In this document: piece by piece, positions 1 to 32,000 of the stretch
Numbering within the stretch: position 1 is the first letter of the stretch
Layout of the letters: each line of letters opens with the position of its first letter
Assembly (NCBI RefSeq): GCF_000015585.1
Contig: NC_008789.1
Coordinates: 780,001-812,000, forward strand
DNA from: Halorhodospira halophila SL1
GTDB lineage: Bacteria > Pseudomonadota > Gammaproteobacteria > Nitrococcales > Halorhodospiraceae
Direction of reading: 5' to 3'
DNA: 32,000 bases
The notes under the pieces: model-generated
What the model was told of the DNA's origin: nothing
Databases searched by the model: none
The model's input: only the letters and a program-made list of their open reading frames with translations
Made by a program: the position numbers and the translations under genes

Positions 1-735
1 CTCATGCCAGAGGAGATCTCCAGCGCCTGCGAGATTACCGCTGGTGCTGCTACCGTTCCCGCTTTGCTGGTGATTGAGGCTCAGGGACCATGCAGGACGG
101 GTCATGAAACGGGCCGGCAGCGGTTCACGGGGCAGCCACTCCTCACCGCCGATACCCGCCCCGTCATCGGTCAGTCGTGCCCACCGGGCCTCGCGCTCCA
201 GACGGCTAAGGATCGGCAATTCCTCGTCCGCACGCATGTGGACCTCAGCGCGGCGCGGGCGATATTCGAAGCCAACGGGCAGGAACTCCTGGATGGCATC
301 CTCACGGAAGTAGATGTCATCGTGCTCTTGGATCCAATCCTCTTCCTCAAGGATCAGCGGGCGGTCGCCGACCTCGCCCATGCCGCTGGCGGTATCGAAG
401 GAGACCGTCCGGTCCGGATCGAGGACCCAGCCGGAGACCTGCCCCTCAAGCGGGTCGACCTCGACCGCCAGCTCCAGATGGCGGGCGAGCTGGCCCAATG
501 GGTAGTAGATCTCCCCTTTGCGCTGGAGCATATACTCGCTCTCGGAGAGGGGGTAGCCTTCCAGCTCCACGCGCAGCACCATATCCTCCACCCCCTCGCC
601 ATCATCCTCTTCCTGGAGGCTCTCCACAGAAAGCGGGGCAGGCGCGCTGGGCGACCAGAACGCCCCCGCCGCGGCCAGGAGCCAAACCGCGACCGCAACA
701 GACCGCCCAGTCGCACCCACGCGAGACCATCTCAC
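1..735 (-). CDS. Fimbrial outer-membrane usher-like protein, N-terminal 245 codons only (3' end lies beyond the window start)
   Basis: Absent from the ORF track because it has no stop in the window. My hand reverse-complement translation of 735->1 is open throughout. It reads (GTG)MRWSRVGATGRSVAVAVWLLAAAGAFW (signal peptide) ...MVLRVELEGYPLSESEYMLQRKGEIYYPLGQLARHLELAVEVDPLEGQVSGWVLDPDRTVSFD...AWSLSLNHQQSGNGSSTSGNLAGAGDLLWHE, which resembles an usher N-terminal domain plus the start of the barrel. The GTG start lies 4 nt after the chaperone stop. The + ORF 4..753 is its antisense shadow. Confidence 0.6.
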   Translation of the reverse strand, partial: MRWSRVGATGRSVAVAVWLLAAAGAFWSPSAPAPLSVESLQEEDDGEGVEDMVLRVELEGYPLSESEYMLQRKGEIYYPLGQLARHLELAVEVDPLEGQVSGWVLDPDRTVSFDTASGMGEVGDRPLILEEEDWIQEHDDIYFREDAIQEFLPVGFEYRPRRAEVHMRADEELPILSRLEREARWARLTDDGAGIGGEEWLPREPLPARFMTRPAWSLSLNHQQSGNGSSTSGNLAGAGDLLWHE

Positions 736-739
736 CGAC

Positions 740-1606
740 TTACTCGAGGGTGACGGTGCGCTCCGCCTTCACGTGACCACCGCTCTCGCCAAAGCCCTCC
801 TCGTCATCCTCGAAGGCCCGATACACCACCCGCAACTCATCGCCCGGGGCCACATCGTGATTCTCAACCGAGAAGGGCAGAATCCGCTCATCCATCGATG
901 TGGAGACAGCCGCCCGAGAGCGTTCGTGGATCGGCTCATCCTCTCCGGGCCGGTAGACCTCCAGGGAACCGTAAACCCCCCGCTCACCGTTGCGGGCCAC
1001 CGTGATCTCCACTGAGTCCTCGCCGTCCGCGTCTTCCGCTGGTTCGAAGCGAGCACCCCGAATCTCCGGCTCGCCGTCCGGATCACCGACTAGGATACCG
1101 ACCGGAATCGTCATGGCGAAGAGCGCCTGAATATCGACGGCCACCTCGTCGTCCTCGAGTTCCTCCTCGGCGAATGCCTGTCCGTCGGCGGTTGGCATGG
1201 TCCGAACGGCAAAACGGGCGCGATACTCGCCCGGATCGATCTCATCCGGCACACGGGACATGATGCGCACGGTCTGGCTCTCGCCCGGCTGGAGGGTCAT
1301 CTGGCGGGGATGGTGGCGCAGCAGGTCGGCCCCGTGGTGGCCCCGCTCCCCGGCTTCAGGCTCCACGGGATCAATCAGCTCCGAACGCCCGTAGGCATCC
1401 GCCTCGACATCGGTCACCAGAACCCGGTACTCTTGGACCTCATCGCTCTGGTTAAACACCTCGACCTGCGCGCTGCGCTGCTGATCGTCGAAGAACAGCC
1501 GCTGCGGCGCGATCTGAATCGCCGCCGACGCCTGCGTCGCGGCAAATACCAAAGTCGTTGCCACGCAACCAACAGCTCCCCAGTGACACCTAACCACCCG
1601 CCTCAT
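740..1606 (-). CDS. Periplasmic pilus chaperone (PapD-like fold)
   Basis: It has a signal peptide (MRRVVRCHWGAVGCVATTLVFAATQASA). This is followed by AIQIAPQRLFFDDQQRSAQVEVFNQSDEVQEYRVLV and HPRQMTLQPGESQTVRIMSRVPDEIDPGEYRARFAVRTMP, matching the two signature strands of chaperone-usher chaperones. An AGGAG SD sits 7 nt upstream. The gene lies between pilin-like genes and the usher-like gene. Confidence 0.75.
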   Translation of the reverse strand: MRRVVRCHWGAVGCVATTLVFAATQASAAIQIAPQRLFFDDQQRSAQVEVFNQSDEVQEYRVLVTDVEADAYGRSELIDPVEPEAGERGHHGADLLRHHPRQMTLQPGESQTVRIMSRVPDEIDPGEYRARFAVRTMPTADGQAFAEEELEDDEVAVDIQALFAMTIPVGILVGDPDGEPEIRGARFEPAEDADGEDSVEITVARNGERGVYGSLEVYRPGEDEPIHERSRAAVSTSMDERILPFSVENHDVAPGDELRVVYRAFEDDEEGFGESGGHVKAERTVTLE

Positions 1607-1689
1607 GGATTTCGCTCCTATCCGCTATCATTGCCCTAATGACCCTTGGGGCACCCCCCCATCCGCTTCCAATCTAAAACCGAGGTTTC

Positions 1690-1717
1690 CCCGCCTCCTC
1701 CCTGGGGAGAAGGCGGG
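1690..1717 (-). terminator. Stem-loop between the pilin-like gene and the chaperone gene (possible attenuator or partial terminator)
   Basis: The minus-strand RNA CCCGCCUUCUCC-CCAG-GGAGGAGGCGGG forms a 12-bp stem with one G-U pair. It starts about 18 nt after the stop of 1736..2290. A UUUU run follows only after a 10-nt spacer (plus 1676..1679), so this is not a canonical intrinsic terminator. Confidence 0.3.
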
Positions 1718-1735
1718 ATCCCAACGCGGCGGAGA

Positions 1736-2290
1736 CTAGTCCGCGTACTCAACCGATACAGTGAATGTATTGCTGTATACTCCGGCGTTTTCAGGGGCCG
1801 TACTATAATCCTCGCACTGATTACAAAATTCGACCCACTCATGCTTCTCCCCGTCTTCCCCTAAGGCGATCGGGTCACTGGAGCTATTGTTGTCGTCAAA
1901 ACCGAATGAGGAAGAGAGGGGAATAATCGTATCGTGGTCGCCGTTCTCTAGCTCGAGATAAACGGTGTGACCATCAGGGTTGTGAATGTCGCCGTCAAGG
2001 CTTATGTAAAATTCCTCTCCTTCCTCACCCTCGACGTCGATGTTAACGCCATCCTGGTCCGGAATCGGGAGCTCTTGTCCGGCGACGACACTGCCGGACT
2101 CCCAGATTATGTCGCCTTCGGTAGTGACGCCAATCGAATTGCTCACTGTAACGTCGGTCGTGAAGCTCTCATCGGCTTTAGCACCATCCGGCGTATCATC
2201 TGCCACCGCCGGCGTGCCTATCAGCACCGCAGCAGCAGAAACCAGCGGCAACGCCCATCGGCTGCTCCTGTAACTGTCTCTTTGTCTCAT
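1736..2290 (-). CDS. Secreted hyper-acidic pilin-like subunit (SCPU/DUF4402-like, archaic chaperone-usher type)
   Basis: I prefer ATG at 2290 (AAGGGGG SD 5 nt upstream) over the track's GTG at 2296. The signal peptide is ...WALPLVSAAAVLIGTPAVA. The C-terminal motif GVYSNTFTVSVEYAD is typical of SCPU/DUF4402 subunits. The mature part has 2 Lys and no Arg. Confidence 0.6.
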   Translation of the reverse strand: MRQRDSYRSSRWALPLVSAAAVLIGTPAVADDTPDGAKADESFTTDVTVSNSIGVTTEGDIIWESGSVVAGQELPIPDQDGVNIDVEGEEGEEFYISLDGDIHNPDGHTVYLELENGDHDTIIPLSSSFGFDDNNSSSDPIALGEDGEKHEWVEFCNQCEDYSTAPENAGVYSNTFTVSVEYAD

Positions 2291-2417
2291 GGGCACCCCC
2301 TTCTAATGGATTTTCTAACGGATTGGGGCCCCGGTTAGCGCTCACGGCTAACCCCCCAGGGGCCCCACCTTCATCGGGCCGAACCGAACGGGCCCGGCCC
2401 ACAGTTAGAAGACCGTT

Positions 2418-2852
2418 TTAGAGCTCGTCGTAGTTGGCGGTTGCCTCGACGGTTACCTCATAATCACCAGCATCGTCGCCGGTGACCTCAAGATTTTCCT
2501 CGATATCATCGTCGCCGATGATGCCACTTCCGGAGATTTCCTCGTCCGAGAGATCCAGACCCTCTTCATCGACAGAGTGGGTCACCGTATAGCTATATTG
2601 TTCACCGGTTTCTCCACCCACCGTGAAGGTGTAATCATCATCGACGGTGTTGCCTTCGATGATGGTGTCGGGCAGGTCCGCCTCATCGCTCACCGAAACA
2701 TCGATGGGCTGCCAAACATCCAGCGAGACGTCAAATGAATCACTGTCTTCGGCGCCGTCCGGCAAGTCCGCCAATGCCTTACCACCACCGATGGCCAGAA
2801 CGGAACCGGCGGTCAGCGCCAGCGCACCCTTGGTCCAGTCGAACTTCCGCAT
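2418..2852 (-). CDS. Secreted hyper-acidic pilin-like subunit (SCPU/DUF4402-like), first gene of the cluster
   Basis: I prefer the start at 2852 (MRKFDWTKGALALTAGSVLAIGGGKALA signal peptide, GAGGAG SD 8 nt upstream) over the track start at 2900. The C-terminal motif is GDYEVTVEATANYDEL. The mature part is about one third Asp/Glu, with no Lys or Arg. Confidence 0.6.
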   Translation of the reverse strand: MRKFDWTKGALALTAGSVLAIGGGKALADLPDGAEDSDSFDVSLDVWQPIDVSVSDEADLPDTIIEGNTVDDDYTFTVGGETGEQYSYTVTHSVDEEGLDLSDEEISGSGIIGDDDIEENLEVTGDDAGDYEVTVEATANYDEL

Positions 2853-3213
2853 GACTGCTTCTCCTCTTTTCCCTGTGCGAATCCTTTGCGCGTTATGCAA
2901 GAAAGCAACTTGCGATGGGCCAGCCCCAGGCCATTTCTCCGGTTTGCGACCCGGGATTCGCTGGCATTGAGAACGCTACCAAAGGGTTCTGACCGTTCTC
3001 GTCCAGCTGATCGGACGAAAGACGGGGCGCAGGTGTCAGACACAGTGGACAGAAGTTCGGCGCTGAAGTTGTCTGCCGATCTGGACAGCTTGCCCTTCCA
3101 CGACTCGGGGGTATTCCGTTGTACTGGTTTCGGGAATAGGGGCATGGCCGGGGGAGACGGCCAGGAGGGACACCGCAGCCCCGGACCGGCCTGTTGCACA
3201 GGGAGTCAGCACC

Positions 3214-5154
3214 ATGAGCACGGAGCTCGAGGTCTTCATCCGTCGGCGCGCCAATGAGCAGGGGCTCTCCCTGGCCGAGGTGGCGCGGCGGGCCGGGATG
3301 AGCCGGCAGTCGCTCTACGATTGCTGGTCGCGGGATGGCTACCCGAACCTGGCCACCATCGTCGAGCTGGCCGAGGTCCTCGGGGTGCACCCGCTGCGGC
3401 TCCTGGAGCTGCAGTTCCCCGACGACGGCGCGGCCGAGGATCACTGCCACACCCTGCGTTGGAACCTGGACCGGGCCGAGCTGGCCACGACGCTGCTTGA
3501 GCACACGCCCCAGGCCGTTATCGGCCTGGACGCCGATGGGCAGGTCGCGCTGTTGAACCCGGCCGCCGCCGAGCAGCTGCAGCGCCCCCCGGAGCGAGTG
3601 CTCGGCCAGCCGGCCGAGCGCATCCTGCCCGGCGAGGCGCTGGGGCGCATCCGCGCGCAGTGCCCGGTGATGAGCGGCGCACCGACTCAGCCGCACGCCA
3701 CGCCCCGCGGCAGCCTGCGGCTGAGCACCCGTCGCGGCGAGGACGGCAGCCTGCTGCAGACGCGCGCGCAGTTGGTCGAGGCGCCGCTCTACGAGCGTAA
3801 TGTGGTCCTGCTGCTCCTCGACCCCGGGGATCCCGCCAACGGGACGGCGGCCGAGGCACCGCCCCCCGCCTTCGACCGCGAGCCGCTCACCGGCCTCCCC
3901 GACCGAGAGTCGACCGAGGCGCTTCTGCGCTGGGCGATGCAGCGCACCGAGTCGCGGGGCAGCGAGCTGGCGGTGCTGGTCATCGAGCTCGACGGCTTCG
4001 ACCGGACCGAAGCCGGGCTCGGCCCGGAGATCGCCGACCGGGTGCTGCACACCGCAGCCCAGCGGGTCGGCGGTCAGCTGCGCCACGCCGATCTCCTCGG
4101 CCACCTGCAACGGGGCCAGTTCACCGCCATCCTGCCGGATACCGGCTCGCGCAGCGGCGCCCTGCAGGTGGCCCAGCGCATCTGCCAGAGCCTGGAGCAT
4201 CCGGTGGAGACCGGCTCCTGCGCCTGTCAGTTGCAGCCGCGTATCGGCATTGCGCTGTTCCCCGAGCACAGCCACCACGCCGTCACCCTCCTCGAACAGG
4301 CCCGCTCGGCCGCCACCCGCACGGCGGGAGACCACCAACCGGGGCAGATCGTGGAGCCGGACCTGGGCGACCGGGTGGCCCGGCGCGTGGCGCTGATCCG
4401 CGACCTGCGCCGGGCCCTAGAGCGGCGCAGCCTGTGCGTGCACTACCAGCCGGTCTTCGATCTGGCCAGCGGCGAGCTGACCGCCCTGGAGGCGCTGCTG
4501 CGCTGGCCCGAAGGCGACACCTCCCAGCCGTCCATCGGCGAGGTCATCGACGCCGCCGAGCAGGCCGGGCTGCTCGGTGAGCTGGACCGCTGGGTGGTCG
4601 AGCAGGTGTTGTCGGACCTCGCCCACTGGCAATCCCAGGGCTGCTGCGTGCCGCGGGTGAGCGTCAACGCCTCGGGGCGCACCCTGGGCACCGGGGCCCT
4701 GGAGCCGGCGGTGCTCAGCAAGCGCCTGGAGCGCCTCGGACTACCGCCGGGCACACTGGACATCGAGCTCTCCGAGCGCCACCTGCTCGACACCGGCGGC
4801 GCCGGCCACGACGGCCTGACCCATATCCGCGAGCACACCCTCGGGGTCACCATCGACCACTTCGGCACCGGCTACGCCTCGCTGATCTCCCTGCGCGACC
4901 TGCCGGCGGGACGACTCAAGGTGGACCAGACCCTGATCCGCGACCTGCCCACGGACCCGGATCAGCAGGCCCTGGTGGCCAGCATCGCCCGCCTGGGCGA
5001 ACGCTTCGGCCTGGAGCTGGCCGCCGAGGGGGTGGAGACCCGGCAGGAGGCGGAACACCTTCGCCAGCTGGGCTTCACCGAGGCGCAGGGCTACCACTTC
5101 GGCTACCCGGCCCCGGCGGCGGCGGTGTCCGAGCACCTGGCGACCGCGCCCTAG
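3214..5154 (+). CDS. XRE-type HTH / PAS / degenerate GGDEF / EAL multidomain protein (probable c-di-GMP phosphodiesterase with a DNA-binding head)
   Basis: The N-terminus [24 protein letters not shown]...[13 protein letters not shown] is an HTH_XRE-like domain. A PAS-like segment follows ([29 protein letters not shown]). The GGDEF-domain scaffold carries HLQRGQF in place of RxGGDEF. The EAL motifs are [37 protein letters not shown] and QGY. Confidence 0.9.
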
Positions 5155-5254
5155 CGCCGCGCGCCCTTCGCCCGCGCACGGCTGCTGCGCTACCCTAGTC
5201 CGGTTCCGCGGCCTCGCCGTCGCCGACGACCGGATCCAGACAGGGAGCGAATCG

Positions 5255-6961
5255 ATGCGCGTCACCCGTTTTCCACTATCCACCACCCGTGAGACCCCGG
5301 CCGACGCCGAGATCGTCAGCCACCAGCTGATGCTGCGCGCCGGCATGATCCGCCGCCTCTCCTCGGGGCTCTACACCTGGCTGCCCCTGGGCCTGCGCGT
5401 GCTGCAGAAGGTGGAGCGCATCGTGCGCGAGGAGATGAACCGCGCCGGGGCGCTGGAGGTGCTGATGCCGGCGGTGCAGCCGGCGGAGCTCTGGCAGGAG
5501 TCCGGCCGCTGGGAGAAGTACGGCCCGGAGCTGCTGCGCATCCGCGACCGGCACGACCGCGAGGGCTGCTTCGGCCCCACCCACGAGGAGGTGATCACCG
5601 ACCTCTTCCGCCGGGAGATCCGCAGCTACCGCCAGCTGCCGGTGAACTACTACCAGATCCAGACCAAGTTCCGGGACGAGATCCGGCCGCGCTTCGGGGT
5701 CATGCGCGCCCGCGAGTTCCTGATGAAGGACGCCTACTCCTTCCACCTCGACGACGACGACCTGCGCGCCGAGTACCAGCGCATGCACGAGGCCTACTGC
5801 CGGATCTTCCAGCGCACCGGCCTGGCCTTCCGCCCGGTGGAGGCCGACACCGGGGCGATCGGCGGCAGCGTCTCCCACGAGTTCATGGTCCTGGCCGACT
5901 CCGGCGAGGACGCCATCGCCGTCTGCGAAGCCAGCGGCTACGCCGCCAACGTCGAGCTGGCCCCGGCGGTGGCACCCACCGAGCCGCGCCCGGCCCCCCA
6001 GGCGGAGCGGGCGGAGGTGGCTACCCCGGGGCAGCGGACCATCGCCGAGGTGGCCGCCTACCTGGGTCTGCCCGAGGCCCGCAACCTCAAGACCCTGCTG
6101 GTCGAGGGGGCCGACGGCGGCCTGGTGGCGCTGCTGCTGCGCGGCGACCACGAGCTCAACGAGCTCAAGGCCGAGAAGCATCCGGCGGTGAAGGCGCCGC
6201 TGACCTTCGCCGAGGCCGAGCGCGTCGAGCGCCAGCTCGGCTGCCCCTTCGGCTCCCTGGGGCCGGTGGGGCTGACGGGGGTGACGCTGATCGCCGATCA
6301 CGCCGCCGCCCACCTGGCCGACTTCGCCTGCGGCGCCAACCGCGAGGGCTACCACCTCACCGGCGTCAACTGGGGCCGCGACCTGCCCGAGCCGGAGACC
6401 GCCGACCTGCGCGAGGTGACCGCCGGCGACCCGAGCCCCGACGGCGAGGGCACGCTGACCCTGCGCCGCGGCATCGAGGTCGGCCACATCTTCCAGCTCG
6501 GCACCACCTACAGCGAGGCCATGGGCGCCAGCGTCCTCGACGAGCAGGGCCAGGAGCGCACGGTGACCATGGGCTGCTACGGCATCGGCGTCTCGCGCGT
6601 GGTGGCCGCGGCCATCGAGCAGAACCACGACGACCGGGGCATCTGCTGGCCGGCGCCCATCGCGCCGTTCCAGGTGGCCCTGGTGGCGATCAAGGCCGAG
6701 GACCCGGCGGTGGCCGAGGCCGCCGAGGCGCTCTATGCGGACCTGACCGCCAGCGGCATCGACGTCCTCTACGACGACCGCGACGCCCGCCCCGGGGTGA
6801 AGTTCGCCGACATGGAGCTCATCGGCATCCCCCACCGGGTGGTGGTCAGCCCCCGGGCCATCCAGGAGGGCAGCGTCGAATACAAGGGGCGCCAGGATGC
6901 GGACCCGACCCACGTCCCCCGAGCGGAGATCGTGACATGGCTGAAGAACCGTCTGACGTAA
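5255..6961 (+). CDS. proS: Prolyl-tRNA synthetase
   Basis: The 568-aa ORF begins [44 protein letters not shown], the canonical bacterial ProS N-terminus. Class II motifs and an insertion (editing) domain are present. Confidence 0.97.
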
Positions 6962-7815
6962 CCCCGGCTGGGCCGGGTGGACGCATCCTCATCGCCGGCT
7001 GCGGGCGCATCGGCCAGGCCCTGGGCGAACGCCTGGCCGCCGGCGGGGCCGAGGTCTTCGGGCTGCGCCGCCGCCCGGAGGGCCTGCCCGCCGGGATCAC
7101 CCCGGTGGCCGCCGACCTGGAGGACCCGGCGGCCCTGGCCGAAGCGGTGCCGCAGGATCTGGACGGCGTCTACTACATCGTCACCCCGGGCAGCTACGAC
7201 GACGACGGCTACCGCCGCGCCTTCGTCGACGGCCTGCAGAACCTGGCCGATCTCCTGCGCGGCCATCCGCGCCCGCCGCAGCGGCTAGTCTTCGTCTCCA
7301 GCACCGCGGTCTACGGCCAGCAGGATGGCGAGTGGATCGACGAGGACAGCCCCACCGAGCCCGGACGCTTCTCCGGGCAGCGGCTGCTCGAGGCCGAGGC
7401 CATCGCCCTCGGCGGCCCGTGGGCCGGCGTGGTCGCCCGCTACGGCGGTATCTACGGCACCGGGCGGGACTTCCTGATCCGCAAGGTCGAGGCCGGCGAG
7501 CCGTGCCAGGCCGAGCAGTACACCAACCGGATCCACAGCGCCGACGTGGTGGGCAGCCTCGCCCACCTCGGCCGCGCCGACGTGCCCGGCGGGGTCTACC
7601 TCGGGGTCGACGACGCCCCCAGCACCCAGTGCGAGGTGATGGACGGCATCGCCGAGCTGCTCGGCGTCCCGCGGCCACCGCGCGGCGAGCCGGGCAGCGG
7701 CGGCATGCGCGGGGTGGGCAGCAAGCGGGGATCGAACCGCAAGCTCAAGGCCAGCGGCTACCGCTTCCGCTACCCGACCTTCCGCGAGGGGTACCGCGAG
7801 CTGATCGGCGGATAG
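6937..7815 (+). CDS. NAD(P)-binding SDR/epimerase-family protein
   Basis: It has a Rossmann motif ([14 protein letters not shown]) and an extended-SDR-like layout ([10 protein letters not shown]...). It overlaps the proS end by 25 nt, so the start is uncertain. Confidence 0.75.
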
Positions 7816-7845
7816 CCGCGGCGGGGGCCGCCCGGCACGGCCCGG

Positions 7846-8124
7846 CTAGCCGACACTGAACTCCGCCGGCGCCGGGTCGTCCGCCGGCTCGCAGGCCACC
7901 GACTCCACGGTGGCCGCCGGCGGCCCCTCGTGGAGCCACTCGCGCAGCTGCGCCACCGCCTCCGGCGGGCCGCAGGCGAGCACCTCCACCCGACCGTCGC
8001 GCAGGTTGCGGGCGTAGCCGGTGACCCCCAGGCGCACCGCCTGCTCCTGGGTGGCAGCCCGGAAGCAGACCCCCTGCACCCGGCCACTGATCGTACAGCG
8101 TGTCTTCTCTTGCGTCGTCGTCAT
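7846..8124 (-). CDS. acyP: Acylphosphatase
   Basis: The 92-aa product is MTTTQEKTRCTISGRVQGVCFRAATQEQAVRLGVTGYARNLRDGRVEV, carrying the V-x-G-x-V-Q-G-V-x-F-R signature. I trimmed it from the 172-aa track ORF. Its ATG overlaps the upstream gene's stop (ATGA). Confidence 0.9.
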   Translation of the reverse strand: MTTTQEKTRCTISGRVQGVCFRAATQEQAVRLGVTGYARNLRDGRVEVLACGPPEAVAQLREWLHEGPPAATVESVACEPADDPAPAEFSVG

Positions 8125-9443
8125 GCCACCTCCGCACGGGCCGAACGCCCTGCTCCAGCCTCCTCGGCGGTCGGCTCGAGCAGGTCGCTCAGCGACAGAT
8201 CGAAGCTCTGCTCCCAACGCTCCTCCACCCGGCGCAGCCGCTCGGCCAGCCGACGGTCCCAGGGTGCCCCGGTCTCCAGCCCCGCCGCCGGCGGCAGCGG
8301 GTAGGCGAGCATGCGGTGCAGCTCGGCCAGGGTGAAGGTCGAGGTATCCCGCGCCAGCAGCCACGCCCCGTCCGCGCTGCGCTCGATGACGTGGTGCCGG
8401 CGCAGGGTCTCCAGGGCCTCGGCCAGGGCGGGCTCTCCGGCGTCCGGCTCCTGCTCGAGCAGCTCGGCGAAGGTCACCCCGGCGCCGCGGCGCTGCGCCT
8501 GGTAGAGGTGCCCCAGGATATGCACCGCCAGCACCAGTGCCCAGCGGTTGCGGGCCAGATCGCCGCCGGTGCGCCAGCGGTAGCCGCGCAGGGCCTGGGT
8601 GACCTCGGCGCCGATGAGGATCACCAGCCAGGAGATGTACAGCCAGACCAGGAAGATCGGCAGCGCCGCCAGGGCCCCGTAGACGACCTCGTAGGTGGGG
8701 GCGCGGGCGATGAACGCGGCAAAACCACCCTTGGCCAGCTCGAACAGCCCCGAGGCCACCACTCCGCCGATGACGGCGTGGAGCACCGGCACACTGCGGT
8801 GCGGGACAAGACTGTAGATCAGCGAGAAGACAATCGCCTGCACCACGAAGGGCGCCAGATTGAGCAGCTGCGCGATCAGGTCCGACGGCGGCTCCAGCGG
8901 GCCCAGATTCACCGTGCCCATGTACGAGGTGGAGGCCACGCTCACGCCGAGCAGCAGCGGCCCCATGGTCAGCACCGTCCAGTACACCATGAACCGCTGC
9001 AGGGTCGGCCGCGGCCGCTCCACCCGCCAGATCTCGTTGAGCACCCGCTCGATGGTGTTGAGCAGCAGCAGTGCGGTGACCGTCAGACCGGCGATGCCCA
9101 CCGCGGTGAGCTCAGCGGCGCGGCCCATGAAGTTCTCCAGGTGCTCGTCGATGGCGTCGCTGGCCGCCGGGACCAGGTAGTCGACCATGGCCTCGCGCAG
9201 GCGATCGGTGACGCCCTCGAAGACCGGGAAGGCGGCGAGTACCGAGAAGCCGATGGTCATCAGCGGGACGATCGCCAGCAGGGTGACGTAGGCGAGCATG
9301 CCGGCGCTCTTGGCGCACTGGTCCTGCTGGATGCGCTGGATCAGATACTCACCGAAGCCCCGCGCCTCGCCGACCCCCGGGTGGGTGGGCAGCGCCCGAA
9401 GCCTGTCGCCGGCGGCACGCAGGCGGCCGCGCAGTTCCGTCAT
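8121..9443 (-). CDS. YihY/BrkB (virulence factor BrkB) family inner-membrane protein with a C-terminal soluble extension
   Basis: The N-terminus is MTELRGRL...CAKSAGMLAYVTLLAIVPLMTIGFSVLAAFP, followed by several TM segments typical of the YihY family. I chose the start at the ATG at 9443 rather than the track start at 9578, which would overlap the wrbA promoter region. Confidence 0.85.
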   Translation of the reverse strand: MTELRGRLRAAGDRLRALPTHPGVGEARGFGEYLIQRIQQDQCAKSAGMLAYVTLLAIVPLMTIGFSVLAAFPVFEGVTDRLREAMVDYLVPAASDAIDEHLENFMGRAAELTAVGIAGLTVTALLLLNTIERVLNEIWRVERPRPTLQRFMVYWTVLTMGPLLLGVSVASTSYMGTVNLGPLEPPSDLIAQLLNLAPFVVQAIVFSLIYSLVPHRSVPVLHAVIGGVVASGLFELAKGGFAAFIARAPTYEVVYGALAALPIFLVWLYISWLVILIGAEVTQALRGYRWRTGGDLARNRWALVLAVHILGHLYQAQRRGAGVTFAELLEQEPDAGEPALAEALETLRRHHVIERSADGAWLLARDTSTFTLAELHRMLAYPLPPAAGLETGAPWDRRLAERLRRVEERWEQSFDLSLSDLLEPTAEEAGAGRSARAEVA

Positions 9444-9471
9444 CTTGGTTCCGCGCCTCCGTAGTTGATAG

Positions 9472-10547
<1,076 letters not shown>

Positions 10548-11372
10548 GCCGCCGCCCGGCGGCCAGCGAGGCGCGGTCCAGGGTCTCGAAGAAGGCCAGC
10601 AGACCGGGCAGCTCCCGGGGCAGCCGGCGGATCAGGTAGCGCGCGGTGGCGTCGGGCAGCTCGAGCCCGCGCTGCGCGGCGCGCTGGCGGAGGATGGCCA
10701 GGCAGGTGGTTTCATCGGGCTCGCGCACCGCCACCACCGGCCCCCAGCCCAGACGCGAGCGCAGATCCGGCAGGTCCAGCGGCAGCTCCGCCGGCGGCTG
10801 ACGCCCGGCGAAGAGCAACCGTCCGCCGCGCTCCACCACCCGGTTGTAGAGGTGGAAGACCGCGCCCTGCCACTCATCGCGCCCGTCCAGCGCATCGAGG
10901 TCGTCGAGGGCGATCAGCTGCGCCTGCTCCCAGCCGTCGAGCACCGCCGCGCCGTGGCCGAGCAGCTGATCCAGCGGCAGGTAGACCGCCACCCCGCCAG
11001 CGGTGGTCACGCGGCGGCAGGCCCCCTGGAGCAGGTGGCTCTTGCCGACCCCGTGGGGGCCGTGCAGGTAGAGCGCCGGCGCCTCCAGCAGGCCGTCGGC
11101 CAGGTCGGTGACCAGGCGCAGGGCCGTGTCGTTCTCGCCGGGGACGAACCGATCGAGCTCGGCGGCGGCGTTCCAGCGGATGTTCAGTGGCAGTTGCACC
11201 GATCCCCCCGGTGGGTATTGCGGGTGGGCTCATTCCAGGGCGCCGCCGCCGCCCTGTCAAGCGCCGCCTTGTCCGAAACGGCAGGACTGGTAACCTCGCG
11301 CGCATGAGGAGCCGGTACGCGAGTGGACCGGTCGCCGGCCGAACATCAACACGGAGCGAGGGAACCCCCATC

Positions 11373-12092
11373 ATGCACAGACGCTCGATCCCCCTGGCCA
11401 CCGCGCTGGCGCTGGGTGTCGCGGGCGGCAGCGCCGCCGCCGAGGACCGCGAGGCCTCAGCCAGCCTCGGCATCGCCATCAACCAGGGCAACACCGAGAG
11501 CGAACGCTACAACCTCAACGCCGACTACCTGGAGCGCACCAACGCCCACCGCTTCACCGCCAACCTGGAGCTCAACCGGGGCAAGGACGGCGACGGCGAC
11601 GAGGACGTCAACAACTCCCGCATCGGCGGCGGTTACGACTGGTTCTTCCACGGCCCCTGGTACGCCAATTCCACGCTCTCGTGGCGCCAGGACCGCAAGG
11701 CCGACCTGCGCCAGCGCTACGTCGCCGGTCTCGGTGCCGGTTACCAGTTCTTCGATGACGACCGCACCCGCCTCTCGGCGGAGGCCGGCCCCACCTACAT
11801 CAGCGAGGAGACGCTCGGCGGCAGCCGCAGCCGCGAGGGGGCCCTGCGCTGGGCGCTGGACTACCGGCAGTACTTCGCCGAGGGGGCATTGCGCTTCTTC
11901 CACCGCCACGAGCTGATCACCGAGGTGGACGACGCCGACGAGTGGTTCGTCACCACCCGCACCGGGCTGCGCATGCCCCTGATGGAGAACCTCAGCGCCA
12001 GCCTGCAGTTCAACTACGACTACGACAACAACACCGAGGCGGACTCCCGCTACGACGCCACCACCCTGGTCAACCTGACCTACGACTGGTGA
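11373..12092 (+). CDS. DUF481 (YdiY-like, salt-induced) outer-membrane beta-barrel protein
   Basis: The start is MHRRSIPLATALALGVAGGSAAA (signal peptide) with a GAGGGAA SD. Alternating beta-strand patterns follow, including GNTESERYNLNADY, and the C-terminus is ...LVNLTYDW. I trimmed it from the track ORF 11187..12092. Confidence 0.7.
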   Translation: MHRRSIPLATALALGVAGGSAAAEDREASASLGIAINQGNTESERYNLNADYLERTNAHRFTANLELNRGKDGDGDEDVNNSRIGGGYDWFFHGPWYANSTLSWRQDRKADLRQRYVAGLGAGYQFFDDDRTRLSAEAGPTYISEETLGGSRSREGALRWALDYRQYFAEGALRFFHRHELITEVDDADEWFVTTRTGLRMPLMENLSASLQFNYDYDNNTEADSRYDATTLVNLTYDW

Positions 12093-12113
12093 CGCCGGGC
12101 GCCGTTCGCACCG

Positions 12114-13220
12114 TTACCGCTGCCAGCGGTAGCTGCGCGTGAGCTGCCCGCCACCGGGCCCCATCTCGGTGGCGGGCAGGGCCTCGGGCCAGAGCGTGTC
12201 GGCATCGTCCAAATCGGCCGCCACCCGCTCGGGGGCGCGCTCGAGCATCAGCCGCAGGGTGACCCGATCGCCGGCGATGCGCTGGACGTCCACCTGCTCG
12301 ACCCCGGTGACGTCTTCCAGATAGCGTACCGCCCCGAGGTAGTCCTCGACGCCCTCGATCCCGGTGATGGCGATCTCCAGCTGCTGACCGTCGTGCTCAC
12401 CGGGGACCACGGCGAAGCGCCGGGTCAGGGCGCCCCCGACCTCGTCGAGCCCCTCGCGGACCACCCGCTCCAGATCGCCCGGGCCGGTGTGGTGCTGCAG
12501 GGTGTCGTCGCCGGTGAGCACCGTCCAGCGCGCCCGCCAGGCGCCGGTACCGGTCTGCCGCAGACCCACCGCCGCCACGGCGGTGCTGCCGTAGCGCTGC
12601 GAGGCCTCGCGCAGGGACTCATCAAAACCGCCCCAGATATCCACGAACCCCACCGCCCGCCGGTCGCGAAGATCCAGCGTCGGGTACATCAGCGGCAGGG
12701 CCCGCTGCTCGGCCCCCTGATGGAGTGCTTCGAGCACCTCGCCCTCGGTCCCGGACGCGGCAAAACCGAGCAGATCCCGCCGGCCGTCGATCTCGGTCGC
12801 CACCCAGAGCAGGATCGGCGCCCGGTGCTCACCCCAGACCGCCACCTCCCGCTCGCCCAGTTGGCGGCGCAGCACATCGCCCTCGAAGCGCAGCTCCACG
12901 GCCAGCTCGTCGTCCACCCGCACGTACCGGTAGCTCGCCAGGTAGCGCCCGGCGTCCTCGAGCAACTCCGCCGCCGGGTGATCCCCCAGACCCTGGTACA
13001 CCCCCACCATGCGCCCGATGACCTGTTCCAGACCCGCCTCCACGGCCGCCTCGCGCTCGGCGTCCTGCCGGCCTTCCACGGGGATCTCGGCGGTGAAGAG
13101 ATCGCTCGCCGCCGCCGTGCCCGCAGCGAGCAGGGTCCACGCGGCGAGGACGGCGGCCAGCACGACACCGGCTGGACGGCGAGAGGCGAAGGAAGGGGCA
13201 AGGGGTACGGCCGTGCGCAT
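12114..13220 (-). CDS. DUF2066-like periplasmic protein
   Basis: The start is MRTAVPLAPSFASRRPAGVVLAAVLAAWTLLAAGTAAA (signal peptide), followed by SDLFTAEIPVEGRQDAEREAAVEAGLEQV. Its position divergent from purM matches the conserved gammaproteobacterial neighbourhood. Confidence 0.65.
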   Translation of the reverse strand: MRTAVPLAPSFASRRPAGVVLAAVLAAWTLLAAGTAAASDLFTAEIPVEGRQDAEREAAVEAGLEQVIGRMVGVYQGLGDHPAAELLEDAGRYLASYRYVRVDDELAVELRFEGDVLRRQLGEREVAVWGEHRAPILLWVATEIDGRRDLLGFAASGTEGEVLEALHQGAEQRALPLMYPTLDLRDRRAVGFVDIWGGFDESLREASQRYGSTAVAAVGLRQTGTGAWRARWTVLTGDDTLQHHTGPGDLERVVREGLDEVGGALTRRFAVVPGEHDGQQLEIAITGIEGVEDYLGAVRYLEDVTGVEQVDVQRIAGDRVTLRLMLERAPERVAADLDDADTLWPEALPATEMGPGGGQLTRSYRWQR

Positions 13221-13439
13221 GGGCGGGGTATCGGTTGCTGTCGGTGGGTGTCGGTCGTCATCAGACAACCCGCCCAACATACCACGAGCCGCCCGCGGCT
13301 TTGAGCCACCGCAGGGCCAGCCGGCGGCCGCGCGGACCGCGCGGTGGGCAAGGTGCTTGGCGCCCCCGGGGGCCGGCGGTCATACTACGCGGCGTTGGCC
13401 CACGGGCCCCGCCCCACTGGACATCCCAGGAGAATCGCC

Positions 13440-14483
13440 TTGGACGAGCAACACCCGCTGACCTATCGCGACGCCGGTGTGGATATCGACGCCGGCAACG
13501 ACCTTGTCAGCCGCATCCGCCCCGCCGTCGAGTCCACCCGCCGGCCCGAGGTGCTCGGCGGCATCGGCGGCTTCGGCGGCCTGGTCGAGCTGCCCGACGG
13601 CTACAGGCGTCCGGTCTTGGTGGCCGGCACCGACGGCGTCGGCACCAAGCTGCGCCTGGCCATCGAGACCGGGCGCCACCAGGGCGTGGGCACCGACCTG
13701 GTGGCCATGTGCGTCAACGATGTGGTGGTCCAGGGCGCCGAGCCGCTGTTCTTCCTGGATTACTACGCCACCAGCCACCTGGATGTGGACACCGCCGCCG
13801 CGGTGGTCCAGGGCATCGCCGCCGGCTGCCGCGACGCCGGCGCCGCCCTGCTCGGCGGTGAGACCGCCGAGATGCCCGGCATGTACGCCGACAGCGACTA
13901 CGACCTGGCCGGCTTCTGCGTCGGCGTGGTCGAGCGCGAGCAGCTGATCGAGGGCACCACCGTCACCCCCGGCGACGTGCTCATCGCCCTGCCCGCCTCC
14001 GGCCCGCACTCCAACGGCTACTCCCTGATCCGCAAGATCCTCGAGCGCCACCCCGGCGCGCTGGACGAGATGCTCGACGGCGAGTCGCTGACCGACCACC
14101 TGATGCGACCGACGCGCATCTACGTCACCCCGGCGCTGCGCCTGGCCGAGCAGGTGCCGGTCAAGGCCTTCTGCCACGTCACCGGCGGCGGCCTGCCCGA
14201 GAACCTGCCGCGGGTGCTGCCCGAGCACTGCGCGGCCGCCCTGGAGCGCTGGCAGTGGCCGGCGGTCTTCGACTGGCTGGCCCGCGCCGGTAACGTCGAG
14301 CGCGGCGAGATGCTGCGCACCTTCAACTGCGGCGTCGGCTTCGTCGCCTGCGTTGCCGCCGAGGATGCCGAGCGCGCCCTCGAGGTGCTCGAGGAGCAGG
14401 GTGAGGCCGCCTGGCGACTGGGTGAGGTGGTCGCCGCCGAGGACGACACCCCGCGGCTGACCATCAACGGGGAGGCGCCGTGA
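13440..14483 (+). CDS. purM: Phosphoribosylformylglycinamidine cyclo-ligase (AIR synthetase)
   Basis: [20 protein letters not shown]...GTDGVGTKL is the PurM signature. I propose a TTG start at 13440, with an AGGAGA SD 6 nt upstream, giving 347 aa. The track's GTG at 13344 adds 32 non-homologous Arg/Pro/Gly-rich residues. Confidence 0.93.
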
Positions 14484-15148
14484 CCCCGTCGCCGCGGATC
14501 GCCGTCCTGCTCTCGGGCAGTGGCAGCAACCTGCAGGCGCTGCTCGACCAACACGCGGCCGGGGCGCTGCCGGCGACCTTCGCCTGCGTGCTCAGCAACC
14601 GGGCGGATGCCTACGGCCTGCAGCGCGCCGAGGCCGCGGGCATCCCCACGGCGGTCGTCGATCACCGCCAGTACCCCGACCGCGAGGCCTTCGACCGCGC
14701 CCTGGCCGAGCACCTGGAGGCGGTCGGGGTCGATCTGGTGGTGCTCGCCGGGTTCATGCGCATCCTCACGCCGGTCTTCGTGGAGCGTTTCCAGGGCCGT
14801 CTCTTGAACATCCACCCGTCGCTGCTGCCGGACTTCCGCGGTCTGCACACCCATGAGCGGGCCCTGGAGGCGGGGGTCGAGGAACACGGCTGCACGGTGC
14901 ATTTCGTGACGCCGGAGCTCGACGCCGGCCCGGCCATCGTCCAGGGGGTGGTGCCGGTCCACCCGGGGGATTCGCCGGAGGCGCTGGCGCAGCGGGTGCA
15001 GGTGCAGGAGCACCGCGTCTATCCGTTGGCGGTGCGGTGGTTCGTGTCCGGGCGGTTGGCGCTGACGGAGTCGGGGGTCGCCCTGGACGGGCAGGTGCTG
15101 GAGGCGCCGGTGCGGGTGGATGCGGAGACGGCGGTCGATCGGCTTTAG
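14480..15148 (+). CDS. purN: Phosphoribosylglycinamide formyltransferase
   Basis: [26 protein letters not shown] and the [11 protein letters not shown] motifs are present. The GTG start overlaps the purM stop (GTGA). Confidence 0.95.
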
Positions 15149-15521
15149 GTCGAGGCGTTGCTGGCCGTCTAGGGGGGCACGAGCGAAGACGCGCCTCTGG
15201 GCTGCTGGCCGCCTGGGGGGTGTGCCCCGTGGGTCGAGCCTTTAGGACGCGCCGAGCAGCGCAGCCCCGACGGGGGTTCAGCGCGAACCTTTGCTGGTTC
15301 GCGCTGATCAGCGAGGTTTTGTCCGAGCGGCGCGCAGCGCCGCGAGTTAAGCGAGCGGCCCCGTCGGGGTGAGCAGCACAGGGGACCCCGCAGGGGCGCG
15401 TCCTTCGCTCGACCCACGGGGCATACCCCCCAGGCGGCCCGACCGCGCCGGGCACGCCCGCGGGGGGCGCGTCTTCGCTCGACCCACGGGGCGCCCCCAG
15501 ACGGCCAGCAACGCCTCGACC
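15148..15521. repeat. Nested palindromic extragenic repeat element, copy 1 (expanded form)
   Basis: A 23-bp perfect terminal inverted repeat is present (15148..15170 GGTCGAGGCGTTGCTGGCCGTCT and its reverse complement at 15499..15521). Inside it are a second pair of roughly 45-bp inverted arms (about 15205..15253 and 15405..15451). These flank a 141-nt core (15251..15391) that recurs inverted at 22737..22878. Confidence 0.85.
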
Positions 15522-15610
15522 GGTGGGGCTGGCACTGCGCGGCGAACCTCGACGGCCCATCACTGCCTAACGGATAACCTACAACGCCGCCCGCCCGGAA
15601 AGGAGTCAGT

Positions 15611-16378
15611 ATGAGGGCCCCATCCAAACGTACCTTCAGCGTCCAGCGCGCGGCCGCATGGCTCATCCTGGGCCTACTGACCGCCACCACCTCCCTGGCA
15701 GCGCCCGCCGCAGCAGCCGAGGCCGAGCGAATCCCCGAGTTCCGGGCGGAGTATGAGGTGAAGTACGGCCGTCTGACCCTGGGCACCAGCCGGCTGGAGC
15801 TGGAGTACCTGGGCGACGACCGCTACCGCTACGAGATGTTCGTCCGCCCCCGGGGGCTGGCGCGGGCGGTGCTCGGCACCGATCTGACCGATATCAGCGA
15901 GGGGCAGGTCCTCGCAGACGGCACGCTGCGCCCGGATCGGTTCGTGCACAAGCGCGAGGGCCGGGACGAGCGTCACGAGGCGATCACCTTCGACCACGAC
16001 GCCGGCAAGGTGACCTTCGCGGACGGAACCGCCATCGACCTCGAGGAAGGCGCCGTGGACCGCCTGCTGCCGCAGCTGCTGATCATGCGCGACCTCTCGG
16101 CGACCTTCGATCGGGTGCTGACCTACCGCATCGCCGATGACGAAGAGATCTCCGACTACAGCTTCGAGCGCAAGGGCCGCGAGCGGGTCTCGGTGGCCGC
16201 CGGCTCGTACCGGGCCGAACGCATCCAGCGCGTGCGCGACGGCGACAGCTCCCGCGAGTCCAACGCCTGGGTCTACCGGCGACTCCACAACCTGCCGGTG
16301 AAGATCGAGCACGCCGACAGCGGGCGCACCTTCGTCATGGAGCTGACCGAGGTCAGCGGGCCGATCCAGGACGACTAG
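15611..16378 (+). CDS. DUF3108-like secreted protein
   Basis: It has an AAAGGAG SD and a signal peptide (AAWLILGLLTATTSLAAPAAAA). The segment EYEVKYGRLTLGTSRLELEY is typical of DUF3108. Its position downstream of purMN is conserved in gammaproteobacteria, as far as I recall. Confidence 0.65.
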   Translation: MRAPSKRTFSVQRAAAWLILGLLTATTSLAAPAAAAEAERIPEFRAEYEVKYGRLTLGTSRLELEYLGDDRYRYEMFVRPRGLARAVLGTDLTDISEGQVLADGTLRPDRFVHKREGRDERHEAITFDHDAGKVTFADGTAIDLEEGAVDRLLPQLLIMRDLSATFDRVLTYRIADDEEISDYSFERKGRERVSVAAGSYRAERIQRVRDGDSSRESNAWVYRRLHNLPVKIEHADSGRTFVMELTEVSGPIQDD

Positions 16379-16387
16379 GCCTCGGGG

Positions 16388-16957
16388 TCACGAGCGCGGC
16401 AGCGTCACCCCGTCCTGGCCCATGTACTTGCCACCCCGGTCGGCGTAGGAGACCTCGCACGGCTCGTCCGACTCGAAGAAGAGCATCTGCGCGACGCCCT
16501 CGTTGGCGTGGATCTTCGCCGGCAGGGGGGTGGTGTTGGAGAACTCCAGGGTCACCCGCCCCTCCCACTCCGGCTCCAACGGCGTGACGTTGACGATGAT
16601 CCCGCAGCGGGCGTAGGTCGACTTGCCCAGACAGATGGTCAGCACGTTCCGCGGGATGCGGAAGTACTCCAGGGTGTAGGCCAGGGCGAAGGAGTTGGGC
16701 GGGATGATGCAGACGTCGCCGTGGACATCGACGAAGCTCGCCGCATCGAAGTTCTTCGGATCCACCACCGCGGAGTTGATATCGGTGAAGATCTTGAAGT
16801 CCTTCCCGCAACGGACGTCGTAACCGTAGCTGGAGGTGCCGTAGGAGATGACCCGTTGCCCCTCGGGGGTATCGCGCACCTGCCCCGGCTCGAAGGGTTC
16901 GATCATCCCGTGCTCTTGCGCCATGTGCCGGATCCACCGGTCGGATTTGATGGTCAT
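16388..16957 (-). CDS. dcd: dCTP deaminase
   Basis: [28 protein letters not shown]...SSYGYDVRC...[14 protein letters not shown] gives a full-length match to Dcd. Confidence 0.95.
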
Positions 16958-17067
16958 GCGGCGCCTTCTGGTGACTGCGATCTGGTCAGGATTCTAGGGG
17001 GCAGCGCGCCCGATGACCAGGGTACGCGCCCGCCGCAGCGGACGCGCACCCGGGCCGGCACAGGGCG

Positions 17068-18417
17068 CTAGAGCATGTGCCCGAGCATCGCGGTGGCGAT
17101 GGCAAAGTAGATCAGGATGCCGCCGATATCGGCGATGGACGTGATCAGCGGCGCGCTGGCCGTGGCCGGGTCGAGGTTCAGCCGGGCCAGACCGAAGGGC
17201 AGGAGCATCCCGATCATGCTGCCCATGAAGACCACGGCCACCATGGCCAGGGAGACCACCCAGGCGATGTCCAGACCGCCGCGGTAGAGCCCCAGCGCCC
17301 AGACGGCGACACCCACGGTGACACCCAGGGCGATGGCCACACCGGCCTCCTTGCCCCACAGGCGCAACCAGTCCTTGGCCTTGACGTCACCGGTGGCGAG
17401 CGCGCGCACCATCAGGGTCGCCGACTGGGTGCCGGCGTTACCGCCAGTATCCACCACCAGGGGCAGGAAGGTGACCAGGACGATGACCGCCTCGATGGTC
17501 TCCTCGTAGGCGGCGATGATCTCGCCGCCGAACATGTTGATGAACACCAGCAGCACCAGCCAGCCGACACGGCGCTGGTAGAGCAGGTTCATGCTGGCGT
17601 CGCGCATACTGAAGTTGAGCACGCCGACACCACCGACCTTCTGGAAGTCCTCGGTGGCCTCGGCCTCGGCCACGTCCATGACGTCGTCCGGGGTCACGGT
17701 GCCGAGCAGCACCCCCTCGGTATCGACCACCGGCAGCGCCGTCAGGTCGTAGCGCTGCACCGTCTCCACCGCCTTCTCGCGATCCTCGAAGGCCGAGACG
17801 CTGATGAAGTGGTAGTCCATCAGCTCCTCGACCACGGTCTCCGGCGCGGCGACGATGAACCGGCGGATGGTCAGGGCGTCGAGCAACCGGCCCTCGCGGT
17901 CGGTGACGTAGATGACGTTCACCGTCTCGGCCTTCTCGCGCTGGCCGCGGATGTGCTGCAGGCTGCGCTCCACGGTCCAGTCGGCGCGCACGGCGATGTA
18001 GTCCGGCGTCATCAGCCGGCCAACGCTCTCCGCCGGGTAGCCGAGCAGCTCGCGGGCCTCGCGCTGTGCCCCCGGGGGCAGCAGCTCCAGCAGCCGCTGG
18101 GTGGCCTCGGCGGGCAGCTCCTGGAACAGGGCGGTGCGGTCGTCCGGGGTGAGCGCGGCGACGATCTCCCGCGTCTCATGGTCGGTCATGTCCTGGAGCA
18201 GGGCATCCTGGTTGTCCCCGGAGAGGTAGGAGAACACCTCCGAGGCCCGGGGCCGTGGCAGCAGCTTAAACAGGAAGATGCGCCGGGATTTCTCCAGGCT
18301 CAGGATCAGTTCCGCAATGTCCTGCTCCGGCAGCTCCTCGATGCGAGCGCGGACGTCCTTCCAGCGCCTCCCATCGAGGAGCTGTCGGATCTCTTCGAGC
18401 AGCTCTTCGTAAGCCAT
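17068..18417 (-). CDS. mgtE: Magnesium transporter MgtE
   Basis: An MgtE N-domain, tandem CBS domains and a C-terminal 5-TM domain (...GNAGTQSATLMVRALATGDV...) are present. I prefer the start MAYEELLEEI at 18417, with an [11 protein letters not shown] 6 nt upstream, over the track start at 18453. Confidence 0.93.
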   Translation of the reverse strand: MAYEELLEEIRQLLDGRRWKDVRARIEELPEQDIAELILSLEKSRRIFLFKLLPRPRASEVFSYLSGDNQDALLQDMTDHETREIVAALTPDDRTALFQELPAEATQRLLELLPPGAQREARELLGYPAESVGRLMTPDYIAVRADWTVERSLQHIRGQREKAETVNVIYVTDREGRLLDALTIRRFIVAAPETVVEELMDYHFISVSAFEDREKAVETVQRYDLTALPVVDTEGVLLGTVTPDDVMDVAEAEATEDFQKVGGVGVLNFSMRDASMNLLYQRRVGWLVLLVFINMFGGEIIAAYEETIEAVIVLVTFLPLVVDTGGNAGTQSATLMVRALATGDVKAKDWLRLWGKEAGVAIALGVTVGVAVWALGLYRGGLDIAWVVSLAMVAVVFMGSMIGMLLPFGLARLNLDPATASAPLITSIADIGGILIYFAIATAMLGHML

Positions 18418-18739
18418 GATGGGGCTCCTTCCTGTTGCGCGTGCAGAGGGCACGCGGCAGCGCGTGCCGGCGCGCCGGGTGGATGAATCAGGGGGGAGGC
18501 CCTAGATCTCGCGAGCCCCCGACCCTGCCTGATTGCAGCCGACCGTGGTGGCAGGCTCCAGGCAGGGCCGGGTCGGGTCAGACCCGGGCCGAGCGAGCCA
18601 CCACAAGGCGGTCGTGCCGCAGCGCGCCGGCCATGGTCGCCGGGGCTGCGGCGCTGGTACTCGGTACTTGGCTGTCCATTCGGTGCGTTGGGGCGGCCGC
18701 GGGGGCCATCCATTCACTCGGTCCGCTGAAACCGGCCTC

Positions 18740-18768
18740 AAAATAGCGATGGTCGGCGCTTGCGTCAA
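18740..18768 (-). promoter_or_regulatory. Candidate sigma70 promoter for mgtE
   Basis: The minus strand reads TTGACG, a 17-nt spacer, then TATTTT, within an AT-rich island in otherwise very GC-rich DNA. It implies a roughly 315-nt 5' leader. Confidence 0.4.
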
Positions 18769-18787
18769 TTTTTGCAGCGCACCATGG

Positions 18788-18816
18788 TTGACCCATTCGC
18801 CCCCCTCGCGTATGAA
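18788..18816 (+). promoter_or_regulatory. Candidate sigma70 promoter for uppP
   Basis: The plus strand reads TTGACC, a 17-nt spacer, then TATGAA, about 37 nt upstream of the uppP ATG. It sits back-to-back with the mgtE candidate promoter. Confidence 0.35.
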
Positions 18817-18852
18817 CTCCGGCTGTCTTTGACGACGCGAGGAACGCACCCG

Positions 18853-19716
18853 ATGGCCCTTTGGATCGCCGTACTGCTGGGGGTTGTGCAGGGGATCTTC
18901 ATGTTCCTGCCGGTGAGCTCCACGGCCCACATGGTGCTGCTCGAGCACTGGCTGATCGGCCGCGATCACCCAATGCCGGCGCCGGAGAGCGCCGAGATGA
19001 TCCTGTTCAACCTGGTGGTCCACGTCGGGACCCTGGTCTCCATCGTGGTGGTCTTCGCCCCGAGCCTGCTGCGCTTCACCCGCTACAGCCTGCGCGATGC
19101 CTACGGCTGGGCCCGCGCCGGACGCTTTCAGGGGCCACCGCTCTACGCCCGGCTGTTCCTGCTGGGGATGCTCTCGGTGCTGTTCACCGGCGTGGTGGGC
19201 CTGACGCTCAAGGCGACCTTCGAGCAGGTCTTCGCCAACCCGTGGATGATCGCCTTCACCCTGATCCTCACCGGCGCCCTGCTCTTCTGGACGGACAAGC
19301 TCCCGCCCCGGCGCCGGGGGTTGCGCCAGACCGGGGTGGGCACGGCGACGCTCATCGGCGTCGCCCAGGGTTTCGCGCTGATGCCCGGGCTCTCGCGCAG
19401 CGCCATGACCATCGTCTTCGGCCTGTTCGCCGGGCTCAAGCGGCGCTGGGCGGCGGAGTACAGCTTCTTCCTGGCCATCCCCACCATCTGCGCGGCCACG
19501 CTGCTCCAGGCCATCGAGGTCTACCAGCTCGGCGGCCTGGAGAGCGTCAGCGTCGCCGCCCTGATCACCGGCTTTGTCGTCGCCGCCGGGGTGGGCATCG
19601 TCTCGCTGAAGCTGGTGATCTACTTCCTCTACCGCGCCCAGCTGAAGGTGTTTTCCTTCTACGTCTGGGCGCTGGCGGCGGCCATCCTGCTCGGCTGGAT
19701 CGACCTGCCGATATGA
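18853..19716 (+). CDS. uppP: Undecaprenyl-diphosphate phosphatase (BacA/UppP family)
   Basis: MALWIAVLLGVVQGIFMFLPVSSTAHM aligns with E. coli [25 protein letters not shown], and PGLSRSAMTI matches the PGxSRSxxT motif. I trimmed it from the track ORF that starts at 18760. Confidence 0.85.
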   Translation: MALWIAVLLGVVQGIFMFLPVSSTAHMVLLEHWLIGRDHPMPAPESAEMILFNLVVHVGTLVSIVVVFAPSLLRFTRYSLRDAYGWARAGRFQGPPLYARLFLLGMLSVLFTGVVGLTLKATFEQVFANPWMIAFTLILTGALLFWTDKLPPRRRGLRQTGVGTATLIGVAQGFALMPGLSRSAMTIVFGLFAGLKRRWAAEYSFFLAIPTICAATLLQAIEVYQLGGLESVSVAALITGFVVAAGVGIVSLKLVIYFLYRAQLKVFSFYVWALAAAILLGWIDLPI

Positions 19717-19825
19717 ACGACTCCCGCCAAGCCTTTCAGGCTATGGCGTGCGTTTCGCGCTTCGCGGGGAGTGCCGGATCGTCCGGGGGATGGTCCAGTC
19801 TGACCTCCCTCCCCGCATCGGCCGG

Positions 19826-20548
19826 TTAAAAGCGCACGGCGTCGAAGGAGACCCCCAGGTAGAACTCGTCGTCCTCCCCGGAGGACATCACCCGGCCGTA
19901 GGCCAGATCCAGCTGGACCAGGTCGTCGAGCATGCTGCGGCGCAGGCCGAAGGCGCCCCGGGCATCCTCATCGCTGTCGGTATCCCCGGTGGCCTGCAGG
20001 ATCACGTCCCAGCGCTCGGTGAAGCGCCAGTCCAGGCCCAGCCCCCAGATGCCGTCGGTGTCGTCGTCCTGGCGGTTGTGGCTCACGCCGAGGTTGGCGT
20101 GGACCGTGGTGCGCTGGCCCCAGTCCACGGTCAGCGGCACCAGCAGGAAGTGGTCGCGGCGGCGGTCATCGCTGATGTCGTAGTCCAGGCCCGCGGCCAG
20201 GCCGAGTCCGTAACCGTCGCGGTGCCGGTCGCGCCACAGCCACAGGCCTTCGACGTCGAGGAAGGCGTTGGCATCGGCCCCCTCGGTGCCTTGGGTACCC
20301 AGCCCCACGGTGGTCTGCCAGTCACCGGTACCGCGGGTGGTCAGGGCACCGAAGGTGCCGACACGGTCGCCTTCGCTGCGATCCACCTCCTGGTGCCAGA
20401 AGTCCACGGTGCCGCTGCGCCGGTCGATCAGCTCGGCCTCGGTGATCTCGTAGGCGTCGCCGGGCAGCGGCCCGCTCACCGCCGCGCCACTGGCCAGCGC
20501 GCCCCCCAGGCCGGCGGCCGCCGCCATCCACCCACCGTAACGTTGCAT
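19826..20548 (-). CDS. Putative small outer-membrane beta-barrel protein (family not recognised)
   Basis: This is the last 240 codons of the 823-aa track ORF. The start is MQRYGGWMAAAAGLGGALASGAAVSG, with an AGGAGG SD about 5 nt upstream. Alternating amphipathic strands are present, and the C-terminus is YLGVSFDAVRF (terminal aromatic). The rest of the 823-aa ORF is antisense to metG. Confidence 0.6.
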   Translation of the reverse strand: MQRYGGWMAAAAGLGGALASGAAVSGPLPGDAYEITEAELIDRRSGTVDFWHQEVDRSEGDRVGTFGALTTRGTGDWQTTVGLGTQGTEGADANAFLDVEGLWLWRDRHRDGYGLGLAAGLDYDISDDRRRDHFLLVPLTVDWGQRTTVHANLGVSHNRQDDDTDGIWGLGLDWRFTERWDVILQATGDTDSDEDARGAFGLRRSMLDDLVQLDLAYGRVMSSGEDDEFYLGVSFDAVRF

Positions 20549-20620
20549 ACTGCCTCCTATTGATCTTGCGGGATCTGGCATAATGCGCGGTTTCCCGCAC
20601 AGCAAACCGAATCCGGAGAT

Positions 20621-22660
20621 ATGGCACGCCGCATCCTCGTCACCAGCGCCCTGCCCTACGCCAACGGCCCGATCCACCTGGGCCACCTGGTCGAATACAT
20701 CCAGACCGATATCTGGGCACGCTTCCAGCGGCTGCGCGGCAACGAATGCTACTACGTCTGTGCCGATGACGCCCACGGTACGCCGATCATGCTGAAGGCG
20801 CGCGAGCGCGGCGTCGACCCGGAGCAGCTCATCGAGGAGATGGCCGCCAGCCACCAGGCCGACTTCGCCGATTTTCTCATCGGCTTCGACCGCTACCACT
20901 CCACCCACTCGGCGGAGAACCGCCACTTCGCCGAGCTGATCTACCAGCGCCTGGAGGCCGGCGGCCACATCGAGCGACACACCATCGAGCAGCTCTACGA
21001 CCCCGGCGAGGGCATGTTCCTCCCCGATCGCTACATCAAGGGCACCTGCCCGCGCTGCGCGGCCCCCGATCAGTACGGCGACTCCTGCGAGGCGTGCGGC
21101 GCCACCTACACCCCGGCGGAGCTCCAGGATCCGGTCTCGGTGATCTCCGGCGAGCGCCCGGAGGTGCGGGAGAGCGAACACTTCTTCTTCCGGCTGCAGG
21201 ACTTCGAGGCACTGCTGCGTCAGTGGGCCAGCGCCGAGCACCTGCAGCCGGAGATCATCAACAAGCTCAACGAGTGGTTCGAGGCCGGGCTGCGCGACTG
21301 GGACATCTCCCGCGACGCGCCCTACTTCGGCTTCCGCATCCCGGGCACCGAGGACAAGTACTTCTATGTCTGGCTGGATGCGCCCATCGGCTACATGGCC
21401 AGCTTCCGCCGCCTGGCCGAGGAGCGGGGCATCGACTTCGACGCCTTCTGGGATGCCGGGCGCGCCGAGGAGACCGAGCTCTACCACTTCATCGGCAAGG
21501 ACATCGCCTACTTCCACACGCTGTTCTGGCCGGCGATGCTCCACGGCGCCGGCTACCGCACCCCGACGGCGGTCTACTGCCACGGCTTTCTGACCGTCAA
21601 CGGGCAGAAGATGTCCAAGTCCCGGGGAACGTTCATCACCGCGCGCAGCTATCTCGATCACCTGGATCCGGAGTACCTGCGCTACTACACGGCGGCCAAG
21701 CTCTCGGACTCGGTGGAGGACATCGACCTCTCCTTCGACGACTTCGTCCAGCGGGTCAACTCCGACGTGGTGGGCAAGCTGGTGAACATCGCCAGCCGCT
21801 GCGCCGGGTTCATCACCAAGCGCTTCGACGGCCGCCTGGCACCCCGGCTCAGCGCCCCGGAGCTGTTCCGGACGTTCACCGCCAGCGCCGAGCGCATCGC
21901 CGAGCTCTACGAGCAGCGCGAGTACGCCCGGGCGGTGCGCGAGATCATGCACCTGGCCGACCAGGCGAATCAGTACATCGACGCCGAGAAGCCGTGGGAG
22001 CGGATCAAGGACCCCGAGCAGGCGCGGGCGGTGCAGGAGATCTGCACCATGGGGCTGAACCTGTTCCGGGTGCTGATCATCTACATCAAGCCGATCATGC
22101 CGCGGCTGGCAGAAGACGCCGAGGCGTTCCTGGCCATCGGGCCACTCGCCTGGGCAGATGTGCAGGCGCCGCTGCTCGATCACGGGATCAACAAGTTCAA
22201 ACCGCTGAAGACGCGGATCGACCCGCAACAAGTGGAGGCCGTCGTGGACGCATCGAAGGAGACGCTGGCGCAATCCGAATCCAGTGAGCCGGCGCAAGGG
22301 CCGAGCGGCCGCCTGGCCGAGGATCCGATCGATGAGCCGATCACCATCGACGATTTCGCCAAGCTCGACCTGCGCGTCGCCGAGGTGAGGGTGGCCGAGG
22401 CGGTGGAGGGCGCGGACAAGCTGCTGCGCCTGGAGCTGGATCTCGGCGGTGAGACGCGCCAGGTCTTCGCCGGTGTGCGCCAGGCCTACAGCCCGGAGCA
22501 GTTGGTCGGCAAGCGGGTGGTCTGTGTGGCCAACCTGAAGCCGCGCAAGATGCGTTTCGGGACGTCGGAGGGGATGGTCCTCTGCGCTGGTCCCGGCGGT
22601 GAGGATCTGTGGGTGGTCGGCCCCGACGAGGGGGCGGAGCCGGGAATGCGGGTGAAGTAA
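20621..22660 (+). CDS. metG: Methionyl-tRNA synthetase with a C-terminal tRNA-binding (Trbp111/EMAP-like) domain
   Basis: The HIGH-type motif [10 protein letters not shown], the KMSKS motif, the zinc knuckle [18 protein letters not shown] and the C-terminal [28 protein letters not shown] are all present. Confidence 0.97.
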
Positions 22661-22686
22661 TCAGGGCGGGCCGTAGCTACCGCATG

Positions 22687-22917
22687 GGCCGTCGTGGGGC
22701 GGGGACCGGGTGCCGCTGAGCGCGCCCCGCCTGGCGGCGGGGTCCCCTGTGCTGCTCACCCTGGCGGGGCCGCTCGCTCAACTCGCGGCGCTGGCGCGCC
22801 GCTCGGACAAGACCTCGCTGTTCAGCGCGAACCGGTGAAGGTTCGCGCTGAACCCCCGCCAGGGCTGCGCTGCTCGGCACGCTCAAAAGGGCACCCGGTC
22901 CCCGCCCCACGACGGCC
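22687..22917. repeat. Palindromic extragenic repeat element, copy 2 (compact form, inverted relative to copy 1)
   Basis: A 28-bp perfect terminal inverted repeat is present (22687..22714 and 22890..22917). The core at 22737..22878 is the reverse complement of 15251..15391. My hand alignment gives 10 substitutions and one 1-nt indel. Confidence 0.85.
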
Positions 22918-22924
22918 TACACGG

Positions 22925-22963
22925 CCCCGGAACTGCGCCCCGGAACTGCGCCCCGGAACCGCG
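22925..22963. repeat. 13-bp direct tandem repeat, 3 copies
   Basis: The units are CCCCGGAACTGCG, CCCCGGAACTGCG and CCCCGGAACCGCG, followed by a partial GCCCCGA. The array lies between repeat copy 2 and the stop of the protease gene. Confidence 0.8.
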
Positions 22964-22971
22964 GCCCCGAT

Positions 22972-24276
22972 CTACCGGCGCCGCTGCTGCTCCCGCGGCA
23001 CCTCACGGAGCTCCACCTCGAACTTCCGCTCCTCACCGTCGCGCAGGACCGTCAGCGTCACCGCATCCCCCGCCCGACGGGCGAAGACCAACCGCTGCAA
23101 CTCCCGCGGCTCCGACACCGCCTCACCGTTCACGTGGGTGATGACATCCCCGTCGGCCGGCATGGCACGCCCTTCGACACTCACCTCGAACGACGCCCCC
23201 TGCAGCCCCGCCTCCTCGGCCGGACTGCCCGACTCGACATCCACCACCATCACCCCGCGCTCCGGGAGATTCAGCCGCTCGCGGACCCCCTCCGGATAGC
23301 CCTGCAGACCGGCCACCATCACCCCCAGACGGGCCCGGGAGGTCAGATCCGTCAGACCGCCCTCCTCCATCTCGTCCAGGCTCTCCTGGAGCAGATTGCT
23401 GGGCACGGCAAAGCCCACGCCCACCGAGCCGCCCCGGCCGGTCAGCCCGCCGCCGCCCGGCACGATGGCGGTGTTCACACCGATCACCTCTCCGGCGGAG
23501 TTGAGCAGCGGCCCGCCGGAGTTGCCCGGATTGATCGCCGCATCGGTCTGGATCATGGGGATCTCGATCTGCCCGATCCCCGGCAGATCCCGGCCGACAC
23601 CGGAGACAATCCCCGTGGTCACCGTAGAGCTCAGCCCGAAGGGGTTGCCGATGGCGATGGTCTTCTGGCCCACCAGGGTCTGATCCGAGTCGGCCAGCGG
23701 CAGCGGCTCGGCGCCGTCCGGGATGCTGTCCGGATCCTCGGGCTTGAGCAGGGCCAGGTCGTAGAGCGCGTTGGCGCCCACCACTCGGGCCGGCACCGCT
23801 TCGTGCTCGGCGAAGCTGAGCTTCAGGGAAGCGCCCTCGCGCAGATCCACGCTCTCCTCCTCCAGGGCGTTGCGGATGACGTGGTAGTTGGTGACGATAT
23901 GCCCCGCATCATCGACCAGAAAGCCACTCCCGGCGCCCTGGCGGCGGGGCGAGTCCTCGCGGGGCTGCTGCCGGCGCTCGAAGAACTCGCGGAATTCCCG
24001 CGGGAGCATCCCTTCGGGGATGCGGTCGAAGGGGTCGACCCGCTCGCCGCGGACCTCGACCTCGATGGCCACCACCGAGGGGCCGTAGCGCTGGAAGATC
24101 TCCACCGTGTTGCGCTCATCCGGCTGGAGGTGCTCCAGGTCGTCGGCCAGCGCCGGGGTGGCCACCAGGCCGATCAGAGCGGTCGCCAGCGCCGCCACCA
24201 CCATCCGCGGCGCGCGTCGATGCTGCATCGCGTGTGCTACCGTCATAAGGCTTTCTACCTGTGGGTTGTTCATCAA
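22972..24276 (-). CDS. HtrA/DegP-family periplasmic serine endoprotease with a single PDZ domain
   Basis: The catalytic triad contexts are IVTNYHVI (His), YDLALLK (Asp) and GNSGGPLLN (Ser). One PDZ domain is present (VVDVESGSPAEEAGLQ...GDVITHVNGEAV). The signal peptide is MQHRRAPRMVVAALATALIGLVATPALA, so the true start may be the ATG at 24228. Confidence 0.9.
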   Translation of the reverse strand: MMNNPQVESLMTVAHAMQHRRAPRMVVAALATALIGLVATPALADDLEHLQPDERNTVEIFQRYGPSVVAIEVEVRGERVDPFDRIPEGMLPREFREFFERRQQPREDSPRRQGAGSGFLVDDAGHIVTNYHVIRNALEEESVDLREGASLKLSFAEHEAVPARVVGANALYDLALLKPEDPDSIPDGAEPLPLADSDQTLVGQKTIAIGNPFGLSSTVTTGIVSGVGRDLPGIGQIEIPMIQTDAAINPGNSGGPLLNSAGEVIGVNTAIVPGGGGLTGRGGSVGVGFAVPSNLLQESLDEMEEGGLTDLTSRARLGVMVAGLQGYPEGVRERLNLPERGVMVVDVESGSPAEEAGLQGASFEVSVEGRAMPADGDVITHVNGEAVSEPRELQRLVFARRAGDAVTLTVLRDGEERKFEVELREVPREQQRRR

Positions 24277-24351
24277 GTAGTGGACAACAAGGCTAGGGTG
24301 TTAAGTTCACCCTGTTCGTAACGGATCAAGCCACCGATTTCCAACACGGGG

Positions 24352-25440
24352 ATGGCGATGGATCTCCTGTTATTGGCCGTCGCGGCCGTGCTGGTCAACA
24401 ACTTCGTCCTCACCCAGTTCCTCGGGTTGTGCCCGTTTCTGGGAGTCTCGCGCAAGGTCGAGACGGCGGCGGGCATGGCGGCCGCCACCGCCTTCGTCCT
24501 CACCCTGGCCTCGGTGCTGAGCTATCTGGCCTTCACCTACATCCTGGTGCCGCTGGACGCCGAGTACCTGCGCACGCCCACGTTCATCCTGATCATCGCC
24601 ATCGCCGTGCAGCTGACCGAGATGGCGGTGCGCTTCACCAGCCCCATGCTCCAGCAGGTGCTCGGCCTCTACCTGCCGCTGATCACCACCAACTGCGCGG
24701 TGCTCGGCGTCGCCCTGCTCAACCTGCGCGGCGACCATGACCTGATCGCCTCGGCGGTCTACGGCGCCGCGGCGGCCGCCGGCTTCGGCCTGGTGCTGGT
24801 GATCTTCGCCGCCCTGCGCGAGCGGTTGGAGAGCGCCGAGGTGCCCCGCGCCTTCCGCGGTGCGCCCATCGCCCTGGTCAGCGCCGGGATCCTCTCCATG
24901 GGCTTCATGGGCTTCGCCGGCCTGGCCCAGGCCGGCGAGCGGGAGTTGGCCACCGACCGCGAGGACATGGTGGAAGTCGAGGTCACCACCCTGACCCTGG
25001 AAGAGGGCGGCGCCCCGGCGCCGGTGATCCTCCTCGGCGAACCGGACAGCGAGCAGATGGTGCCGATCTTCATCGGCCCCAGCGAGGCGCAGGCCATCCA
25101 CGACGCCCTGCACGGCGTCGAGCCGCCGCGGCCGATGACCCACGACCTGTTCGGCAACGTGCTGCGCGCCACCGGCTACACCCTGCAGGCCGTCTACATC
25201 GACGCCATCGTCGACGGCGCCTACGTCGCCGCCCTGGCCCTGGCACCCGAGGACGGTGGCGAGGTGCGCTACATCGACAGCCGCTCCAGCGACGCCATCG
25301 CCCTGGCGCTGCGCGCCGAGGCTACCATCTACGCCGCCCCGGAGGTCCTGGAGGCGGCCCAGGAGCGGGAGCAGCAGCGCCCGCGGGACGAGTCCCTGCG
25401 CATGACCCGGCTGGATCTGGTGCCGGGTCCGACGACGTGA
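24352..25440 (+). CDS. rnfA: Rnf complex subunit A fused in frame to a C-terminal BFN/DUF151 (bifunctional nuclease family) domain
   Basis: Residues 1-192 match RnfA/RsxA end to end ([19 protein letters not shown]...[16 protein letters not shown]...GFMGFAGL). There is no stop, and residues 206-336 carry the BFN hallmarks [43 protein letters not shown] and [26 protein letters not shown]. Confidence 0.85.
24967..25359 (+). other. BFN/DUF151 domain-coding segment inside the rnfA ORF (begins at an in-frame ATG)
   Basis: [15 protein letters not shown]... resembles the native N-terminus of stand-alone BFN proteins. It lies 13 codons after the end of RnfA homology. GC3 stays high in this frame. Confidence 0.7.
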
Positions 25441-25471
25441 GGCCACCACCGATCATGTTACCCTGTATCGT

Positions 25472-27517
25472 ATGTTCAGCGCGGTCCTGACCCTCACAGC
25501 CATCGCCGGTCTCTGCGGTGTCGGTCTCGGCGCCGCCGGGCGCCGTCTGGCCGCGCAGCGCGATCCGGTGGTCGGGCACATCGACGAGCTGCTGCCCCAG
25601 ACCCAGTGCGGCCAGTGCGGGTACCCGGGCTGCCGGCCGTACGCCGAGGCCGTGGCTGCCGGCGAGGCCGCCACCAACCTCTGCACCCCCGGCGGCAACG
25701 CCACCGCCCGGGCCATCGCCGACCTGCTCCAGGTGGATCCGGAGCCGGTGGCCGATGACAGCACCGGGCCGGCCGTGGCGTTCATCGACGAGAGCCAGTG
25801 CATCGGCTGCACGCGCTGCCTGCCGGCCTGCCCGGTGGATGCCATCGTCGGCGCCCAGCGCCAGGTGCACACCGTGCTCGCCGACGAGTGCACCGGCTGC
25901 CGCCTGTGCGTCGACGCCTGCCCCATGGACTGCATCACCATGCAGCCGGTGGAGCCGCCGCTGAACGCCCGCATCCGCCCGCTGCCGACGCCGCAGTCGA
26001 CCACCGCCCGGCCGGAACAGCGGCCCGGACCGCTGCGCCACCAGCAGGTGCAGCCCCGGCGGCGCGGCGTGGCGGTGGCGGACGCCAAGGACTACTCCCG
26101 CAACGGCCCGCTGCGCAGCCTGGCGCTGCCGGCGCAGCTGGTGCTGCCGCTGCTCGATCACACCGGGGCCGAGGCCCCGGCCACCGTGGCCGTAGGCGAA
26201 CACGTCCGGCGCGGCACGCGGATCACCGAAGGGCGCAACGGGGTCCCCCTGCACGCCCCCACCTCCGGGGTGGTCAGCGCCATCGAGCGCCGGCCCATCG
26301 TCCACCCGGCCGGCGGCACCGCGCCGTGCCTGATCGTCGAGAGTGACGGCGCCGACTGCCGCGAGACCCCCATGCCGCCCATCGAGGCGCCCCTGCAGGC
26401 CGACCCCGAGGCCCTGCTGCGGCGCATCGGCGAGGCCGGCGTACGCGGCATGGGCGGCGCCGCCTTCCCCTCGGCGCTGAAGCTCGCCGACGGCGCCCGC
26501 AGCGGCGTCGACACCCTGGTGGTCAACGGCGTCGAGTGCGACACCTACCTCACCTGTGACGAGACCCTGCTGCGCATGCGCGCCGCGGCCATCATCGACG
26601 GCGCGCGCATCGCCGCCCGGGCCTGCGGCGCCGAGCGCATCCTGGTGGCGGTCAAGAACTCCGCCCCCGAGGCCGCGGCAGCGGCCGAGGCCGCCATCGA
26701 GGCCAGCGAGGCCGACATCCAGGTGGTGCGCGTCGGCGGCGACTATCCCGCGGGCAACGAGCGGCACATCGTCTACCCGACCACCGGGCGCACGGTCCCC
26801 GCCGGTGCCCGGCCACCGGCGGTGGGGGTGGTCTGCCAGAACGTCTCCACCCTCGACGCCATCCACCGCGCCGTCCATTACGGCGAGCCGTCGGTGGAGC
26901 GGCTGGTCACGGTCACCGGCGGCGGTATCGCCGAGCCGGGCAACTACTGGGTGCGGGTCGGCACCCCGCTGAACGCCCTGATCGGCCAGGCCGGCACGCC
27001 CGGCTGCCGGACCATCGTCGGCGGCGGCATCATGGGCACCCCGGTCACCGACCGGCAGGTGCCGCTGACCCACGGCATGAACGGGATCGTGGTCGAGTCC
27101 GCCGACGAGGCGCCGCTGTTCGAGCAGCCGTGCATCAGCTGCGGGCGCTGCGCCGAGGTCTGCCCCGAGGGCCTGCAGCCGTTCGAGATGGCCCGGCGCA
27201 TCCGCGCCGGCGTCGATGTCGGCGAGGCCGCCGAGCACATCGACCTCGACCCGATGCGCTGCACCGGCTGCTCGAGCTGCGAACTGGTCTGCCCCAGCTC
27301 CATTCCCCTGGCCGGCATCACCGGCCACGCCCGGGACGCCGCCCGCGCCCGCCTGCGTGAGCGCGAGCAGGCCGAGCGGGCCCGGCAACGCCACGAGGCC
27401 CGGCAGGCCCGCGAGGCGCGCCGCCAGCGCGAGAAGGAAGAGGCACGCCGGCGCAAGCGCGAGGCCATGGCCGCCCAGGCCGAACAGAACCGCCCGAGCG
27501 AGACCACGGAGGGTTGA
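25472..27517 (+). CDS. rnfC: Rnf complex subunits B and C encoded as one ORF (RnfB module about aa 1-160, Pro/Arg/Gln-rich linker, RnfC module about aa 206-681)
   Basis: The RnfB module has a TM anchor, the [26 protein letters not shown] cluster, and [12 protein letters not shown] plus [12 protein letters not shown]. The RnfC module has [71 protein letters not shown] and an Arg/Glu-rich tail. No in-frame stop lies between the modules. Confidence 0.85.
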
Positions 27518-28491
27518 GCTTGGCGGCACCCACAACGCCCAGGATCATGGGATGGGTCCTGCTCGCCCTCCTGCCGGGGGCGGGCGTGCTGGTGTGGCTC
27601 TTCGGCGTCGGCGTGCTCCTGAACATCACTGCCGCGCTGACCGCCGGCGTCGCCGCCGAGGCCGCGGCGCTGCGCCTGCGCGGCCGCCCGGTGGCCCCGG
27701 CCCTGACCGACGGCAGCACGCCCCTGGCGGCCCTGATCATCGGCATCGCCCTGCCGCCCCTGCTGCCCTTCTGGATCCCCGCCCTGGCCGGCGCCCTGGC
27801 CGTGCTGCTGGGCAAGCAGGTCTACGGCGGGCTGGGGCAGAACATCTTCAATCCGGCCATGGTCGGCTACCTGGCGGTGGTCCTCGCCTTCCCCCAGGCG
27901 GTGAGCCTGTGGCCGGCCCCGGAGACCGGCGTGGGGGCCGCGGTACCCGCCACCGAGGCCCTGCACTACTTCCTCACCGGCGCCCTGCCGCCCATTGCCG
28001 ACGCCATGACCCACGCCACGCCGCTGGACCGGCTGGCCACCGAGGGCTTCGCCGCCCTGCCCGGCGATGGCGGCCTGTGGGGGCAGACCCAGGCCGCCGG
28101 CGCCTGGCTGTGGCTCGGCGCCGCCTTGCTGCTCGGCGGCGCCGGCCTGCTGGCCCTGCGCATCGTCGACTGGCGCCTGCCGGTCGGGGTGCTGGTCGGC
28201 ACCGCCGCCACCGCGGCGCTGCTGCAGCTCGGTGACGGCGCCCCGGTCCTCTTTCACCTGCTCTCCGGGGCAACCCTGCTGGTGGCCTTCTTCATCGCCA
28301 CGGACCCGGTCAGCGCCCCGCGGGAGCCCACGGCGCGGCTGATCTACGCCGCACTGATCGGCGTGGTGGCGCTGGTCATCCGCGAACTCGGCGGCCACCC
28401 GGACGGCTTCGCCTTCGCCGTGCTGATGCTCAACGCCACCGCGCCGCTGCTCGACTACGTGGTACGCCGCAGCGCCGGGGAGGCCGCATGA
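27514..28491 (+). CDS. rnfD: Rnf complex subunit D
   Basis: [24 protein letters not shown] (the flavinylation-site region; E. coli has SQATPLD) and [21 protein letters not shown] are present. The TTG start overlaps the upstream stop (TTGA). An alternative ATG lies at 27547. Confidence 0.9.
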
Positions 28492-29162
28492 CCCTACCGG
28501 TGAGCCTGCGCGCCGGGGGCATCCTCGCCCTGTTCGTGGGCGTCGGGCTGGCCGCCGTGGCCCTGGTCCACGAGCAGACCCGGGAGCGGATCGCCACCGC
28601 CGAACGGCAGGTGGTCCTTGATCGTCTGGCCGCCGTCCTGCCCGAGGGCCACGACAACGCCCCCGAGGACCAGGTCTACCAGCGCCCCACCCCACTGGAT
28701 CACGACACCCCGTTGCGCATCTACCCGGCCTACGCCGGCGACGAGTACCTGGGCGCGGCGGTGGAGGTGGAGACCCCGGAGGGCTACGCCGGCACCATCC
28801 GCCTGCTCGTCGGCCTCGACGCCGACGGCCGGGTCCTGGGCGTGCGCACCGTGGCCCACCGCGAGACGCCGGGGCTGGGCGACGCCATCGAGACCGCACG
28901 CAGCGACTGGATGTACGGCTTCGACGACCGGACCCTGGGCGACCCGCCGGAGGACGACTGGCGCGTGCGCCAGGACGGCGGGCAGTTCGACGGCATCACC
29001 GGGGCGACCATCACCGCCCGGGCGGTGGTCGACGCCGTGCGCGAGGTGCTGATCGACTACACCGCCGAGCCGGAGGCCTACCGCGGTGTCGACCAGGCCG
29101 AGGACGGCACCGCCGTCGACCCCGAGGCCGACGGCCACAGTGACGAGGGCCCCACCGGATGA
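28488..29162 (+). CDS. rnfG: Rnf complex subunit G (FMN-binding)
   Basis: It has an N-terminal TM segment, ETPGLGD, and FDGITGATITARAV (the covalent-FMN threonine motif). It has an ATGA overlap with rnfD and an acidic C-terminal tail. Confidence 0.9.
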   Translation: MTLPVSLRAGGILALFVGVGLAAVALVHEQTRERIATAERQVVLDRLAAVLPEGHDNAPEDQVYQRPTPLDHDTPLRIYPAYAGDEYLGAAVEVETPEGYAGTIRLLVGLDADGRVLGVRTVAHRETPGLGDAIETARSDWMYGFDDRTLGDPPEDDWRVRQDGGQFDGITGATITARAVVDAVREVLIDYTAEPEAYRGVDQAEDGTAVDPEADGHSDEGPTG

Positions 29163-29803
29163 GCGAGACCCCCACCCCACGCAGCATCTTCCGCGACGGC
29201 CTGTGGGGCAACAACGCCGCCCTGGTCCAGCTGCTCGGCCTTTGCCCACTGCTGGCGGTAACCACCACCGCCGTGGCCGGGCTCGGCCTGGGCATCGCCA
29301 CCCTGCTGGTGGTCACCGCCTCCAGCGTGGTGGTCTCGCTGATCCGCAACCTCGTCCCCCAGGACGTGCGCATCCCGGTCTTTATCCTGGTCATCGCCGC
29401 CTTCGTCACCATCGTCGAGCTGGTGGTGGCGGCGTGGCTCCACGACCTCTACCGCACCCTGGGCCTGTTCCTGCCCCTGATCGTCACCAACTGCGCCATC
29501 CTCGCCCGGGCCGAGGCGTTCGCCTCGCGCCAGCCGGTGGGCCCGGCGGCGCTGGACGGCATCGCCACCGGCACCGGCTTCGCCGCCGTGCTCATCGTCC
29601 TCGGCGCCCTGCGCGAGCTCATCGGCCGCGGCACCCTGCTCGACGGCGCCGAACAGCTCTTCGGTCCGATCGCCGCGAACTGGACGCTCGAGCTGGTCGA
29701 CGGCGACGTCTTCCTGCTGGCCATCCTGCCGCCGGGGGCGTTCATCGGCCTGGCCCTGCTGCTGGCGATCAAGAACCGCATCGACGACCGCCATGGACGC
29801 TGA
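29159..29803 (+). CDS. rnfE: Rnf complex subunit E
   Basis: LWGNNAALVQLLGLCPLLAVTTT and LPLIVTNCAILARAEAFA are present. It has an ATGA overlap with rnfG. Confidence 0.92.
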   Translation: MSETPTPRSIFRDGLWGNNAALVQLLGLCPLLAVTTTAVAGLGLGIATLLVVTASSVVVSLIRNLVPQDVRIPVFILVIAAFVTIVELVVAAWLHDLYRTLGLFLPLIVTNCAILARAEAFASRQPVGPAALDGIATGTGFAAVLIVLGALRELIGRGTLLDGAEQLFGPIAANWTLELVDGDVFLLAILPPGAFIGLALLLAIKNRIDDRHGR

Positions 29804-30434
29804 GCAGCGCCACGAGCTCTACCGGCGGCTGAGAGAGGCGCTGCCCGAGCCGGAGACCGAGCTCCTCTACGAGACCCCCTACGAGCTGCTGGTGGCGGTC
29901 TCGCTCTCGGCGCAGAGCACCGATGAGAGCGTCAACCGCGCCACCCGGCAGCTCTTCCCGGTGGCCAACACCCCCGAGGCGATGCTCGCCCTCGGCGAGG
30001 CCGGCCTCAAGCCGTACATCCAGCACATCGGGCTCTACAACAACAAGGCGCGCAACATCATCGCCGCCAGCCAGCAGCTCATCGAGCACCACGACGGCCA
30101 GGTGCCCCGCGACCGCCCGGCCCTGGAGGCCCTGCCCGGGGTCGGGCGCAAGACGGCCAACGTCATCCTCAACGTCGCCTTCGGCGAGCCGACCATCGCC
30201 GTGGATACGCACATCTTCCGCGTCGCCAACCGCACCGGGCTGGCCCCGGGGAAGAACGTCCGCGAGGTGGAGGCGGGGCTGGAGGCGGTGACGCCGGAGC
30301 CGTTCCGACTCCACGCCCACCACTGGCTGATCCTGCACGGGCGCTACACCTGCACCGCCCGCCGCCCGCGCTGCGGGGCGTGCGTGATCGCTGATCTGTG
30401 CGCCTTCCCGGAGAAAGACCCGGAACGGACCTAA
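29793..30434 (+). CDS. nth: Endonuclease III
   Basis: The HhH motif LPGVGRKTANVILNVAFG and the Fe-S cluster motif CTARRPRCGACVIADLC are present. nth follows rnfE, as in E. coli rsxABCDGE-nth. Confidence 0.95.
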   Translation: MDAEQRHELYRRLREALPEPETELLYETPYELLVAVSLSAQSTDESVNRATRQLFPVANTPEAMLALGEAGLKPYIQHIGLYNNKARNIIAASQQLIEHHDGQVPRDRPALEALPGVGRKTANVILNVAFGEPTIAVDTHIFRVANRTGLAPGKNVREVEAGLEAVTPEPFRLHAHHWLILHGRYTCTARRPRCGACVIADLCAFPEKDPERT

Positions 30435-30527
30435 GAGGTGGGGGCACCGGCCACGGCGCCATGAGGGGGCGCAGCCCACCGGCACCGCTACCGACGGGGC
30501 GCCGGCAGCGGTGCCTCCGCGCCGGGG

Positions 30528-31739
30528 TCAGCCGCGGCGCTTGGCGCCGAGGCGCAGCCGCAGGGCGTTGAGGCGGATGAAGCCCTCGGCGTCCTTCTGG
30601 TCGTAGGCGCCGGCGTCGTCCTCGAAGGTGGCCACCGAGGCGTCGAAGAGGCTCTTCGGCGACTGGCGGCCGACGACGATGACGTTGCCCTTGTAGAGCT
30701 TCAGGCGCACGGTGCCCTCGACGTCCTGCTGGGTCTGGTCGATCATCGCCTGCAGCGCCTCGCGCTCCGGGGCGAACCAGTAGCCGTTGTAGACCAGCTC
30801 GGCGTAGCGCGGCATCAGCTCGTCCTTCAGGTGCGCCGCATCGCGATCCAGGGTGATCGACTCCATGGCACGGTGGGCGCGCAGCAGGATGGTGCCGCCG
30901 GGGGTCTCGTAGCAGCCGCGGGACTTCATGCCCACGTAGCGGTTCTCGACGATGTCGATCCGGCCGATGCCGTGGCGCGCCCCCAGGTCGTTGAGCCGGC
31001 CGAGCAGCGCCGCCGGCGAGAGCCGCTCGCCGTCGATGGCCACCGGATCGCCACCGGCGAAGGCGATGTCGATGTACTGCGGCTCGTCCGGCGCCGCCTC
31101 CGGCGCGTTGGTCCACAGCCACATCGCCTCCTCGGCCTCGGTCCAGGTGTCCTCCAGGACCCCGCCCTCGTAGGAGATGTGCAGCAGGTTGGCGTCCATG
31201 GAGTACGGCGCGCCGCCCTCCTCGCGCTTGCCCTCGATGTCGATGCCGTGGCGCTCGGCGTACTGCAGGAGCCGCTCGCGGGAGTTGAGGTCCCACTCCC
31301 GCCACGGGGCGATGACCTTGATCCCCGGCTCGAGGCCGTAGTAGCCGAGCTCGAAGCGGACCTGATCATTGCCCTTGCCGGTGGCGCCGTGGGCGACGGC
31401 GTCGGCGCCGGTCTCGCGGGCGATCTCCACCTGCCGCTTGGCGATCAGCGGCCGGGCGATGGAGGTGCCGAGCAGGTACTCGCCCTCGTAGACGGCGTTG
31501 GCGCGGAACATCGGGAAGACGAAGTCGCGGGCGAACTCCTCGCGCAGATCATCGACGTAGATCTCGCGGATCCCGAACGCCTCCGCCTTGCGCCGGGCGG
31601 GCTCCAGCTCCTCGCCCTGGCCCAGATCGGCGGTGAATGTCACCACCTCGCAGCCGTAGGTCTCCTCGAGCCACTTGAGGATCACGGAGGTGTCGAGACC
31701 GCCGGAGTAGGCGAGTACGACCTTCTTGACGTCCGACAT
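30528..31739 (-). CDS. argG: Argininosuccinate synthase
   Basis: [24 protein letters not shown]...[13 protein letters not shown] is the canonical type I ArgG sequence. Confidence 0.97.
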
Positions 31740-31769
31740 GGGGAGCTCCTCGGTATTCAGGTTCAGGGG

Positions 31770-32000
31770 TCAGTATCCCAGCATCAGGAATTCAAGCAGC
31801 GCCTTCTGGGCGTGCAGGCGATTCTCCGCCTCGTCCCAGACGACGCTCTGCGGTCCTTCGAGCACCGCGGCCTCCACCTCCTCGCCCCGGTGGGCCGGCA
31901 GGCAGTGCATGAACAGCGCCTGCTCGCCGGCACACTCCATCAGCGACTCGGTCACGCAGAAGCCGCGGAAGGCCTCCTCGCGGGCCGCCTGCTCGCTCTC
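31770..32000 (-). CDS. argF: Ornithine carbamoyltransferase, C-terminal part only (5' end beyond the window end)
   Basis: [13 protein letters not shown] (the HCLPxxR signature) and [17 protein letters not shown] are present. The frame stays open upstream of the track's GTG to position 32000 ([15 protein letters not shown]...). Confidence 0.85.

Follow-up and report, generated by a model that had tools for sequence, protein, structure and literature searches.

A BFN/DUF151 domain fused in frame to the RnfA subunit of Halorhodospira, with a predicted periplasmic location

In Halorhodospira halophila SL1 the first gene of the rnf operon does not stop where rnfA is expected to stop, and the question raised by this locus is whether the long extension is a genuine part of the protein and, if so, on which side of the membrane and in what capacity it is displayed. 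The window analysed is a stretch of 32,000 nucleotides (positions 780,001 to 812,000 of NC_008789.1), in which the frame 24352..25440(+) is open throughout, encoding 362 aa with no internal stops. The ATG at 24352 is an alternative upstream start, as all homologues begin with MDLLLL, which corresponds to the ATG at 24358 and to the 360-aa product deposited as GenBank ABM61501.1 and UniProt A1WUY9. RnfA thereby carries approximately 168 extra residues beyond its canonical end, and these hold a domain of the BFN/DUF151 family, which is widespread and of unsettled function, having been regarded as a nuclease, a CO resistance factor or a Clp adaptor. Since the first stop codon in the rnfA frame lies at 25438, the fused chain must be made, and each ribosome that completes RnfA goes on in the same frame to translate a 12-residue linker and a complete BFN domain. 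RnfA-BFN is a genuine, rare and so far undescribed arrangement, and a literature search found no paper describing the architecture. The best overall explanation, with a probability of roughly 0.75, is a translated fusion in which the last transmembrane helix of RnfA (TM6) would export the BFN domain to the periplasmic face, where it would serve as an accessory of the Rnf complex.

The N-terminal part is RnfA, the A subunit of the ion-translocating ferredoxin:NAD+ oxidoreductase. The Pfam Rnf-Nqr family matches aa 7-191 (E 1.3e-53). The NCBIfam RsxA equivalog NF003481 reaches 278 bits, above its cut-off of 240, with a match to aa 4-193 that takes in model positions 3-192 of 193, and the RnfA model TIGR01943 scores 258 bits against a cut-off of 229; the end of the NF003481 match agrees with the earlier observation that RnfA homology stops at about aa 193. 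The best PDB matches of the module are 9eri_A, 7zc6_A and 8ahx_A. Six transmembrane helices are seen by both hydropathy and AF2, and the cysteines C27 (in LGLCPF) and C115 (in TTNCAV) occupy near-invariant alignment columns; these conserved cysteines lie in the two broken inner helices and form the RnfA half of the [2Fe-2S] site at the RnfA/E interface (PMC12174285). Like canonical RnfA, the module is full-length, strongly conserved, of six transmembrane helices and encoded by the first gene of an rnfA-(BC)-D-G-E-nth operon, but whereas the canonical protein, with a model length of 193, ends within one or two residues of TM6, the H. halophila protein is extended. The tail region of RnfA is hypervariable among the relatives, and no appendage comparable to the present one was found in the solved or described Rnf/Nqr complexes, 7ZC6, 8AHX and 9ERI among them.

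The extension, in turn, contains the whole of a BFN domain. Pfam BFN_dom is matched with 115.5 bits (cut-off 27, E 1.4e-33) over model positions 1-109 of 112, and the two hallmark blocks of 31 and 14 residues, from which the preliminary description had recognized a complete BFN domain, are both present. All 12 of the 12 invariant columns in an alignment of 95 BFN sequences (P, A, I, R-P-x-T-H and R-x-S-D-x-x-A-x-A) are kept, and the fusion displays the motif residues P-I-x-I-G, E-A, R-P-x-T-H-D-L and R-x-S-D-A-I-A-L-A. By sequence, aa 207-336 match TM0160 (1sj5/1vjl) with E 4e-14. The AF2 model of the BFN part (pLDDT 88.4, pTM 0.83) likewise retrieves TM0160 (1vjl/1sj5) in Foldseek with E 2e-12 and target-normalised TM of 0.84-0.87, the only fold in the PDB that the search returned with significance. 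The full-length AF2 model is of low confidence (pLDDT 69, pTM 0.47) and has no defined interface between RnfA and BFN. The fold and the invariant motifs are common to the cytoplasmic BFN/DUF151 proteins such as TM0160 (1VJL/1SJ5), the Mycobacterium tuberculosis Cor (Rv1829) and the plant BBD/UVR-DUF151 proteins. Those, however, are soluble, dimeric proteins of about 160 aa, cytoplasmic or plastidial, which often end in a DFG-type tail or a UVR motif, and no connection with Rnf or with a periplasmic location is known for TM0160, Cor or the plant BBDs. Past its BFN domain the fusion has only some 24 further residues, and among these the motif DE(S/P)LRMT is kept in the four full-length orthologues.

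The fusion gene opens an operon of the order rnfA-BFN, rnfBC, rnfD, rnfG, rnfE and nth (Table 1), in which the B, C, D, G and E subunits are all encoded. The gene directly downstream, previously taken for rnfB, proved in a domain search to be an rnfB-rnfC fusion, with an N-terminal transmembrane segment followed by FeS, two [4Fe-4S], RnfC_N, Complex1_51K, SLBB and two further [4Fe-4S] domains, an architecture common to all Halorhodospira loci examined. The ends of adjacent genes overlap among rnfD, rnfG, rnfE and nth, and no promoter-like or terminator-like site was found between the RnfA and BFN modules.

Table 1. Features of the rnfA-BFN locus, in positions of the window.
Feature	Position	Strand	Remarks
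rnfA-BFN fusion CDS	24358..25440	+	360 aa from ATG 24358; stop TGA 25438-25440
RnfA module	24358..24933	+	aa 3-194; six TM helices, both conserved Cys
RnfA TM6	24862..24933	+	RAFRG before, A192-Q193-A194 at end
Linker	24934..24969	+	aa 195-206, 12 residues; homologous to mature N-terminus of secreted BFN-PDZ proteins
BFN/DUF151 fold	24949..25383	+	about aa 200-344
Pfam PF02577 match	25027..25365	+	aa 226-338
Acidic C-terminal tail	25384..25437	+	low model confidence, no PDZ domain
rnfB-rnfC fusion gene	25472..27517	+	681 aa; starts 31 nt past the rnfA-BFN stop codon
rnfD	27514..28491	+	operon member
rnfG	28488..29162	+	operon member
rnfE	29159..29803	+	operon member
nth	29793..30434	+	operon member; rnfD to nth span 27514..30434

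Several lines of evidence bear on the side of the membrane to which the domain is directed. First, the odd loops of RnfA contain six Lys and Arg residues and the even loops one, from which the positive-inside rule predicts an orientation with both termini outside. Next, in the RnfA-RnfB fusions found in other proteins (P0351 and P0114) the transmembrane helix of RnfB sits between the RnfA C-terminus and the cytoplasmic Fe-S domain. Taken together, these predict that the C-terminus of RnfA lies outside, and a periplasmic BFN is therefore to be expected. Finally, aa 194-362 contain no transmembrane segment and no cysteine, with 31 Asp and Glu against 12 Lys and Arg residues. The preliminary description had proposed a periplasmic RnfA C-terminus, a linker devoid of a further transmembrane segment and a BFN domain on the periplasmic face, all of which the charge distribution, the hydropathy profile and the RnfA-RnfB fusions favor. 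The assignment of RnfA topology also leans in part on what Saaf et al. in 1999 and Hreha et al. in 2015 are said to have reported. By analogy and from the protein sequence, the BFN domain is predicted to lie outside, facing the periplasm, on the Rnf complex. The RnfA-RnfB, RnfE-RnfA and RnfB-RnfC fusions resemble RnfA-BFN in that polypeptides of the operon are joined end to end; in those cases, however, subunits of the same complex are united, whereas in RnfA-BFN a foreign and unrelated domain has been attached.

The closest unfused relatives of the domain, 46-54% identical to it, consist of a signal peptide, a BFN domain and a PDZ domain. These are uncharacterised proteins of approximately 285-295 aa from Halomonas and Alcanivorax (Halomonadaceae/Alcanivoracaceae), annotated as 'bifunctional nuclease domain-containing' or 'PDZ domain-containing protein', and an N-terminal hydrophobic Sec-type signal is found in 116 of the 120 members of the family. 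In neighbor-joining trees the fused BFN domains form one clade (bootstrap 95%/92%) that is sister to this secreted family, and the two together are supported by 95%, or by 81% when the linker columns are left out. Both share RELAVxxEDMVEVE and a PIFIG motif in which the cytoplasmic BFNs have W in place of F. The predicted cut in the secreted proteins follows AQA and exposes a mature end of the form RELAVDxDEMVEVEI, and it is with this mature N-terminus that the linker of the fusion, starting with RELA(T/V), aligns; every fused orthologue carries this motif. The domain had been described as normally cytoplasmic, a view that does not extend to the clade in question; as the fused BFN belongs to a clade that bears signal peptides, its periplasmic placement presents no topological paradox.

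The comparison also indicates how the fusion is built. The secreted proteins are encoded by stand-alone genes; they begin with a Sec signal peptide that looks cleavable and end in a PDZ domain, whereas the fusion has TM6 instead of the signal peptide and a short acidic tail instead of the PDZ domain. No separate signal peptide precedes the fused BFN, that position being occupied by TM6 of RnfA with its AQA, and Pfam found no PDZ domain in the 362-aa fusion. Only the mature BFN module, lacking signal peptide and PDZ, is thus present, in frame within the variable tail of RnfA; the last transmembrane helix of RnfA would have replaced the ancestral signal peptide, and the PDZ domain would have been lost. 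The ATG at 24967, encoding M206, had been regarded as the original BFN start, yet the homology runs 10-12 residues further upstream; M206 aligns with the start methionine only of more distant cytoplasmic BFNs, and in the secreted BFN-PDZ proteins the position is internal and occupied by M or L. Loss of the rnfA stop codon or capture of a BFN gene lying between rnfA and rnfB had also been suggested. In the unfused relatives, however, rnfA is followed directly by the next gene, with no separate BFN gene found between rnfA and rnfB(C), and tblastn detected no remnant of BFN in the unfused loci L001 and L007.

The layout of TM6 resembles that of a signal peptide, with RAFRG as the n-region, a hydrophobic core and AQA as the c-region. 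Running from the cytoplasm to the periplasm, TM6 would do the job of the lost signal peptide and drive Sec/YidC-dependent export of the acidic, cysteine-free BFN domain, which would then be separated from the membrane by about 7-13 residues and face the periplasm, on the same side as RnfG. Most likely the domain stays tethered there. A less likely alternative, but one that deserves attention, is that the chain is a polyprotein cut by signal peptidase I after A194, which would yield a soluble periplasmic BFN of about 18 kDa free to dimerise and would make rnfA both the export leader and the co-expression vehicle of an independent periplasmic protein. Such cleavage would suit the n-h-c layout of RAFRG, core and AQA/G (candidate site at 24933/24934), in which position -5 is Gly and positions -3 and -1 are small, as well as the predicted cut of the secreted relatives at the equivalent place before RELAV. 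The A-x-A motif is invariant in all Halorhodospira RnfA, fused and unfused; the occurrence of GLAxA in short-tailed unfused RnfA, however, means that the motif need not exist for cleavage. A precedent is reportedly offered by the Bradyrhizobium japonicum fbcH cytochrome b-c1 precursor, which is processed at an internal signal. In both FbcH and RnfA-BFN a polytopic membrane protein, whose last helix resembles a signal and is accompanied by A-x-A, is followed in frame by a periplasmic domain, but while the processing of FbcH is demonstrated and its halves are partners in one enzyme, that of RnfA-BFN is hypothetical. At approximately 20 residues, the hydrophobic stretch exceeds the usual length of a cleavable signal and is typical of a signal anchor, and in the solved Rnf complexes TM6 is packed within the RnfA/E dimer (PMC12174285), so that the site may be inaccessible. 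A released form would, on the other hand, be favored by the dimeric state of BFN homologues (PMC3870250); TM0160 and Cor are both dimers, with which a single tethered copy per complex is not obviously compatible.

At least five diverged Halorhodospira lineages carry the fusion intact, and neither a stop nor a frameshift interrupts it over dS of up to about 1. Besides SL1 it occurs in an independent H. halophila isolate (L013/L014), in three MAG or metagenome lineages (L004-6, L015/16 and L008) and in a more divergent fragment (P0265), and the domain is retained even in a fused lineage of only 55-56% identity. Over dS of 0.2-1.0 the NG86 estimates of dN/dS are 0.04-0.09 for the RnfA module, 0.13-0.37 for the linker, which has no indels among the four full-length orthologues, and 0.28-0.42 for the BFN domain. 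Judged by these ratios, the fusion is under purifying selection, the constraint on BFN being much more relaxed than that on RnfA. Unfused close relatives (tails of 209, 213, 225 and 226 aa) are interleaved with the fused lineages on the RnfBC tree; such a patchy occurrence points to an accessory role and suggests that BFN is a dispensable accessory of Rnf and not a core subunit. The same patchiness, together with the weaker constraint on BFN and the hypervariable tail, could be explained if the domain were a functionless passenger, an in-frame insertion tolerated in the periplasmic tail of RnfA and heading for loss. This is improbable, since the dN/dS of BFN lies well below 1 over the whole range of dS, all family-invariant residues are kept, and the indels among the fused orthologues involve whole codons only across the lineages.

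Outside these lineages the architecture is scarce, in answer to the question of fused or separate BFN in rnf operons raised by the preliminary description. A word-indexed search for RnfA combined with BFN returned only three clusters, and a genome scan yielded five loci, one of the five fused. In a phmmer search of 1.84e9 representatives, clustered at 50% identity so that fused proteins under unfused representatives could be hidden, P0265 was the sole RnfA-BFN protein among the best 150 matches. A metagenome scan gave generic BFNs, with no multi-TM partner for BFN among the matches listed. The search for BFN-only proteins did not return the fused P0001-3, and BFN domains that lie within a far longer chain apparently escape it.

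The databases present the locus differently. GenBank labels the 360-aa protein plainly as 'RnfA', and RefSeq carves out BFN with three starts and no upstream stop codon; annotations of this kind, plain or split, hide the fusion from searches based on architecture. The RefSeq models, 'bifunctional nuclease family proteins' of 157, 177 and 180 aa, would correspond to two genes, with BFN made mainly from an internal start at M206 (or M183/M186), located in the cytoplasm, and the fusion an incidental by-product. The alignment of M206 with the start methionine of many cytoplasmic BFNs and a GAGGA that precedes the ATG at 24967 in all orthologues are consistent with this reading, which is nevertheless quite improbable. 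The GAGGA is separated from the ATG by 1-2 nt, a spacing too short for a Shine-Dalgarno sequence, and is dictated by conserved E-[DE] codons that are also found in the secreted relatives; upstream of M206 the residues are conserved and share homology with the N-terminal end of the mature secreted proteins; and the three starts chosen by RefSeq disagree with one another. The position of BFN within the secreted clade and the failure to find a promoter-like site count further against a separate cytoplasmic product, and the fusion would be made regardless, as rnfA does not stop before 25438. A sequencing or assembly artefact, in which a missed stop or frameshift would have joined rnfA to a BFN gene of its own, has a negligible probability, and nothing was found in its favor. 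The continuous frame recurs in a finished genome and in independent isolates, as it does in several metagenome assemblies with many synonymous differences, and the earlier claim of a real fusion with a continuous frame stands on the same frame in at least five independent assemblies.

As to what a tethered BFN might do, the residues of the family-invariant cleft are intact, so the fused domain probably keeps the ancestral activity of the periplasmic BFN proteins. The known members of the family differ in this respect. Plant BBDs have nuclease activity in vitro (PMC7249048), a BFN-family protein interacts with ClpC1 (PMC8889267), and M. tuberculosis Cor is a dimer without DNase or RNase activity that confers CO resistance (PMC3870250). 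The lack of nuclease activity in Cor and the pairing of BFN with PDZ, a peptide-binding domain, in the sister family favor binding over hydrolysis; in our judgement the activity of the fused domain would be the binding of a protein or ligand rather than the hydrolysis of nucleic acid, and nuclease activity is doubtful. The stand-alone BFN-PDZ genes gave no conserved neighborhood that could serve as a functional clue. A tentative proposal, to be held with low confidence, is that in rnfA-BFN, whether a polyprotein or a tethered accessory, the last helix of a respiratory-pump subunit would provide the export signal of a periplasmic DUF151 protein, and that this relative of Cor would act beside the mobile flavoprotein RnfG in protecting, regulating or assembling Rnf. 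A match to 'DUF151' in the fitness compendium of Price et al. was rejected as a false match to DUF1513.

If the proposed location is correct, the Rnf complex would be a concrete physical partner for BFN/DUF151 and would provide the first functional context for the family outside the cytoplasm, one in which the fold would not act as a nuclease. At least the branch comprising the fused and BFN-PDZ proteins would then work outside the cytoplasm, where a role in DNA or RNA processing is unlikely. In the case of Rnf, the ion-translocating RnfA/E module would gain a first accessory domain on its periplasmic side, and with it a natural C-terminal reporter of RnfA topology. As the fusion occurs in no more than a few Halorhodospira lineages, whose close relatives manage without it, it is to be seen as a useful lead and not as a major surprise. 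A minor observation concerns the genome as a whole, which is of approximately 68% G+C and in which long spurious open reading frames are common.

The rnfA gene and a BFN (DUF151, 'bifunctional nuclease') domain share a single open frame in the window (table; residues are counted from the first ATG). In a Pfam search of the 362-aa protein, Rnf-Nqr spans residues 7-191 (E 1.3e-53), and residues 226-338 score 115.5 bits with BFN_dom PF02577 (E 1.4e-33; cut-off 27 bits). The NCBIfam RsxA equivalog model (278 bits, cut-off 240) is nearly fully covered, positions 3-192 of its 193 aligning with residues 4-193, so the RnfA homology stops at the normal RnfA end, about residue 193 as given in the preliminary description, while the frame stays open for ~168 further residues. 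Both BFN motif blocks quoted there are likewise present, as are all 12 columns invariant in a 95-sequence BFN alignment, and structure prediction agrees with the Pfam assignment: the AlphaFold2 model of residues 190-362 is confident (mean pLDDT 88.4, pTM 0.83), and the sole PDB match of the modelled BFN is the DUF151 protein TM0160 (1vjl/1sj5; Foldseek E 2e-12, target-normalised TM 0.84-0.87), which is also matched by sequence (E 4e-14). The second ATG (MDLLLL) is the start used in homologues and in the database entry; translated from there, the 360-aa sequence is identical to ABM61501.1 / UniProt A1WUY9 of H. halophila SL1, 'electron transport complex, RnfABCDGE type, A subunit'. The sole terminator-like hairpin of the region lies across both candidate start codons; it is probably a chance match, although it could influence start-site choice.

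Features of the rnfA-BFN locus, in window coordinates
Feature	Position	Strand	Details
rnfA-BFN open reading frame	24352..25440	+	362 codons
Second ATG of rnfA	24358	+	start in homologues and database entry
In-frame ATG (M206)	24967	+	start of one RefSeq BFN entry
Acidic tail after BFN	25384..25437	+	DE(S/P)LRMT motif
First stop codon of the rnfA frame	25438	+
Terminator-like hairpin	24348..24367	+	6-bp stem
RnfB-RnfC fusion gene (rnfBC)	25472..27517	+	681 aa
DegP/HtrA-like periplasmic serine protease	22972..24276	-	Trypsin_2 + PDZ; divergent from rnfA
Long antisense/overlapping frame	24370..25449	-
Long antisense/overlapping frame	25322..27535	-
Long antisense/overlapping frame	19826..22297	-

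The fusion is, as first supposed, real: it is not an artefact, and it is translated. None of the orthologous frames compared has a stop or frameshift at the junction, and both halves are under purifying selection. In independent H. halophila isolates (L013/L014) the frame is just as continuous, as it is in three MAG/metagenome lineages (L004-6, 377 aa; L015/16, 354 aa; L008, partial) and in a more divergent fused fragment, P0265, which is 55-56% identical in its BFN part. The linker (residues 195-206) is without indels among the four full-length orthologues, and indels elsewhere are of whole codons only. By the Nei-Gojobori method, RnfA has a dN/dS of 0.04-0.09, the linker 0.13-0.37 and BFN 0.28-0.42 (dS 0.2-1.0), which implies that selection is looser on the BFN half. 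As rnfA has no stop codon before the end of BFN, ribosomes making RnfA must continue into it, and no promoter-like or terminator-like site was found between the two modules.

The database annotation of this frame is inconsistent. GenBank labels the 360-aa protein as plain RnfA, whereas RefSeq has three entries named 'bifunctional nuclease family protein', one of 157 aa starting at M206 (WP_276569370.1), one of 177 aa (M186) and one of 180 aa (M183); for the 660-nt gap upstream of the BFN entry in L013/L014 it gives no rnfA product. For all three entries the frame is open from the rnfA start; three differing starts, each lacking an upstream stop, mark them as pipeline decisions, and the separate BFN proteins are, on the evidence of the frames, probably an annotation artefact that hides the fusion. 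An SD-like GAGGA precedes the M206 ATG by only 1-2 nt and is explained by conserved E-[DE] codons common to the secreted relatives.

The origin of the domain lies most plausibly in these relatives. Most matches of a BFN-only search are separate cytoplasmic proteins of ~160 aa; the nearest unfused relatives, however (46-54% identity; P0122 and loci L009-L011), are proteins of 273-295 aa with an N-terminal hydrophobic signal sequence, BFN and a C-terminal PDZ. Their predicted mature ends read AQA/RELAVDxDEMVEVEIAT (slash, predicted cut), to which AQAEERELAVEPEDMVAVEV corresponds in fused strains other than SL1, so that homology starts 10-12 residues upstream of M206, right behind the last helix of RnfA. 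Neighbour-joining of 65 BFN domains groups the fused ones in a single clade (95% bootstrap), whose sister is that of the secreted BFN-PDZ proteins (95%; 81% without the linker columns), and sets them apart from the cytoplasmic BFNs. The rnfA module thus corresponds to the mature portion of a secreted BFN, minus signal peptide and PDZ, and the last helix of RnfA would now act as its export signal. This reading replaces the loss of an rnfA stop codon considered earlier, and the ATG of M206 no longer appears as the original BFN start, since M206 aligns with the initiator Met only of the distant cytoplasmic BFNs, and in the secreted clade this position is an internal M or L. The proposed misplacement of a cytoplasmic domain is equally disfavoured by the tree.

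A search seeded with one BFN-PDZ protein reveals a large, apparently uncharacterised family of proteins of about 285-295 aa (P0391-P0510; L009-L011, L017-L020, L023). It occurs in Halomonas, Billgrantia, Litchfieldella, Alcanivorax and related genera and in soda-lake MAGs, with a signal-like N-terminus in 116 of 120 members among the matches listed. No conserved neighbourhood of the stand-alone genes, and thus no functional clue from neighbours, was found at the loci examined. The DE(S/P)LRMT motif, located in the otherwise variable acidic tail, is kept in all four full-length fused orthologues and missing from BFN-PDZ and cytoplasmic BFN proteins. Other BFN proteins (P0162, P0171, P0182, P0190) have N-terminal hydrophobic anchors, preceded in two by a twin-arginine-like KRREF; judging from these, extracytoplasmic or membrane-anchored BFNs may have more than one origin.

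The periplasmic placement of the domain, suspected from the outset, is consistent with several lines of evidence. The RnfA part has six hydrophobic helices. Loops 1, 3 and 5 together contain six K+R, whereas the N-terminus, loop 2 and loop 4 have one between them, a distribution that predicts an N-out/C-out topology; reporter fusions reportedly agree, both in E. coli (Saaf et al. 1999) and in V. cholerae (Hreha et al. 2015). Natural RnfA-RnfB fusions (P0351, P0114), in which the RnfB TM helix and then a Lys-rich stretch separate the RnfA C-terminus from the cytoplasmic Fe-S domain, independently support C-out by analogy. From residue 194 to 362 there is neither a TM segment nor a cysteine, and this part of the chain is strongly acidic (31 D+E versus 12 K+R). 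With the TM6 helix ending at residue 193 in the AlphaFold2 models, the first BFN strand starting at 207 and high confidence from about residue 200, BFN would be held ~7-13 residues from the membrane on the periplasmic face. Secreted ancestry predicts this same location, so there is no topological paradox.

TM6 (~20 residues, preceded by RAFRG and ending in G-L-A-Q-A) has the n-h-c layout of a signal peptide, which raises the question of whether signal peptidase I cuts between A194 and G195 and frees BFN. The A192-Q193-A194 site, with Gly at -5, is consistent with the -3/-1 rule and coincides with the predicted cut in the secreted relatives, and dimerisation, seen in the TM0160 crystal and in M. 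tuberculosis Cor (PMC3870250), would be easier for a released form. However, the hydrophobic stretch is long and signal-anchor-like, TM6 is packed in the RnfA/E dimer, and GLAxA is found in unfused Halorhodospira RnfA too. Release is therefore rather unlikely, and BFN more likely stays tethered to RnfA.

The name 'bifunctional nuclease' derives from plant BBD proteins (PMC7249048). Cor (Rv1829), a DUF151-only dimer and the only studied bacterial member, confers carbon-monoxide resistance, and DNase/RNase activity was not seen (PMC3870250); plant UVR-DUF151 proteins were trapped on ClpC1 (PMC8889267). The conserved cleft residues of the family are intact in the fused domain, and the sister family joins BFN to the peptide-binding PDZ, whereas the rnfA-borne BFN has none. 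The best inference is that BFN binds a protein or ligand in the periplasm, either fixed to the Rnf pump or delivered together with it, on the face where RnfG also resides (PMC12174285; bioRxiv 10.1101/2024.06.21.599731); a nuclease role is less likely. Literature searches found no paper on RnfA together with BFN or on the secreted BFN-PDZ family. RnfA-BFN is a rare, mechanistically suggestive and apparently undescribed architecture.

It is also lineage-restricted, and close relatives do without BFN. Of 5.8 billion clusters at 90% identity, a word-indexed search finds PF02508 and PF02577 together in only three, all from Halorhodospira or Ectothiorhodospiraceae. Exhaustive phmmer against 1.84 billion representatives added only P0265 among the best 150 matches, although fused proteins clustered under unfused ones could be hidden in this 50%-identity library. 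No other multi-TM partner of BFN was found in the genome scan or among the matches listed in the metagenome scan. BFN is absent from RnfA of H. neutriphila (209 aa) and of lineages with 213-, 225- and 226-aa RnfA, where rnfA abuts rnfBC directly; with neither a separate BFN gene nor a remnant found between them, the suggested capture of a gene lying between rnfA and rnfB loses ground. In all Halorhodospira RnfA, fused or not (P0004, P0005, P0006, P0512, P0515; L001, L007, L021, L022), GLA(Q/H/E)A replaces the canonical C-terminal GLVKL; the 16-33 aa behind it form a variable periplasmic tail, usually ending in a VLPYIIC-like sequence that overlaps the rnfBC start codon; it is inside this tail that the BFN module sits. 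The fused lineages are not monophyletic on the RnfBC protein tree, the unfused 226-aa lineage being nearer SL1 than fused L015, so loss or lateral replacement must have taken place at least once, which makes BFN an accessory to Rnf and not a core part. The tail of unfused P0005 (GLAHATEREEPGK..) starts like fused P0265 (GLAHATERELIGE..), a resemblance that may be left over from loss of BFN. When the RnfBC and BFN trees are compared (window, L004, L013, L015, L021), the fused lineages branch in a different order: L004 is nearer SL1 than L015 on the RnfBC tree, and the reverse holds on the BFN tree. Recombination inside the operon could account for this, as could differing rates.

The gene after rnfA-BFN is itself a fusion, with an N-terminal TM helix, FeS domain, Fer4 dicluster, RnfC_N, Complex1_51K, SLBB and a second dicluster, so that two unusual fusions meet in one Rnf complex; fused rnfBC (679-693 aa) lies behind rnfA in every Halorhodospira locus examined, BFN or not. 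The very long frames opposite real genes (359-823 aa; the three tabulated and others) are what a high-G+C genome typically shows and are unlikely to represent genes. The pairing of the DegP/HtrA-like gene with rnfA is kept in all Halorhodospira loci with or without BFN and is hence not fusion-specific.
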